From assembly GCA_963705885.1 (NCBI GenBank), contig OY970120.1, positions 98,179-162,178 of the forward strand: 64,000 bases of DNA. The letters run 5' to 3'. Source of the stretch: an uncultured Actinomycetota bacterium (GTDB taxonomy: Bacteria > Actinomycetota > Actinomycetes > JACCUZ01). The position numbers and the translations under genes were made by a program. The notes beneath the pieces were generated by a model, which was not told the DNA's origin, did no database searches, and saw nothing but the letters and a program-made list of their open reading frames with translations. This document shows, piece after piece, positions 1 to 64,000 of the stretch; the stretch's first letter is position 1; every line of letters begins with the position of its first letter.

Positions 1-425
1 CGCTGTCCGGCTCGGTCGACGGTATCGACGGCGAGTCGCTGCGGTGGGCGCTGTCCCGGCTCGTGGGGCAGATGGGGATGTGGTGTGCCGCGATGGAGGA
101 CGGCGAGTACGACTTCGCCGTGGAGCACCAGGAGTCGGTCGCCTCGATGCGGCGGCGGCTGGAGGTCACCGGTCCGCCGTTCGTCGACCAGGTGCGCGAG
201 GTGGCAGATGAGGCCCGGTTCGACGAGACCTTCGTGGACGCGTTCTCCCCCCAGCCCGTGGTTCTGACGTACGGCGCGATGGTGGCGCATGTGCTCAGCT
301 TCGGGGCACACCACCGGCTTCTCGCCGTCTCGAAGCTCCGGGAGCTGGGCATCACCGACCTCGGCTACGGCGACCCGAAGGCGTGGTTCGCCCAGCAGAT
401 CAGCGAGATCGATCAAGCCCGTTGA
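1..425 (+). CDS. hypothetical protein, 3' portion (gene starts upstream of window); possibly DinB/MDMPI-like family
   Basis: Open frame from window start (frame 3) to TGA at 423-425; high GC3 coding bias; no recognisable catalytic motif. Confidence 0.45.
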   Translation, partial: LSGSVDGIDGESLRWALSRLVGQMGMWCAAMEDGEYDFAVEHQESVASMRRRLEVTGPPFVDQVREVADEARFDETFVDAFSPQPVVLTYGAMVAHVLSFGAHHRLLAVSKLRELGITDLGYGDPKAWFAQQISEIDQAR

Positions 426-482
426 GGTGTGTCCCGGCACCGTTACCGACATGGACGACACCACGGACACGGCAGGGGCACG

Positions 483-1751
483 GTGAGCGCGGCCGACGGA
501 GCCACGACGCCGTCCCTGGCCCGACGACTGGGCACCGGCGACGCCGTCGTCATCGGCCTCTGCGCGATGATCGGGGCCGGTGTGTTCGCCGTGTTCGCCC
601 CCGCCGCGCGGGCCGCCGGGGCGGGCCTCCTGGTAGGGCTGGGCATCGCTGCGGCGGTGGCGACCTGCAACGCCGTCGCGTCGGCGCAACTCGCCATGAG
701 CCACCCGTCGTCCGGTGGCACCTATCTCTACGGACGCGTGGTGCTCGGGGAGTGGTGGGGTTTCCTCGCGGGCTGGGGATTCGTCGTAGGCAAGACTGCC
801 TCGTGCGCCGCCATGGCGATGACGTTCGCCGGCTATGCCGTGCCCGCCGGTGGCTGGTGGACCCGTGCCGCCGCCGTGCTCGCCGTCGCGGCTCTGACGG
901 CGGCCAACCTGCGCGGCATCACGCGGACCGCGACCCTCGCACGGATACTGCTCGCCCTGTCCCTGGTCACCCTGGCGGTGGTCGTGGCCATCTCGTGGCG
1001 CTACGCGGCCGGCGACCACGAGGTGCCCGCGCTCGCCGTTCGCGCCGACCCTGGAGGCGTCCTGGAATCGGCGGGCCTGCTGTTCTTTGCCTTCGCCGGC
1101 TACGCGCGGATCGCCACCCTGGCCGAGGAGATACGACGCCCGGAGATCCTCGGCCGCGCGATCCTCGTCGCTCTCGGCCTCACGATCGCCGTGTACCTCA
1201 CCGTCGGCATCGCCCTGCTGGCCGTGCTGGGCGGAGACCTCCCCGCCTCGAGCACCCCGATAACCGCAGCGGTCCAGGGCGCCGGCGCGTCGTGGGCGGT
1301 CCCGCTGGTGCGTCTGGGCGCAGGGGCTGCCGCACTCGGCGCGCTGCTGGCGCTCCTCGCGGGGGTCGGCCGGACGACGCTGGCGATGGCCAGGGAACGA
1401 GACCTTCCAGTCCGGCTCGCCGCGGTTCACCCCGCGCACCGGGTGCCGCGCAATGCCCAGCTCACCGTCGCGGCTGCTGTGGTCGTCCTCGTGCTGGTCG
1501 CCGATCTGCGAGGCGCAATCGCCTTCTCGTCCTGCGGCGTTCTCGTCTACTACGCCGTCGCCAACCTCGCCGCCTTCCACCAGCCCGCCGGTGAGCGACG
1601 TTGGCCCCGTGCGGTGAACGTCCTGGGTCTTCTGGGCTGCACGACTCTCGTGGTGACCCTGCCTCCAGCCGCGGTGGTGACCGGAGTGACCGTGCTGGCC
1701 GCAGGTCTCGTCGGGCGTCTGGTCCGCCTTCGGATGTCCGCCAGCAGATAG
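483..1751 (+). CDS. APC-family amino acid/polyamine permease
   Basis: About 12 hydrophobic helices and an APC-like N-terminus (GxxDAVVIGLCAMIGAGVF); GTG at 483 chosen over the longer ORF start at 429. Confidence 0.8.
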   Translation: MSAADGATTPSLARRLGTGDAVVIGLCAMIGAGVFAVFAPAARAAGAGLLVGLGIAAAVATCNAVASAQLAMSHPSSGGTYLYGRVVLGEWWGFLAGWGFVVGKTASCAAMAMTFAGYAVPAGGWWTRAAAVLAVAALTAANLRGITRTATLARILLALSLVTLAVVVAISWRYAAGDHEVPALAVRADPGGVLESAGLLFFAFAGYARIATLAEEIRRPEILGRAILVALGLTIAVYLTVGIALLAVLGGDLPASSTPITAAVQGAGASWAVPLVRLGAGAAALGALLALLAGVGRTTLAMARERDLPVRLAAVHPAHRVPRNAQLTVAAAVVVLVLVADLRGAIAFSSCGVLVYYAVANLAAFHQPAGERRWPRAVNVLGLLGCTTLVVTLPPAAVVTGVTVLAAGLVGRLVRLRMSASR

Positions 1752-1816
1752 GGGTCCGTGCGAAAGGATCTTCGCCGGGAGCGCCCGTTCCGGGCGCGGG
1801 GCCTAGGCTCGTCGGC

Positions 1817-2035
1817 ATGTGCCGGAGCATCAAGACCCTTCGCCCGCCCTACACCGAGAGCGTCCAGGACGACGACATGCACGCAGCCGCGCTGCAGTAC
1901 GTCCGCAAGGTCAGCGGCTTCCGCTCGCCGAGCCCCGCCAACACGGAGGCCTTCGAGCGCGCTGTCGCCGAGGTGACCGCCGCGACCCGCGACCTGCTCG
2001 CCGACCTGCGCGTCGGCGCCCGCTCGACCGCCTGA
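1817..2035 (+). CDS. DUF2277-family small protein
   Basis: 72 aa MCRSIKTLRPPY...AALQYVRKVSGF matches the conserved DUF2277 N-terminus (MCRNIKTL...AALQFVRKVSG). Confidence 0.55.
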   Translation: MCRSIKTLRPPYTESVQDDDMHAAALQYVRKVSGFRSPSPANTEAFERAVAEVTAATRDLLADLRVGARSTA

Positions 2036-2127
2036 CGTCGCCCAGCGCCCGACCGCGCCCCGAGTGGTGGCTCTGGCAGGAGGATCGCGGCGATCGGGGT
2101 GCGAGACCCACCACTCGGCGGACCGGG

Positions 2128-2871
2128 TCAGAGCGGGGTGACGTACGCCCCGGAGATCCCGCCGTCGACGAGGAAGGTCGAGGCGGTGATGAACGACGAG
2201 TCGTCGCTGGCCAGGAAGGCCACGGCCGCGGCCAGCTCGGCCGGCTCCGCGAACCGTCCCATCGGCACGTGGACCAGCCGCCGCGCGGCGCGCTCCGGGT
2301 CCTTCGCGAACAGCTCCTGCAGCAGCGGGGTGTTGACCGGTCCCGGGCACAGCGCGTTGACCCGGATGCCCTCGCGCGCGAACTGCACGCCCAGCTCGCG
2401 CGACATCGCGAGCACGCCGCCCTTCGAGGCGGTGTAGGAGATCTGGGAGGTCGCGGCACCCATCACGGCCACGAACGAGGCCGTGTTGATGATGGAGCCC
2501 TTGCCCTGCCGCTGCATGTGGGGGATCACGTGCTTGCAGCACAGGTAGACGGACGTGAGGTTGACCCGTTGCACCCGCTGCCAGGCGTCGAGTCCGGTCT
2601 CGAGGATCGAGTCGTCCTCGGGCGGGGAGATGCCCGCGTTGTTGAAGGCGACGTCCACCGAGCCGTAGGCCTCCACCGCGCGGGTGTAGAGGGCCTCGAC
2701 CTGCGCCTCGTTCGCGACGTCGACCGCCACGAACAGGCCGCCGACCTCGTCGGCCGCCGCCTTCCCCGCAGGCTCGTCGTAGTCGGCGCACACGACCCGG
2801 GCGCCCTCCTCGGCGAAGCGCCGGGCCGTGGCCAGCCCGATGCCGCTGCCCGCGCCGGTCACGACGGCCAC
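2128..2871 (-). CDS. short-chain dehydrogenase/reductase (SDR), 3-oxoacyl-ACP reductase-like
   Basis: TGAGSGIG Rossmann motif, NNAG, YxxxK catalytic motif (YTASK); 247 aa. Confidence 0.85.
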   Translation of the reverse strand: MAVVTGAGSGIGLATARRFAEEGARVVCADYDEPAGKAAADEVGGLFVAVDVANEAQVEALYTRAVEAYGSVDVAFNNAGISPPEDDSILETGLDAWQRVQRVNLTSVYLCCKHVIPHMQRQGKGSIINTASFVAVMGAATSQISYTASKGGVLAMSRELGVQFAREGIRVNALCPGPVNTPLLQELFAKDPERAARRLVHVPMGRFAEPAELAAAVAFLASDDSSFITASTFLVDGGISGAYVTPL

Positions 2872-2892
2872 CCGGTCCTGCAGGCCGCTGGG

Positions 2893-4260
2893 TCATGACT
2901 CCTCCGTCGCGATGAAGACGTTCTTGACCTCGGTGAAGGCGTCCAGCGCGTCCGGCCCGAGCTCGCGGCCGAGCCCGGACTGCTTGAACCCGCCGAACGG
3001 CGTCCAGTAGCGGACCGACGAGTGCGAGTTGACGCTGAGCGCACCCGTCTCGACGGCGCGGGAGACCCGCAGGGCGCGCCCCACGTTCTGCGTCCAGATC
3101 GATCCCGACAGGCCGTACGGCGAGTCGTTCGCGATGCGCACGGCATCGGCCTCGTCCTCGAACGGGATGACCGCCACGACCGGGCCGAAGATCTCCTCGA
3201 CCGCGGCCCTGTCCCCCGGCGACACCGGCGCGAGGACGGTCGGCGGGAACCAGAAGCCGCTGCCGCCGGGCGCCGTGCCGCGGAAGGCGACGGGCGCGTC
3301 GTCCGGGACGTAGGACGCCACCTTCTCCCGGTGCGCGGCCGTGATGAGCGGCCCCATCTCGGACGTGTCCAGTGCCGGGTCCTCGACCCGCACGCCCGTG
3401 ACCGCGGGCTCGAGCAGCTCGAGGAAGCGATCGAAGACGGTGCGCTGCACCAGGATCCGCGAGCGCGCGCAGCAGTCCTGCCCGGCGTTGTCGAACACGG
3501 CGTACGGCGCGGTGGCCGCCGCCCGCTCCAGGTCGGCGTCGGCGAAGACGATGTTCGCGCTCTTGCCGCCCAGCTCGAGGGTGACCGGCTTGACCTGCGC
3601 GGCGCAGCCGGCCATCACGGCCTTGCCGACCTCGGTCGACCCGGTGAACACCACCTTGTTGACGCCGGAGTTGTCGACGAACCGCTGCCCGACGACCGAG
3701 CCCTTCCCGGGCAGGACCTGCAGGACGTCCTCCGGCAGCCCGGCCTCCAGCGCCAGCTCGCCGAGCCGGATCGCGGTCAGTGGCGTGACCTCGGCGGGCT
3801 TGAGCACGACGGTGTTGCCGGCCGCGAGCGCGGGGGCGAGGCCCCAGCCGGCGATGGGCATCGGGAAGTTCCACGGCACGATCACGCCGACGACGCCCAG
3901 CGGCTCCTTGAAGGTGATGTCGACGCCGCCGGGCACCGGGATCTGCCGGCCGAACAGCCGCTCCGGCGCCGCCGCGTAGTAGTGCAGGACGTCGCGGACG
4001 TTGCCGGCCTCCCACCGCGCGTTGCCGATGGTGTGCCCGGCGTTGCGCACCTCGAGCCGGGCGAGGTTCTCGCGGTCGCCGTCGACGGCCTCCGCGAAGC
4101 GGCGCAGCAGCCGGGCGCGGTCACCGGGCGCCACGTGCCGCCAGGTGTCGTACGCCGAGCGGGCGCGAGTCACGGCCGCGTCGGTCTCCTCGGCACTCGT
4201 GAGCCCGACCGTGGCCACCACCGACTCGTCGGCCGGGTTCACCACGTCGTAGGTCGTCAC
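2893..4260 (-). CDS. NAD(P)-dependent aldehyde dehydrogenase (gamma-glutamyl-aminoaldehyde / aminobutyraldehyde dehydrogenase-like)
   Basis: ALDH hallmarks: VGVIVPWNFP, ELGGKS, catalytic Cys region (GQDCCARSR), EEIFGPV. Confidence 0.9.
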   Translation of the reverse strand: MTTYDVVNPADESVVATVGLTSAEETDAAVTRARSAYDTWRHVAPGDRARLLRRFAEAVDGDRENLARLEVRNAGHTIGNARWEAGNVRDVLHYYAAAPERLFGRQIPVPGGVDITFKEPLGVVGVIVPWNFPMPIAGWGLAPALAAGNTVVLKPAEVTPLTAIRLGELALEAGLPEDVLQVLPGKGSVVGQRFVDNSGVNKVVFTGSTEVGKAVMAGCAAQVKPVTLELGGKSANIVFADADLERAAATAPYAVFDNAGQDCCARSRILVQRTVFDRFLELLEPAVTGVRVEDPALDTSEMGPLITAAHREKVASYVPDDAPVAFRGTAPGGSGFWFPPTVLAPVSPGDRAAVEEIFGPVVAVIPFEDEADAVRIANDSPYGLSGSIWTQNVGRALRVSRAVETGALSVNSHSSVRYWTPFGGFKQSGLGRELGPDALDAFTEVKNVFIATEES

Positions 4261-4264
4261 GGCA

Positions 4265-5623
4265 CTACATCCGCTCGAAGCTGCGGAACCGCTCCCAGTC
4301 GGTCACCGCGGAGTTGTAGGCCGCGAGCTCGACCCTGGCCATGTTCGCGTAGTGCGCGACGACGTCCTCGCCGAACGCGGCCCGGGCGATCTCGCTCCCC
4401 TCCCACAGAGCGAGCGCCTCGGCCAGCGTCTCGGGCACGTGCTCGGCATCGCTGGCGTAGGCGTTGCCCTCGAACGCGTCCTCGAGCTCCAGCTCGTTCT
4501 CGATGCCGTGCAGGCCCGCGGCGATGAGAGCGGCGCAGCCGAGGTAGGGGTTGACGTCCCCGCCGGGAACCCGGTTCTCGACGCGCAGCGACGGGCCGTG
4601 ACCGACGACGCGCAGGGCGCAGGTGCGGTTGTCGAAGCCCCACTTCACCGCGGTCGGCGCGAACGAGCCCTCGACGAAACGCTTGTAGCTGTTGATGTTC
4701 GGCGCGAAGAAGAGCGTGAGCTCGCGCATCGCCGCGATCTGGCCGGCCGTGTACTGCCGAGCCAGCGTCGACATGCCGTGGCCGTCGGCGAAGACGAGCC
4801 CGCCGTCGGTGCCACGGAACGAGAGGTGGATGTGGCAGGAGTTGCCCTCCTTCTCGTCGTACTTCGCCATGAAGGTCAGCGACATGCCCTCCTGGTCGGC
4901 GATCTCCTTGGCGCCGGTCTTGTAGACCGAGTGGTTGTCGCAGGTACGCACGACGTCGTCGAAGCGGAACGCGATCTCGTGCTGGCCGAGGTTGCACTCG
5001 CCCTTCGCGCTCTCGACGGTCATGCCGGCACCGGTCATCTCGTTGCGGATCCGCCGGAGCAGGGGCTCGATGCGCGCCGTCCCGAGCATCGAGTAGTCGA
5101 CGTTGTAGAGGTTGGCCGGCGTCATCCCCCGGTAGGCCTTCTGCCAGGCGTCGTCGTAGCGGTCGCGGAAGACGATGAACTCCAGCTCGGTGCCGGCAAG
5201 TGCCACGAGCCCACGCTCGGCAAGCCGCTGCGTCTGGCGCTTGAGCACCTGGCGCGGCGAGGGCGTCACCGGGGTCCCGTCCTCCCAGGCCAGGTCGGCG
5301 ATCAGCAGCGCCGTCCCCGGGTTCCAGGGGACGCGCGAGAGGGTGGCGAGGTCCGGCACGAACATGAAGTCGCCGTAGCCGGTGTCCCACGACGACATGG
5401 CGTAGCCGTCGACGGTGTTCATGTCGACGTCGACCGCGAGCAGGTAGTTGCAGCCCTCAGTGCCGTGCTCGAGCACCTCGTTCATGAAGTGGTGGGCATG
5501 CAGCCGCTTGCCCTGCAGCCTGCCCTGCATGTCGGTGAACGCGACGGCCACGGTGTCCACCGCGCCGGAGCCGATGTCGGCCCGCAGCTCGTCGAGGGTG
5601 ATGCGACCGGCCGGAGCGTCCAC
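4265..5623 (-). CDS. glutamine synthetase-family gamma-glutamyl-amine synthetase (GlnA4/PuuA-like gamma-glutamylethanolamide or polyamine synthetase)
   Basis: GS catalytic-domain motifs (HxHxS: CHIHLSF; NRxxxxRV: NRTCALRV; GxENRxP region); sits with ALDH, SDR and an ethanolamine permease. Confidence 0.85.
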   Translation of the reverse strand: MDAPAGRITLDELRADIGSGAVDTVAVAFTDMQGRLQGKRLHAHHFMNEVLEHGTEGCNYLLAVDVDMNTVDGYAMSSWDTGYGDFMFVPDLATLSRVPWNPGTALLIADLAWEDGTPVTPSPRQVLKRQTQRLAERGLVALAGTELEFIVFRDRYDDAWQKAYRGMTPANLYNVDYSMLGTARIEPLLRRIRNEMTGAGMTVESAKGECNLGQHEIAFRFDDVVRTCDNHSVYKTGAKEIADQEGMSLTFMAKYDEKEGNSCHIHLSFRGTDGGLVFADGHGMSTLARQYTAGQIAAMRELTLFFAPNINSYKRFVEGSFAPTAVKWGFDNRTCALRVVGHGPSLRVENRVPGGDVNPYLGCAALIAAGLHGIENELELEDAFEGNAYASDAEHVPETLAEALALWEGSEIARAAFGEDVVAHYANMARVELAAYNSAVTDWERFRSFERM

Positions 5624-5760
5624 GGCGACCTCTTCCTGCGCGCCAACGGGAACCGAGCGGCGCCACCATAGCCCTAATGGGAAACCCTTGACCCATTTAC
5701 CCGCGCGGGTCTACCTTCCCGATCATCATCGCCGGGTGCGGGGATCGAGAGAGGGACGCC

Positions 5761-7311
5761 ATGGCCGAGCGCCGTTCCACCGTCACGTACCGCGAAGCCG
5801 ACCAGGACTACTTCGCCAAGCGCACCCTGCGCCGTCACGCCGGGGTCTGGTCGCTGTGGGCCCTGGGCGTCGCGGCGGTCATCTCCGGCGACTTCTTCGG
5901 CTGGAACTTCGGCCTGGAGTTCGGCTTCGGCGGGCTGCTGGTCGCCACCGTGGTCATCACGGTCATGTACCTCGGCCTGTGCTACTCCATCGCCGAGATG
6001 TCACCCGCCCTGCCGCACACCGGCGGCGCCTACTCGTTCGGCCGCACCGCGATGGGGCCGTGGGGGGGCTTCGTCACCGGCGTCGCCGAGAGCATCGAGT
6101 ACATCGTCACCCCGGCCGTCATCGTCGTCGGCATCGGCGGCTACATGGACTCGATCACCGACGACCTGTTCGGCTTCTCGATGCCGGCGCCGATCTGGTG
6201 GGCGATCTTCTACGGGCTGTTCGTCGGCCTCAACGTCTTCGGCGTCGAGGCCTCGTTCCGGTTCTCGGTCTTCATCTGCCTCGCTGCGCTCGCGATCCTC
6301 GTCGTGTTCTGGGCCGGCGCCCTGACCAAGCTCGACTTCCAGGCGCAGGCGATCGACTCGGTCGGCGGCTGGTTCCCCGACGGCATCAAGGGAGTGTTCT
6401 TCGCGATCCCGTTCGCCATCTGGTTCTACCTCGCGATCGAGGAGCTGCCGCTCGCAGCCGAGGAGTCGCACGATCCTCGCGTCGACATCCCGCGCGGCAC
6501 GATCTACGGCCTGTTCACGCTGATCGCGGCGGCGTTCCTCACGCTCTTCCTCAGCGCCGGCATCGCCCCCGGGTCGGGTGAGCTCAGCGAGTCGGCCGAG
6601 CCGCTCTTCGACGGGCTGAAGACGATCTTCGGCGACGGCACGGCCGCGTCACTGCTCGCGCTCATCGCGGTCACCGGTCTGGTCGCCAGCTTCCACACGA
6701 TCATCTTCGCCTACGGCCGCAACATCTACTCGCTCTCGCGTGCGGGCTACTTCCCGCACGCGCTCTCGGTCACCCACGGCACCCGCCAGACGCCGCACGT
6801 GGCCCTGCTGACCGGCGCCGTGATCGGCTACATCCTCGCGCTCATCCTCGAGTACTCCGGGTCCGACAGCGTCGGTGCTGCCCTGCTCACCATGGCGGTC
6901 TTCGGCGCGGTCATCTCCTACGTCATGCAGATGGTGTCCTTCGTGCTGCTCCGACGCAGGCGGCCGAACATCGAGCGGCCCTACCGCAGCCCTCTCGGTG
7001 AGTGGGGAGCCATCGTGGCCGGGGTCATCGCGGCGGTGTCGCTGGTGTCGCTGTTCTTCAACGCCGACTACCGGCCCGGGGTCGTGGGCGTCGCGATCTG
7101 GTTCGCGCTCGCGATCCTGTACTTCGCCGTGGTCGGTCGTCACAAGCTGATCCTGTCGCCGGAGGAGGAGTTCGCCACGACCGGCGGGGCGCACGGTGCG
7201 CACCTCGAGACCGAGGGCTACGGCACCACCCACGTCTCCGACATCGTCGGCGACGGTGCCGCCGCGCCGCCGCAGGACCCCGCCGCCCGCCCGCCGTCGA
7301 CGACGGGCTGA
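5761..7311 (+). CDS. ethanolamine permease (APC superfamily, Eat type)
   Basis: 516 aa polytopic membrane protein with an ethanolamine-permease-like N-terminus (TVTYREADQDYFAKRTLRRHAGVWSLWALGV); GAGAGGGA RBS before ATG 5761. Confidence 0.8.
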   Translation: MAERRSTVTYREADQDYFAKRTLRRHAGVWSLWALGVAAVISGDFFGWNFGLEFGFGGLLVATVVITVMYLGLCYSIAEMSPALPHTGGAYSFGRTAMGPWGGFVTGVAESIEYIVTPAVIVVGIGGYMDSITDDLFGFSMPAPIWWAIFYGLFVGLNVFGVEASFRFSVFICLAALAILVVFWAGALTKLDFQAQAIDSVGGWFPDGIKGVFFAIPFAIWFYLAIEELPLAAEESHDPRVDIPRGTIYGLFTLIAAAFLTLFLSAGIAPGSGELSESAEPLFDGLKTIFGDGTAASLLALIAVTGLVASFHTIIFAYGRNIYSLSRAGYFPHALSVTHGTRQTPHVALLTGAVIGYILALILEYSGSDSVGAALLTMAVFGAVISYVMQMVSFVLLRRRRPNIERPYRSPLGEWGAIVAGVIAAVSLVSLFFNADYRPGVVGVAIWFALAILYFAVVGRHKLILSPEEEFATTGGAHGAHLETEGYGTTHVSDIVGDGAAAPPQDPAARPPSTTG

Positions 7312-7349
7312 CCGCGCACCACCGTGGCGCGGATCCCCGGGGGGACGAC

Positions 7350-8081
7350 GTGGCGGCGACGCCCGCACCGCACGCGCAGCCGGCGTTCCGGGCGCTCCGG
7401 GGCGGCAACGCGTACGAGGAGACGGTCGAGCGGCTGCTCCAGGCCGTCAAGCTCGGGCAGGTGCCGGCCGGTGGACGGCTCCCCTCCGAGAGGGAGCTCG
7501 CGGCCGGCCTCGGCGTGAGCCGGCCGACCCTGCGTGAGGCCATCCGGGCGCTCGCGGGGGCCGGCTACGTCGAGTCCCGCCGCGGCCGCACCGGCGGCAC
7601 GTTCGTCCTGCCGTCGTCGGAGTGGCGCCGTGACCAGCGCGACGCGCGCCAGATCGCCCGCGACATGGGCAGCGAGGTGACCGACGCCCTGCTGATGCGC
7701 GAGGTGCTCGAGCCCGGGTCGGCCGCGCTGGCCGCTGCGGCCGACCCCCCGCCGGCGGCCGTCGCGGCGCTGCGGCAGGCCCTGGAGCACGAGCAGACCG
7801 TCGACGTCCGCGACTACCGCCCGGCGGACAGCCGCCTGCACCTCGCCGTCGTCGCGCTCGTCGGGTCGCCGTCGCTGTCCGCGGCCGTGTCAGACAACCG
7901 GATGCGGCTCAACGACCTGCTCGACGCCATCCCCCTGCTGCCACCGAACATCGCGCACTCGCGCGCCCAGCACGCGAAGGTCGTGGACGCCGTGGTGCGG
8001 GGCAGGGTGGACGCGGCCCGGGAGCTGATGGCCCGCCATCTCGACGGCAGCGCGTCGCTGCTGCGCGGCTTCCTGGTCTGA
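7350..8081 (+). CDS. GntR/FadR-family transcriptional regulator (likely regulator of the ethanolamine utilisation cluster, EpuRI-like)
   Basis: N-terminal wHTH (LPSERELAAGLGVSRPTLREAIRALAGAGYV) and FadR C-terminal domain; GTG 7350 is the first in-frame start after the permease stop. Confidence 0.75.
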   Translation: MAATPAPHAQPAFRALRGGNAYEETVERLLQAVKLGQVPAGGRLPSERELAAGLGVSRPTLREAIRALAGAGYVESRRGRTGGTFVLPSSEWRRDQRDARQIARDMGSEVTDALLMREVLEPGSAALAAAADPPPAAVAALRQALEHEQTVDVRDYRPADSRLHLAVVALVGSPSLSAAVSDNRMRLNDLLDAIPLLPPNIAHSRAQHAKVVDAVVRGRVDAARELMARHLDGSASLLRGFLV

Positions 8082-8084
8082 GCC

Positions 8085-8993
8085 TCAGGAACGTCGCGGG
8101 ACGCGGCCGGCGGTGGAGAGAGGGGCCGTCGGCTCGATGCCGTCGACGAGACGGCGCACCGCGCCTGCGACGACCTCGGGGTGCTCCATCTGCGAGACGT
8201 GCCCGCTGTCGGGCAGCACGACCAGCCGGGCGTGGGGCATCGCCTGAGCGGCCCGGCGGGCCGTCCGCGGGTCGACGAGCCGGTCGGCCAGCCCGTAGAC
8301 GAGCAGTGTCGGCACGCGGACGACCTCCGCGAGCCGCCACAGCGGCCAGGCCCGCGGGCGCACGTAGGCGGTGAGCAGGCTGCGCAGCGACCCGAGGACG
8401 GCATCCGCCTCGTGCTCCAGCCCCAGCCTGCGCCGCGCCTCGCTGATCGCCTCGTCCACCCGCTGCGGTGGCACCCGGCCGGGGTCGGAGAACGTCAGCG
8501 CCAGGGTCGCCTGCACGCGCTGGTGCACCGGGAACTGGTTGAGGCGCCGGGCCAGCCGCTGCCCGGCGAACGGCACGGCCAGGGCGGGCAGGTGCAGGTT
8601 GCTCGCCCGCGGGCGCAGCTCCGGCAGCGCCGGGGACACCAGCGTCAGGGTCCGCACCAGGTCCGGCCGCGTCGCGGCGACCACCAGCGATACCGTCCCC
8701 CCGAGCGAGTTGCCGATCAGGTGCACCGGCCCCGACCCGCCGGCCTCGATGAGCCCGGCGACCGTCCGCGCGTGGGTCCGCAGCGAGTAGTCGCGGTCCG
8801 GAGGCGGCGGCGACCAGCCGAAGCCCGGCAGGTCGGGTGCCACCATGTCGAGCCGGTCACGCAGCAGGCCCATGACGTCGGTCCAGTTGGTCGCCGACCC
8901 CCCGAGCCCGTGCAGCAGGACGGCGGGCTCGGCACCGCCGGCATCGGGCGCGGCCCGGCGTACGTGCAGCGTCCCGGCGGGCAGGTCGAGCAT
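8085..8993 (-). CDS. alpha/beta hydrolase fold protein
   Basis: HGLGG oxyanion motif, GNSLGG nucleophile elbow, C-terminal His; ATG at 8993, or alternative GTG at 9029 overlapping the upstream stop (GTGA). Confidence 0.75.
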   Translation of the reverse strand: MLDLPAGTLHVRRAAPDAGGAEPAVLLHGLGGSATNWTDVMGLLRDRLDMVAPDLPGFGWSPPPPDRDYSLRTHARTVAGLIEAGGSGPVHLIGNSLGGTVSLVVAATRPDLVRTLTLVSPALPELRPRASNLHLPALAVPFAGQRLARRLNQFPVHQRVQATLALTFSDPGRVPPQRVDEAISEARRRLGLEHEADAVLGSLRSLLTAYVRPRAWPLWRLAEVVRVPTLLVYGLADRLVDPRTARRAAQAMPHARLVVLPDSGHVSQMEHPEVVAGAVRRLVDGIEPTAPLSTAGRVPRRS

Positions 8994-9025
8994 CCGACCC
9001 GGCCAGGCCGGCCGGACGGCGACGG

Positions 9026-9940
9026 TCACCCCGTCTGGTCCTCCCGCTCGGCCAGCATCGGCTCCAGTCGCCGGTTCACCGCCGCCAGGACCGCGCGGAT
9101 GACCGCCTGCCGCACGTCCTCGCGCACCACGGACGCCCCCGAGAGGCGCTGCGTGGCGCGCCCGGTCACCATGGTCACGACGACCAGAGCGGTGCGGTCC
9201 GGGCCGGTCGTGGCCACCTCGACGTGCTCGACGTCGAATCGGGCCTCGTCGCCGACCACCTGCTCGACCGCACGCAGCGTCGCGCCCGCCACCGAGCGGA
9301 GCAGGCTGCCCGTGGACGCCGTCCCCTCGGCCGAGCCCTCGACCGTCCGCCCGTCCATGCCCAGGGCCACGGAGACCTCCGTCCCGAGGCCGGCCGACAC
9401 CAGCTGCACCCGTTCGATGACGAGCCGGCCGGGGCGGGTCACCGTCACGTCGGGGACGGCGGGCTCCGTCTCGAGTCGGCCCGTCGGCGCCTCGTCGGGC
9501 TCGGTGTCGTCGGGCGCGGTGCCGTCGGGAGCGGGTGGCTCGCTCTCGTCGACGGGCGCGCCCGGCAGCGGGCCGCCGGTGTCGGCGGGTGTGACCCGGC
9601 TGCCGTTGGTGGCGGTCCCGTCGGCGGTGCCGGTCCCGTTGGCGGTGCCGCTCCCGTTGGCGGTGCCCGGGCGCGGCGCGGTGGTCGTGGTGCCCGCGCT
9701 CGCCGACCGTACGCCCGCAGCGTCCTCGACCACGCGCACCCGTCCCGCGTCGACGGCCAGCCCGAACCGGCTCCGGAGCAGCCGGTTCACGGCGCCGGCG
9801 ACGTCGACCTCGTCGGCGCCCTTGGCCAGCTGCAGCCGCAGGGTGCCCGGCCCGGTGCCGACGGGCTCGACGGCTGCCGCCGACACGCCCGGCACGGCGA
9901 GCAGCGCCGAGACGAGGTCGCGGTGGTCGCTCACGGTCAC
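9026..9940 (-). CDS. hypothetical protein with two related ~90-aa halves separated by a Thr/Gly/Ala/Asn/Pro-rich linker
   Basis: 304-aa ORF with high GC3; internal similarity (AVNRLLRSRFGL / AVLAAVNRRLE); low-complexity linker TGTANGSGTANGTGTADGTATNGS. Confidence 0.5.
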   Translation of the reverse strand: MTVSDHRDLVSALLAVPGVSAAAVEPVGTGPGTLRLQLAKGADEVDVAGAVNRLLRSRFGLAVDAGRVRVVEDAAGVRSASAGTTTTAPRPGTANGSGTANGTGTADGTATNGSRVTPADTGGPLPGAPVDESEPPAPDGTAPDDTEPDEAPTGRLETEPAVPDVTVTRPGRLVIERVQLVSAGLGTEVSVALGMDGRTVEGSAEGTASTGSLLRSVAGATLRAVEQVVGDEARFDVEHVEVATTGPDRTALVVVTMVTGRATQRLSGASVVREDVRQAVIRAVLAAVNRRLEPMLAEREDQTG

Positions 9941-10032
9941 GCGGAGAGTGTCTCAGCACAGCCCGCTCCAGACGAGCGTTGTGGCGATCCGGTCCGCCCA
10001 CGCGTCCGGGACCCGCGGCTAGCCTGGGGGCC

Positions 10033-10221
10033 ATGACCGAACGCGACAGCGAAGACCCCGGCACGGAGGCGTCCGCGGAGGACCTGCTCGAGCAGCGTGA
10101 ACCGGTCGGCGACGAGGTGACCGACGACGCCCCGCCCAGCGAGACGCCCGCCGACGTCGACCCGGCCGACCTCGCCGAGCAGCTGCGCGCGGTGGACACC
10201 GGGGACGACGAATACCGCTGA
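10033..10221 (+). CDS. small highly acidic protein (hypothetical)
   Basis: 62 aa with about 40% Asp/Glu; internal ATG chosen within ORF 9979-10221. Confidence 0.35.
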   Translation: MTERDSEDPGTEASAEDLLEQREPVGDEVTDDAPPSETPADVDPADLAEQLRAVDTGDDEYR

Positions 10222-10302
10222 GCGGCGCCGACGGGTCCTAGGATCGCTGCCAGTGCCCTGACGGCACCACGGGTGCCCCACCCGGCGACCGAAGGAGCAC
10301 AG

Positions 10303-10932
10303 GTGTCGACTGCTGCGGACTCGCGAGCCCGCAGCGCGCGGCTGCCCCGGTCGGCCCGGAGGCGCCAGCTGCTGGGGGCGGCCCAGGAGGTGTTCGTCGC
10401 CCAGGGCTACCACGCCGCCGCGATGGACGACATCGCCGACCGGGCGGGGGTGAGCAAGCCGGTGCTCTACCAGCACTTCCCGGGCAAGCTCGACCTCTAC
10501 CTGGCGCTGCTCGAGGAGCAGACCGACGCGATGGTCGCCGCCGTGCGCGAGGCCCTCGACTCGACCTCGGACAACAAGCAGCGCGTCGCGGCGACCATCG
10601 AGGCCTACTTCCGTTTCGTGGACGAGGACGGCGAGGCGTTCCGGCTGGTGTTCGAGTCCGACCTGACCAACCGCCCCGAGGTACGCGAGCGCGTCGAGGG
10701 CACGACGCTGGCCTGCGCCGAGCTCATCAGCGACGTGATCGCCGACGACGCCGGCCTGCCGCCCGAGCAGGCCCGTCTGCTGGCCGTCGGCCTGGTCGGC
10801 ATGGCACAGGTCGCGGCCCGGTTCTGGCTGGCCGACGAGGGCTCGATCCCGCGCGACGCGGCGTCCCGGCTGCTCGCGAGCCTGTCCTGGCGGGGCATCG
10901 GCGGCTTCCCCCGGACCGGCGAGGCGCACTGA
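10303..10932 (+). CDS. TetR-family transcriptional regulator
   Basis: TetR HTH (AAMDDIADRAGVSKPVLYQHFPGKLDLY); GAAGGAG RBS 6 nt before GTG 10303. Confidence 0.8.
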   Translation: MSTAADSRARSARLPRSARRRQLLGAAQEVFVAQGYHAAAMDDIADRAGVSKPVLYQHFPGKLDLYLALLEEQTDAMVAAVREALDSTSDNKQRVAATIEAYFRFVDEDGEAFRLVFESDLTNRPEVRERVEGTTLACAELISDVIADDAGLPPEQARLLAVGLVGMAQVAARFWLADEGSIPRDAASRLLASLSWRGIGGFPRTGEAH

Positions 10933-10990
10933 CCGGTCGCCAGCGACTAGCCTGGCCAGTCCGTCACGACAGTCATCCCGGAGGTCCACT

Positions 10991-11218
10991 GTGGAGGTCA
11001 GGATCGGTGTCCAGCACGCGACGCGCGAGCTGGTGATCGAGAGCACGGATTCCACCGAGGCCATCACGAAGGCGGTCTCCGCCGCGCTCACCGGGGAGAG
11101 CAAGGTGCTGTCGCTGGACGACGAGAAGGGCCGGCGCGTCGTCGTGCCGGCCGAGAAGCTCGCCTACGTCGAGATCGGCGAGCCCGAGAGCCGCCACGTG
11201 GGCTTCGGGGCGATGTAG
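10991..11218 (+). CDS. DUF3107-family protein (TB9.4/Rv3208A-like)
   Basis: 75 aa MEVRIGVQHATRELVIESTDS...VPAEKLAYVEIGEPESRHVGFGAM; characteristic DUF3107 sequence and position between a TetR gene and a DEAD-box helicase. Confidence 0.85.
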   Translation: MEVRIGVQHATRELVIESTDSTEAITKAVSAALTGESKVLSLDDEKGRRVVVPAEKLAYVEIGEPESRHVGFGAM

Positions 11219-11235
11219 CGCCTGGCCCTCAGCCC

Positions 11236-11943
11236 TCAGGCCGACAGGCCGAGCGAGGCCATCCGCTTGGTGTGGTTCTCGGTGAGCCGGGCGAACATCC
11301 GCCCGACCTCGGCGAGGTCGGCGCCCCGGTGCGACATGCCGCCGACGAGCAGAGCGGCGAGCGCGTCGCGCTCGGCGGCCACCCGCTGGGCCTGGCTGAG
11401 CGCCTCACCCACGAGCCGGCGGCCCCACAGCGCCAGCCGTCCGGCCAGGCGCGGCTCGGCCGCGATCGCCGCCCGCACCCGGTCGACCACGAACGTCGAG
11501 TGCCCGGTGTCCTCCAGCACTCCGACCACGAGGTCGCGCGTCGAGTCGTCGAGGTAGGCCGACACCTCGCGGTAGAAGTCGGTGGCGATGCCGTCGCCCA
11601 CGTAGGCCTTGACCAGGCCCTCGAGCCAGTCCGACGGGGCGGTGCGCTCGTGGAAGGCCTCGAGCGCCGGGATGAACGGCTCCATCGCCGTCTCGGGGGA
11701 GGCGCCCATCTCCTGAAGCCGGGCCTGGAGCAGCGCGAAGTGGTTGTACTCCGAGACGGCCATGGCCGCCAGCGCCGCCTTGTCGGCGATGGTGGGCGCG
11801 AACGAGGCGTCGTCGGCGAGGCGTTCGAAGGCGGTCAGCTCGCCGTACGCGAGCGCTCCGAGCAGGTCGACGACGGCGAGCCGGTAGTCCGCGTCATCGA
11901 GCGGGTCACCCGCCTGCTGCGACACCGGCCCGTCCTCGCTCAC
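11236..11943 (-). CDS. ferritin-like domain protein (conserved DUF3107-neighbour)
   Basis: 235-aa ORF from GTG 11943; four-helix-bundle-like E/H-rich segments; conserved neighbour of DUF3107 and helicase genes. Confidence 0.6.
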   Translation of the reverse strand: MSEDGPVSQQAGDPLDDADYRLAVVDLLGALAYGELTAFERLADDASFAPTIADKAALAAMAVSEYNHFALLQARLQEMGASPETAMEPFIPALEAFHERTAPSDWLEGLVKAYVGDGIATDFYREVSAYLDDSTRDLVVGVLEDTGHSTFVVDRVRAAIAAEPRLAGRLALWGRRLVGEALSQAQRVAAERDALAALLVGGMSHRGADLAEVGRMFARLTENHTKRMASLGLSA

Positions 11944-12068
11944 GGGAGGCAGCGTAGCGACGGGTAGTCTGTTCCCCGAAGAACGGATGCCCGGTCGCAG
12001 CCAAGTCACGAACCCGATCGGCTCCGACCGAGAGGGATCGATCCCTGCGCGGCCCGCCACCACGACCT

Positions 12069-13787
12069 GTGCGCGGCGTGCGGCCCCGGGGTGCGACCCG
12101 ACGAACGCACGAGAAGGGCACCGTCCTGAACACCCCAACATTCGCCGAGCTCGGCGTGCTCCCGGCCACGGTCGCGGGCCTCGAGGCGGCCTCCATCACC
12201 CATCCGTTCCCGATCCAGGCGCTCACCCTGCCGGTCGCGCTGCACGGCCACGACATCATCGGTCAGGCCAAGACCGGCACCGGCAAGACGCTCGGCTTCG
12301 GCATCCCGCTGCTGCAGCGCGTCGTCGTCGAGGGCGAGGACCACGGTGACCCCTCGCTGCCTCCGCCGGTCGCCGGCAAGCCGCAGGCGCTCGTCGTCGT
12401 GCCGACGCGCGAGCTGTGCGTGCAGGTCACCGGTGACCTGGTCACGGCCGCCGCCAAGCGCGACGTGCGCGTCCTGTCGATCTACGGCGGCCGGGCGTAC
12501 GAGCCGCAGGTCGAGGCGCTGCGCAAGGGCATCGAGGTCGTCGTCGGCACACCCGGCCGCCTCATCGACCTCGCCCAGCAGGGCCATCTCGACCTCGGCC
12601 ACGTCCGCACCCTCGTCCTCGACGAGGCCGACGAGATGCTCGACCTCGGCTTCCTGCCCGATGTCGAGAAGATCGTGCGCCTGGTCCCCGCGGGCCGGCA
12701 GACGATGCTGTTCTCGGCGACGATGCCGGGCGCGATCATCACGCTCGCCCGCGCGTACATGCACCACCCGACGCACATCCGCGCGGTCGACCCCGACGAC
12801 GACGGGCTGACGGTCAAGGCCGTCGAGCAGCATGCCTTCCGCGCGCACGCGATGGACAAGGTGGAGATGCTCGCGCGCATCCTGCAGTCCGAGGGCCGCG
12901 GGCTGACCCTCGTCTTCTGCCGCACGAAGCGCACGGCCGCCAAGGTCGCCGACGATCTCGCCGACCGCGGGTTCGCCTCCGGTGCGGTCCACGGCGACCT
13001 CGGGCAGGGCGCACGCGAGCAGGCGCTGCGCGCGTTCCGCAACGGGAAGGTCGACGTCCTCGTCGCCACCGACGTCGCGGCGCGGGGCATCGACGTGCAG
13101 GACATCACCCACGTCATCAACTACCAGTGCCCCGAGGACGAGAAGACCTACCTGCACCGCATCGGGCGTACGGCTCGCGCCGGCGCCTCGGGCACGGCCA
13201 TCACCTTCGTCGACTGGGACGACATGCCGCGGTGGGCGCTCATCGACAAGGCGCTCGACCTGGGCTTCGGCGAGCCCGAGGAGACCTACTCGAGCTCGGA
13301 CCACCTCTACGAGGAGCTCGACATCCCGCGGCACGTCACCGGCAGGCTCCCCCGCGCGCAGCGCACCCGGGAAGGGCTCGAGGCCGAGGTGCTCGAGGAC
13401 CTCGGCGAGACCGGCCGGGCCGGCAGCCGGGGCAGCGGCGGCCGGCCGGCCGGCGGCCGGGGCCGCGACGGGCGCGACCGCGACGGCGGCCGGTCCGGGT
13501 CCCGTGAGCGTGGCCCCCGTGCGGACGCCGAGAGCGGCGAGCGACCGGAGCGCCCACCGCGCACGCGTGCCCGCCGGCGCACCCGCAACGGCGAGCCGAC
13601 GACGACCGGGCCCGACCCCGCCTCGACGGCGGCCGGCTCCCCGCGATCGACCGACCCCGCCGAGGGCGACGGCTCGGCCCCGCGGCGGCGTCGCCGCTCC
13701 CGGGGCGGCCGCGGCCGGGGCGGGTCGGGCGAGGGCGCGGCCGGCGGCACGCGCGAGTCCGGCGCCTCGGCAGGCGACGGCGCCTGA
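12069..13787 (+). CDS. DEAD-box ATP-dependent RNA helicase with Arg/Gly-rich C-terminal tail
   Basis: Q motif (F, PIQ), Walker A AKTGTGKT, DEAD, SAT, HRIGRTAR; C-terminal about 130 aa RG/RD-rich low complexity; start could be GTG 12069 or 12078. Confidence 0.9.
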   Translation: MRGVRPRGATRRTHEKGTVLNTPTFAELGVLPATVAGLEAASITHPFPIQALTLPVALHGHDIIGQAKTGTGKTLGFGIPLLQRVVVEGEDHGDPSLPPPVAGKPQALVVVPTRELCVQVTGDLVTAAAKRDVRVLSIYGGRAYEPQVEALRKGIEVVVGTPGRLIDLAQQGHLDLGHVRTLVLDEADEMLDLGFLPDVEKIVRLVPAGRQTMLFSATMPGAIITLARAYMHHPTHIRAVDPDDDGLTVKAVEQHAFRAHAMDKVEMLARILQSEGRGLTLVFCRTKRTAAKVADDLADRGFASGAVHGDLGQGAREQALRAFRNGKVDVLVATDVAARGIDVQDITHVINYQCPEDEKTYLHRIGRTARAGASGTAITFVDWDDMPRWALIDKALDLGFGEPEETYSSSDHLYEELDIPRHVTGRLPRAQRTREGLEAEVLEDLGETGRAGSRGSGGRPAGGRGRDGRDRDGGRSGSRERGPRADAESGERPERPPRTRARRRTRNGEPTTTGPDPASTAAGSPRSTDPAEGDGSAPRRRRRSRGGRGRGGSGEGAAGGTRESGASAGDGA

Positions 13788-13794
13788 GGCCTGG

Positions 13795-14628
13795 TCAGGA
13801 CACGGTGCGCAGCGCCGGGACCACGTCGTCCAGGCGGAAGGTGGGGCGTCCGAACAGGTAGCCCTGGGCGAGCCGGCAGCCCATCGCGTGCAGCATCGCG
13901 GCCTGTCCGGGCGTCTCCACGCCCTCGGCCACCACGGACAGCTCCAGGTCGCGTCCGAGCCCGAGCACGGCCCGGGCGACCTTGGTGCCGCTGTCGCTGT
14001 CGAGCGCGGCGACGAAGGTGCGGTCCAGCTTGATGAAGGTCAGGGGCAGCACCGCGACGAGGGACAGGGTCGACCAGCCGGTCCCGAAGTCGTCGAGGCC
14101 GACCCCGCACCCGAGCTCGCGCAGGTCGTGCAGGACCTTCGCCGCGTGCTCGACGTCGCCCATCGCCACGGTCTCGGTCAGCTCGAGGCTGAGCGCGGAA
14201 CCGGGCAGCCCGGTGCGCGCGAGCTCGCCGGCCACGTGCCCCACGAAGGTCGGGTCCTCCAGCTGGCGCGCGGAGACGTTCACCGAGATCGGCACCGGGT
14301 GCCCGGCCGCCTCCCCCAGCTCCGCTGCGACCTCGAGGGCCTGGGTCAGCACCCACCGCCCGAGCGGGACGATCAGCCCCGACGTCTCGGCCACGGGCAC
14401 GAACACGTCCGGACCGGGGCCGCCCGGCCAGCGCAGCAGCACCTCGGCGCCCTCGAGGCCCCCGCCCGGCAGGGCGACGATCGGCTGCACCGCGATCACC
14501 AGCTCCCGGGCGTCGAAGGCCGCCGCGAGCGGCTCCTCGAGCTCCCGGCCCGCGATGTCCCCGCCGGGCCACCCGGGCACCGGCTCGTCTGGCGGGCGGC
14601 GCGCGAACGCGGGACGGCGCCGCGTCAC
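13795..14628 (-). CDS. EAL-domain cyclic-di-GMP phosphodiesterase (stand-alone EAL)
   Basis: EVLLRW (EAL-variant), SVNVS, ELTE, DDFGTG, KLD, EGVE, QGYLFGRP motifs all present; GTG 14628 overlaps the TGA of the upstream regulator (GTGA). Confidence 0.8.
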   Translation of the reverse strand: MTRRRPAFARRPPDEPVPGWPGGDIAGRELEEPLAAAFDARELVIAVQPIVALPGGGLEGAEVLLRWPGGPGPDVFVPVAETSGLIVPLGRWVLTQALEVAAELGEAAGHPVPISVNVSARQLEDPTFVGHVAGELARTGLPGSALSLELTETVAMGDVEHAAKVLHDLRELGCGVGLDDFGTGWSTLSLVAVLPLTFIKLDRTFVAALDSDSGTKVARAVLGLGRDLELSVVAEGVETPGQAAMLHAMGCRLAQGYLFGRPTFRLDDVVPALRTVS

Positions 14629-16019
14629 GGGGACGCCGGCGTCGACGGGGTCGAGGCTGAGGGGCGGGTGGCGTCGGCGTAGGACACGTCCGGTGCCGGG
14701 CGCACGCCCGCTTCGCTCAGGGCCTGCTGGTAGGCCAGGGTCGCGTCCCCGAGCAGGCCGAGCTGGGCGAACGCGTCGGCCAGCTCGCGCCACGCGGTCG
14801 CGGCGGCCCGGGACAGGTCGAGCCCGCCCAGCGTCGCCGCCGCCTCGCGGAACGTCGCGACCGCGTCGTCGCGACGGCCGGAGGCCAGCAGCGCGCGCGC
14901 CCGGACCAGCAGGGTGTGCGCGCTCTCCAGCCGGGGGGTCGGCCCCAGGCGGGCGAGCGCCGAGTCGGCCAGGTCGAGCGCCGCGGCAGCGTGTCCGAGC
15001 AGCACCTCGCAGCGCCCCAGCTCGGTCTCGCAGTAGGCGAGGTCGACCGCGCTGCCCACGTCGGCGAGGACGGTCAGGCTGGCCGACAGCTGTCGCCGCG
15101 CCTCCTCCGGCCGCGGGGGCACCGACCGCAGCAGGAGCCAGCCGTAGGCGACCCGCAGGCGGGCGTGGGCGCGCAGGTCGTCGCCCTCGGCGTAGACCGC
15201 GAGCGCCCGCTCCGCGAGCAGCAGCGCCGAGGGCAGGTCGTCACGCTGCTCTGCCACGAGGCTCGCGTTCCAGAGCACGGCGGCGCGGGCGCGCCCCGAG
15301 CCCGCCTCGTCGACCACGGCCAGCACCTCGGTGGCCATCTGCTGGGCGCGCACCAGGTCCCCGCGCAGGTAGTAGCCACCCAGCACCGAGGAGACCAGCT
15401 CGGCGTGGACGTCGCTGCCCAGCAGGCCGGCCTGACGCACCGTGCGGAGCGCGCCCTCGCCGACGTCGAGGGCGTAGGACACGTCGCCGGCCTCCAGGTA
15501 GCACCGCACCGCGTCGACCGTGAGGCGCAGGTGCTCGCCGTGGCGGCGCTCGGCGAGGGCCTGGGCGCGCAGCGACTCGACCTCGGTGAGGGCCTCCTCG
15601 AGGCGCCCGAGGCCCTCGAGCGCGGCGCAGCGCAGTCGACGCGCCCGCCAGCCGTCCTCACGGCCCGGGACGACCCCGGCGCCCCCGGCCGGGAGGGCGT
15701 CGAGCTGGGCCAGGGCGTCGGCGGGCTCACCGTTGCGCAGCGCGAGCTCGGCGTAGTCCAGCGTGAGGCGGGCCCGCTCCGCCTGGGCGGGGTCGCCGCC
15801 TCGGCGCAGGGTGTCCGGGGAGCAGCCCAGCCGGGCCGCGAGCAGGTCGACAGCGGCCGGGGTCGGCCGGCGGCGGCCGGACTCGAGCAGCGAGACGTAG
15901 CTCGCGGACAGGTCGTCGCCGGCCAGCGCGGTCTGCGACATCCCCGCGGCCCGGCGCATCGCGCGCAGCCGCTCCGCGAAGCCCTCGGCGGGCACACCCG
16001 GCTCCGGCATCGTCACCAC
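14625..16019 (-). CDS. XRE-family HTH transcriptional regulator with large C-terminal TPR-like domain (RRNPP/Rgg-like architecture)
   Basis: N-terminal HTH (FAERLRAMRRAAGMSQTALAG...SYVSLLESGRRRPT) followed by about 380 aa Ala/Leu-rich helical repeats; 464 aa. Confidence 0.8.
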   Translation of the reverse strand: MVTMPEPGVPAEGFAERLRAMRRAAGMSQTALAGDDLSASYVSLLESGRRRPTPAAVDLLAARLGCSPDTLRRGGDPAQAERARLTLDYAELALRNGEPADALAQLDALPAGGAGVVPGREDGWRARRLRCAALEGLGRLEEALTEVESLRAQALAERRHGEHLRLTVDAVRCYLEAGDVSYALDVGEGALRTVRQAGLLGSDVHAELVSSVLGGYYLRGDLVRAQQMATEVLAVVDEAGSGRARAAVLWNASLVAEQRDDLPSALLLAERALAVYAEGDDLRAHARLRVAYGWLLLRSVPPRPEEARRQLSASLTVLADVGSAVDLAYCETELGRCEVLLGHAAAALDLADSALARLGPTPRLESAHTLLVRARALLASGRRDDAVATFREAAATLGGLDLSRAAATAWRELADAFAQLGLLGDATLAYQQALSEAGVRPAPDVSYADATRPSASTPSTPASP

Positions 16020-16104
16020 CCCAGTCTCTCGTGACCTCGCGGCCCTCTCCGGCAGTCAGGGTCACAGATGTCATCGGCGCGGTCACGATCGTACTCAACA
16101 ACTC

Positions 16105-16169
16105 TTGACAAGAAGATTGACACCCCGTTACCCGAGCCCGTTCACTCCAGGGTGTCACATCCCTTGACA
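16105..16169 (+). promoter_or_regulatory. promoter/operator region: three TTGACA hexamers (16105-16110, 16117-16122, 16164-16169) and inverted repeat TGTCA-N7-TGACA (16153-16169)
   Basis: Read directly: ctcTTGACAagaagaTTGACAcc ... ggTGTCAcatcccTTGACAcaAGGAGtcatcATG; lies in the 162-bp divergent intergenic region between the XRE-TPR gene and the small peptide ORF. Confidence 0.4.
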
Positions 16170-16181
16170 CAAGGAGTCATC

Positions 16182-16313
16182 ATGCGTCGTACCCTGACCG
16201 CCGTCGCCGCCGCCGTCGTCGCCGCCGCCACGCTCGTGGCGGTCTCGCCCGTCACGGCGACGGCCGACGCCGGGTCGCGGGTCGTGCAGTTCAACCCGCC
16301 GCGGTGCTGCTGA
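16182..16313 (+). CDS. small secreted peptide precursor (43 aa: Sec-type signal peptide with AxA site, predicted 15-aa mature peptide DAGSRVVQFNPPRCC)
   Basis: AAGGAG RBS 5 nt upstream of ATG; MRR n-region, 18-residue hydrophobic core, TATA|D cleavage motif; very high GC3; followed by a perfect terminator hairpin. Confidence 0.55.
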   Translation: MRRTLTAVAAAVVAAATLVAVSPVTATADAGSRVVQFNPPRCC

Positions 16314-16328
16314 GCCACCCTGACCGGC

Positions 16329-16360
16329 CGGTCCGGGCCTCACGGGGGAGGCCCGGACCG
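16329..16360 (+). terminator. stem-loop terminator (13-bp perfect stem cggtccgggcctc / gaggcccggaccg, 6-nt loop)
   Basis: Perfect inverted repeat 15 nt after the peptide ORF stop; GC-rich with no U-tract, typical of actinobacterial terminators. Confidence 0.5.
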
Positions 16361-16396
16361 CGCCGCCCGGCGTGACGCGGACGCGGCGGGCGCGGC

Positions 16397-16720
16397 TCAG
16401 AGACGGACGCTGAGGCGCACCCAGGCGCGGCGCCCGCACGACGGGCAGCGCATCCACGACGGGTGCCGGCCGCCGACGAGCGGCAGGTGCAGCGAGGGCA
16501 GCGCGAGCCGTAGGAGCCGCCGCGGCGTGACGACCGAGGTCACGCGGCAGGCCGAGCACTCGAGCGTGACGGCGCCGATCGCCGGCGGCTGCTCGGCGAC
16601 GCTGTAGAGGGCGCGCCGCCCGAGCGGGTCGCGCGGCGCGGCGCCTGCCTCGGCACGGACGGGGGCGGCGTCAACCCGGCGCGAGCGCAGGCGGTCGAAC
16701 CCCTGCTCCGGGGTGCTCAC
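16397..16720 (-). CDS. small putative zinc-ribbon protein (CxxC...CxxC)
   Basis: 107-aa ORF; GTG start overlaps the ParA TGA stop (GTGA); cysteine pairs CSAC and CPSC about 33 residues apart; could be spurious in high-GC DNA. Confidence 0.3.
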   Translation of the reverse strand: MSTPEQGFDRLRSRRVDAAPVRAEAGAAPRDPLGRRALYSVAEQPPAIGAVTLECSACRVTSVVTPRRLLRLALPSLHLPLVGGRHPSWMRCPSCGRRAWVRLSVRL

Positions 16721-17478
16721 GCGAACAGCCCCGCGGCGAGCTCGCGGTAGGCCTCGGCGCCCCGCGTCCGGCGGGCGGTCGTGAGCACCGAGCGACCGGC
16801 GGCCGGCGCCTCGGCGAAGCGGACCGACCTCGGGATCGCCGGCTCGAGCACGTCGAGGCCGTAGCGCCCCGCGACGTCGGCCAGCACGGCCCGGGCGTGG
16901 TTGGTGCGGCCGTCGTAGAGCGTGGGCAGGACGCCGAGCACCCGCAGGCCGGGGTTGAGGATGCGCTGCACGTCGTGGACGGTGTCGAGCAGCTGGCCGA
17001 CTCCGCGGTGGGAGAGCATCTCGCACTGCAGCGGGATGATCACCTCGTCGGCGGCGGTCAGCGCGTTGAGCGTGAGCACGCCGAGGGACGGCGAGCAGTC
17101 GAGCAGCACCACGTCGTACGCCGCGGAGACCTCGGCCAGCGCGGTGCGCAGCACGAACTCGCGGCCCGGGCGGCTGAGCAGCATGGCCTCTGTCCCGGCC
17201 AGCTCGATGGTCGCCGGCAGCAGGTCGACGCCGTCGTCCGTCGGGTGGATCGCCATGGCGGCCCCGACCCGGCCGACCAGCACGTCGTGGATGCTGAGCT
17301 CGACCACCTCGGGGTCCAGGCCCAGGGAGAACGTGAGGCACGACTGGGCGTCCAGGTCGACGAGCAGCACCTTGCGCCCGCGCTCGGCGAGGGCGCTGCC
17401 GAGCGACGCGACGGTGGTGGTCTTGGCCACACCGCCCTTCTGGTTCGCCACGGCGACAGTGCGGGTCACGGCGGCCAT
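16717..17478 (-). CDS. ParA/Soj-family P-loop ATPase
   Basis: Deviant Walker A KGGVAKTT, 253 aa, typical ParA length. Confidence 0.85.
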   Translation of the reverse strand: MAAVTRTVAVANQKGGVAKTTTVASLGSALAERGRKVLLVDLDAQSCLTFSLGLDPEVVELSIHDVLVGRVGAAMAIHPTDDGVDLLPATIELAGTEAMLLSRPGREFVLRTALAEVSAAYDVVLLDCSPSLGVLTLNALTAADEVIIPLQCEMLSHRGVGQLLDTVHDVQRILNPGLRVLGVLPTLYDGRTNHARAVLADVAGRYGLDVLEPAIPRSVRFAEAPAAGRSVLTTARRTRGAEAYRELAAGLFA

Positions 17479-17533
17479 TGTGCCCGCCGGTGCCCCATGG
17501 CTGTCACGGGGAGGGCGGGTAGCGTCCTGCACT

Positions 17534-18391
17534 GTGAGCACACCGCCCTTCCTCGAGCCGCCCGACGGCGTGGATCGAGCCGAAGTCCCCGCCGCGAGCG
17601 GCCGCCTCGCCGCCCTGGTCGGCTCCCCGGACACCCCGCAGCCCCGCCCGCCCGTGCTGCTCGTGCCGGGCTTCACCGGGTCGAAGGAGGACTTCATCGG
17701 CGTGCTCGCGGCGATCCGCGCCGCAGGTCACCCGCTCGTGGCCATCGACCAGCGAGGACAGTACGAGTCGCCCGGTGACGGCGACCCCGCGTCCTACGAC
17801 ATGAAGGCCCTCGCCGAGGACGTCCTCGCGGTGGCCCGCCACCTCGGCGAACCGGTACACCTGCTCGGGCACTCCTTCGGTGGGCTGGTCGCGCGGGCCT
17901 CGACGCTGGCCGAGCCGGGCGCCGTGCGGTCCCTGACGCTCATGTCCTCCGGCCCCGCGGCGATCCCGCACCCGACCGCCAGCAACCTCCAGCTGGTCAT
18001 CTCGGTGCTTCCGGGCATGGACCTGGAGTCGGTCTGGGTCGCCAAGCGGCAGATGGAGGCCCAGACCGAGGCCCGGCCGCCGGCACCGCACATCGAGGAG
18101 TGGTTGCACCAGCGCTACGTCACCCATGACCCGGTGTGCGTGCGGCGGATGGCCGAACAGCTGCTCACCGAGGAGGACCGGGTCGACGAGCTGGCCCAGC
18201 TCGACGTCCCGACCCACGTCATCCACGGCAGCGACGACGACGCCTGGACGCCTGCGGAGCAGGCCGAGATGGCACGTCGGCTCGACGCCGCGCACACGGT
18301 GATCGAGGACGCGGCGCACTCGCCCGCCGCGGAGCGTCCGGAGGCCACCGCCCAGGCGCTCCTGGCGTTCTGGGCCTCCCTGCACCCGTGA
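17534..18391 (+). CDS. alpha/beta hydrolase fold protein
   Basis: GHSFGG nucleophile elbow, C-terminal HGSDD...AAHSP; GTG start 17534. Confidence 0.75.
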   Translation: MSTPPFLEPPDGVDRAEVPAASGRLAALVGSPDTPQPRPPVLLVPGFTGSKEDFIGVLAAIRAAGHPLVAIDQRGQYESPGDGDPASYDMKALAEDVLAVARHLGEPVHLLGHSFGGLVARASTLAEPGAVRSLTLMSSGPAAIPHPTASNLQLVISVLPGMDLESVWVAKRQMEAQTEARPPAPHIEEWLHQRYVTHDPVCVRRMAEQLLTEEDRVDELAQLDVPTHVIHGSDDDAWTPAEQAEMARRLDAAHTVIEDAAHSPAAERPEATAQALLAFWASLHP

Positions 18392-18436
18392 TCGGGAGGG
18401 GATCCCGGCCTGCTGGCGGCCGAGATCCCCTCACGA

Positions 18437-19324
18437 TCATGGAGCGGTGTCCGTGGTGACCGGTTCGCCGAGCGCCGCCCACGGCTCGGCCGGCCCGAAC
18501 GCGGACGAGCCCTCGGGGCACACGCGCACGAAGTCGCACCAGCGGCACGACGGCGACACCCGGGCCGGGAACCGCCGGTCGAGCCCGTCGGCGTCGAGGC
18601 CCTCGCGGAACGCCGCGTCGGCGGCGCCGGCCTCCTCGCCGACCGACTCCGCGCGGTCGAGGTGGCGGCGCAGGCTCTCGGAGGTGTGCTCGTGGGAGAC
18701 GACGTCGCCGGTGGGCAGGTGGTGCAGCTCGACCCGGAGGCAGGGCCGGCGGAACATGCGGGTGACCGCGATGGCGTAGAGGGCCAGGGCGAGCGAGCTC
18801 CTGGCGTCGTACGCCGTGAGGAGCCGCTTGCCGGACTTGTAGTCGACCACCACCAGCTGCTCGGCCCCGCCGACGTGCCGCCGGTCCAGCCGGTCGACCC
18901 GGCCGGACACGGCGAGGGCCGGGGTGCGCGTGGCCACCGTGCGCTCGATGCCCAGCGGCTCGACCGCCGGGTCGAGGGTCGCGGCGTAGCGCGTCACCAT
19001 CTCTCGCGCCCGTGCCCGCCAGTGCGCCGACTGCTCGGCGTCGCGGAAGCCCTCGTGCCTCCAGACGTCGTCGAGGAGCGCGCCCGCCACCGCCGGGGTG
19101 CGCGCCGGCGGGTCCAGGCGGTGCCAGGCGGCGAGCGCCAGGTGCACGGCCGAGCCGAGGCTGTTGTGCGCCCAGGGCGGGCCCTTCGACGGCTGGGGCC
19201 GCTCGAGGTAGGCGAAGCGGTAGCGGCGGGGGCAGTCGAGCCAGGTGGTCAGCCGCGTCGGCGTGCAGGTGAAGAGCCGCCTCGGAAGCCCGTCGAGCGC
19301 GAGCTCGCCCTGCCCCGCCAGCAC
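18437..19324 (-). CDS. PD-(D/E)XK nuclease, Cas4/RecB-like with 4-Cys cluster
   Basis: VVDYKSGK (D/E-x-K core), N-terminal Cys plus C-terminal CRWCDFVRVC, the Cas4-like Fe-S arrangement; AGGAGG RBS 9 nt before GTG 19324. Confidence 0.7.
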   Translation of the reverse strand: MLAGQGELALDGLPRRLFTCTPTRLTTWLDCPRRYRFAYLERPQPSKGPPWAHNSLGSAVHLALAAWHRLDPPARTPAVAGALLDDVWRHEGFRDAEQSAHWRARAREMVTRYAATLDPAVEPLGIERTVATRTPALAVSGRVDRLDRRHVGGAEQLVVVDYKSGKRLLTAYDARSSLALALYAIAVTRMFRRPCLRVELHHLPTGDVVSHEHTSESLRRHLDRAESVGEEAGAADAAFREGLDADGLDRRFPARVSPSCRWCDFVRVCPEGSSAFGPAEPWAALGEPVTTDTAP

Positions 19325-19328
19325 GGGA

Positions 19329-19940
19329 CTAGGCCTCCTGCACGAAGGCGGTCACCGCGTCGGCGACGAGCTGGACTGCGATGGCAGACAGCAGGAGCCC
19401 CGCGATGCGCGTCACGAGCGTCACGCCGCTGTCCTTGATGACGCGGATGATGACGACCGAGAAGCGCAGGAACAGCCACAGAACGATGTGCACGGCCACG
19501 ATGCCGGCAGCGACCGCCGCGACCTCCCACGCGTCGTCGACGCGACGGACGAACACGATGGTGGCGACGATCGCGCCCGGGCCGGCCAGCAGTGGGGTGC
19601 CGAGCGGCACGAGCGCGACGTTGACGTTGCTGGTCTCGACGGGCTCGTCGGCCTTGCCGGTCAGCAGCTCGAGCGCGACGAGCAGCAGCAGCAGCCCGCC
19701 GGCGGCCTGCATGGCGGGCAGCGAGATGCCGAGGTAGCCCAGGATCGACTGGCCGAACAGCGCGAACAGCACGATGACGACGAGCGCGACCAGCACGGCC
19801 TGCGACGCCAGGCGCTTGCGCATGCTGTGCGTGCGACCGCTGGTGAGGCTCAGGAACAGGGGGATGGTCCCCGGCGGATCCATGATGACGAACAGCGTCA
19901 CGAAGACCTCGACGAACAGCTTGGCGTCGGACCCGCTCAT
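19329..19940 (-). CDS. MarC-family (UPF0056) integral membrane protein
   Basis: 203 aa, six hydrophobic helices, MarC-like N-terminus (FVEVFVTLFVIMDPPGTIPLF). Confidence 0.8.
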   Translation of the reverse strand: MSGSDAKLFVEVFVTLFVIMDPPGTIPLFLSLTSGRTHSMRKRLASQAVLVALVVIVLFALFGQSILGYLGISLPAMQAAGGLLLLLVALELLTGKADEPVETSNVNVALVPLGTPLLAGPGAIVATIVFVRRVDDAWEVAAVAAGIVAVHIVLWLFLRFSVVIIRVIKDSGVTLVTRIAGLLLSAIAVQLVADAVTAFVQEA

Positions 19941-19947
19941 CGGGTGG

Positions 19948-20793
19948 TCACGGGCCCACCGCCGCGGCGCCGGTGGCCGAGGCGAGCAGCTGCTCGAGGA
20001 CCGCGGGGTCCGTCGTGTTCTCACCGAGCCGGTTGGGCTTGCCGGTGCCGTGGTAGTCGCTGGCACCCGTGACCAGCAGGCCCAGGTCGGCGGCGAGCCC
20101 GCGCAGGTGGCTGCGGGCCTCGGGCGGGTTGTCGCGGTGGTCGACCTCGAGCCCCGCGAGACCGGCCGTCGCCATCGCGCGGATGCCGTCGTCGCCCACC
20201 GTCGTCCCGCGCTTGACCGCGGCGGGGTGCGCGAACACCGCCACGCCACCGGCCTCGCGGACGAGGCCGATCGCGCGCAGCGCGTCGACGTAGTAGTGCC
20301 CGACGAAGAACTCCGAGCCGTCGTGCAGGAGCGTGTCGAACGCCTCGGTGCGGTCCTTGACGACGCCCAGCGCGACGAGGGTGTCGGCGATGTGCGGGCG
20401 ACCCACGGTGGCCCCGTCGGGCACCTGCTCGAGCAGCGCCTCCCACGTGATCGGGTAGCCGCCGTCGGCGAGCTTGGCGACGATCGCCTTCGCCCGCGGC
20501 ACGCGGTCGTCGAGGGCCGCCTCCATCTCCTCCGCGAGCCCGGCGTGAGCCGGGTCGAACAGGTAGGCGAGCAGGTGCAGACTCACGCCGTCGTGGACGC
20601 AGGAGATCTCGGCGCCGGGCAGCAGGGTCAGGCCGGACGGCACCGCCGCGGTGGCCTCGGCCCAGCCCCGCGTCGTGTCGTGGTCGGTGAGGGCGACGAC
20701 CTCGAGGCCCGCCTCGGCGGCCGACCGCACCACGTCGGCCGGTGACTGGGTGCCGTCGGAGGCGGTGCTGTGGGTGTGCAGGTCGATGCTCAT
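19948..20793 (-). CDS. PHP-domain metal-dependent phosphoesterase (TrpH/YciV-like)
   Basis: MSIDLHTHSTASDG N-terminal PHP motif, conserved His/Asp ladder (LTDHD, FAHP, DYHG). Confidence 0.8.
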   Translation of the reverse strand: MSIDLHTHSTASDGTQSPADVVRSAAEAGLEVVALTDHDTTRGWAEATAAVPSGLTLLPGAEISCVHDGVSLHLLAYLFDPAHAGLAEEMEAALDDRVPRAKAIVAKLADGGYPITWEALLEQVPDGATVGRPHIADTLVALGVVKDRTEAFDTLLHDGSEFFVGHYYVDALRAIGLVREAGGVAVFAHPAAVKRGTTVGDDGIRAMATAGLAGLEVDHRDNPPEARSHLRGLAADLGLLVTGASDYHGTGKPNRLGENTTDPAVLEQLLASATGAAAVGP

Positions 20794-20907
20794 CCGCGGT
20801 CCCCGGTGATCCACCGGCCGGGGGTCAGCCGGCCGGGCATGCTGATCCTGGGACAGGGTCGGGGTGTCACGCGGTACAGCGTAGGGGCGAGCGGGACCGG
20901 GACCGCG

Positions 20908-21537
20908 TCAGACCGTCAGGCGTGGGGACAACGCGCCGAAGGGCACGTCGAGGTCCCGGCCGGCGTCCCTGAGGTCGACCAGGACGTAGTCGTCGATGAG
21001 CAGGAAGCCGTCGCTCGCGGGCCACAGCACCGCCCAGACCCAGCAGGCATGGGCCTCACCGACGTACACCGCGCGGTCGTCGGGACCCTCCAGGCCCCAC
21101 ATGGCCGTCGGGTGGCCCGCCACGGGCACCTTGGCGTCCGGCGCCCGGTCGACCGGGACGGTGCCGGGGTCGGGGCCGTCGACGCCCGCGAACCGCGCCC
21201 CGAGCCCGACGCCGGGCTCCTCGGCCACGAGCACGAGGTCGGCGACCCCACCCAGCGGTGCGGGGCCCGAGCAGGCGACTGCCGTGGCCCGCCACCCGGT
21301 GCGCTCGTCGCCCGCGGTCGCGAAGCCGGTCACCAGCCACCCGCGGGGCAGCGGCCAGGGCAGCCAGACGGGCACCGATGAGCGGGCACGCACCGCGTGC
21401 AGGACCTCGGCGGTGGGCTGGACGACGGGCTGCAGGGGGTGGACGGCGCCGTGGCCGTCGCACTGCCACGCGCTGGACCAGAGCCCGGGGGCGTGGAGCG
21501 TGGCGCCGCACCGGGGGCAGCTCGGCTCCGCCCTCAT
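20908..21537 (-). CDS. conserved hypothetical protein with N-terminal zinc-ribbon (CPRCG...C..H)
   Basis: 209-aa ORF; Trp/Pro-rich; no assignable family. Confidence 0.5.
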   Translation of the reverse strand: MRAEPSCPRCGATLHAPGLWSSAWQCDGHGAVHPLQPVVQPTAEVLHAVRARSSVPVWLPWPLPRGWLVTGFATAGDERTGWRATAVACSGPAPLGGVADLVLVAEEPGVGLGARFAGVDGPDPGTVPVDRAPDAKVPVAGHPTAMWGLEGPDDRAVYVGEAHACWVWAVLWPASDGFLLIDDYVLVDLRDAGRDLDVPFGALSPRLTV

Positions 21538-21592
21538 GATCCGACACGGTCCCGCCGCGCGGCGGCCGGCGTCAAGGCCCCCGGCGCCGGCG

Positions 21593-21814
21593 TCAGTCCA
21601 CGGGGCGGCTCGGCGGCTCCTCGACCACGCGCTCCCGCGTGACGGGCTCCTCGACGACCCGCTCGCGCACGACGGGCTCCTCGACGACGCGGCGACGCCG
21701 GACGGGGCGCTCGACCACGGTCCGGCGGTAGACGCGCGCGGGACCGGCGCCCATCAGGCTCATGCCGATCACCAGCACGAGGATCACGGCGAGGATGATC
21801 AGGACGGCGGTCAT
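21593..21814 (-). CDS. small single-pass membrane protein with four tandem RxRVVEEPV heptad-like repeats
   Basis: MTAVLIILAVILVLVIGMSLMGAG TM helix followed by VVERPVRRRRVVEEPVVRERVVEEPVTRERVVEEPPSRPVD; coordinates taken from the ORF track; my manual indexing of the display differed by 1 nt here. Confidence 0.45.
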   Translation of the reverse strand: MTAVLIILAVILVLVIGMSLMGAGPARVYRRTVVERPVRRRRVVEEPVVRERVVEEPVTRERVVEEPPSRPVD

Positions 21815-21886
21815 GTCGGTGCTCCCACTCCTAGGCTGAGTCCCGTGTTCCCTGGCTCGGCGCCACCGAAACGGCATGTCCCCTGT

Positions 21887-22270
21887 GTGGGTGCACTCGT
21901 GCACGACGACGACGGGCGGCTGCTCGTGGTGCGCCGGGCGCGCGAGCCCGGTGCGGGGCGCTGGTCGGTGCCCGGCGGGCGCGTGGAGGCCGGCGAGTCC
22001 GACCAGGAGGCCGTACGCCGTGAGGCACTGGAGGAGACCGGGCTGCACGTCACGGTCGGCCTCCGGGTGGGCACGGTGCAGCGTCCGGGGCCCGACGGCG
22101 TGGTCTACGACATCCGCGACTACGCCTGCGCGCTGTCCGTCACGACGCCACCCGTCGCCGGCGACGACGCCGCGGAGGCCCGCTGGGCGAGCCGGGCCGA
22201 GCTGGCGGACCTCGACCTGGTCGACGGCCTGTGGGACGCCCTGCACGAGTGGGGCATGCTCCCGCACTGA
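21887..22270 (+). CDS. NUDIX hydrolase
   Basis: Nudix box GGRVEAGESDQEAVRREALEETGL (GX5EX7REUXEEXGU). Confidence 0.8.
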   Translation: MGALVHDDDGRLLVVRRAREPGAGRWSVPGGRVEAGESDQEAVRREALEETGLHVTVGLRVGTVQRPGPDGVVYDIRDYACALSVTTPPVAGDDAAEARWASRAELADLDLVDGLWDALHEWGMLPH

Positions 22271-22372
22271 CCGAGGTCCGATCCTCGCGCCTCCACGGAC
22301 TGATCGGGCGGAGACCGTCAAGAGTTTGCCGTTCCGTCCCGACGAGGAGATGTGGCGACCTACCGTGCTGAC

Positions 22373-22825
22373 ATGCCCGCCCTCGCGCCGGTCCGGCTGC
22401 GGCTGACCTGGAGCCAGCGCCGGGCGTTCGTGCTCACCGTGCTCGGCTTCCAGGTGCTGGTCTGGGCGGACGCCTGGCTCAACGCCGGGCGTCTCGGCGG
22501 CAGCGGGCGGACCGCGCTGGCCGGGCTCGTGCTGCTCGCGATGGCGGCGGCCACCTGGTGGGTCGGGACCTCGGCCACCCGCCGTGGTCTGGTGGTGCAC
22601 GCCGTGCCGACCATGGTCATCCCGTGGGACCAGGTGCAGGAGATCGAGGTCGCCCAGCAGCTGGGCATCAAGACGGTCGTGGTGCACCACGGGACCGGCG
22701 GTGCGCGCCGCACCCGGCTGGCCGCGCCGACCACCGGACCGCTCGGCCGCGACCTCGCGTTCCAGGACAAGGTCCAGGCGCTGCGCACCTACTGGGCGGC
22801 CCAGCGCGCAGGCCAGGCCGCCTGA
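22373..22825 (+). CDS. membrane protein with bacterial PH-like domain (bPH_2-like)
   Basis: Two TM helices followed by a domain containing the VIPWDQVQEIEV motif typical of bPH domains. Confidence 0.5.
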   Translation: MPALAPVRLRLTWSQRRAFVLTVLGFQVLVWADAWLNAGRLGGSGRTALAGLVLLAMAAATWWVGTSATRRGLVVHAVPTMVIPWDQVQEIEVAQQLGIKTVVVHHGTGGARRTRLAAPTTGPLGRDLAFQDKVQALRTYWAAQRAGQAA

Positions 22826-22949
22826 CCGAGGGGCCGGACGCCTCCAGCCCGCAACATCTCCCGTCGGGCCGCCTCCGCCGGGCCGACCGGCGGCCCGAGC
22901 GCGACGTCTGATGCCCGAGCACGACGAATTCGGCGCGCTCGGGCAGCAG

Positions 22950-22969
22950 TGATCACGCGCGCGTGATCA
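22950..22969. terminator. 20-bp perfect palindrome TGATCACGCGCGCGTGATCA followed by TTT (bidirectional terminator candidate between convergent genes)
   Basis: Read directly; lies between the + strand gene ending at 22825 and the - strand gene ending at 23017. Confidence 0.45.
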
Positions 22970-23016
22970 TTTGCGCGTGGGGTAGTCGGTCGAGCGGCGA
23001 AGGCCCGCCGGGAGCG

Positions 23017-23523
23017 TCAGCCCTCGACCGGCTCGGGGCGGCCGGGCTGCTCGCCGCCGCGGGCCTCGCCGTAGGACCGCTTGGGCACCATCACCTTGCG
23101 CCGGAACACGCACACGACGGTGCCGTCCTGGTTGTAGCCGCGGGTCTCGACGTGCACCACGCCGCGGTCGTCCTTCGAGCGGGACTCGGTCTTGTCCAGC
23201 ACGGTCGTCTCGCCGTAGATCGTGTCGCCGTGGAAGGTCGGCTTCACGTGCCGGAGGGACTCGACCTCCAGGTTGGCGATGGCCTTGCCGCTGATGTCCG
23301 GCACCGACATGCCCAGCAGCAGCGAGTAGACGTAGTTGCCGACCACCACGTTGCGGCCGAACTCGGTGCTGCTCTCGGCGTAGTGCGCGTCCAGGTGCAG
23401 CGGGTGGTGGTTCATGGTGAGCAGGCAGAAGAGGTGGTCGTCGTACTCCGTGACCGTCTTGCCGGGCCAGTGCTTGTACGTCGCCCCGACCTCGAACTCC
23501 TCGTACGTCCGGCCGAACTGCAT
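23017..23523 (-). CDS. MaoC-like (R)-specific enoyl-CoA hydratase / dehydratase
   Basis: Hot-dog fold MaoC signature (DDHLFCLLTMNHHPLHLD, GRNVVVGNYVYSL). Confidence 0.85.
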   Translation of the reverse strand: MQFGRTYEEFEVGATYKHWPGKTVTEYDDHLFCLLTMNHHPLHLDAHYAESSTEFGRNVVVGNYVYSLLLGMSVPDISGKAIANLEVESLRHVKPTFHGDTIYGETTVLDKTESRSKDDRGVVHVETRGYNQDGTVVCVFRRKVMVPKRSYGEARGGEQPGRPEPVEG

Positions 23524-24014
23524 CAGACCGTCCCGCCGGTGAGTCCGGCGAGGAGCTCACGGGCCCGGTCGGCCTCGGCCCACACGCAGCGCACCTCGTA
23601 GCTGCTCGCCACGATCTTGCTGCGCGACGTGAAGTCGCGCTTGCCGCCGCTGAACGCGTGACCGACGAAGCCGAAGATGGCACCGAACACGGCGCCGTAC
23701 GCCACCGCGGCGAGGATGAGGCCGACCGTGTTCGTGCCGTCCTCGGCGAACAGCGACAGGACGATGCCGACGAAGAGGCCGAACCACGCGCCGCTGGCCG
23801 CCCCCGCCATGGCGGCGCGGCCGCGGGTGAGGCGGCCCAGGACGTTCTCGACCATGCGCAGGTCGGACCCGACGATGCTGACGTTCTGCACCGGGAACTG
23901 CTTGTCGGACAGGTAGTCCACGGCGCGCTGCGCCTCGGCATAGGTGTCGTAGGACCCGACGACCTGGCCGCGCGGGATGTCGGAGTACTGCTCGTGGGCT
24001 GACATGGCGCTCAT
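23523..24014 (-). CDS. general stress protein 17M-like membrane protein (glycine-zipper)
   Basis: N-terminal soluble segment, then Gly/Ala-rich TM pair AGAASGAWFGLFVGIVLSLF...AVAYGAVFGAIFGFVG. Confidence 0.5.
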   Translation of the reverse strand: MSAMSAHEQYSDIPRGQVVGSYDTYAEAQRAVDYLSDKQFPVQNVSIVGSDLRMVENVLGRLTRGRAAMAGAASGAWFGLFVGIVLSLFAEDGTNTVGLILAAVAYGAVFGAIFGFVGHAFSGGKRDFTSRSKIVASSYEVRCVWAEADRARELLAGLTGGTV

Positions 24015-24038
24015 CCTTCCGTACCAGCCCCGGCGGTC

Positions 24039-25094
24039 TCACTCCCAGGTCGTCGGGATGCCGTGCGGGCTCGCGGATCCCAGGACGCGCTGGGCGCCTC
24101 CCGGCCACGTGCGCACCGTGACGAGGAACTCGTGCGGGTGCCCCGGCGCCCGGCGCCGCGGCTCGAACGACGCGTGCGCGAAGCCCGCCGGGTCGCCGGC
24201 TGCCGCACCGAGCACATCGACCCGACGTCGTACGGCGTCCTGCTCGGCCGTCGGGAGGTACTGCCACATCACCGAGTGCCACACCACCGTGGTCGTGCCC
24301 TCGCGCAGCTCGAGCCGGTCGAGGAACTCGGCGGCGCCGGCCCGCTCGACCGTGGCCGGCACCTCTCGCGCCAGCTCGAGCGCACCGCGGAGCCGCTCGT
24401 GGCGCTCGCGCTGGTCGGGCCAGACGTAGGAGGTCAGCAGCAGCCGGCCCTCGGTCGTCGTCGGGTCGACCGGCGCGACATCGCACCCGGTGCGCTCCAC
24501 GACGTCGACCCTGGCGTCCAGCGGCGGCGGCACCCCGCGCCAGGCGTCGCGCAGCACGACCGGCGAGGCACGCGGCCCGACCCACCGGCCGTCGGCCAGC
24601 CCGACGCGGAACCGGTCGGCCCGCAGGTTGAGCCCGGCGCTGGCACCGATCTCGACGAGCCGCACCGGGCCCGGCCGCCGGGCCACGACGTGGTGGAGCA
24701 CGCCGACGAGGGCCGCGGACCTGCCGACCTCGTTGGTCTGCGGTGCGCGGTCGAGCCACCCGCGCAGCTCGTCGCGGTGCGACCCGAGGAGGGCGCGCAA
24801 CGCGGGCCAGGCCGACGCGGGGTCCGCACTGCCCCCGACGGACGGGAACGCCGTGGCCAGCCCCGGAGCGCGACGCTCCAGCACGAGCCGGTGCACGCCG
24901 CCCATCAGCCGCAGACCCAGGGCACTCGGCCCGGGGTCCGCCTCGTGGCCGCTGAGCACGTCGGCGGCCGGGCCTGCCGCCTCGACGTCGTCGGCGACGC
25001 GCGACAGCAGCTCGGCGTAGAGCGGCGAGCCCAGTGTCGCGCAGGCCCCGGCCTGGTCGCGCAGGTGCGCGACCATCGCGGTGGCGTCGGTCAC
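24039..25094 (-). CDS. DUF2332-family protein
   Basis: Approx. 350-aa conserved actinobacterial protein; GTG 25094 overlaps the TetR TGA (GTGA), implying co-transcription with the TetR gene. Confidence 0.55.
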   Translation of the reverse strand: MTDATAMVAHLRDQAGACATLGSPLYAELLSRVADDVEAAGPAADVLSGHEADPGPSALGLRLMGGVHRLVLERRAPGLATAFPSVGGSADPASAWPALRALLGSHRDELRGWLDRAPQTNEVGRSAALVGVLHHVVARRPGPVRLVEIGASAGLNLRADRFRVGLADGRWVGPRASPVVLRDAWRGVPPPLDARVDVVERTGCDVAPVDPTTTEGRLLLTSYVWPDQRERHERLRGALELAREVPATVERAGAAEFLDRLELREGTTTVVWHSVMWQYLPTAEQDAVRRRVDVLGAAAGDPAGFAHASFEPRRRAPGHPHEFLVTVRTWPGGAQRVLGSASPHGIPTTWE

Positions 25095-25666
25095 CGGGCG
25101 GGCTCGCGCGCCGCGAGCACGGCCGCGGTCATCACGCGCGCCGCCTCGGCGTGGGACAGCCCGCCGTCGGCGCACAGCGACTGCCAGGTCGGGAGCCGCA
25201 GGGAGTGGGCCAGGGCCGCCCGCAGCCGGCGGGCGGCCCCTCCCCGAGCCGCGAACGGCCGGGCCAGGACGGCGACGCGGGCCGCCTCGTCCTCCGCGAG
25301 GAGCTGCCCCACGAACGCGGGCATGGTCTCGACGTCGCGCAGGATCATGGCCATCATCGGTGCCGCCGTCAGCCACCAGTCGTAGGTCTGGCGCAGGGCC
25401 AGCTCCAGCCGCGCGACCGGGTCGGGCTCGTCGGCCCAGGCCTGCGGGTCGGGTGCGGGGTGGCCGGCCGACCAGTGGGCGGAGCAGGCGCTGACGAGAG
25501 CCTCGTCGTCGGGGAAGTGCCGGTAGACGGTGAGCCGCGTGACTCCGGCCTCCTCGGCGACCGCCGAGACCGTCGTCGCGGCCGGTCCGACCCGCTCGTG
25601 CAGCCGCACGGTCGCCTCGGTGATGCGCCGGCGGGTCGCGTCGACCGCCTCGAGCCGAGCCCGCAT
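25091..25666 (-). CDS. TetR-family transcriptional regulator
   Basis: HTH (TVSAVAEEAGVTRLTVYRHFPDDEAL); start at the internal ATG (M32 of the track ORF). Confidence 0.8.
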   Translation of the reverse strand: MRARLEAVDATRRRITEATVRLHERVGPAATTVSAVAEEAGVTRLTVYRHFPDDEALVSACSAHWSAGHPAPDPQAWADEPDPVARLELALRQTYDWWLTAAPMMAMILRDVETMPAFVGQLLAEDEAARVAVLARPFAARGGAARRLRAALAHSLRLPTWQSLCADGGLSHAEAARVMTAAVLAAREPAR

Positions 25667-25686
25667 CGTGTACCCGCGTGATTTCG

Positions 25687-25702
25687 ATGAACGCAACTGT
25701 TC
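25687..25702. promoter_or_regulatory. inverted repeat TGAAC-N6-GTTCA (candidate TetR operator); half-site GTTCA recurs near 25760
   Basis: Read directly in the TetR/cupin divergent intergenic region (about 125 bp). Confidence 0.35.
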
Positions 25703-25789
25703 AGTCAAAGTCTTGACACCTCCGCGCGGGTCGGCTAGACCTGATTGAGCATACACCACTGTTCATCCAAATGAGTGAGGAGAGATCCG

Positions 25790-26338
25790 ATGTCTCTGTC
25801 GACGATCGAGACCCTCGAGGACGCCGTCGCGATGGGCCGGAGCCTGCCGCTGACCGTCCTGCCCGCGCCGCACGGCCCTGACCGCGCCATGGCCGGCGGC
25901 ATCGGCGTCGCGTTCCGCTTCGAGAGCGAGCACACCGGAGGCGCGCTGTCCGTCGTGGAGCACCCGTTCGCCCCGAGGACGCTCGTGCCCCCGCACGTCC
26001 ACACCCGCGAGGACGAGTTCTCCATCGTCACGGCCGGCGCCATCGGCTTCCGGTCCGGCTCGGACGAGGTCGTCCTGGAAGCCGGCGGCTACATCGCCAA
26101 GCCGCGCGGCGAGCTGCACACGATGTGGAACCCGACCGACGAGGAGGCCCGGATGATCGAGGTCATCTCCCCGGGCGGCTTCGAGGGCTTCTTCCACGAC
26201 CTGGCCGACCTCGTCGCGTCGGGCCGCTTCGACCCCGCCGCGATGGAGCCGCTCGCCTCCGCGTACGGCCTGTTCTTCGACATGGCCTGGGTGCCGGAGC
26301 TCGTCGAGCGCTACGGGCTCAACGCCCCGACGGAGTGA
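25790..26338 (+). CDS. cupin-domain protein
   Basis: Cupin motifs (PHVHTREDEFSIV ... GELHTMWNP); GAGGAG RBS before ATG 25790. Confidence 0.7.
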   Translation: MSLSTIETLEDAVAMGRSLPLTVLPAPHGPDRAMAGGIGVAFRFESEHTGGALSVVEHPFAPRTLVPPHVHTREDEFSIVTAGAIGFRSGSDEVVLEAGGYIAKPRGELHTMWNPTDEEARMIEVISPGGFEGFFHDLADLVASGRFDPAAMEPLASAYGLFFDMAWVPELVERYGLNAPTE

Positions 26339-26354
26339 CACCTGGCTGCGGGGC

Positions 26355-26660
26355 TCAGCGTTCGCCGTCCCGCAGCCCCTCCCGGACGTACTGCCGGGTC
26401 TTGCGCTCCACGAGGTGGCGGCCGTCGACCAGGTAGGCGAGACCGTGGAACGCCAACGCCAGGCCCCACGCGCCGGTGACCCAGAACGCCCAGTCGACGC
26501 CGCCCCCGCCGACGACGTCGAGAGCCCAGAGGAACGTGTTGATGATGACGAACGTGCCGACGTGCCAGACCAGACCGGCCAGGTACTCGGCTCGTTCCCG
26601 GGCCCACCGCTCGGTCTCGGCCGCGGTGGTCTCCGGCGTGGGGGTCTCGGTTCCCGCCAT
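26355..26660 (-). CDS. 2TM-domain membrane protein
   Basis: About 100 aa with two TM helices and a conserved W/F-rich pattern (LVWHVGTFVIINTFLWALD...WAFWVTGAWGLALAFHG). Confidence 0.55.
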   Translation of the reverse strand: MAGTETPTPETTAAETERWARERAEYLAGLVWHVGTFVIINTFLWALDVVGGGGVDWAFWVTGAWGLALAFHGLAYLVDGRHLVERKTRQYVREGLRDGER

Positions 26661-26798
26661 GGCTCCTCCCCGGTCGACCTGAGGCGATCGTCCACCCGAG
26701 GCAATGTGCACCGGCAGGGCTCTCGGTCCCGTCCCCACGGGCCGAGGGTCACAGGCCGCGCAGGGCCGGACGCGACGGCCGGCGGGCCGGCGCCGGGC

Positions 26799-27995
26799 TC
26801 AGCGGCGCAGCGCGTACTCCTCGAGCAGGCGTCGGCCGATGATCATCTTCTGGATGTCGGAGGTCCCCTCGCCGATGAGCAGCATCGGCGCCTCGCGGTA
26901 GAGCCGCTCGATCTCGTACTCCTTGGAGTACCCGTAGCCGCCGTGGATGCGGAAGGAGTCCTCGACGACCTCCTTGCAGTACTCGCTCGCGAGGTACTTG
27001 GCCATCCCCGCCTCGACGTCGTTGCGCTCTCCCGCGTCCTTCTTGCGCGCGGCCATGACCATCATCGAGTGCGCGGCCTCGACCTTGGTCGCCATCTCGG
27101 CCAGACGGAACATGACGGCCTGGTGCTGGGCGATCGGCTTGCCGAAGGTCTCGCGCTGCTGGGCGTAGGCGATGCCGAGCTCGAACGCGCGCTGGGCGAC
27201 GCCGCAGCCGCGGGCGGCGACGTTGACGCGACCGACCTCGACCCCGTCCATCATCTGGTAGAAGCCCTTGCCGGTCTCGCCGCCGAGGACCCTCGTGGCC
27301 GGCACCCGGAGGCCGTCGAAGACCGCCTCGGTCGAGTCGACGCCCTTGTAGCCCATCTTCTCGATCTTCCCCGGGATCGTGAGGCCGGGCGCGACCTCGC
27401 CGAAGCCCGGCTCCTTCTCCACGAGGAACGTCGTCATGTTGCGGTAGGGGGTGTCGGCACCCTCGTCGGTCTTCACGAGGACGGCGAGCAGGTTCGACGA
27501 CCCGCCGTTCGTGATCCACATCTTCTGTCCGGTCAGCACGAAGTCGTCACCGTCGCGCACGGCCCTTGTCGTGATGGCCGCGACGTCCGAGCCGAGCCCC
27601 GGCTCGGACATGGAGAACGACCCGCGCACCTCGCCGGTGGCCATCCGTGGCAGCAGCGCCTGCTTCTGCTCGTCGGTCCCGTGCTGCTGGAGCAGGTAGG
27701 CGACGATGAAGTGCGTGTTGATGATGCCGCTCACGCTCATCCAGCCGCGGGCGATCTCCTCGACGACCAGGGCGTACGTCAGCAGGGACTCGCCCAGCCC
27801 GCCGTGCTCCTCGGGGATCATCAGGCCGAACAGGCCCATCTCCCGCATGCCCTCGACGATGTCGGTGGGGTACTCGTCGTCGCGCTCGAGCGCGGCGACG
27901 TGCGGGAGGATCTCCTTGTCCACGAAGCCGCGCACCGTCGACACGATCTCGGTCTGGATGTCGGTCAGACCTTCGGTCTGTGCGAGACGGCCCAC
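26799..27995 (-). CDS. acyl-CoA dehydrogenase
   Basis: ACAD motifs throughout, catalytic Glu region (YREAPMLLIGEGTSDIQ); GAGGAG RBS 6 nt before GTG 27995; the longer track ORF start rejected (no start codon at the expected N-terminus). Confidence 0.9.
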   Translation of the reverse strand: MGRLAQTEGLTDIQTEIVSTVRGFVDKEILPHVAALERDDEYPTDIVEGMREMGLFGLMIPEEHGGLGESLLTYALVVEEIARGWMSVSGIINTHFIVAYLLQQHGTDEQKQALLPRMATGEVRGSFSMSEPGLGSDVAAITTRAVRDGDDFVLTGQKMWITNGGSSNLLAVLVKTDEGADTPYRNMTTFLVEKEPGFGEVAPGLTIPGKIEKMGYKGVDSTEAVFDGLRVPATRVLGGETGKGFYQMMDGVEVGRVNVAARGCGVAQRAFELGIAYAQQRETFGKPIAQHQAVMFRLAEMATKVEAAHSMMVMAARKKDAGERNDVEAGMAKYLASEYCKEVVEDSFRIHGGYGYSKEYEIERLYREAPMLLIGEGTSDIQKMIIGRRLLEEYALRR

Positions 27996-28044
27996 CAGGA
28001 ACTCCTCGTTGCGGCAACCCTGACGTGTTACCGGTGAGTATGTC

Positions 28045-29010
28045 TCAGCGCCCGGACACGGCGAGTGCGAGGTCCACGAAGCTGCTGTGCGGCCGGAACC
28101 CGAGCCGGTCGTTGGCGGCGAGGATGGGCGCGTTGCCCTCCATGTTCTGGGTGTAGAGCCGTCGGTGGCCGCGCTCACGCATCAGCAGCGCGTGCTGCGC
28201 CTTGAGGGCGACGGAGAGTCCGCGGCCCCGCACCTCCCGCCGGACGCCCGTGAACCACGTGTTCAGCGCGTCGTCCTTGGCGCGGTCGATCACTGCCGTG
28301 AACCCCATCGGCTCGTCGCCGCGCCAGGCGACGAGCACGTACGACGGGTCGGGGAAGAAGCCTCGGAACACGGGGTACGGCATGACGTCGGTGGAGCCCT
28401 TGCCGTCCGGCGCGTCGCGCCAGAGGAGCATCGCCAGGTCGTAGATGCGCCGCCACATCGTCTCGTCCGTGCCCCCCTGCAGATGCGACAGCCGGTAGCC
28501 CTGTTCCGTCGCGCGTCTGACGGGGGCCGCGGACGTCTCGGTGTCGAGGGCGTCGAGGTCCAGCACCGACTCGCGGTGGCGGCCGACGACCTCGAAGCCC
28601 CAGTGCTCCGCCACGGCCAGGCTCTCGGCGTCACCCGCGGGGGCCCCGACCATGATGCCGGGCAGGCCGTACGCCAGGGTCGCGTCGGTCAGCGCGCCGA
28701 CGAGTGCCCGCCCCACGCCCCGGCGCCGGCCGCGCGGGAGGACGTAGAGGTCGCCCATCGCGTAGCCGCCGGCCTGGACACCCCGGCCCAGCACGAACGC
28801 GTAGCCGACCGGCTGGTCGTCGACCTCGCCGAGCATGATGAGCCACGGGTCATCGGGCGGGCTCGACCTGACCCGGTCGGCCAGGAAGTGCTGGCCCCAC
28901 CACATCTCGTTGCCCACGTTCACGGCGTCGAGGTCGTCGTCGAGGCCTCCCAGCCGGACGGTGACGTCGCCCCGCTGACGCGGAAGGTCGATCACCGGTT
29001 CCGCCCCCAT
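28045..29010 (-). CDS. tandem-GNAT N-acetyltransferase (MshD-like architecture)
   Basis: 321 aa with two acetyl-CoA-binding motifs (RGRRRGVGRALV ... VRGRGLSVALKAQ). Confidence 0.6.
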   Translation of the reverse strand: MGAEPVIDLPRQRGDVTVRLGGLDDDLDAVNVGNEMWWGQHFLADRVRSSPPDDPWLIMLGEVDDQPVGYAFVLGRGVQAGGYAMGDLYVLPRGRRRGVGRALVGALTDATLAYGLPGIMVGAPAGDAESLAVAEHWGFEVVGRHRESVLDLDALDTETSAAPVRRATEQGYRLSHLQGGTDETMWRRIYDLAMLLWRDAPDGKGSTDVMPYPVFRGFFPDPSYVLVAWRGDEPMGFTAVIDRAKDDALNTWFTGVRREVRGRGLSVALKAQHALLMRERGHRRLYTQNMEGNAPILAANDRLGFRPHSSFVDLALAVSGR

Positions 29011-29048
29011 GTCCCAAGCATGGTGCACAGCCGGGCGAAGGGGAACCG

Positions 29049-30044
29049 TCAGGCCGTGGGGGGCTCGAACGTCGACGTCCGTGCCATCCCGGCCGCGCGG
29101 CCCTTGGCCGCGACGACCAGGGCCATCTTGCGCGACGCCTCGTCGATCATCTCGTCGCCGAGCATCACCGCTCCGCGCATGCCGCCGGCCTCGGACGTGT
29201 AGTGCTCGTAGGCGTCGAGGATGAGCTCCGCGTGGTCGTAGTCGTCCTGCGAGGGCGAGTAGACCTCGTTGGCGGCGTCGATCTGCCCGGGGTGCAGCAC
29301 CCACTTGCCGTCGAAGCCCAGCGCGGCCGAGCGGCCCGCGACCCGGCGGAAGCCGTCCACGTCCTTGATCTGCAGGTAGGGCCCGTCGATCGCCTGCAGG
29401 TCGTAGGTGCGCGCCGCCATGAGGATGCGCATGAGGATGTAGTGGTAGGCGTCACCCACGTCGTAGCCGGGCGGTTGCTCACCGACGACGAGCGACTTCA
29501 TGTTGATGGAGGCCATGAAGTCGGCCGGGCCGAAGATGATCGTCTCCACCCGCGGCGAGGCGCCGGCGATGGCGTCGACCTCGACGAGGCCCTTGGCGTT
29601 CTCGATCTGCGCCTCGATGCCGATGCGGCCGACCTCGAGCCCGAGGGTCTTCTCGAGCTGCGTGAGCAGCAGGTCCAGGGCCTCGACCTGCGACGCGGTC
29701 TGCACCTTGGGCAGCATCACGGCGTCGAGGGCGGAGCCGGCGCCCTCGACGACCGCGATCACGTCGCCGTACGTCCACTGCGTCGTCCAGTCGTTGACCC
29801 GCACGACCCGGGTCTTGCCGGCCCAGTCGCCCTCTGTCAGCGCCGACACGATGCTGGCCCTCGCGTCCACCTTGGCCAGCGGCGACACCGAGTCCTCGAG
29901 GTCGAGGAAGACCTGGTCGGCCGGGAGCCCCTGGGCCTTGCCGAGCATCTTCGGGCTGCTGCCCGGCACCGCGAGGCAGGAGCGCCGAGGGCGCAGGGCG
30001 GGCGTCGCGGAGGTCGTCGAGGCGCTGTCCGTCATGGCGGGCAA
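29049..30044 (-). CDS. HpcH/HpaI-family CitE-like (citryl-/malyl-/hydroxyacyl-CoA) lyase
   Basis: CitE beta-subunit signatures (VFLDLEDSV, MLPKVQTASQ, FGPADF). Confidence 0.85.
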   Translation of the reverse strand: MPAMTDSASTTSATPALRPRRSCLAVPGSSPKMLGKAQGLPADQVFLDLEDSVSPLAKVDARASIVSALTEGDWAGKTRVVRVNDWTTQWTYGDVIAVVEGAGSALDAVMLPKVQTASQVEALDLLLTQLEKTLGLEVGRIGIEAQIENAKGLVEVDAIAGASPRVETIIFGPADFMASINMKSLVVGEQPPGYDVGDAYHYILMRILMAARTYDLQAIDGPYLQIKDVDGFRRVAGRSAALGFDGKWVLHPGQIDAANEVYSPSQDDYDHAELILDAYEHYTSEAGGMRGAVMLGDEMIDEASRKMALVVAAKGRAAGMARTSTFEPPTA

Positions 30045-30116
30045 GGCTAGCGACGCGCCGGGCGGACCCGACCGCCGGACCGATGGGCCGGGCTCGGTGC
30101 CACCTATCCTGCGGCC

Positions 30117-30656
30117 GTGGACGATGCGCTGGAGCTGCGGCCGGCGACCCCCGACGACGCACCAGCCGTCCAGGCCATCTATGCCCGCGTGGTCACCGAC
30201 TCGGTCACGTCGTTCGAAGAGTCGCCGCCCGCCGCCGACGAGATCGCGCGGCGCATGCTCGCCCGGCCGCGGCTGCCGTGGCTAGCCGCCGTCCGCCAGG
30301 GCGGCCTCGTCGGCTACGCCTACGCATCGGCCCATCGCGCCCGACCCGCCTACCGGTGGTCGGTCGAGACCTCGGTCTACGTGGACGAGCCGGAGCGCGG
30401 CCGTGGCACCGGCCGCGCCCTCTACGTCCTTCTCCTCGACGAGCTGCGCAGGCTCGGCTACGCCACGGCGTTCGCGGGCGTCGCCCTGCCCAACGACCCC
30501 AGCGTCGGCCTGCACGAGGCCGTGGGGTTCGAGCCGATCGGGGTCTTCCGGCAGGTCGGCCACAAGCACGGCGCGTGGCACGACGTCGGCTGGTGGCAGC
30601 TGGCGCTCACCACCGCACCCGAGGATCCCGCCGAGCCCCGGCCCTGGTCATCCTGA
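30117..30656 (+). CDS. GNAT-family N-acetyltransferase (phosphinothricin acetyltransferase-like)
   Basis: PAT-like motifs (RGRGTGRALY; YATAFAGVALPNDPSVGLHEAVGF). Confidence 0.8.
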   Translation: MDDALELRPATPDDAPAVQAIYARVVTDSVTSFEESPPAADEIARRMLARPRLPWLAAVRQGGLVGYAYASAHRARPAYRWSVETSVYVDEPERGRGTGRALYVLLLDELRRLGYATAFAGVALPNDPSVGLHEAVGFEPIGVFRQVGHKHGAWHDVGWWQLALTTAPEDPAEPRPWSS

Positions 30657-30940
30657 TGACGACGCCGGCCCCCTGGCCATGGCCAAGGACCCGGCCGGGC
30701 CGTCAGCCGGCGATCAGCCGCGCCTGAAGAGCCGTCCGAGCCACCCGCCGGTGGTGCCCGCCTGCTTCGGGTGCCCGGGACACCGCTGGCTCTCGGGGAC
30801 GCCTGCCAGCACCTCATCCACGTGCTGGCCGCACCCGGCCCAGCCGGCCTTGCCGCAGGTGCGGCACGTGACTGCTCGGCACACGATGTCTCCTCTCTGC
30901 TCGTCACAGGATGCCCCCTCAGCGCTGACACATGCCCAGG

Positions 30941-31873
30941 TCACTCCGACGGGATGGCGGGCGTGATGTCGGGCGGTCGCTCGTACACGGTGATGCCCAG
31001 CCCGAGCAGCAGGAGCAGTGCCGCGGGGAGCGCGGCCAGCGGCGGCACCTGCCCGAGCGCGGCGGCGGCGATCGCCGCCGCCCCGGGGATCTCGAGGAGC
31101 AGGGCGAGAGACACGACGGTGGGGCTGGTCGTGCGCAGCACGAGGTTGAAGACCGAGTGCCCGAGCAGCTGCGCGCCGGCCGTGAGCGCCAGCAGCTGGA
31201 GCCACGTCCGTCCGTCGTAGCCCCAGAGGTCCACCCCGCCGACGAGGCAGGCGACGAGGAGGGTCACGGCGGCCGTCGAGTAGCAGACCGTGGTGTACGA
31301 CGTGGTGCTGACCGTCCGGCGTACCTCCGCCCCGGCCACGGTGTAGAACGCGGCGAACACTCCCCCGAGCAGGGCCAGCAGGTCGCCGACCAGGGCCTTC
31401 GGCTCCAGCGAGAAGTCCACTCCGGTCAGCACGACGACCGCCACGAGCGAGAGCGCGATGCCGACCCAGGCCCGCCGCGGGACGTCGTGGCCGGTCGCCC
31501 GGGCGATGAGCGCGACCCACACCGGCTGGGTCGCGACGATCGCCGTGGCCGAGGCCACCGAGGTGTAGCGCAGGCTGGGCACCCAGGTCGCGAAGTGCGC
31601 CGCGAGCAGGACACCGGCGGTGAGCGCCCACCGCCACTCGCGCGCGGTCAGGCCGCGCAGCTCCCGCCGGCGCGTGGCCGCGGCGAAGGGGGCGATGGCC
31701 GCGACGCCCAGGACGTTGCGCCACAGGGCGACGGCCAGTGCCGGGGCCGCGATCGCCGCCATGAGCGGACCGGAGGTCGACACGGCGACGACGCCGACGG
31801 TCATGAGGAGGGCGTCGGTGCGGGGCGGCCGGGCGACGACGCCCGGCCGAGCGTTGACCCCCTCGGACACCAC
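30941..31873 (-). CDS. DMT/EamA-family transporter
   Basis: 10 TM helices in two EamA repeats; start uncertain (GTG 31873, or ATG 31804). Confidence 0.7.
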   Translation of the reverse strand: MVSEGVNARPGVVARPPRTDALLMTVGVVAVSTSGPLMAAIAAPALAVALWRNVLGVAAIAPFAAATRRRELRGLTAREWRWALTAGVLLAAHFATWVPSLRYTSVASATAIVATQPVWVALIARATGHDVPRRAWVGIALSLVAVVVLTGVDFSLEPKALVGDLLALLGGVFAAFYTVAGAEVRRTVSTTSYTTVCYSTAAVTLLVACLVGGVDLWGYDGRTWLQLLALTAGAQLLGHSVFNLVLRTTSPTVVSLALLLEIPGAAAIAAAALGQVPPLAALPAALLLLLGLGITVYERPPDITPAIPSE

Positions 31874-31918
31874 CCGCGCATTCTCCCCGCCGGACCGAGG
31901 CGCCCCTGTGGCACCCTC

Positions 31919-32449
31919 GTGGTCGTGACCGGCGACCGAGACTCGGCTCTGGCCCGGGCCCTGGTCGAGGAGGCCTGCCGCAAGTCGTCCCTCGTGTGGC
32001 TGAGACCCGCCGCCGCCGACCGTGCCGTCGCCGCCTGGCACGTGTTCACCGACGGCGCGGTGCACGTGGTGGGAGGTGGCATCGAGCAGGACCTGCCCGA
32101 GGTCGCCGACGGCGACGAGGTCGAGGTCACCGTCCGCAGCAAGGACACCGGTGGCCGCCTGCTCTGCTTCGCCGCCACGGTTACGGTCGTCCGGCCCGAG
32201 GACCCCGCCTGGGCGGTGGTGGTGCCGGATCTGCACGCCAAGCGCCTCAACCCGCCGGACGGCGAGGCCCAGCCTGAGCGCTGGGCCCGCGAGTCGCGGG
32301 TGCTGCGGCTGGAGCCCACGGGCCGGGTGCCCGAGCGGCCGGGTCACCTCCCGCAGCGCTCGCACGCCGCCGAGCCACCGGGCTCGCCCGCGACGACGCG
32401 CGGCCCGCTCCCGTTCGTGATCGGCCGCCGGGCGACCCGTCGCCGCTAG
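31919..32449 (+). CDS. hypothetical protein
   Basis: 176-aa ORF starting after the convergent EamA gene; high GC3; no family assigned. Confidence 0.35.
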   Translation: MVVTGDRDSALARALVEEACRKSSLVWLRPAAADRAVAAWHVFTDGAVHVVGGGIEQDLPEVADGDEVEVTVRSKDTGGRLLCFAATVTVVRPEDPAWAVVVPDLHAKRLNPPDGEAQPERWARESRVLRLEPTGRVPERPGHLPQRSHAAEPPGSPATTRGPLPFVIGRRATRRR

Positions 32450-32460
32450 CCTGGCTTCTC

Positions 32461-33750
32461 GTGACTGGCGCACCGACGAGGGTCTTCATCGCGCGCCTGG
32501 CCGGCACCCCGCTCTTCGACCCGATGGGCGACCAGGTCGGCCGGGTGCGCGACGTCGTCGTCACCCTCAGGGTGGGGCGCGAGGAGCCACGCGTGCTCGG
32601 CCTGGTCGTCGAGGTGCCCGGACGCCGCCGCATCTTCGTCCCGATGACCCGCGTCACCTCGATCGACGTGGGCCAGGTCATCACGACCGGCCTGGTCAAC
32701 ATGCGGCGCTTCCAGCAGCGGGCCACCGAGACCCTCGTCCTCGGCGAGATGCTCGACCGCACCGTGACCCTCGTCGACGACGGAGCGCGTGTCCTGGTCG
32801 AGGACGTCGGCATGGAGCAGCAGCGCACCCGTGACTGGGCCGTCACCCGGGTGTTCGTGCGCCGGCCGGGGAAGGGTCTGCGCCGCCGCGGCGAGGCCCT
32901 CACGGTGGAGTGGCAGGACGTCACCGGCTTCTCCGTCGAGGAGGAGGGCCAGGGCGCCGCCAACCTGCTGGCGACCTTCGAGAAGCTCAACGTCGCGGAC
33001 CTGGCGACGGTGCTGCACGAGCTGTCCCCCAAGCGCCGGGTCGAGGTGGCGGCGGCGCTCGACGACGAGAAGCTCGCGGACGTCCTCGAGGAGCTGCCCG
33101 AGGACGACCAGGTCGAGATCCTCGGCAAGCTGGAGGAGGAGCGCGCCGCCGACGTCCTGGAGGCGATGCAGCCCGACGACGCCGCCGACCTGCTCTCCGA
33201 GCTGCCGACGGCCGACGCCGAGAAGCTGCTCAAGCTCATGGAGCCCGACGAGGCGGCCCCGCTGCGTCGCCTGCTCACCTACTCCGACGACACGGCCGGC
33301 GGCATGATGACCACCGAGCCGGTCGTGCTCCCGCCCGACGCCACCGTCGCCGAGGCCCTCGCCCGGGTGCGCCAGCCCGAGATCTCGCCCGCGCTCGCGG
33401 CCCAGGTCTACGTGTGCCGGCCGCCGATGGAGACCCCGACCGGCCGGTTCATCGGCACGGCGCACATCCAGCGGCTGCTGCGCGAGCCCCCGTCGGCACT
33501 GGTCAGCGGTGTCGTCGACAGCGGACTGGAGCCGGTGCGGCCCGACGTCGCGCTGGGAGCCCTGACGCACCACCTGGCCACGTACAACCTCGTGGCGGTG
33601 CCCGTCGTCGACGAGGACGACCACCTGCTCGGCGCGGTGACCGTCGACGACGTCCTCGACCACCTGCTCCCCGACGACTGGCGCGCCCGCGACCGGGCCC
33701 AGATCGCGGCCGTTCCCGAGGTGACCCAGGGGGTCGACCATGGCACGTGA
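32461..33750 (+). CDS. PRC-barrel + MgtE_N + tandem CBS domain protein lacking the MgtE membrane domain
   Basis: MgtE N-domain acidic helices (DLATVLHELSP, ADLLSELP, EKLLKLMEP) then CBS pair (AVPVVDEDDHLLGAVTVDDVLD); no hydrophobic helices; ends at 33750. Confidence 0.75.
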   Translation: MTGAPTRVFIARLAGTPLFDPMGDQVGRVRDVVVTLRVGREEPRVLGLVVEVPGRRRIFVPMTRVTSIDVGQVITTGLVNMRRFQQRATETLVLGEMLDRTVTLVDDGARVLVEDVGMEQQRTRDWAVTRVFVRRPGKGLRRRGEALTVEWQDVTGFSVEEEGQGAANLLATFEKLNVADLATVLHELSPKRRVEVAAALDDEKLADVLEELPEDDQVEILGKLEEERAADVLEAMQPDDAADLLSELPTADAEKLLKLMEPDEAAPLRRLLTYSDDTAGGMMTTEPVVLPPDATVAEALARVRQPEISPALAAQVYVCRPPMETPTGRFIGTAHIQRLLREPPSALVSGVVDSGLEPVRPDVALGALTHHLATYNLVAVPVVDEDDHLLGAVTVDDVLDHLLPDDWRARDRAQIAAVPEVTQGVDHGT

Positions 33751-34276
33751 GCCGCGGCGGGGCGCTCGCCTCGACCAGCCGCGCGAGGTGCGGCGGACCC
33801 TCGTGCCGACGCCGACCTACGACCCCGATGCCTTCGGCCGGCTGAGCGAGCGCGTCGCACGGTTCATCGGCACGGGGCGGTTCCTCGTGTACATGACCGT
33901 GTTCGTCATCGTGTGGCTGATCTGGAACGTCATCGCCGAGATGCTGATCTTCGACGACTACCCGTTCGTGTTCCTCACGCTGATGCTGTCGCTGCAGGCG
34001 TCCTACGCCGCCCCGCTCATCCTGCTGGCGCAGAACAGGCAGACCGACCGCGACCGCGTGCAGTACGAGCAGGACCGGGCCCGGGCCGAGCGCAACATCG
34101 CCGACACCGACTACCTCACCCGGGAGCTGGCCTCGCTGCGGATGGCCGTCGGCGACGTCGCGACGCGTGACTTCCTGCGCTCGGAGCTGCGCCAGCTGCT
34201 CGACGACCTCGACGAACGACACGACGGGGCCGGCTCGGAGGGGTCCGACGCGTCGGCGGCGCGCGACCACCGCTGA
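33740..34276 (+). CDS. DUF1003-family membrane protein
   Basis: Two TM helices plus conserved LSLQASYAAPLILLAQNRQ; start overlaps the upstream gene by 11 nt. Confidence 0.7.
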   Translation: MAREPRRGARLDQPREVRRTLVPTPTYDPDAFGRLSERVARFIGTGRFLVYMTVFVIVWLIWNVIAEMLIFDDYPFVFLTLMLSLQASYAAPLILLAQNRQTDRDRVQYEQDRARAERNIADTDYLTRELASLRMAVGDVATRDFLRSELRQLLDDLDERHDGAGSEGSDASAARDHR

Positions 34277-34308
34277 AGTCGGAGGCCGGTGACGCCGACG
34301 TACCAGGG

Positions 34309-36054
34309 GTGACCGAACCCGCGTTCCCCGCACAGGCCGGGCCGGAGCGGGACGAGCACGGCGCGCCGGGGACGCCGGCCCGCGACCAGCTCGGGGTCGT
34401 GCTCGTCGCCGCCGGCGTCGTGACCGAGACCGAGCTGGAGGAGGCGCTGACCTTCCAGCGCTCCGTGGTCGGGGCGCGCCGGCGCCTCGGTCACGTGCTC
34501 GTGGACCTCGGGCTCGCCAGCGAGCGCCAGATCGCCGACGCCCTCGGCGACCAGCTCGGGCTGCCCGTCGTCGACCTCAACAAGGTGGCCATCGCGCCCG
34601 AGACCGTGCGCCTCCTGCCACGCGCGGTGGCGCACCGGCTCGGCATGCTCGTCCTCTCGACCGCCGGGCGAGAGGTCACCGTCGCCGCCGTCGACCCCAC
34701 CGACGTCGTCGCGCTGGACGACGCCCGGCTGCACACCGGGGCGAGCGAGCTGCGGGTCACCGTCGCGACCGAGTCCCAGGTCCGCGACCACCTGGTGCGG
34801 GTCTGGTCGCTGTCCGAGGACGCGACGGACGTGACGACCTTCTTCGAGGACGTCGACCTCGAACGGGCGGACAGCGACGAGGGCACGTCCGCGGTCGACG
34901 ACGCCCCGACCGTCCGGCTCGTGACGACGCTGCTGGCCGACGCGGTGCGGGTGGGGGCGAGCGACATCCACGTCGAGCCGCAGCGGTCGGACCTGCGCAT
35001 CCGCTACCGGGTCGACGGTGTCCTGCGTGACGTCATGGCGCTCCCCCGCAGCGCCACGGCGGCCATCTCGAGCCGCATCAAGATCGTGTCCGGCCTGGAC
35101 ATCGCGGAGCGCCGGTTGCCCCAGGACGGCCGGACGCGCTTCGTCGTGGACGGCCGGCCGGTCGACGCGCGCGTCAGCACGCTGCCCGCCGTGCACGGCG
35201 AGAAGGTCGTGGTGCGCCTGCTGACCAGGCCGGACCAGCTGCCCCGCCTGGACGATCTCGGGCTCACCCCGGCCCAGCTCACCGACCTGCGCCGGGCCGT
35301 GGCCGCACCGCAGGGGCTGGTCCTGGTCACCGGGCCCACCGGCTCCGGGAAGACGAGCACGCTCTACTCGCTGCTGGGCGAGGTGGACACCTTCGAGCGC
35401 AACGTCGTCACCCTCGAGGACCCGGTCGAGATCCAGGTGCCGCGGATCACCCAGGTCCAGGTGCACGACCGGGCGGGCCTGACCTTCGGCCGCGGGCTGC
35501 GGGCGGTGCTCCGCCAGGACCCGGACGTCGTGCTGGTCGGGGAGATCCGTGACACCGAGACCGCCGACCTCGCGGTCCGGGCCTCGCTCACCGGTCACCT
35601 GGTCCTGACCACGCTCCACACGAACAGCACCGTCGCCGCGATGACCCGGCTGGTGGACATGGGCGTGGAGCCCTACCTCGTCGGGTCGTCCCTGAGCGCC
35701 GTCGTCTCGCAGCGGCTGGTCCGCCGACCCTGCGCCTCCTGCGTGACGGAGGACGAGCCGGACCCGGACCTGCTGGCCGCGCTGGGGCTGGGCGTCCTCC
35801 CGGAGGGCGCGACGCCCGTCCGGGGGGCGGGGTGCACCGAGTGCGGCCAGTCCGGCTACCGGGGCCGGTTCGGCGTCTTCGAGGTGCTACCGGTCGACCA
35901 GGACCTCCGTCGCGTCCTCGGCGCCGACCCCTCCGAGGCGGCGGTGGCAGCCGCCACGAGTGGGCTGCGCACGGTCCGCGACGCGGCCGTCGCCAAGGCG
36001 CTGGCCGGGGAGACGACCTTCGAGGAGGTGGCCCGGGTCAGTCCGCGGGAGTGA
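34309..36054 (+). CDS. GspE/PilB-family secretion-type ATPase (T2SSE_N domain + AAA+ secretion ATPase core)
   Basis: N-terminal GSPII_E_N (IADALGDQLGLPVVDL), Walker A GPTGSGKTST, Asp box, Walker B VVLVGEIRD, His box, tetracysteine (CASC...CTEC). Confidence 0.85.
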   Translation: MTEPAFPAQAGPERDEHGAPGTPARDQLGVVLVAAGVVTETELEEALTFQRSVVGARRRLGHVLVDLGLASERQIADALGDQLGLPVVDLNKVAIAPETVRLLPRAVAHRLGMLVLSTAGREVTVAAVDPTDVVALDDARLHTGASELRVTVATESQVRDHLVRVWSLSEDATDVTTFFEDVDLERADSDEGTSAVDDAPTVRLVTTLLADAVRVGASDIHVEPQRSDLRIRYRVDGVLRDVMALPRSATAAISSRIKIVSGLDIAERRLPQDGRTRFVVDGRPVDARVSTLPAVHGEKVVVRLLTRPDQLPRLDDLGLTPAQLTDLRRAVAAPQGLVLVTGPTGSGKTSTLYSLLGEVDTFERNVVTLEDPVEIQVPRITQVQVHDRAGLTFGRGLRAVLRQDPDVVLVGEIRDTETADLAVRASLTGHLVLTTLHTNSTVAAMTRLVDMGVEPYLVGSSLSAVVSQRLVRRPCASCVTEDEPDPDLLAALGLGVLPEGATPVRGAGCTECGQSGYRGRFGVFEVLPVDQDLRRVLGADPSEAAVAAATSGLRTVRDAAVAKALAGETTFEEVARVSPRE

Positions 36055-36541
36055 CCCGGGGCGACGTGGTCGTGAGCGGGGTTTGCGACGCGCCGTTCTC
36101 GCCGAGCATGCGCGCGAGCAGCTCGGCCAGCTCGCCGGACTGGTCGTCGTCGAGGCGGCCCATGGCGTGCGCCACCACGCCGCGGAGGTGGGTCGGGCTC
36201 GCCGCGCGCAGCCTGTCGACGCCCGCGTCGGTGAGCACGGTGAACATCCCCCGGGCGTCGTCGGCGCAGGCCTCCCGGCGGACGAGGGCCTCGCGCTCCA
36301 GCCGGTCGACCAGCCGGGTGAGCCCGCTGCGCGAGAGCAGCACCCTCTCGGCCAGCTCGGACATCCGCAGCCGCCGCTCGGGCGCCTCGACGAGCTGCAC
36401 CAGGACGTCGTAGGTCGCCAGCGGCATCCCCCGCTCCGCGAGCAGGTCCCCCTCCAGGCGGCGCGTCACCACCGCGTGCGTGCGCAGGAACAGGCGCCAT
36501 GCCGCCATCTGCCGCTGCGTCAGCGGGCCCGGGTCCTGCAT
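36038..36541 (-). CDS. MarR-family transcriptional regulator
   Basis: wHTH (MSELAERVLLSRSGLTRLVDRLEREALVRR); 167 aa from an internal ATG. Confidence 0.75.
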   Translation of the reverse strand: MQDPGPLTQRQMAAWRLFLRTHAVVTRRLEGDLLAERGMPLATYDVLVQLVEAPERRLRMSELAERVLLSRSGLTRLVDRLEREALVRREACADDARGMFTVLTDAGVDRLRAASPTHLRGVVAHAMGRLDDDQSGELAELLARMLGENGASQTPLTTTSPRVTPAD

Positions 36542-36721
36542 ACCGGGGGATGGTAGTGGCCAGCCCGCCGACGACCCTGGTGGCCGCCGGGTGAGGTCGA
36601 GCGAGCTCCGGCGGCGCCCCGACACCCGCGGTGGGCCGTCGGCGAGCGCGAGGACGTGGTCGTACGCCGCCACGACCCGGTCATGGAATCGCACCTCGAG
36701 CGGGCGACGTAGCATCGAGAC

Positions 36722-37864
36722 ATGCCCGCCCCCAGCATCGAGCAGGTCCAGGCTGCCCTGGCAACGGTCGACGACCCCGAGATCCACAAGCCGATCACCG
36801 ACCTCGGCATGGTCAAGTCGGTCGACATCGGCCCCGGTGGCGACGTCGCGGTGGCGATCTACCTCACGGTGGCCGGCTGCCCGATGAAGGACACGATCAC
36901 CTCGCGCGTCACGACGGCGGTGCAGGCCGTCGAGGGGGTCACCGGCGTCCGGGTCGACCTTGACGTCATGTCGTCGGCGCAGCGCCAGGAGATGCAGTCC
37001 CGGCTGCGCGCGGAGTCGGGGATGACCGAGCGCGAGATCCCCTTCGCCCGCGCCGGGTCCCTGACCCGGGTCTACGCCGTGGCGTCCGGCAAGGGCGGGG
37101 TCGGCAAGTCGTCCGTCACGGTCAACCTCGCGGCGGCGATGGCCCGCTCCGGGCTCTCGGTCGGCGTCGTGGACGCCGACATCTACGGGCACTCCGTGCC
37201 GCGCATGCTCGGCGTCACCGGCCGGCCCACGCAGGTCGAGGACATGATCATGCCGCCCTCGGCGCACGGCGTGCGGGTCATCTCGATCGGCATGTTCGTG
37301 GCCGACAACCAGCCCGTCGTGTGGCGCGGCCCGATGCTGCACCGCGCGCTCCAGCAGTTCCTCGGCGACGTGTTCTGGGGGGACCTCGACGTGCTGCTCA
37401 TGGACCTGCCGCCGGGCACCGGCGATATCGCCATCTCGGTGGCCCAGCTCGTGCCCACGGCCGAGCTGCTGGTGGTCACCACCCCGCAGCAGGCGGCGGC
37501 CGAGGTGGCCGAGCGGGCCGGCACCATCGCGCTGCAGACCCACCAGCAGATCGCCGGCGTCGTCGAGAACATGTCCTACCTGCCGTGCCCCCACTGCGAC
37601 GAGCGGGTCGAGGTGTTCGGCAGCGGCGGCGGCCAGGCGGTCGCCGACGGGCTCACGCGCTCGGTCGGTGCGCCCGTGCCGCTTCTCGGCGAGGTGCCGA
37701 TCGACATGCGCCTGCGCGAGGGCGGCGACACCGGGCGGCCCCTGGTCCTCGACGACCCGGACGCCCCGGCCTCCCGCGTGCTCATGGACGTGGCCGACCG
37801 GCTGGGTCACCGGGCGCGCGGCCTTGCCGGGCGCTCGCTGGGCTTGACCCCGGCCGGGCGCTGA
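36722..37864 (+). CDS. mrp: Mrp/ApbC Fe-S cluster carrier ATPase with N-terminal DUF59
   Basis: Walker A GKGGVGKSS, CPHC-type cysteine pair (LPCPHCD), DUF59 N-terminus. Confidence 0.9.
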   Translation: MPAPSIEQVQAALATVDDPEIHKPITDLGMVKSVDIGPGGDVAVAIYLTVAGCPMKDTITSRVTTAVQAVEGVTGVRVDLDVMSSAQRQEMQSRLRAESGMTEREIPFARAGSLTRVYAVASGKGGVGKSSVTVNLAAAMARSGLSVGVVDADIYGHSVPRMLGVTGRPTQVEDMIMPPSAHGVRVISIGMFVADNQPVVWRGPMLHRALQQFLGDVFWGDLDVLLMDLPPGTGDIAISVAQLVPTAELLVVTTPQQAAAEVAERAGTIALQTHQQIAGVVENMSYLPCPHCDERVEVFGSGGGQAVADGLTRSVGAPVPLLGEVPIDMRLREGGDTGRPLVLDDPDAPASRVLMDVADRLGHRARGLAGRSLGLTPAGR

Positions 37865-38079
37865 CGGGCCGACGATCGGCCACGCCCCGCATCGGACTGC
37901 GTACGGCAGGGCGGCTCGACCGCGACCGTCTCCGCGGTGGAGTCGACGACGCTTTGGGCGAGGAGTCGCTGGCCTCCCCCGCGGCCCACGCGGCTGTGCC
38001 GGCGTGCTCGGAGGTGTGACAGCCGGGGCTGCCGCCCTGTCTTGTGGTGTGTAGCGCGTCCTCGACGAAGGAGTTCACG

Positions 38080-39009
38080 ATGAGAGTGCTTGTCGCTGGG
38101 GCAACGGGGGCGATCGGACGGCAGCTGGTGCCACGTCTGGTCGAGGCAGGGCACGAGGTCCATGGCATGACGCGCAGCGGGTCGAAGCAGGCGATGCTCG
38201 ACGACTTGGGCGCCGTGCCGGTCGTCGCGGATGCGCTTGACCCCGACCAGGTGGCCGAAGCCGTGGGGAGGGCGAGGCCGGAGGTGATCGTCCATCAACT
38301 GACAGCTATCGGATCGCTCGACCCGCGGCACTTCGACCGCGACTTCGCACTGACCAACCGCCTACGAACCGAAGGGACGGACCACCTGCTGTCGGCGGGC
38401 CAGGCGATGGGGGCGCGGCGGATCGTGGCGCAGAGCTATGGCGCGTGGCCGTACGAGCGCACCGGCGGGCCGGTGAAGAGCGAGGAGGACCCGCTCGACC
38501 CGACGCCCGCACGCGAGATGCGCGAGACCTTGGCCGCGATCCGACACCTCGAGAAGGCGGTCCTGGGCGCGCGGTGGACCGAGGGGATCGTGCTGCGCTA
38601 CGGCGCGTTCTACGGTCCCGGCACCTCGATGACGCCGGGTAGTGAGCAGTTCGAGCTGGTCCGCAGGCGCAAGTTCCCGCTGGTCGGCGACGGCGGCGGC
38701 GTGTGGTCCTTCATCCACATCGCCGACGCGGCGGAGGCGACAGTGGCAGCGGTAGCGCGCGGCAGCCGCGGTGTCTACAACGTCGTCGACGATGATCCCG
38801 CCCCGGTCGCCGAGTGGCTGCCGGCGCTGGCGCAGGAGCTCGGCGCCAGGAAGCCGATGCGCGTGCCGCGGTTCGTCGGGAGGCTGTTCGCCGGGGAAGC
38901 CGGCGTCGTGATGATGACAGAGGTTCGCGGCGCGTCGAACGCGAAGGCCAAGCGTGAGCTCGGTTGGCGCCCGGCGCACCCGAGCTGGCGAGGCGGGTTC
39001 GCGGCATGA
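38080..39009 (+). CDS. NAD(P)-dependent epimerase/dehydratase-family oxidoreductase (ECF41-associated COE-type gene)
   Basis: Rossmann VLVAGATGAIG; GAAGGAG RBS 7 nt before ATG 38080; codon usage visibly atypical (AGA, CTT, GCT, GCA, CAA, CTA, GTA, GAT). Confidence 0.8.
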   Translation: MRVLVAGATGAIGRQLVPRLVEAGHEVHGMTRSGSKQAMLDDLGAVPVVADALDPDQVAEAVGRARPEVIVHQLTAIGSLDPRHFDRDFALTNRLRTEGTDHLLSAGQAMGARRIVAQSYGAWPYERTGGPVKSEEDPLDPTPAREMRETLAAIRHLEKAVLGARWTEGIVLRYGAFYGPGTSMTPGSEQFELVRRRKFPLVGDGGGVWSFIHIADAAEATVAAVARGSRGVYNVVDDDPAPVAEWLPALAQELGARKPMRVPRFVGRLFAGEAGVVMMTEVRGASNAKAKRELGWRPAHPSWRGGFAA

Positions 39010-39147
39010 CCGCGGCTGCTCACCGTGTGGGCGCTCGACATCGCCGACGGTCAGATCAGGGGCATCAGCTCGATCGTCAACCCCGACAAGCCCACGCACC
39101 TCGGGCCGGTCGGCGACTTCGGATCGCTCCTGCGGTCCGCGAGATGA
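39010..39147 (+). pseudogene. remnant of ECF41 (SigJ-type) sigma-factor C-terminus, in frame directly after the epimerase TGA
   Basis: Translation PRLLTVWALDIADGQIRGISSIVNPDKPTHLGPVGDFGSLLRSAR* carries the NPDK-type C-terminal motif of ECF41 sigma factors; no start codon and no sigma2/sigma4 regions are present. Confidence 0.4.
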
Positions 39148-39182
39148 CGGCAACCCGCGACCAACGTCCTGGCCGGGTACCG

Positions 39183-39542
39183 CTAGGTAGCGTCGGAGTC
39201 GTAGCGGGGCGACCCGCCGTCCGGGGCCGGGGGTGAGCCCGGCCCCCTGCGGTCGGCCGGCTTGGGGCGCTGCGGCCGGTCGTCGTCGAGGGAGTCGAGG
39301 TCGACCGGCTCGAGCAGGTGCTTGCGCACCATCGCGCGCGGGTCGAGGTCACGGATCGAGAGGTCGTCGAACTCCGGGCCGAGCTCGCGGCGCACCTCGG
39401 CGCGCGCGTCGTTGGCCATGTCGCGAACCTTCCGAAGGACCCGCGCCGCCTCGGCCGCGTAGCGCGGCAGCTTCTCGGGCCCGAGGACGATCAGGGCGAC
39501 GATCGCCAGCGCGACGAACTCACCCGCGCCGATGCCCAACAC
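39183..39542 (-). CDS. tatB: Sec-independent protein translocase TatB/TatA-family
   Basis: MLGIGAGEFVALAIVALIVLGPEKLP Tat N-terminus; acidic/Pro-rich tail. Confidence 0.8.
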   Translation of the reverse strand: MLGIGAGEFVALAIVALIVLGPEKLPRYAAEAARVLRKVRDMANDARAEVRRELGPEFDDLSIRDLDPRAMVRKHLLEPVDLDSLDDDRPQRPKPADRRGPGSPPAPDGGSPRYDSDAT

Positions 39543-39554
39543 GCAGCGATCCTC

Positions 39555-40877
<1,323 letters not shown>

Positions 40878-40923
40878 GCGGGCGGGCTCCTCCGGGGGGT
40901 CTGGCGGGTCTGCGGGCGGTCCG

Positions 40924-42036
40924 TCACCCGGCGGGGTTGAACCACGATCCCACCCGGTCCAGTCCCCGGCCGAGTCGCTCCATGATGCCTCCCCCGGCAG
41001 GGGCGCCGTCATGCAGAGCGTCCACGGCTCGGTCCACCGTACGCTCCGGCGCGTCACCCACCAGGGTGAACACAGTGCCCCCCGACGCCCAGACCACCGT
41101 GCGAGGGATCTCGTCGCGCAGCCAGACACCGTGCCCGCCCACCGTCGCGCGCCGGTAGCCGTCGAGGCGCTCGCGGTCCAGGCTGCCGCGCTGCTGGAAC
41201 ACCGACACCGTGGCGATGCCGTCGGCGTAGCTGAGGTGCAGGATGGCCCGGTCCTGCCCGCCGCGCCGGGCGTCGACCAGGGGCAGCGGGCCGGGCAGCG
41301 ACCAGGGGCAGGCCCAGCCGTGCCGGCGCAGCCGGTCGACCGCGTCGACGTCCAGGGTGTGTGCCCAGGCCCGACCGGCGTCCTCGCCCGCCTCGGCGGC
41401 CGGCAGGGGCCCGACCGTCAGGTCGACGAACGCGCTGGCCCGCACGACCCGCCCCGACCGGTCGTAGACCTCGCGGCGCAGCGCCAGGCCGGTCTCCCGG
41501 TCGACCCAGAAGCGGGCGACGGGACCAGCCGCGGAGCCGTCGCCCGCCTGCCGCGCGACCACGACGTCGGCGTCGCGTCCCGCCACGTGGGCACCGACCT
41601 CGCCCACCACCAGCGAGTAGTGCCGTGCGAGCAGGTCGGCCGCTCCGGCGCCCAGCATCGAGGGCTCCGCCGCGTCGGCCGCGCTGCGGACGACCCGGCC
41701 ACCGGCCCCCGCCGCCTGCGGCGCGCGCCACGTGGTGCCCGCCGTGGGGCTGTGCGCGACCTGCAGCACGTGGCTGCTGGTCCGGCCGGCCGCCCAGGCG
41801 GTGACGTACTGCGTGCCCGAGTAGGACACGGCGTACGGCGCGGCCGCGGCGCGCTCGAGCAGCCGCCGGGCCGCGGGCTCGACCACGGGCCGGGGGCCCT
41901 GGTCGCGCGCGGCGTCCTCCGGGCCGCGCGCCGCGTCGCGGGCGGGCGCTCCGCCGGCCTGCAGCAGCAGGACCGCCAGGAGGGCGCACGAGCCGAGGAC
42001 GCCAGCGGCCCCGGCGAGTGGTGCGAGCCGTCTCAC
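40924..42036 (-). CDS. putative MucB/RseB-like sigma-E regulatory protein (signal peptide/lipoprotein-like N-terminus)
   Basis: 370 aa; signal-like N-terminus; start overlaps the rseA stop by 4 nt, so translationally coupled in the sigE operon. Confidence 0.4.
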   Translation of the reverse strand: MRRLAPLAGAAGVLGSCALLAVLLLQAGGAPARDAARGPEDAARDQGPRPVVEPAARRLLERAAAAPYAVSYSGTQYVTAWAAGRTSSHVLQVAHSPTAGTTWRAPQAAGAGGRVVRSAADAAEPSMLGAGAADLLARHYSLVVGEVGAHVAGRDADVVVARQAGDGSAAGPVARFWVDRETGLALRREVYDRSGRVVRASAFVDLTVGPLPAAEAGEDAGRAWAHTLDVDAVDRLRRHGWACPWSLPGPLPLVDARRGGQDRAILHLSYADGIATVSVFQQRGSLDRERLDGYRRATVGGHGVWLRDEIPRTVVWASGGTVFTLVGDAPERTVDRAVDALHDGAPAGGGIMERLGRGLDRVGSWFNPAG

Positions 42037-42587
42037 CGCCGTGTCGTCGCGGCCGGGTCGAACGTCGTCATCAGCCCGACGGCCGGGTCGCCGACCGTGA
42101 CCGCACCGCTGGTGCGGCCGTGCTCGACGGACAGCTCGGCGGCGGGCGGCACGACGCTGGAGGCGGGCTGGGCGCCACCCGCGACGAAGGCGGTGCCGAG
42201 CACCAGGCCGGCCACCGAGAAGGCCCCGGCGGTGGCGACGCCGATCCGGCGGCGCACCCGGTCACCCGGGCGGCGGCTGTCGCGCCGGGCGCTGCGGGGG
42301 CGCCGGCCCGGGGGCGGGAGGTCGGGCACGAGCGCGCCCTGGGGCATGGTGCGCGCCCGCGGCGGCAGGGGACCGCCCGGCAGGGCGAGGTCGTGCAGCG
42401 CGGTCACGGTGTCCGGCCCGGGCCGCGGCGTGCCCGCGGCGGCGAGCAGCGCCTTGACCGCCCGCTGCGCGTCGAGGTCGGCGCGGCAGTCGGCGCAGTG
42501 GGCGACGTGGGCCAGCGCCCGGTCGCGCTGGTGATGGTCGAGCTCGCCGTCGGCGAGGGCGGCGAGGCGGTCACCGAGGTGCCTCAC
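42033..42587 (-). CDS. rseA: anti-sigma-E factor (zf-HC2, RseA-like)
   Basis: HxxxCxxC zinc motif ([12 protein letters not shown]); single TM; start overlaps the sigE stop by 4 nt. Confidence 0.7.
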
Positions 42588-43201
42588 GACGTCACCCCGC
42601 CGGCCTCGTCGAGGGGGCGCCGGCCGGGCGCCCGGTGCTCGAGCGCCTCGCGCAGCTGGGCCCGGCCGCGATGGATGCGGCTGCGCACGGTGCCGAGCTT
42701 GATGCCCAGGGTGGTGGAGATCTCCTCGTACGACAGGCCCTCGATGTCGCAGAGCACGACGGCGGCGCGGAAGTCCGGGGAGAGGCCGTCGAGGGCGCCC
42801 TGCACGTCGTCGTCGAAGTGGCTGTCGTCGTAGGTCTCCTCCGGCCCCCGCTCCCGCGACGGCAGGCTCGCACCGGCGTCCTCACCGAGCGGGTCGAAAC
42901 GGATGCGCTGCTTGCGCCGCACCTGGTCGAGGAAGAGGTTCGTCGTGATCCGGTGCAGCCAGCCCTCGAACGTTCCGGGGGTGTAGGTCGAGAGGGAGCG
43001 GAAGACGCGGACGAACACGTCCTGGGTGAGGTCGGCGGCGTCGTGCGGGTTCCCGGTGAGCCGGTAGGCGAGGCGGTAGACGCGTGCCGAGTGGGTGCGC
43101 ACCACCTCGTCCCAGGAGGGGGGTGTCCAGGGCTGGGCGGAGGGGTGATCGCTCACGATCCCTCCGCTCACCGGTGCGCCGACGACGGCGACTGCACTCA
43201 T
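42584..43201 (-). CDS. sigE: ECF RNA polymerase sigma factor SigE
   Basis: Sigma-70 region 2 ([14 protein letters not shown]) and region 4 ([25 protein letters not shown]); 205 aa. Confidence 0.85.
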
Positions 43202-43363
43202 CGTGCTCTCGTGGTCCTCTCCCGGGCCAACCCGCGCGTACGTGGACGTGTTCCCGTGAGGGCAACGACTCCTGCGGGCGACGGGTTCCCCGGACGCCCG
43301 GGGCCGATAGGCTCCGGCCACCCGGGGCCTGCCAGGTCGGCCCCGTCCACCCGGGAGGCCGAC

Positions 43364-44002
43364 ATCAGCGGGAACCTGCAGGCCAGCTGGACCTACGCCG
43401 AGGAGTTCGTGCCCGAGGACGAGGTCCTCACCACCGCCCGGGCCAAGGGCGGCGAGCTGGGCTGCGTCCCCGTACTGCCCGGCGCGGGTGCGGCCCTGTG
43501 CCTGCTCGCCGCCGCCACCGGCGCGCGGGCGGTCGTCGAGATCGGCACCGGCGCCGGGGTGGGGTCGATCTGGCTGCTGCGCGGCATGCGCCCCGACGGT
43601 GTGCTGACGACCATCGACGTGGAGCCCGAGCACCACCGGGCCGCGCGCGAGACCTACACCGAGGCGGGCATCGCGTCCAACCGGGTGCGGCTGATCTCCG
43701 GTCGCGCGCTCGACGTGCTCCCCCGCCTGACCGACGGCGCCTACGACATGGTCGTGTGCGACGCCGACAAGGCCGAGTACCCGGGCTACCTCGAGCAGGC
43801 GCTGCGGCTGCTGCGCCCCGGCGGGGTCGTCGCGTTCGACAACGCGCTCTGGCACGACCGGGTCGCCGACCCGACCCAGCGTGACGGGGACACCACGGCG
43901 ATCCGCGAGCTCGGCCGCACCGTCCGCGACGACGAGCGGCTGACCAGCGCGCTCCTCCCGTCCGGCGACGGGCTGCTCGTCGCCGTCAAGCTGCCCGAGT
44001 AG
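43364..44002 (+). CDS. class I SAM-dependent O-methyltransferase (Rv1220c-like), apparent ATC initiation codon
   Basis: [32 protein letters not shown] aligns with Rv1220c-family N-termini; SAM motif [12 protein letters not shown]; GGGAGG RBS 5 nt before ATC 43364; no ATG/GTG/TTG in frame between the RBS and the conserved Trp. Confidence 0.65.
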
Positions 44003-44005
44003 CCC

Positions 44006-45508
44006 TCAGCGCAGGCCCTCGAGCCAGCGCAGGAGCAGCCGGGCCCCGAAGCCGGTGCCACCGCGGCTCACCTCGTGCTCGTCGCGGTCGGCGCGGGCCG
44101 GGCCGGCGATGTCCAGGTGCGCCCAGCGCCGGGCGCCCACGAACTCGCGGAGGAACAGCGCGGCGGTGATCGACCCGCCCGAGACCGACGGGTCGCGCGA
44201 GACGTTGGACACGTCGGCGACCTGGGAGTCCAGAGCGGCCCGGTAGTCCTCGACCAGCGGCATCCGCCACAGCCGGTCACCGCTGGCGGTGCCCGCAGCC
44301 AGCAGGCCACCCGCCAGCTCCTCGTCGGCGGTGAACAGCGCCCCGTGGCGGCGCCCCAGCCCCTGCGAGGCGGCACCGGTCAGCGTCGCCATGTCGACCA
44401 GCAGGTCCGGGTCCAGCGCCTCGTCGGCGTAGGCGAGGGCGTCGGCGAGCACCAGCCGGCCCTCGGCGTCGGTGTTGAACACCTCGACGGTGCGCCCGCC
44501 GTAGTGCGTGACGACGTCGCCGGGACGCAGCGCCGAGGCGCCCGGCATGTTCTCGGCCAGCGGCACCAACGCGGTCACGGGGACCCGGACCCCGGCCTCG
44601 CCCAGCGCGGCCATCACGGCGACGACCGCGCCGCCCGCGGCCATGTCGGTCTTCATCGGCACCATCGCGTCGCGCGGCTTGAGCGAGAGGCCGCCGGAGT
44701 CGAACGTGATGCCCTTGCCCACGAGCACCACGTGGGGTGCGCCGCGGCGCGCCGCACCGGGGCGGAACCGCAGCTCGACCAGGCGCGGGGGGCGGCTCGA
44801 GCCGGCGCCGACGGCGGCGATGCCGCCGAAGCCCTCCCGCGCGAGCTGCTTCTCGTCGCGGACGGTCACCTCGAGCCCGTGCCGGCGCCCGAGGTCGCGG
44901 GCCTGCCGGGCCAGCCAGGCCGGGTCCTTGGTGCCCGGCGGCATGTTCGCCAGGTCGCGGGACAGGTGCACCGTGCGACCGGTCAGGCGGGCCCGCTCGA
45001 CCGCGTCGCGCACCGCGGCCGGGCTGCGGGCCGGCAGGTGCAGGTCGACCGCACGCAGGGGCAGCTTCCCGGTGTCGCGGCGCGCGCCCGGGGCGCGGAA
45101 GGCGTAGGCCGCCAGCAGCAGCCCCTCGACGTGGGCCCGCACCGACTCGGCGTCCAGGCCCCGGGCCGTGTCGGTCGCCACGCGCTCGACACCGGTCAGC
45201 CGGCGCGCCAGGGCCGCCCCCGCCCGACGGAGCGCGTTCGGCGACCCGTCGCCGACCCCGACGAGCAGCACCCGGCGTACGGCCTCGTCGGCCCGGGTCA
45301 CGGGGAGGTCGACGACCTCGCCCGCGCCTGCCGGCGAGGAGGCCCGCCCGAGCGCGGTCGCCAGGTCGAGCCCGAGGCGGGCGGCCCGCTCGGCCACCGG
45401 TCCGGCGACCGCGGGCCGGTCGTCGACCAGCCGTACGGCCGTCGCGAGGACCGGCGCGTCGGAGGACTCCAGGCCGGTGTCTCGGACCGTGAGGCGGGGT
45501 GGTGCCAC
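44006..45508 (-). CDS. pepA: leucyl aminopeptidase (M17)
   Basis: M17 signature NTDAEGRL, VGKGITFDSGG, metal-ligand region; GGAGAGGAG RBS 8 nt before GTG 45508. Confidence 0.85.
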   Translation of the reverse strand: MAPPRLTVRDTGLESSDAPVLATAVRLVDDRPAVAGPVAERAARLGLDLATALGRASSPAGAGEVVDLPVTRADEAVRRVLLVGVGDGSPNALRRAGAALARRLTGVERVATDTARGLDAESVRAHVEGLLLAAYAFRAPGARRDTGKLPLRAVDLHLPARSPAAVRDAVERARLTGRTVHLSRDLANMPPGTKDPAWLARQARDLGRRHGLEVTVRDEKQLAREGFGGIAAVGAGSSRPPRLVELRFRPGAARRGAPHVVLVGKGITFDSGGLSLKPRDAMVPMKTDMAAGGAVVAVMAALGEAGVRVPVTALVPLAENMPGASALRPGDVVTHYGGRTVEVFNTDAEGRLVLADALAYADEALDPDLLVDMATLTGAASQGLGRRHGALFTADEELAGGLLAAGTASGDRLWRMPLVEDYRAALDSQVADVSNVSRDPSVSGGSITAALFLREFVGARRWAHLDIAGPARADRDEHEVSRGGTGFGARLLLRWLEGLR

Positions 45509-45591
45509 GGGACGTGCTCCTCTCCGGACGGCAGCGGCCCCGGCCCGCAGGGTGCGCGGGTCGGGGCCGGCCGTCGGGGTGACGCGCTGGG

Positions 45592-45759
45592 TCAGCCGAT
45601 CGCGGTCTTCAGGGCGTCTCCGAGCGCGCCGGCCTCGTCGGCCGACAGCTCGACGACGAGTCGCCCGCCACCCTCGAGCGGAACGCGCATGACGATGCCC
45701 CGCCCCTCCTTGGTGACCTCGAGCGGACCGTCGCCCGTTCGCGGCTTCATGGCCGCCAT
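45592..45759 (-). CDS. DUF3117-family small protein
   Basis: 55 aa MAAMKPRTGDGPLEVTKEGRGIVMRVPLEGGGRLVVELSADEAGALGDALK; GAAGGGAG RBS before the ATG. Confidence 0.6.
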   Translation of the reverse strand: MAAMKPRTGDGPLEVTKEGRGIVMRVPLEGGGRLVVELSADEAGALGDALKTAIG

Positions 45760-45929
45760 GCTGGCTCCCTTCGATGAAAAGCACGCCAGCTGCGGCACGA
45801 GCACCGGGAGAACCCTCGGCCCGCGACACGTCGACACGGCGTGTGTGTTCCGGCATTATCCCGCGAAACCCCCGCCCGCGCGAAACGACGCCACCCGGAC
45901 GGGCCGAGAGACGGGGAGACCCCACCGCA

Positions 45930-46715
45930 GTGAACGCCCGATCGGCCCTGTTCGACCTGTACGGCGACCACCTGCGCTCCCGCGGCGGGCAGGCCCAGGT
46001 CGCCTCCCTCGTGCGGCTGCTCGCACCGCTGGGCGTCGCGGCACCCGCGGTGCGCACCGCGGTGTCGAGGATGGTGCGGCAGGGGTGGCTCGAGCCGGTC
46101 CGGCTCTCCGGCGGGCCCGGCTACGCCCTGACCAGCCGGGCCGTGCGGCGCCTCGACGACTCCGCGGCGCGGATCTACCGGACCCGCAGCGAGGGCTGGG
46201 CGGGGCGCTGGCACCTGGTGGTCGTCTCGATGCCGACCGAGCGGAGCCGGCGTGACCGGCTGCGCGCCGGGCTGGGCTTCCTCGGCTTCGCCCAGCTCGA
46301 CGACGCGACCTGGATCGGCCCCCGCTGGTCGGAGGAGGTCGACGCCCTCCTGGAGGTCGAGGCCGTGCGGGCCGAGCGGTTCACCGCGGAGCACGACGGC
46401 GACTCGCTCGGCCTGGTGCGCCACGCCTGGGACATCGAAGGCCTGGCGCGCGCCTACACGCGGTGGCTGGCCGACGCGCGCCGGCTCGTGACCCGGGCCG
46501 GGCCCGCCCCCGACGACGAGCAGGCGTTCGCGGCCCGGTCCCGGCTCGTCCACGAGTGGCGCAAGTTCCTGTTCCTGGACCCGGGCCTCCCGCGGCCGCT
46601 GCTGCCCGCCGACTGGCCGGGCGACGAGGCGGCCGAGTTCTTCGACGCCGAGAGCGAGCGCCTGAGCCCCGCAGCAGTGCGGTTCGTGGAGCAGTGCCTG
46701 AGACACTCGGTCTGA
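45930..46715 (+). CDS. PaaX-family transcriptional regulator
   Basis: PaaX N-terminal wHTH (LFDLYGDHLRSRGGQAQVASLVRLLAPLGVAAPAVRTAVSRMVRQGWL) and C-terminal domain; GTG 45930. Confidence 0.75.
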   Translation: MNARSALFDLYGDHLRSRGGQAQVASLVRLLAPLGVAAPAVRTAVSRMVRQGWLEPVRLSGGPGYALTSRAVRRLDDSAARIYRTRSEGWAGRWHLVVVSMPTERSRRDRLRAGLGFLGFAQLDDATWIGPRWSEEVDALLEVEAVRAERFTAEHDGDSLGLVRHAWDIEGLARAYTRWLADARRLVTRAGPAPDDEQAFAARSRLVHEWRKFLFLDPGLPRPLLPADWPGDEAAEFFDAESERLSPAAVRFVEQCLRHSV

Positions 46716-46760
46716 CCCCGCCGCCGCCCGCGGCGCCGCCCGCCACCGCGGAGGAGCCCC

Positions 46761-47549
46761 GTGTCCGACGTCCTGCTCTACGACCTCGCCGAGTCCGTCG
46801 CGACGGTCACCCTGAACCGGCCGGAGGCGATGAACGCGCTCGACACCGAGCTCAAGACGGCGCTGCGCGACACGCTCGCCGAGGTGGCCGAGGACGAGGA
46901 CGTACGCGCCGTGGTGCTCACCGGCAGCGGTCGGGCCTTCTGCGTCGGGCAGGACCTCGCCCAGCACGCCCACAACCTCGAGACGGACCTCGACGCGGTG
47001 TGGGCGACGGTCCCCGAGCACTACACCCCGATCGCGACGACCCTGGCCACGATGCCCAAGCCCGTGGTGGCCGCGATCAACGGCGCCGCGGCCGGGGCGG
47101 GCGCCGCGTTCTCGCTGGCCTGCGACTTCCGCGTCGCGGCCGACACGGCGAAGCTCACGATGGCCTTCTCGGCCGTCGGGCTCTCCGCCGACTCCGGCTC
47201 GTCGTGGTCGCTGCCGCGCCTGGTGGGCCTCGCGAAGGCCAAGGAGCTGCTGATGCTCCCCTCGACCGTCACCGCGGCCGAGGCGCTCGGGCTCGGGCTC
47301 GTGACCGAGGTCGTGCCGGCCGACCAGGTCGCGGCGCGGGCCCGGGAGCTGGCCCTGCGGCTGGCCGCCGGGCCGACGGTGGCCTACGGCGCGATCCGGC
47401 GGTCGCTGGCGTTCTCGGCGGGTCACGGCCTGGACGAGTCGCTGGCCTTCGAGCACCGGATGATGGAGCTCACCGGCGGCACCGAGGACCACGCCGGCGC
47501 GGTGCGGTCGTTCCTGGCCAAGGAGCAGCCCACCTTCCGCGCCCGCTGA
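46761..47549 (+). CDS. enoyl-CoA hydratase/isomerase (crotonase family, PaaG-like)
   Basis: Crotonase oxyanion-hole motifs (VVLTGSGRAFCVGQDL; INGAAAGAGAAFSLACDFRV); GGAGGAG RBS before GTG. Confidence 0.85.
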   Translation: MSDVLLYDLAESVATVTLNRPEAMNALDTELKTALRDTLAEVAEDEDVRAVVLTGSGRAFCVGQDLAQHAHNLETDLDAVWATVPEHYTPIATTLATMPKPVVAAINGAAAGAGAAFSLACDFRVAADTAKLTMAFSAVGLSADSGSSWSLPRLVGLAKAKELLMLPSTVTAAEALGLGLVTEVVPADQVAARARELALRLAAGPTVAYGAIRRSLAFSAGHGLDESLAFEHRMMELTGGTEDHAGAVRSFLAKEQPTFRAR

Positions 47550-47559
47550 CGCAGCCGCA

Positions 47560-47628
47560 CAAGATCCTTTGCGCGCCGACACACCGCCCCGTCGGCGAGT
47601 CCGGTGTGTCGCTGCACAAAGGATCTTG
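47560..47628. terminator. long imperfect hairpin (26-nt arms, 23/26 complementary, 17-nt loop) between convergent genes
   Basis: caagatcctttgcgcgccgacacacc ... ggtgtgtcgctgcacaaaggatcttg, read directly. Confidence 0.5.
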
Positions 47629-47643
47629 AGGGACGGCCGGCTG

Positions 47644-48222
47644 TCAGCCGGCGGTGCGGAACGCGCAGCCGGCGAGGTGGTCGTTCACCATGCCGGTCGC
47701 CTGCATCAGGGCGTACGCGGTCGTGGGGCCGACGAACCGGAAGCCGTGCTGCTTGAGCGCCTTGGCCATCGCCACCGACTCCGGCGTGACCGGCGGGACG
47801 TCGTCGAGGCTGCGCGGGGAGGGTCGCTCGCCGGACGGGGCGAACGACCAGAGCAGGCTGTCGAGCCCGCCGTCCAGGGCGAGGACCGCCCGTGCGTTCG
47901 CGATGGTCGCCGCGACCTTCGCGCGGTTGCGCACGATGCCCGCGTCGGCCAGCAGGCGCGCCTCGTCGTCCGGCCCGAACCCCGCGACGACCGACGGGTC
48001 GAAGCCGGCGAAGGCCGCGCGGAAGGCGTCGCGCTTGCGCAGGATCGTCAGCCAGGACAGCCCCGACTGGAAGGCCTCCAGGGAGATGCGCTCGAACAGG
48101 GCGCGGTCGCCGTGGACCGGGCGGCCCCACTCGTCGTCGTGGTAGGCCGTGTACTCGGCCGACGTGCCGACGCCCCACGGGCAGCGCGGCCGGCCGTCGG
48201 CCCCCGCGACCGGGCCGTTCAC
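47644..48222 (-). CDS. tag: DNA-3-methyladenine glycosylase I
   Basis: Tag signatures (RCPWG, YHDDEWGRPVHGDRALFE, LEAFQSGLSW); GTG 48222 overlaps the upstream TGA. Confidence 0.85.
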   Translation of the reverse strand: MNGPVAGADGRPRCPWGVGTSAEYTAYHDDEWGRPVHGDRALFERISLEAFQSGLSWLTILRKRDAFRAAFAGFDPSVVAGFGPDDEARLLADAGIVRNRAKVAATIANARAVLALDGGLDSLLWSFAPSGERPSPRSLDDVPPVTPESVAMAKALKQHGFRFVGPTTAYALMQATGMVNDHLAGCAFRTAG

Positions 48223-48656
48223 GCGGCCCGGCTGCGCCGGACGTACCTCTCGAGGCGGCGCAGCGACACCTGGACCCCCAGGCGGACGACGACCTTGGCC
48301 ACCGGCCAGGCGAGGCGGCCCAGGACCCCGAACGGCAGGTCGACCCACTCCGACCACACGACCCGCGACCGGCGCTCGCCGAGCGGCTGCACCTCGAAGG
48401 CCCCGGAACCGCGGACGACCTTGCCGGTGTGCCGCACCACGGCGCGGCGGGGGGGCTCCCAGACCGTGATGGTCATCGTGTCCAGGAAGCCGACACGGCC
48501 GATGCCGGTGAAGGCCGAGATCGACTCGCCCACGGCTGACCCGCCCTCGGCCCGCGTGAAGAGCATCCACCGGTCGTGGACCCCCCAGTCGGTGAGGACC
48601 TCCCAGACCTGCTCGGCCGGCGCCTCGAGAACCTGCTCGACCACGAGCTCGGCCAC
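48219..48656 (-). CDS. SRPBCC (polyketide cyclase/dehydrase-like) family protein
   Basis: 145 aa; EQVWEVLTDWGVHDRWM pattern of the SRPBCC ligand-binding fold. Confidence 0.6.
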   Translation of the reverse strand: MAELVVEQVLEAPAEQVWEVLTDWGVHDRWMLFTRAEGGSAVGESISAFTGIGRVGFLDTMTITVWEPPRRAVVRHTGKVVRGSGAFEVQPLGERRSRVVWSEWVDLPFGVLGRLAWPVAKVVVRLGVQVSLRRLERYVRRSRAA

Positions 48657-48659
48657 GGT

Positions 48660-48950
48660 TCAGCCCTCCCGCGCCGGTCGCTGCTCGAGCTCGGCGATGC
48701 GCGCGTCCCGGACCTCGATCTCGCCGACCAGCCGGTCGAGGACGTCGTCGACCTCGTCCATGCGATAGCCGCGCAGGCCGACGGAGAACCGCAGCGCGTC
48801 GACGGCGTCGCGGTCGACCTCCCCGACGGGGAGCATGCCCCTCGGCGACCGGTCGGGCTCGGCGTCGGGCATCGAGCCACCGCCCCCGGCTGCGACCACC
48901 GCCACCGCCGCGATCACGGCGAGCAGGAGGAGCAGCAGGACGATCGACAC
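48660..48950 (-). CDS. DivIVA-domain membrane protein (small)
   Basis: N-terminal TM helix, then a DivIVA-like coiled-coil (LRFSVGLRGYRMDEVDDVLDRLVGEIEVRDARIAELE); start ambiguous (GTG 48950 or ATG 48872). Confidence 0.45.
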   Translation of the reverse strand: MSIVLLLLLLAVIAAVAVVAAGGGGSMPDAEPDRSPRGMLPVGEVDRDAVDALRFSVGLRGYRMDEVDDVLDRLVGEIEVRDARIAELEQRPAREG

Positions 48951-48975
48951 GGGGGAATCGTGCCACGCTGTGCCG

Positions 48976-49839
48976 ATGACCCTGCGGCTGGGCGCTCGGG
49001 AGTTCGCCGACGACGAGCTCGTGGTGATGGCGATCGTGAACCGGACGCCCGACTCGTTCTTCGACCAGGGAGCCTTCCTCGACGACGACCTGGCCATGAC
49101 CGCCGTCGACGAGGCGGTCGAGCAGGGCGCCGCGATCGTGGACATCGGCGGGGTGAAGGCGGGTCCGGGCGAGGCGGTGCCGGCCGAGGAGGAGGCGGGG
49201 CGCACCGCCCCCTTCGTCGCCGCCGTGCGCCGGCGGCACCCGCGGCTGGTCATCAGCGTCGACACGTGGCGGGCCTCGGTGGGCCGCGCGGCGTGCGCGG
49301 CCGGCGCCGACCTGCTCAACGACGCGTGGCAGGGCGCGGACCCGGGGCTCGCGCACGTCGCCGCGGAGTACGGCGCCGGGCTGGTGTGCAGTCATGCCGG
49401 CGGCCTTCCCCCGCGCACCGACCCGCACCGCGTCGCCTACGACGACGTCGTGGCCGACGTGGTCCGCGTGGTGACCGGCCTCGCCGAGCGCGCCGTCGAC
49501 GCCGGGGTGCGGCCGGACGGGATCCTCGTCGACGCGGCCCACGACTTCGGCAAGAACACCTACCACTCGCTCGAGGTCACCCGTCGCCTCGACGAGCTGG
49601 TCGCGGCCGGGTGGCCGGTGCTGCTGGCCGTGTCGAACAAGAAGTTCCTCGGCGAGGTGCTCGACGCCGACAAGGACAACCGGCTCGAGGCCAGCCTGGC
49701 CGCGACGGCGATCGGCGCCTGGCACGGCGCCCGCGTGTTCCGCGCCCACCAGGTGCGGGCCACCCTCCGGGCGCTGGACACGGTCGCCGCGATCCGCGGC
49801 ACGGCACCCCCCGCCGTGTCCCGCCGCGCCCTCGCCTGA
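48976..49839 (+). CDS. dihydropteroate synthase-family protein (FolP2-like paralog context)
   Basis: Pterin-binding TIM-barrel motifs (MAIVNRTPDSFFDQG, DIGG, LISVDT, NDAW, VSNKKFLG). Confidence 0.8.
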   Translation: MTLRLGAREFADDELVVMAIVNRTPDSFFDQGAFLDDDLAMTAVDEAVEQGAAIVDIGGVKAGPGEAVPAEEEAGRTAPFVAAVRRRHPRLVISVDTWRASVGRAACAAGADLLNDAWQGADPGLAHVAAEYGAGLVCSHAGGLPPRTDPHRVAYDDVVADVVRVVTGLAERAVDAGVRPDGILVDAAHDFGKNTYHSLEVTRRLDELVAAGWPVLLAVSNKKFLGEVLDADKDNRLEASLAATAIGAWHGARVFRAHQVRATLRALDTVAAIRGTAPPAVSRRALA

Positions 49840-49877
49840 CCTCCGGGCATGGCACCCCCCTGACCTGCACCTTTCCT

Positions 49878-49926
49878 GGTGATCATGCACGAGTGGTTGT
49901 GGCGCGACCACTCGTGCATGATCACC
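49878..49926. repeat. perfect 20-bp inverted repeat ggtgatcatgcacgagtggt / accactcgtgcatgatcacc with 9-nt loop, between convergent genes
   Basis: Read directly; outer ends share the GTGATCA motif with the palindrome at 22950-22969. Confidence 0.5.
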
Positions 49927-49941
49927 GCGGGTGTGGGTCGG

Positions 49942-50535
49942 TCAGGGCTCGGCCTCGAGGAGCTCGTCGGGGGCGGCCGAGAGGGTGGGCTCGACACGCC
50001 CGCGCTCGATGACGTCGAACGCCGCCGCGACGTCGCGGGTCCAGTGCAGGGCATCGAGGGCACCGGGACGTACGAACCCGCGCTCGGCCAGCAGGTCGAC
50101 CTGGGCGCGCAGCGGGTCGAAGATGCCGTCCGGGTCGAGGACCACCACCGGCTTGCCGTGCATCGCCAGCGTCCGGGAGACCCAGATCTCCAGGAGCTCC
50201 TCGAGCGTGCCCAGCCCGCCCGGCAGCGTGAGGAAGGCCTCGGCCCGCGCGTCCATCTCCGCCTTACGGGTGCGCATGTCCGGCGTGACCACGAGCTCGT
50301 CGGCGTCGTGGTCGGCGACCTCGAGGGCGACCAGCGAGCGCGGGATGACGCCGACCGTGTGCGCGCCCCCGGCCCGTGCCGCGCGCGCGACCGCACCCAT
50401 GCACGAGACGCTGCCCCCGCCGCTGACCAGGCTGTGACCGCGGCGCGCGAGCTCGGTGCCGACCGCGGCGGCCAGCTCGACGTACGACGGGTCGATCCGC
50501 CCGCTCGAGGAGCAGAAGACGCAGACCGCGGCCAC
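49942..50535 (-). CDS. LOG-family cytokinin riboside 5'-monophosphate phosphoribohydrolase (type I)
   Basis: PGGxGTxxE motif (LPGGLGTLEEL); 197 aa. Confidence 0.8.
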   Translation of the reverse strand: MAAVCVFCSSSGRIDPSYVELAAAVGTELARRGHSLVSGGGSVSCMGAVARAARAGGAHTVGVIPRSLVALEVADHDADELVVTPDMRTRKAEMDARAEAFLTLPGGLGTLEELLEIWVSRTLAMHGKPVVVLDPDGIFDPLRAQVDLLAERGFVRPGALDALHWTRDVAAAFDVIERGRVEPTLSAAPDELLEAEP

Positions 50536-51335
50536 TAGTCGCGCAGCCCTCCGTGCTCCTGGTCGCCCGCGGAGATGACGATCCGCACGGCCTCGACGGG
50601 GTCGTCGGTGACGCTGAACAGGTCCAGGTCACGCTCGGCGACCTTGCCCTCGGCGAGCAGCGTGGAGCGCAGCCAGCCCACGAGCCCGTCCCAGTAGTCG
50701 TGCCCGACCAGCACGACGGGGAAGGAGGTGACCTTGCGCGTCTGCACCAGGGTGAGCGCCTCGAAGAGCTCGTCGAGCGTGCCGAAGCCGCCGGGCAGCA
50801 CGATGAACCCCTGGGCGTACTTCACGAACATCGTCTTGCGGGCGAAGAAGTAGCGGAAGTCGACGCCGATGTCGACCCACTGGTTCATGCCCTGCTCGAA
50901 GGGCAGCTCGATGCCGAGCCCGACCGACACCCCGCCGGCCTCGCAGGCTCCCTTGTTCGCGGCCTCCATGGTGCCGGGGCCGCCGCCGGTGATGACGGCG
51001 TGGCCGGCCTCTGCCAGCAGCCGGCCGACCCGCTCGGCACGCGCGTAGTCGGCGGAGTCGCGCTGTACCCGGGCCGACCCGAAGACGCTGACGGCCCGCC
51101 CCAGCTCGGCGAGCGCCCCGAAGCCCTCGACGAACTCGGCCTGGATGCGCAGCACCCGCCACGGGTCGGTGTGGACCCAGTCGGTCGAGCCACGGGAGTC
51201 GAGCAGCCGCTGGTCGGTGGTGCTCGTCTCCACCTGCCGGCGTCGCAGCGTGACCGGGCCCTTGTGGGTCTCGCGAGTGCGCTCCCCGTCGGGCACGGCG
51301 TCGCCGTCGTGGGGCAAGGGGGACTCGAGGACCAT
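50535..51335 (-). CDS. LOG-family protein (type II, longer form)
   Basis: GGGPGTMEAANKGA and LPGGFGTLDELFE motifs; its stop overlaps the start of the downstream LOG gene. Confidence 0.8.
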   Translation of the reverse strand: MVLESPLPHDGDAVPDGERTRETHKGPVTLRRRQVETSTTDQRLLDSRGSTDWVHTDPWRVLRIQAEFVEGFGALAELGRAVSVFGSARVQRDSADYARAERVGRLLAEAGHAVITGGGPGTMEAANKGACEAGGVSVGLGIELPFEQGMNQWVDIGVDFRYFFARKTMFVKYAQGFIVLPGGFGTLDELFEALTLVQTRKVTSFPVVLVGHDYWDGLVGWLRSTLLAEGKVAERDLDLFSVTDDPVEAVRIVISAGDQEHGGLRD

Positions 51336-51344
51336 GCGCAGAGG

Positions 51345-51872
51345 CTATCCGGCGGGGGTGCCCCGACCAGGGCTGTCGTCGTCGGCGAGGGCCCGGAAGA
51401 CGTCGCGCAGCTGCCGCACCTGCGTGGGCGTCAGCCGGTCGAAGAGCGCCTCCCGGACGGCCTCGACGTGACCCGGTGCCGCGGCGACGAGGGCTGTGTA
51501 GCCCGCGTCGGTCAGGACGGCGAGCGACCCGCGGCGGTCGGTCGGGTGCCTGTCCCGGCGTACCCAGCCCTTCTCCTCCAGCCGCGCCACCGCGTGCGAC
51601 AGCCGGCTCGGGGACGAGGTGGTCGCGACGGCGAGCTCGCTCATCCGCAGCGTGCGCCCCGGCGCCTCCGAGAGCATGGCCAGCACCTGGTAGTAGGCGT
51701 GCGGCATGCCCGCGTCGCGCTGGAGCTGGCGGTCGAGCCGGTCCTCGAGGCCGGTGAGGAACGCGAGGAAGGCACGCCAGGCCTCCTGCTCCGCGTCGGA
51801 GAGCCAGCGCGGCTGCGTCTCGGGGAGCCGGCGCCGCTGGGCGCCCGGCGCGGCACCGGTGTCGTCGACCAC
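51345..51872 (-). CDS. MarR-family transcriptional regulator
   Basis: wHTH (MSELAVATTSSPSRLSHAVARLEEKGWVRR); GTG 51872. Confidence 0.75.
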   Translation of the reverse strand: MVDDTGAAPGAQRRRLPETQPRWLSDAEQEAWRAFLAFLTGLEDRLDRQLQRDAGMPHAYYQVLAMLSEAPGRTLRMSELAVATTSSPSRLSHAVARLEEKGWVRRDRHPTDRRGSLAVLTDAGYTALVAAAPGHVEAVREALFDRLTPTQVRQLRDVFRALADDDSPGRGTPAG

Positions 51873-51896
51873 CCGGGGATCATAGCGGGGAAATAG

Positions 51897-51908
51897 TTGA
51901 GCGCTCAA
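51897..51908. promoter_or_regulatory. perfect 12-bp palindrome TTGAGCGCTCAA (candidate MarR operator) in the divergent MarR/VOC intergenic region
   Basis: Read directly; about 25 nt upstream of the MarR start and 47 nt upstream of the VOC start. Confidence 0.4.
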
Positions 51909-51954
51909 TATTCTTGTGCTAGCGTCCGACCCGCCGAGACCCAGGGAGCGCCAC

Positions 51955-52479
51955 ATGCCCGTCCGCCGCCTCAACCACGCCGTCCTGTTCGTCCGCGACG
52001 TCGAGCGCAGCACGTCCTTCTACCGCGAGGTGCTGGGCTTCGAGCCGATCGAGGGCATGGACGAGCTGTCGGGCGCCGCGTTCCTGCGCGCGCCGGCCTC
52101 GACCAACGACCACGACCTCGGCCTGTTCCAGATCGGCGCCGAGGCCGGCCCGTCGGGCGCCGGACGCAGCACGGTCGGGCTCTACCACCTCGCCTGGGAG
52201 GTCGAGACGCTCGCCGACCTCGCCGAGATCTCCGGCCGCCTGCAGGAGCGGGGCGCGCTGGCCGGGGCCACCGACCATGCGACCACCAAGGCGCTCTACG
52301 CCAAGGACCCCGACGGGCTCGAGCTCGAGGTCAGCTGGCTGGTCCCGGCCGACCGGCTCACGCCCGAGATCCTGGCCGCGCGCTCCCGGCTGGCCCCGCT
52401 CGACCTCGACCGCGAGATCGAGCGCTTCGGTGCCGAGACCGTCGGCGGCCTCGGCGTCTCGGTCCCCGCTCCGGCCTGA
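51955..52479 (+). CDS. VOC-family (glyoxalase/bleomycin resistance/extradiol dioxygenase) protein
   Basis: Tandem beta-alpha-beta-beta-beta modules (LNHAVLFVRDVERSTSFYREVLGF ... LYHLAWEVE); AGGGAG RBS before the ATG. Confidence 0.75.
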   Translation: MPVRRLNHAVLFVRDVERSTSFYREVLGFEPIEGMDELSGAAFLRAPASTNDHDLGLFQIGAEAGPSGAGRSTVGLYHLAWEVETLADLAEISGRLQERGALAGATDHATTKALYAKDPDGLELEVSWLVPADRLTPEILAARSRLAPLDLDREIERFGAETVGGLGVSVPAPA

Positions 52480-52596
52480 CCGCCCTCCCCCGCGTTGACC
52501 ACGTGAGGCGGGCGGCGTGGGGGCTCAACCTTTCCGGGGGTGGCGCGTCCAGGTGGTGTGACGGGAAACAGGGCAGTCGTCGGCCAGGATGTCCGC

Positions 52597-53106
52597 GTGG
52601 CTGACGCGACCGAGGGCGACACGTCGGCTGCCCGGCGCTACGAGGACCTCTTCCACGGCCACTTCGGCGCGATGACCCGGCTGGCCGCCATGCTCGGCGC
52701 CGACGACCCCGAGGACGTCGCCCAGGAGGCGTTCGTCCGGCTGCACCAGCGCGGCCGCACGCTGCGCGACCCGCACGCCGCGATCGGCTACCTGCGCACC
52801 ACCGTCGTCAACATCTCGCGCTCCCGCCTGCGCCACCTCTCCGTCGTCCGCCGCCACCGACAGCAGGCGCCGCCCGACGCGGCGTCCGCCGAGCACGACG
52901 TCGTACGCCGGGAAGGTGACCGTGAGCTGCTCGCCGCGATGCGTCACCTGTCGGCCCGCCACCGCGAGGCGCTCGTCCTGCGCTTCTGGCTCGACCTCAC
53001 CGAGGCCGAGATGGCCGACGCCATGGGCGTCAGCCGCGGCACCGTCAAGTCCCACGTCTCGCGGGGGCTCGACGCCCTCGCCGCCCTGATGGAGGGCACC
53101 CGATGA
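52597..53106 (+). CDS. ECF sigma factor
   Basis: Region 2 (YEDLFHGHFGAMTRLA...DVAQEAFVRL) and region 4 (LTEAEMADAMGVSRGTVKSHVSRG); GTG 52597. Confidence 0.8.
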   Translation: MADATEGDTSAARRYEDLFHGHFGAMTRLAAMLGADDPEDVAQEAFVRLHQRGRTLRDPHAAIGYLRTTVVNISRSRLRHLSVVRRHRQQAPPDAASAEHDVVRREGDRELLAAMRHLSARHREALVLRFWLDLTEAEMADAMGVSRGTVKSHVSRGLDALAALMEGTR

Positions 53107-54215
53107 GCGACCACGACCAGCTCCAGCGACGGCTGCGCACCGGCCGGGCGCCCTTCGACGACATCGCGGTCGCGCCCGACGCCTGGCAGGAGAACCAGCG
53201 CCGGGTCGCGGCCGGCCGGACGACGCGCCGGCGGCAGTGGCTCGGCGCCGCCGCGGCTGCCGTAGCCGTCCTCCTCGTCGGCGGGCTGCTCCTGTTCGGA
53301 GGCTCCGAGCCGGACAGCGGCCCGCCCGCGTCCGGGGGCGCCGACGACTTCTGGGACCCCGGCAACGTGCTCGGTCCCCCTGTCGTCGCCGAGACCCTCA
53401 CCGTCGACGACGAGCAGGTTCCCCACGAGATCGTGCTCAGCGACACCACCGGCCAGGGGCCCAGCCTCTGCGACCGGGTCGAGGCATCGAGCAGCGCGAG
53501 CGGCAGCTGCACCAGCCGGGAGCCCGGAGCCGACAAGGACGGTGTCGCCGTCGACTGGCTCTCCGGCACCGAGGGCGACGGGGACGTCCGCGGTGTGCTG
53601 GCCGGCGTGGACGAGCGCGTGACGGCCGTCGACGTCTGGATGACCGACGGGGGCCATGTCGCGCCGCAGCTGCACCCGACGGGCTGGGAGGGCACGCAGA
53701 TGTTCGCCCTCACCGTCCCGGCCGACGGGCCCGTCCCCCAGCGGCTCGTCGCGTCGGGCGGGGACGGCAACGTCCTGCAGACCGTCGACCTGCCGAGCCG
53801 GCTCGGCGACACCTGGCTGCCCCGGACACGGTCCGCCTGCGGCGGCGACTCCGGCGGGTCGTCCCCGAGCCCAGGGGTCCGCATCGGCCTCGGTACGTCC
53901 GACGCCTTCGTCACCGCGGCGAGGGACACCGCCGTCTGCCTCGAGCCGTTGCGCGGCAGTGCGCTGGCCGGGTGGACCCGGATCGGCGACCGGCTGGTGG
54001 TGGTCGCGTGGCCCGAGACCGAGCACGTCCGGGTGATGGCCGGTCAGAGCATGGTCGCCGACCAGGAGCCCGGGCAGGGCAGCGGCTCCCCGCTGCGCGT
54101 CACGGTGTTCACCGGACTGGGCGAGGGGGCGCTGCAGCGCGCCGAGGTGGTGGCGCTGGACCGCCTCAACAACGAGCTGGACCGGGCGTACGTCAACCAG
54201 CCGAAGAGTCCCTGA
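53103..54215 (+). CDS. putative anti-sigma factor (cytoplasmic N-terminus, one TM, extracytoplasmic domain)
   Basis: Start overlaps the sigma stop (ATGA); TM WLGAAAAAVAVLLVGGLLLF; 370 aa. Confidence 0.6.
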   Translation: MSDHDQLQRRLRTGRAPFDDIAVAPDAWQENQRRVAAGRTTRRRQWLGAAAAAVAVLLVGGLLLFGGSEPDSGPPASGGADDFWDPGNVLGPPVVAETLTVDDEQVPHEIVLSDTTGQGPSLCDRVEASSSASGSCTSREPGADKDGVAVDWLSGTEGDGDVRGVLAGVDERVTAVDVWMTDGGHVAPQLHPTGWEGTQMFALTVPADGPVPQRLVASGGDGNVLQTVDLPSRLGDTWLPRTRSACGGDSGGSSPSPGVRIGLGTSDAFVTAARDTAVCLEPLRGSALAGWTRIGDRLVVVAWPETEHVRVMAGQSMVADQEPGQGSGSPLRVTVFTGLGEGALQRAEVVALDRLNNELDRAYVNQPKSP

Positions 54216-54218
54216 CGA

Positions 54219-55280
54219 CTACCCGCCGAGCCAGGCGAACATCCGCTGGTCGCACTCCAGGATCGGCGCGACGTCGCAGTACTCCTCGCGCTGGTGCGCC
54301 ACGCTCGGGTCGCCCGGCCCGTAGTTCACCGCGGGGACGCCCAGCGCCGAGAAGCGCGACACGTCGGTCCAGCCGAACTTCGGCTGCGGCTCGCGCCCGG
54401 CCATCTCGACGAACGCGGCAGCCGCCGGGTGCGAGAGACCGGGCAGGGCGCCCGGTGCCGAGTCCGAGACGGTCACGTCGAAGCCGTCGAGCACGCGGCG
54501 TACGACCTCGGCGGCCTCCTCCTCCGACCTCGACGGCGCGAACCGGTAGTTCACCGTCACGGTGCACTCGTCGGGGACGACGTTGCCCGCGACTCCCCCG
54601 CTGATCCCGACGGCCTGCAGGCCCTCGCGGTAGACGAGCCCGTCGATCTCGACCTGGTCCGGCTCGTACGCAGCGAGCCGCGCCAGCACGGCCCCCGCGG
54701 CATGGACCGCGTTGCTGCCCAGCCACGCCCGGGCAGAGTGCGCCCGGTGACCGCGCAGCACGACGTCGGCCCGCAGCGTTCCCTGGCAGCCGCCCTCGAC
54801 CGTCGCGTTGGTCGGCTCCATCAGCACCGCGAAGTCCCCGGCCAGCCAGTCCGGACTCGTGCGCGCGATCCGCCCCAGACCGTTCTTGTGCGCCTCGACC
54901 TCCTCGTGGTCGTAGAACACGTAGGTCACGTCACGGTTCGGCTCCGGGAGGTGCGCCGCCAGCCGCAGCTGCACGGCGACGCCGCTCTTCATGTCGGTCG
55001 TGCCGCAGCCGTGGATGCGGCCGTCCTCGACCCGGCACGGCAGGTTGTCACCGAGCGGGACGGTGTCGATGTGGCCGGCGACGACCACCCGCTCCGGGCG
55101 CCCCAGCGAGGTCCGCGCCACCACCGCGTCGCCGTCGCGGTCCACGGTGAGGTGCGCCTGCCCGCGCAGCGCCCGCTCGATCGCGTCGGCCAGCGGCTTC
55201 TCGTTCCCGCTCACCGACTCGATGTCGCACAGCGCGACGGTGAGGGCAGCGGCATCCAGCGAGAGGTCGAGCTCGGTCAT
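54219..55280 (-). CDS. dapE: succinyl-diaminopimelate desuccinylase (M20 family)
   Basis: M20 metal-binding motifs (AGHIDTV, GTTDMKSG, HEEVE); divergent from dapD as in mycobacteria. Confidence 0.85.
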   Translation of the reverse strand: MTELDLSLDAAALTVALCDIESVSGNEKPLADAIERALRGQAHLTVDRDGDAVVARTSLGRPERVVVAGHIDTVPLGDNLPCRVEDGRIHGCGTTDMKSGVAVQLRLAAHLPEPNRDVTYVFYDHEEVEAHKNGLGRIARTSPDWLAGDFAVLMEPTNATVEGGCQGTLRADVVLRGHRAHSARAWLGSNAVHAAGAVLARLAAYEPDQVEIDGLVYREGLQAVGISGGVAGNVVPDECTVTVNYRFAPSRSEEEAAEVVRRVLDGFDVTVSDSAPGALPGLSHPAAAAFVEMAGREPQPKFGWTDVSRFSALGVPAVNYGPGDPSVAHQREEYCDVAPILECDQRMFAWLGG

Positions 55281-55337
55281 GACCGCTGACCCTACGGGTG
55301 CCCGACCCGCGACCCGCGGCGTGGCAGGCTGGTCGGC

Positions 55338-56267
55338 ATGACCGAGCAGCGCGCCGCCTGGGGCTTCGGCCTGGCCACCGTCCACGAGTCGGGCACCGTC
55401 CTGGACACCTGGTACCCGGAGCCTCATCTCGGCGCCCCGACCGAGTCCGACGCCCCGGCCGAGCTGACTGCGCTGTCGGGCAAGGACGACCGGCGCGGCG
55501 TACGTCTCGAGGTCGTGCGCACCGAGATCGACCTGCAGACCCCGCCCGCGGACGTCCCCGACGCCTACCTCCGCCTGCACCTGCTCTCGCACCGCCGCGT
55601 GCGCCCCCACGGCGTCGACGTCGGCGGCATCTTCGGCGTGCTCACGAACGTGGTCTGGACCTCCCAGGGCCCGTGCCTGCCCGAGGGCTTCGAGTCAGTC
55701 CGCGCCCGCCTCCGCGGCGACGGCCCGGTTCAGGTGCTCGGCGTCGACAAGTTCCCGCGCATGGTCGACTACGTGCTGCCCACCGGCGTGCGCATCGCCG
55801 ACGCCGACCGGGTGCGCCTCGGCGCGCACCTGGCGAGCGGCACCACCGTGATGCACGAGGGGTTCGTGAACTTCAACGCCGGCACGCTCGGCTCGTCGAT
55901 GGTCGAGGGCCGCATCAGCGCCGGCGTCGTGGTCGGCGACGGCTCCGACATCGGCGGCGGCGCGTCGATCATGGGCACGCTCTCCGGCGGCGGTACGCAG
56001 GTGATCTCGGTCGGGGAGCGCTGCCTCGTCGGGGCCAACGCCGGCATCGGCATCTCGCTCGGCGACGACTGCGTCGTGGAGGCCGGCTGCTACGTCACCG
56101 CCGGCACCAAGGTGACGCTGCCGGACGGCTCGGTCCGCAAGGCGCTCGAGCTCTCGGGCCGCGACCAGCTGCTCCTCCGGCGCAACAGCGTCACCGGCGC
56201 GGTCGAGGTCGTGGCGCGTGAGGGCACCTGGGGAGCCCTCAACGAGGCCCTGCACGCCAACGACTGA
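55338..56267 (+). CDS. dapD: 2,3,4,5-tetrahydropyridine-2,6-dicarboxylate N-succinyltransferase
   Basis: Actinobacterial DapD-type N-terminus plus left-handed beta-helix hexapeptide repeats ([24 protein letters not shown]...). Confidence 0.85.
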
Positions 56268-56269
56268 CC

Positions 56270-57103
56270 GTGCGGCTGACCCGGCGGGGGCGCGCGCTCG
56301 TGACCCTCACCGTCACCGCCCTCCTCGTCGCCCTGGTCGCCGTGCTGGTCGTCCGGACGCCGCTGGGCACCGTGCTCGGCCTGTCCACCGGCCCGCCCTG
56401 CGAGATCTCTGCCGGCGGCACGACCCTCGACTGGTCGGTCGAGCAGGCCATGACCGCCACCACCGTGGCCGGGGTGGGCACGCGCATCGGCGCCTCGGTC
56501 AACGGAGTCGCCGCGGCCGTGGCCAGAGCCCTCGACCCCGAGCCCGACAGCGCTCTGCCACCCGCCGCCGCGCGCGCGACCTACCGCGCCCTGCCGGACG
56601 TCGCGACCCCCGATGCGGAGCAGGTGGCGCTCGCCGAGGCGCTGCTGGGCCACGACGACGGCGCCCTCACCTGCACCGTGCCGCTGACCGGCACCGTCGG
56701 CGACCGCCAGGACCCGACCGGCCTGGGCCTGACGCCGCGGGCCGACGGGGTGCGCGCCTCGATGCGCGAGGTGTTCGGCAAGCAGATCCTCGGCGGCTTC
56801 TCACCCCGCGGCGTGACCAGCGGTCACATCGAGGGCTCGGCGCACTACGAGGGCCGGGCGGTGGACATCTTCTTCCGCCCGGTCACCCGCGACAACCAGC
56901 GGCTGGGCTGGCAGCAGGCGCTGTGGGCGGTCGCGCACGCCGAGCGGCTCGACCTCGCCACGGTCATCTTCGACCGGCGCGTCTGGACCGGCCGCCGGTC
57001 GCTGCAGGGCTGGCGCGACTACCGGCACCCCAGCGGTGAGACCGACAACCCGGTCCTCATGCACGAGGACCACGTCCACGTCGACGTCGTCGAGGGCGGG
57101 TGA
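56270..57103 (+). CDS. membrane-anchored protein with M15-like (VanY/LD-carboxypeptidase-type) zinc-peptidase motifs
   Basis: N-terminal TM; C-terminal domain with SAHYEGRAVD (SxHxxGxAxD) and HEDHVHV (ExxH) motifs. Confidence 0.5.
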   Translation: MRLTRRGRALVTLTVTALLVALVAVLVVRTPLGTVLGLSTGPPCEISAGGTTLDWSVEQAMTATTVAGVGTRIGASVNGVAAAVARALDPEPDSALPPAAARATYRALPDVATPDAEQVALAEALLGHDDGALTCTVPLTGTVGDRQDPTGLGLTPRADGVRASMREVFGKQILGGFSPRGVTSGHIEGSAHYEGRAVDIFFRPVTRDNQRLGWQQALWAVAHAERLDLATVIFDRRVWTGRRSLQGWRDYRHPSGETDNPVLMHEDHVHVDVVEGG

Positions 57104-58002
57104 CGCACGGACGGACGTACGCCAGGACGGGCAACGATCGGGACACGGGGCTGGCGAGCGCGCCGGAGCTGCGCGAGTCTCGAGGGGTGCGACGACGCCT
57201 CCAGGTCGCGGTGGCCGCCCTCGGGGGCGGCGCCGTCCTCGTCGCGGTCGTCGCGGCCGCCAGCGGCCCGCCGGGTCCCGACACGGCGCCCGCGCACGCC
57301 TCGTCCGGTGTCGGCGACCCCGCAGCGCCGGCAGCCCCCGCCCGCGTCGCCGACTGCTGGGTGCCCGACGCGTCCGGGACGGTCTCGCTCACCCTCGACG
57401 AGGCCACACGGCTGACGACGGTCGCCGCGCAGGCGCTCGACCGGCCGCGCCGCGCGCAGCGGGTGCGGACCGAGGTGGACCGCACGCCGGCGGTGACGCC
57501 CGCGCAGGCCGTCGTGGTGACCGCGAGCCTGCTGGGTGACCCCGGCACGCCGCGCCTCACCTGCTCGCCGGCACGGCTCGGCGTCGAGCCCGAGACGAGG
57601 GGGAGGAGCGGCCTGACCCCGCGGGCCCGCCGGCTGCGCGCGGCGTGGACCGAGGTGTTCGGCCCGCTCCCGGCCGGCGGCTTCGCGCGTGGCGGGGTCA
57701 GCACCGGTCACGTCGACAGCTCCTCGCACTACGACGGGCGGGCCGTCGACGTGTTCTTCCGGCCGTACGACGACGAGGGTCAGCGGCGTGCCGGGCGGGT
57801 CTTCGCCCAGTGGCTCGTCGCGCACGCGCAGGAGCACCACGTGCTGTCGGTCATCTACGCCGACCGGATCTGGACGTCGTGGGCCGCCTATGCCGGGTGG
57901 CGTGAGTACGTCCACCCGAGCGGCGACACCCGCGACCCCGTGCTGCGCCACCTCGACCACGTCCACGTCGCGGTCGAGAGCGGTCGGTCCTACCGGCCCT
58001 GA
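57100..58002 (+). CDS. paralogous membrane-anchored M15-like zinc-peptidase-motif protein
   Basis: Same C-terminal domain (SSHYDGRAVDVFFRP ... HLDHVHV); start overlaps the upstream stop by 4 nt. Confidence 0.5.
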   Translation: MTHGRTYARTGNDRDTGLASAPELRESRGVRRRLQVAVAALGGGAVLVAVVAAASGPPGPDTAPAHASSGVGDPAAPAAPARVADCWVPDASGTVSLTLDEATRLTTVAAQALDRPRRAQRVRTEVDRTPAVTPAQAVVVTASLLGDPGTPRLTCSPARLGVEPETRGRSGLTPRARRLRAAWTEVFGPLPAGGFARGGVSTGHVDSSSHYDGRAVDVFFRPYDDEGQRRAGRVFAQWLVAHAQEHHVLSVIYADRIWTSWAAYAGWREYVHPSGDTRDPVLRHLDHVHVAVESGRSYRP

Positions 58003-58003
58003 C

Positions 58004-59689
58004 TCACCGGCAGCCGCCCGCGCGGCCGAGGGCGCGCAGCCCCTTGATGTCGGCGGCGCCCCACACCGAGGCGCGCAGCGACGCGCTCGGGTGCATCACC
58101 TGGTGCACGTCGTTGGCGTGGTCGAGCCCGACGACGTGGCCCAGCTCGTGCATGAGGACCATGCCGTGCGGTGAGCCGTCGCCGAACCCCGCCGGAGCGG
58201 AGTTGGAGTACGCGGTGTTGATGGCGAGGTAGCCGGTGAGGATGCGCCCGCCCGAGGTGTGCGACGTGCCGCCCACCCCGCCGACACCCGGCGGGAGAAG
58301 TCCTCTCGACTGGCGGTTGTTGGCCCACGCGACGAGGAACCGGTTGACGCCCGCCCCCGTGTAGGCGTAGTGCGGCACGGCCCTGCTGCGCCCCGAGTAG
58401 CGGAACTTGATGCCGCTCACCTGGGTGACCCGCCGCATCGCCTCACGGAGGTCGCTCATGCCGTGGGCCGGCATGTTCCTCGGGTTGACCTTGTAGCGGA
58501 TCGAGCAGGTCCCCCAGTGCGCCGGGCGGCTCTTCGTGCCCCCGATGGGGCGCCACGTTGCGGCCCTGCCGGTGCCCGTGACGGTCACCACCGTCGTCGT
58601 CTCGCCGCTGCCCTCGGCGAAGCGCGCGTCGGGGCCGCGCACCACCCGCAGTGAGTACGTCCCGACCTGGCTGCGCCGGCCCAGCGTCACGGTGACCCGC
58701 CCGTCGGACCCCTGCACCGGTGTGGCGACGGTGCGCCACGGGCCGTTGCCGAATCGCTCCTGGACCGTCACGGTCGCCCCGGGAACCGCCGGCTGGACCC
58801 GCGCCGTCAGCGACAGGCTCCCGCCGGGCGGGATCGCGACCGGCGACACCGTGGTCGTCACGGACACGCTCACCCGCACGATGACGGTCGGCGACGTCCC
58901 CGGGGCCAGCTCGTCGGTCGTCTCGGAGACGGCGAAGTACTCGGCCTGCTCGCGGGGGTCGTCGGTGAACCTCGCGACGCCCGCCGCGTCGGACCACTGG
59001 TAGCCGACCGCCACGGGGGACGGCTGCGACGCCGTCCGGCGGTAGAGCGTCAGCCCCACGTCCCGGGCCGCCAGGCCGCGAGCGCTCACCGAGGCGGTGA
59101 GCGAGACCGGCTTGCCGAAGGGCACCTGGCCGGTCGAGGCCGACAGCGACACGACCGGGACGACACCGACCACGGTGACCAGCGTCGATCTCGAGTCGTT
59201 CGAGGAGTTCTCGTCGACCTCGACCTCGAGCCAGACGTCGGCGAAGACGGTGGCCGAGCCCTGGTAGTCGGGACGCATCGAGGCGGTGACCACAACGGTC
59301 GAGCCGGCCGCCATGTCCGGAAGGGTGCACTCCAGCGCCCAGGTCCCCGAGCAGCCGCCGCCCGGCACGGAGCCGGAGAGCACCGACCCGTTGTCCGTGT
59401 CCAGTGACACGCGCGGCGCGGTCACGGGCGTGCTCCCGACGTTCGTGACGGTCGCCGTCACGGTCACGGCGTCGCCGAGGCTGACCGTGGCCGGGGCCGC
59501 GGACACGGCGATCGCGACGTCCGTGCCCACCGCCGCGGACGCGCCCCCTGCCGGCAGGCCCGCCAGGACGACGGCGAGCGCCAGCGACCCCCCGAGCCAC
59601 GCCCATGCTCTCGACACGACGCTCCCCCAACCCCCGCTAGCCCTGCGGGGAGAGTAGGGCCCCGGAGGCGGCGGGGAGGGCGATGTCAC
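58004..59689 (-). CDS. secreted multi-domain metzincin (M10/M7-like catalytic domain, HEXXHXXGXXH) with Ig-like (CARDB/DUF11-type) repeats
   Basis: Signal peptide (LALAVVLAGLPAGGASAA); repeated beta-rich Thr/Val/Ser modules; C-terminal HELGHVVGLDH and Met-turn region; start could be 59689 or GTG 59617. Confidence 0.75.
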   Translation of the reverse strand: MTSPSPPPPGPYSPRRASGGWGSVVSRAWAWLGGSLALAVVLAGLPAGGASAAVGTDVAIAVSAAPATVSLGDAVTVTATVTNVGSTPVTAPRVSLDTDNGSVLSGSVPGGGCSGTWALECTLPDMAAGSTVVVTASMRPDYQGSATVFADVWLEVEVDENSSNDSRSTLVTVVGVVPVVSLSASTGQVPFGKPVSLTASVSARGLAARDVGLTLYRRTASQPSPVAVGYQWSDAAGVARFTDDPREQAEYFAVSETTDELAPGTSPTVIVRVSVSVTTTVSPVAIPPGGSLSLTARVQPAVPGATVTVQERFGNGPWRTVATPVQGSDGRVTVTLGRRSQVGTYSLRVVRGPDARFAEGSGETTTVVTVTGTGRAATWRPIGGTKSRPAHWGTCSIRYKVNPRNMPAHGMSDLREAMRRVTQVSGIKFRYSGRSRAVPHYAYTGAGVNRFLVAWANNRQSRGLLPPGVGGVGGTSHTSGGRILTGYLAINTAYSNSAPAGFGDGSPHGMVLMHELGHVVGLDHANDVHQVMHPSASLRASVWGAADIKGLRALGRAGGCR

Positions 59690-59723
59690 GAGGTTGGGTC
59701 GACCGGGTCACCGTCCGTGAGGC

Positions 59724-60812
59724 TCACAGGCGCGCGGCGGCCGCTGCGACCCTCTCGTCGGTCGCCGTCAGGGCGACCCGCACGTGACGACCCCCCGCGC
59801 GGCCGTAGAACGACCCGGGGGCGACGAGGATGCCCCGGCGGGCGAGGTCGGACACGGTCTCCCAGCAGTCCTCGCCGCGGGTGACCCACAGGTAGAGACC
59901 GGCGTGGGAGTCCTCGACCGTGAAGCCCGCGGGGGCGAACGCGTCGACGAGCGTGGCCCGCCGGCGGCCGTAGCGCGCCCGTTGCTCCGCGACGTGCTCG
60001 TCGTCGCCGAGGGCAGCCACCATCGCCGCCTGCACCGGCGCGGGCACGATCATGCCCGCGTGCCGCCGGGCCGTGAGCAGCTCACCGACGAGCGCCCGGT
60101 CACCGGCGGCGAACGCCGCGCGGTAGCCGGCGAGGTTCGACTGCTTGGACAGCGAGTAGAGGACCAGCAGCCCGTCGTGCGAGCCGCCGCACACGTCGGG
60201 GTGGAGCAGCGACACCGGCCGGTGGGCGTCGTCCCACCCCAGCTCGGCGTAGCACTCGTCCGAGGCCACGACGACGCCGCGCTCCCGGGCCCACTCGACG
60301 ACCTTGCGCAGGTGCTCGACGGGCAGCACCCGTCCGGTCGGGTTCGACGGGGAGTTCAGCCACACCAGGCGCACGCGCTCGGGGCCGAGGGCGGTCAGGC
60401 CGTCCGAGGGCCGGGGGGTGGCGCCGGCCAGCCGCGCGCCCACGTCGTACGTCGGGTAGGCGACCTCGGGGTGGACCACCACGTCGCCGGTGCCCAGCCC
60501 CAGCAGCGTCGGCAGCCAGGCCACCATCTCCTTGGAGCCGATGGTCGGCAGGACCGCCGCGGGGTCCAGGCCCGGCACCCCTCGGCGCCGGGCGAACCAC
60601 GACGCGACGGCCTCGCGCAGGGCGGGCGTGCCGTGGCTCTGCGGGTAGCCGGGGGCGTCCGACGCGGACGCCAGCGCGTCCCTGAGCAACGGTGGCGTGG
60701 GGTCCACCGGCGTGCCGACCGACAGGTCGACGACGCCGTCCGGATGGGCCCGGGCGACGGCGGCGTGCGGCTCCAGGCTGTCCCACGGGAAGTCGGGCAG
60801 CCGCCGGGCCAC
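59724..60812 (-). CDS. dapC: class-I pyridoxal-phosphate aminotransferase (N-succinyldiaminopimelate aminotransferase, DapC-like)
   Basis: PLP-lysine motif (SLSKQSNLAGYR); sits next to fdxA as in the mycobacterial Rv1177/Rv1178 pair. Confidence 0.8.
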   Translation of the reverse strand: MARRLPDFPWDSLEPHAAVARAHPDGVVDLSVGTPVDPTPPLLRDALASASDAPGYPQSHGTPALREAVASWFARRRGVPGLDPAAVLPTIGSKEMVAWLPTLLGLGTGDVVVHPEVAYPTYDVGARLAGATPRPSDGLTALGPERVRLVWLNSPSNPTGRVLPVEHLRKVVEWARERGVVVASDECYAELGWDDAHRPVSLLHPDVCGGSHDGLLVLYSLSKQSNLAGYRAAFAAGDRALVGELLTARRHAGMIVPAPVQAAMVAALGDDEHVAEQRARYGRRRATLVDAFAPAGFTVEDSHAGLYLWVTRGEDCWETVSDLARRGILVAPGSFYGRAGGRHVRVALTATDERVAAAAARL

Positions 60813-60838
60813 AGGCCCGGGACCACCGGGCGGAGGGC

Positions 60839-61168
60839 TCAGTGGGCGTCCTGCTCCTGCGGCGGGAGCGCCGCGATCAACGGGTGGTCCTTGTCGATCT
60901 TGCCCATCTTCGCGGCGCCGCCCGGCGAGCCCAGGTCGTCGAAGAACTCGACGTTGGCCTTGTAGTAGTCCTTCCACTGCTCGGGGGTGTCGTCCTCGTA
61001 GAAGATCGCCTCGACCGGGCAGACCGGCTCGCAGGCACCGCAGTCGACGCACTCGTCGGGGTGGATGTACAGCATCCGCTTGCCCTCGTAGATGCAGTCG
61101 ACCGGGCACTCCTCGATGCAGGCCTTGTCGAGCAGGTCCACGCACGGCTGTGCGATGACGTAGGTCAC
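60839..61168 (-). CDS. fdxA: 7Fe ferredoxin (3Fe-4S + 4Fe-4S), FdxA-type
   Basis: CxxDxxC...CP and CxxCxxCxxxCP cluster motifs (CVDLLDKACIEECPVDC; CVDCGACEPVCP). Confidence 0.85.
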   Translation of the reverse strand: MTYVIAQPCVDLLDKACIEECPVDCIYEGKRMLYIHPDECVDCGACEPVCPVEAIFYEDDTPEQWKDYYKANVEFFDDLGSPGGAAKMGKIDKDHPLIAALPPQEQDAH

Positions 61169-61275
61169 GGGTCGTTCCTCCAGGGCGCGGGGGCCGGTTG
61201 CGGCGGCCGCTCGGGAGGGCCGCGCGCCTAGTATCGCGCGTGCCGGTCCAAGGTGCAGTCGAGGGGCGGGAAGTC

Positions 61276-62229
61276 ATGGTGAGCGCGTCCGACGTCGGGC
61301 GGCGGGTGTCCGTGCGGCGGCAGGTCGCGCAGGGCCTCACCGACGTCGTGGGCCACCTGCTCGACCACTCGGAGGGGTCGTGGACCGTGCTGCGCCGCAC
61401 CGGTGAGGTCGTCCACCTCGACCCGTCGACGGTGACCGCGGCCAAGGTCGTCCCGGCCGCTCCGGTGCGCGCCGGGTGGCGGGTTCCGGCCGTCTCCGCC
61501 GAGGAGATGCAGCGCATCTGCTGGGCCGGGTGGCCGGCCCGCGACGTCGAGCGGCTCGGTGACTGGGCGCTGCGGGCGCACGGCGGCATCACCGGGCGCG
61601 CCAACTCGGCCATGGCCGTGGGAGCCCCGGGGCGGCCGGTCGCCGAGGCCCTCGACGCCGTGCGCTCGTGGTACGAGCGCAAGGGGCTCCCGCCGTTGCT
61701 GCAGCTGCCGCTGGCCGACCCCGCCAACGCCGCGATGGCGTCCCACGGCTGGCAGCGCCGGCACGTCACGGTGGTGCAGGTCGCCCCTGTCCCGCCGCTG
61801 CTCGCGTCGCTGCCCGCGCGCGACGACCTGCGCTCCGTGGTGGAGGGCGCGCCCTCGCAGGAGTGGGTCGCCCTCATGCACGACCTCGACGAGCACGACC
61901 CCGCGGGGCACCTCGAGATCCTCACCGGGCCGGAGCGGGTCGGGTTCGCGACGGTCTTGCGGGGTGACGAGCCGGTCGGCATCGGGCGGGTGTCGGTCGA
62001 GGGCGAGTGGGCGGGCGTGACCTCGGTCGACGTCCCGGACGGTGCGCGGCGTGCGGGGATCGGCTCGGCGGTCATGCGGGCGCTGCTGACCTGGGCTCAC
62101 GACCGGGGCGCCGTCGCGTCGTACCTGCAGGTGCGCGCGGGCAACGCGGCGGCGCTGCGGCTCTACGCGTCGCTCGGCTACGTCACCCACCACCCCTACA
62201 ACTACCGGGCGCTCGCGTCCCGGCGGTGA
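61276..62229 (+). CDS. GNAT-family acetyltransferase with N-terminal non-catalytic domain
   Basis: C-terminal acetyl-CoA motif (RRAGIGSAVMRALLTWAHDRGAV...NAAALRLYASLGY); ATG 61276 after GGGAAG. Confidence 0.7.
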   Translation: MVSASDVGRRVSVRRQVAQGLTDVVGHLLDHSEGSWTVLRRTGEVVHLDPSTVTAAKVVPAAPVRAGWRVPAVSAEEMQRICWAGWPARDVERLGDWALRAHGGITGRANSAMAVGAPGRPVAEALDAVRSWYERKGLPPLLQLPLADPANAAMASHGWQRRHVTVVQVAPVPPLLASLPARDDLRSVVEGAPSQEWVALMHDLDEHDPAGHLEILTGPERVGFATVLRGDEPVGIGRVSVEGEWAGVTSVDVPDGARRAGIGSAVMRALLTWAHDRGAVASYLQVRAGNAAALRLYASLGYVTHHPYNYRALASRR

Positions 62230-62234
62230 CCCGC

Positions 62235-64000
62235 TCAGCCCGCGGCCGGCTCCTCCGTCGGCGAGGGCGTCGGGTTCGGCTTCGGCTTGGGCGGCCCGCT
62301 GCTGCCGCACCGGACCTCGTTCTCCGGGTTGTAGCGGGTCGCGAACTCCTCGGAGCGCACCTGCTCGCCGTCGTCGTAGAACAGCCGGGTGACGACGACG
62401 CGGAAGCCCGGCACGCCCTGCTGCGCCACGCAGTCACCGGCGTCGGTGCCGGCCGGGCGCGGGTCGTAGACGACGGTGTAGGGCTTGATGTCGTAGCGCG
62501 GGCCCTTCACCGACTCGATGCGGTAGCGCTTGGTGCCCCAGACCCGCACCGTCACCGAGCTGCTGGTGTGGCTGGTCGTGATGAACACGCCGTGCTCGGA
62601 GTCGTTGCGCACCCGGACGTCCTTGACGCCCCAGGCGACCGTGGACTCCCGGCCCTCGGGGTAGCGCGAGATGTAGAAGCTGTGCGGGTGGTGCTCGACG
62701 ATCTCGAGGCCCGCGAAGTAGGCCGCGTTGAAGAACGTCGTGGCCAGCTGCGACACACCGCCGCCGTAGTCCACCTCGAGGCGGCCGTTGCTGATGATGA
62801 ACCCCTGGGCGAACCCGCGCGCGGCGGTGCGCTCCCCGACGAGGCGGTTGAGGCTCGCCACCTTGCCGGGCATGACCAGCGTGTCGTCCATGAGGTCGGC
62901 GGCCCGGTGGATGTTGGTGAGGCGGGGGGCGAAGTCCGACGGGTAGAAGGTCGTGTAGTCGGCGACGAGCTCGCGCACCCCGAGCGACTTCGCGGTCGCC
63001 GTGTCGATCTCCGGCTCGCTGCGCTCGAGGGGGACGGTGACGGCACGCGCGGCGCCGGTCTCGGTGAGCACCGGGAGCACGGCGGCGGCGAGCGTCTCGG
63101 GCAGCACCTCGCGCCCCCGGCGGGACGGGACGACGCGCGGCCGCTCGTTCACGATCTCGAAGCCGGCGTCGCGGGCGGGCCTCTCCACGGGCGCGAGCTC
63201 GCCTGCGACGGCCTCGTGCAGCGCGACCGCGTCGAGCTCGGGCTGCAGGGACCCCTGCGGGTCGGGGGCGAACGTCAGCGACCGCGCGACCGCCCGCGGC
63301 GGGATCTGTGTGGTGGTCGTCTCGACGGTCAGCGACACCGGGGCGGACACGGCCGGCTGGGCGACCTCCGCCACCACCCGGTCGACCTCGTCCTGGTCGA
63401 CCGCGGGCCGGGTGACCCGGGTCGGGAGCCGCACGGCCGCCGGCTCGGGCTGCGAGAGGTAGCCCGCCACGATGGCCCCCCGCGCGGCGGCACGACGCAG
63501 GCTCACGCCCCGCTCGGCGTCGACCGTGCGGACCTCGCCCTGCTCGGTGAAGCCCACCGACCCGTCCGTCGCCGGCCGGTCGACCTGCCCGGCCAGCCGG
63601 TCGACGGCCGCGCCCAGCTGCTCGTCGTCGACCGCGACGACCGCCGAGACCTCGTCGCCCCCGACGAGGGCGTCGAGGAGCTCGAGCGGGTTCCAGGAGC
63701 GGCCCAGCGCCGCCTCGGCGGTCGCCTCGACGTCGAGCGACAGCCCGGCCCGGGTGGGGTCCACCTCGGCCTGCTGGGGACCGGCGCGGACCGGCAGCGG
63801 GGCCCGCGCGTCGTCACGCAGCTCGCGCTCGAGCGTCGCCGTGGCCTCGGCCCGTGACTGCCCGCCGATCGCGACCCCGAGGACGGTCGTACCCCTGGCC
63901 ACGCCGGGCCCCACGAGGACGTACGCCCCCAGGTACAGCGCTGCGAGGACGCCGGTGACGGCACCGGCGACGAGGAGCGCGCGACGGGGGCTGGCCGGTC
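62235..64000 (-). CDS. VanW-family protein, 5'-partial (N-terminal TM continues beyond the window end)
   Basis: VanW core (GFIISNGRLEVDYGGGVSQLATTFFNAAYFAGLEIVEHHPHSFY); open frame continues upstream through a TM helix to position 64000. Confidence 0.75.
   Translation of the reverse strand, partial: PASPRRALLVAGAVTGVLAALYLGAYVLVGPGVARGTTVLGVAIGGQSRAEATATLERELRDDARAPLPVRAGPQQAEVDPTRAGLSLDVEATAEAALGRSWNPLELLDALVGGDEVSAVVAVDDEQLGAAVDRLAGQVDRPATDGSVGFTEQGEVRTVDAERGVSLRRAAARGAIVAGYLSQPEPAAVRLPTRVTRPAVDQDEVDRVVAEVAQPAVSAPVSLTVETTTTQIPPRAVARSLTFAPDPQGSLQPELDAVALHEAVAGELAPVERPARDAGFEIVNERPRVVPSRRGREVLPETLAAAVLPVLTETGAARAVTVPLERSEPEIDTATAKSLGVRELVADYTTFYPSDFAPRLTNIHRAADLMDDTLVMPGKVASLNRLVGERTAARGFAQGFIISNGRLEVDYGGGVSQLATTFFNAAYFAGLEIVEHHPHSFYISRYPEGRESTVAWGVKDVRVRNDSEHGVFITTSHTSSSVTVRVWGTKRYRIESVKGPRYDIKPYTVVYDPRPAGTDAGDCVAQQGVPGFRVVVTRLFYDDGEQVRSEEFATRYNPENEVRCGSSGPPKPKPNPTPSPTEEPAAG

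Follow-up and report, generated by a model that had tools for sequence, protein, structure and literature searches.

Organisation of the locus

The window, by which we mean the whole stretch of 64,000 nucleotides that was analysed, comes from an uncultured actinobacterium and has the conserved actinobacterial arrangement of an mrp gene beside tatB-htrA-rseB-like genes. Between mrp and tatB lies a gene for an NAD-dependent epimerase, followed in the same frame by a short run that resembles the end of an ECF41 sigma factor. The features of this region are as follows.

36722–37864, plus strand: mrp/apbC-like gene for an Fe-S cluster carrier ATPase, the resident left flank (Pfam PF10609, E = 1.3e-90, and PF01883; 98% amino acid identity in L085)
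37866–39184, no strand: segment between the mrp and tatB stops that is without counterpart in L085 (blastn) and holds the epimerase/sigma-remnant cassette
38015–38041, plus strand: putative ECF41-type promoter TGTGACA-N16-TGTC, with the -35 element at 38015–38021 and the -10 element at 38038–38041 (81-locus alignment)
38068–38073, plus strand: Shine-Dalgarno sequence AAGGAG of the epimerase gene, 6–7 nt 5' of the ATG, a column block kept in the 81-locus alignment
38080–39009, plus strand: intact gene for an NAD-dependent epimerase/dehydratase (SDR) of 309 amino acids (Pfam PF01370, E = 1.8e-23), the COE partner of the lost sigma factor and the gene that it would have controlled
39006–39012, plus strand: 5' stub of a sigma gene, ATGACCG, whose ATG overlaps the epimerase TGA (ATGA) and is followed by ACCG; the left-hand homology ends at sigma nt 7
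39006–39236, plus strand: out-of-frame reading frame, MTAAAHRVGARHRRRSDQ..., that follows the native sigma start codon (listed as 38964–39236 among the open reading frames)
39013–39147, plus strand: 3' remnant of the ECF41 sigma gene, codons 262–305 plus stop (tblastn with the L007 sigma factor; C-terminal positions of NCBIfam models)
39183–39542, minus strand: tatB-like gene, the convergent resident right flank (Pfam PF02416; 95% amino acid identity in L085)

The epimerase is, as the preliminary description held, an intact COE partner. It is a full-length PF01370 protein that scores 83.7 bits against a gathering cut-off of 20.9 and carries the NAD-binding GxxGxxG motif as GATGAIG at residues 7–13, and this score and motif place it in the extended SDR (NAD-dependent epimerase/dehydratase) family. 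Its start, previously set at GTG 38044, is corrected here to ATG 38080, as this ATG and the AAGGAG at 38068–38073 are common to all relatives. Aligned over its full length with 84 relatives, the protein is 80–92% identical with dN/dS values of 0.09–0.16 and, on these comparisons, looks constrained. The epimerase also matches NCBIfam NF058621 (3-diazoavenalumate denitrifying reductase AvaA7 equivalog) over its full length with 288.8 bits; it is an AvaA7 homologue that falls below the equivalog cut-off of 400 and is therefore not filed as an equivalog, and the match offers a possible hint at the chemistry of the COE clade to which it belongs.

Behind the epimerase TGA at 39007–39009 the same frame is open from 39010 to a TGA at 39145–39147, 35 nt from the tatB stop, and reads PRLLTVWALDIADGQIRGISSIVNPDKPTHLGPVGDFGSLLRSAR up to that second stop. 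Both the sequence and the list of open reading frames bear out this uninterrupted run, as first described.

A sigma factor tail behind the epimerase

The similarity of this 45-residue fragment to ECF41 C-termini, also proposed earlier, proved real and far above chance in NCBIfam, in tblastn against a relative and in matches at the DNA level. Only two of 18,950 NCBIfam models matched the fragment, SigJ NF007214 (model positions 262–289 of 293, E = 0.006) and TIGR02957 (positions 252–280 of 281, E = 0.02). The sigma factor of L007, an intact syntenic relative, aligned through residues 262–305 of its 305 with 75% identity (tblastn, E = 8e-14), and at the nucleotide level positions 39012–39147 of the window are 76–87% identical to the sigma 3' end in more than 45 loci. 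The 45 residues had no match in Pfam or in a PDB sequence search, the fragment being too short.

Three intact syntenic sigma reading frames (L007, L014 and L028) were scored against the curated cut-offs, and reached 329–338 bits with TIGR02957 (cut-off 323) and 307–320 bits with SigJ NF007214 (cut-off 271), whereas the window fragment stays at 14–16 bits, below both; we therefore regard the window sequence as the remnant of a family member and not as a member itself. Intact relatives carry PF04542 and PF08281. The L007 protein comprises sigma regions 2 and 4 and a SnoaL_2-like extension, contains the motifs WLPEP (as EWLPEP), DGGGK (as GDGGGK) and NPDKL, and aligns with the Mycobacterium tuberculosis SigJ structure 5XE7 over residues 11–290 (E = 1.2e-46). 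The window fragment has neither a sigma-70 region 2 nor a region 4 domain (tblastn matched residues 262–305 only, and Pfam nothing), and the WLPEP linker and DGGGK motifs, both present in L007, are absent from the window. What is left of the C-terminal extension is its last 44 residues, which match the ends of the SigJ and TIGR02957 models, span the last strands of the SnoaL-like fold and read NPDKP where NPDKL is expected; the residue concerned, Leu288, is leucine in 40 of 40 intact relatives.

Searching the 64-kb window with the L007 sigma factor by tblastn revealed no further pieces beyond residues 262–305. An ECF-type sigma gene does lie 13 kb downstream (52690–53064, plus strand), with 29% identity to sigma regions 2–4 of an ECF41 relative; it is unrelated, is not an ECF41 gene and has no match to the SnoaL-like tail.

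The intact cassette in related genomes

An epimerase scan of one genome per species yielded 80 loci, with proteins 80–92% identical, and together the relatives and the window provided 85 epimerase copies for comparison. In related loci, window positions 38013–39012 align to one block and positions 39012–39147 to a second block about 776 nt further downstream, the latter in more than 45 loci. Between these blocks, next to the epimerase, 50 of the 85 copies contain a 305-codon reading frame that is an intact ECF41/SigJ gene, which upholds the earlier proposal of a deletion: the intact gene sits exactly between the homology blocks in relatives, and the window is without 776 nt of it. Four other copies have an essentially complete sigma gene with a frameshift, an insertion within it or a contig end cutting it, three are cut off earlier by contig ends, 11 retain partial sigma remnants and in 17 no sigma sequence was detectable.

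The epimerase is always upstream in the relatives, in the order >COE> >ECF>. In intact copies the sigma ATG overlaps the epimerase TGA (GCATGACC...), the gene begins GCATGACCGATCGCGAGC (MTDRERLL...), its product has the C-terminal end ...VNPDKLTHLGPV.DF.SLLRSAR and the 305-codon frame ends ...VNPDKLTHLGPVADFRSLLRSAR. The ATGA overlap at the epimerase stop is conserved in most related copies, the window included in having a PF01370 epimerase immediately upstream and the sigma ATG across its stop, so that the ECF41–COE pairing invoked in the preliminary description is evident here in its >COE> >ECF> form.

Across the related loci (L001–L080, with the epimerase at about 6001–6930 in each) the cassette is 80–92% identical in amino acids and about 80–89% identical in nucleotides. 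It occurs in Actinomycetota, Chloroflexota, Dormibacterota and Myxococcota (an Anaeromyxobacter soli isolate, L076), often in two or three copies per genome, as in the CAWIDF and CAVSUS MAGs, and the star-like epimerase tree suggests frequent horizontal transfer. One locus (L041:6001–8033) has two tandem epimerases, 81% identical in amino acids to that of the window, each followed by a short N-terminal sigma stub. A second, paralogous epimerase (about 60% amino acid identity) is found within about 2.5 kb of the main copy in eight loci: upstream on the same strand in L001, L003 and L008–L010, and on the opposite strand upstream in L043 and downstream in L048 and L064.

An internal deletion of 776 nt

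Comparison with the intact genes locates the junction precisely. After ATGACCG the window continues CGG CTG CTC..., that is, with sigma codon R262 onward, and sigma nt 8–783 (776 nt) are missing. The statement that the sigma gene is reduced to its last 44 codons behind the epimerase thus stands, as codons 262–305 plus stop, with the addition of the 7-nt stub at the 5' end. The accompanying claim that no N-terminal sigma fragment precedes the epimerase holds for the region upstream, and is amended for the region downstream, where the ATGACCG stub is preserved.

As 776 leaves a remainder of 2 on division by 3, the sigma ATG and the remnant are in different frames, and the frame that this ATG opens (39006–39236) is junk made by the deletion. 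The remnant is in the epimerase frame by coincidence only, the chance of this being one in three. The first residue of the 45-residue run, P (39010–39012), is an artefact of the junction, made of ACC and G from the sigma start; the homologous part begins at 39013. As the TGA is the conserved native epimerase stop, the epimerase and the tail do not form a fusion. Read directly, the junction sequences share a 2-nt CG microhomology, ATGAC[CG]GCTG. The intact sigma gene also contains AGCGGCTG repeats, which encode ERL at codons 5–7 and QRL at codons 261–263.

Insertion between mrp and tatB

The closest genomic relative, the metagenome contig L085, aligns with the window at 94.5% nucleotide identity as far as 37865 and from 39185 onward, and not in between. 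Its Mrp is 98% identical, its TatB and HtrA are 95% identical, and its mrp-tatB spacer of 161 nt contains no epimerase and no sigma sequence. The adjacency of mrp and tatB extends to L085–L092 and to most other relatives, down to about 70% Mrp identity. Since mrp adjoins tatB without the cassette in L085 and these relatives, we interpret 37866–39184 as a recent, lineage-specific cassette insertion. None of the 80 cassette loci shares the flanks of the window cassette. At the cassette borders, comparison with L085 disclosed no target-site duplication, terminal repeats or mobile-element genes. In the spacer of L085 (L085:1540–1720), the mrp 3' end (CCCCGGCCGGGCGCTGAC) is present as three to four direct repeats, which hints that the mrp-tatB spacer is recombinationally unstable.

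Promoter and expression of the epimerase

ECF41 factors are described as controlling essentially one operon, made up of the COE gene and the sigma gene, from the specific promoter TGTCACA-n16-CGTC, which in the >COE>>ECF> arrangement precedes the COE gene (Wecke et al. 2012, PMC3426412). In line with this, 68 of 81 upstream regions, including that of the window, carry TGT(C/G)AC(A/G)-N15-17-(T/C)GTC. The spacer is 16 nt in 66 of these 68, the -10 element is TGTC in 53 and CGTC in 15, and the -35 element is TGTCACA in 65 of the 81 loci. Measured against the published TGTCACA-N16-CGTC, the window promoter has the exact spacing and a -10 element, TGTC, that is common in the clade, and its -35 element, TGTGACA, shows a C-to-G change found in the window only.

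Some loci have copies of a block of about 50 nt homologous to window 37996–38054, which holds the ECF41 promoter, at about 0.4–1.2 kb upstream of the epimerase (L068:5447–5535, L045:2950–3003, L039:4771–4827, L013:5485–5533 and L052:5050–5093). From their sequence, these extra copies may be second ECF41-dependent promoters.

With the sigma gene reduced to a remnant, the window epimerase has probably lost its dedicated activator. A scan of 37800–39600 found no sigma-70 promoters and no intrinsic terminators. The mrp gene is on the same strand, 215 nt upstream of the epimerase, with no terminator-like site between them. The epimerase may now be silent, be read through from mrp or depend on a paralogous ECF41 encoded elsewhere in the genome.

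Recurrent loss of the sigma gene

In 28 of the 85 copies, about a third, the sigma gene has been lost and the epimerase kept. The loss alleles with other junctions (among them L062, L033, L006, L037, L040, L051, L072, L079 and L041) are scattered over the epimerase tree, and sigma loss with retention of the epimerase thus recurs independently. Their left breakpoints all fall within sigma nt 0–145 and, where a 3' end survives, the right breakpoints fall within nt 642–881 of 918. Remnants confined to the edges of the sigma gene in this way are what deletional decay bounded by selected neighbours predicts. Comparable deletions are present in the isolate genomes of Modestobacter (L033) and Anaeromyxobacter (L076).

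Two left breakpoints are used repeatedly: ATGACCG in the window, L062, L032 and L076, and a site after codon 19 (FAIA) in L033, L079, L041 and P0052. The left breakpoint sites adjoin CGATCGCG / GCGATCGC palindromes. A layout like that of the window is found in L062 only, with a junction 21 nt further in, and in part in L032, and the exact window junction had 0 matches in JGI metagenome contigs. The left breakpoint common to L062, L032 and the window could reflect a shared older allele. However, in the epimerase tree neither locus is placed beside the window, and the remnant of L062 stands at 89.2% identity to intact genes and 89.5% to the window; on these sequence comparisons, the three deletions are most likely independent.

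L079:1–1100 carries the first 19 codons of the sigma gene joined to a tail of the SnoaL-like 'ester cyclase' type, and the annotation of P0116 (14 members) is that of an epimerase/ester-cyclase fusion.

A conserved mini-gene was at one stage suggested by a large-database search, in which the 45 residues retrieved 53 short proteins; these are mostly longer C-terminal pieces of sigma factors, and the candidate was rejected. Three of the short proteins were traced to their contigs. One (L082) starts at a contig end, another (L081) lies in a sigma gene broken across frames, and the third (L083) is a C-terminal sigma remnant beside an unrelated ABC-transporter gene, with no epimerase. A few of the 53 are independent deletion derivatives.

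State of the remnant

Apart from two residues unique to the window, Pro288 and a Thr at position 265, the remnant is well preserved. L288P and the -35 change of the promoter are signs of decay. The dN/dS of the 44 codons has a median of 0.60 as compared with 0.54 in comparisons between intact genes, which is no difference, and relaxed selection is not demonstrable from substitution rates over a stretch so short and after an event so recent. This resemblance to intact pairs indicates that the deletion happened recently when compared with the split from the closest cassettes sampled (88–89% nucleotide identity). The remnant and its downstream spacer gave a fold z-score of 0.11, which indicates no structured RNA element, and the source assembly has no gene called on the remnant. 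Given that GTG 39025 has no ribosome-binding site before it, that the key motif is mutated, and that neither a source gene call nor an RNA-structure signal is present, the remnant is best read as non-functional.

Interpretation of the locus

Taken together, these data lead us to read the 44 codons as the tail of an ECF41 sigma gene after an internal deletion of 776 nt, a pseudogene scar in a recently acquired two-gene cassette, and we put the probability of this reading at roughly 90%. The original state would have been a >COE> >ECF41> operon with a promoter TGTCACA-N16-YGTC, in which the epimerase gene was followed by a translationally coupled 305-codon SigJ-type sigma gene (through the ATGA overlap) and the sigma factor would have autoregulated this single epimerase-sigma operon. 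The two-gene cassette, moving horizontally among soil bacteria, would then have inserted into the mrp-tatB spacer of an actinobacterial lineage. After that, the internal deletion of sigma nt 8–783 would have taken out sigma regions 2 and 4 along with the greater part of the SnoaL-like extension. The order given here, insertion first and deletion after, is presumed, and the reverse order would also be possible. A route in two steps would be equally consistent with the data, namely an in-frame loss of 768 nt between the AGCGGCTG repeats followed by a loss of 8 nt (ATCGCGAG). Elsewhere, a repeat-mediated loss of this kind appears to have given rise to a database protein, P0050 (...FERLLAGVW...). 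The scar probably persists because further loss leftward would damage the epimerase and rightward tatB, only 35 nt away.

Several readings compete with this internal deletion. The 40–44 codons might be a free-standing small gene, for example from GTG 39025 (MWALDIADGQ...), whose product would act as the distal inhibitory piece of ECF41 in trans on a paralogous ECF41. The distal C-terminal extension is indeed inhibitory in cis, its truncation making ECF41 20–120 times more active (PMC3426412), identity of the remnant to intact tails remains at 75%, sigma 3' ends are kept in at least eight independent deletion alleles, and with GTG 39025 only 16 nt past the epimerase stop re-initiation is conceivable. 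However, that GTG has no Shine-Dalgarno sequence, the invariant leucine of NPDKL is proline in the window, the source assembly has no gene call at this place, and a SnoaL-like fragment of 44 residues would be unlikely to fold alone. Moreover, the nearest epimerase relatives have intact sigma genes, the other deletion alleles differ in junction and frame, several of them with stops or decay (L033), and most of the short database proteins that match the remnant hold a longer part of the sigma tail than is left in the window. A small gene of this kind is thus highly improbable, and a genuine independent gene in relatives, the outcome that the preliminary description had named as fatal to a remnant, is unlikely given that the layout recurs only in L062, with another junction, and partly in L032. 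We give equally little credence to the related idea that the last 40–140 nt kept in at least eight alleles reflect selection for an inhibitory NPDK(L) peptide that damps paralogous ECF41 factors in trans, in place of bounded decay. It has likewise been suggested that an epimerase insertion overwrote a sigma gene resident at this chromosomal site, and the direct abutment of remnant and epimerase, with no sigma N-terminus upstream, would suit such an event. Yet relatives with 81–98% identical Mrp have mrp beside tatB and no sigma gene, and the epimerase and remnant make up one contiguous unit, homologous to cassettes elsewhere, in which the sigma ATG still overlaps the epimerase stop. The replacement of the sigma gene by the epimerase proposed earlier is therefore the least credible of these readings, at odds both with the canonical >COE> >ECF> order and with the nearest genomes, which have no sigma gene at the site.

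The remaining possibility is an error of assembly or sequencing, either through the dropping of 776 nt from an intact sigma gene or through a false TGA that hides a 45-residue fusion tail on the epimerase. The window does come from a metagenome assembly (ENA ERZ25039498), the related MAG loci L002 and L003 contain probable frameshift errors, and real epimerase-ECF41 fusion frames exist elsewhere. Those genuine fusions, however, join the epimerase to a full-length sigma factor and not to a 44-residue tail, and the TGA is part of the ATGA overlap of most related copies, which makes the erroneous stop at 39007–39010 raised in the preliminary description unlikely. In addition, a junction microhomology of only 2 nt offers no repeat to collapse, deletions of the same kind are seen in the Modestobacter and Anaeromyxobacter isolates, and the extra marks of decay (L288P and the -35 change) fit a real dead gene. 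We consider such an error very unlikely. The proper annotation of the locus is accordingly that of an ECF41 gene remnant, neither a fusion nor a small gene.

Comparison with known systems

The locus is an ordinary pseudogene remnant of a well-described system. The ECF41/COE operons of Bacillus licheniformis (Ecf41Bli-YdfG) and Rhodobacter sphaeroides (Ecf41Rsp-RSP_0606; Wecke et al. 2012, PMC3426412) have the same order, >COE> >ECF>, a promoter of the TGTCACA-N16-CGTC type at the COE gene and a SnoaL-like extension ending in NPDK(L), all of which are found in the intact relatives of the locus. The window departs from these operons in that its sigma gene amounts to 7 nt and 44 codons, its motif reads NPDKP and its -35 element reads TGTGACA; its COE partner is an epimerase-family SDR and not a carboxymuconolactone decarboxylase. 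In M. tuberculosis SigJ (Rv3328c; PDB 5XE7), the counterpart of the remnant is the final set of strands in the SnoaL_2-like domain, surrounding the NPDK motif. The remnant has neither a PDB match of its own nor sigma2 or sigma4 domains, and it cannot be a sigma factor.

The likeness to epimerase-ECF41 fusions (L036:6001–7875; P0054–P0104, 607–664 amino acids), in which the epimerase is followed by ECF41 in one frame, is superficial: the fusions comprise a full-length sigma factor behind a short linker and no stop, in contrast to the genuine stop and 44-codon tail of the window. Many clusters of such fusions were retrieved from JGI and ENA, with 48–83% identity and about 100% coverage. The COE-ECF41 fusion family looks real, although frameshift errors at the ATGA overlap might account for some of the cases with a single member. 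The locus matters little by itself; for ECF41 biology the wider pattern is modestly useful, in drawing attention to a highly conserved cassette shared across phyla, to the frequent loss of the sigma factor with the enzyme kept and to natural fusions of the epimerase with its sigma factor.
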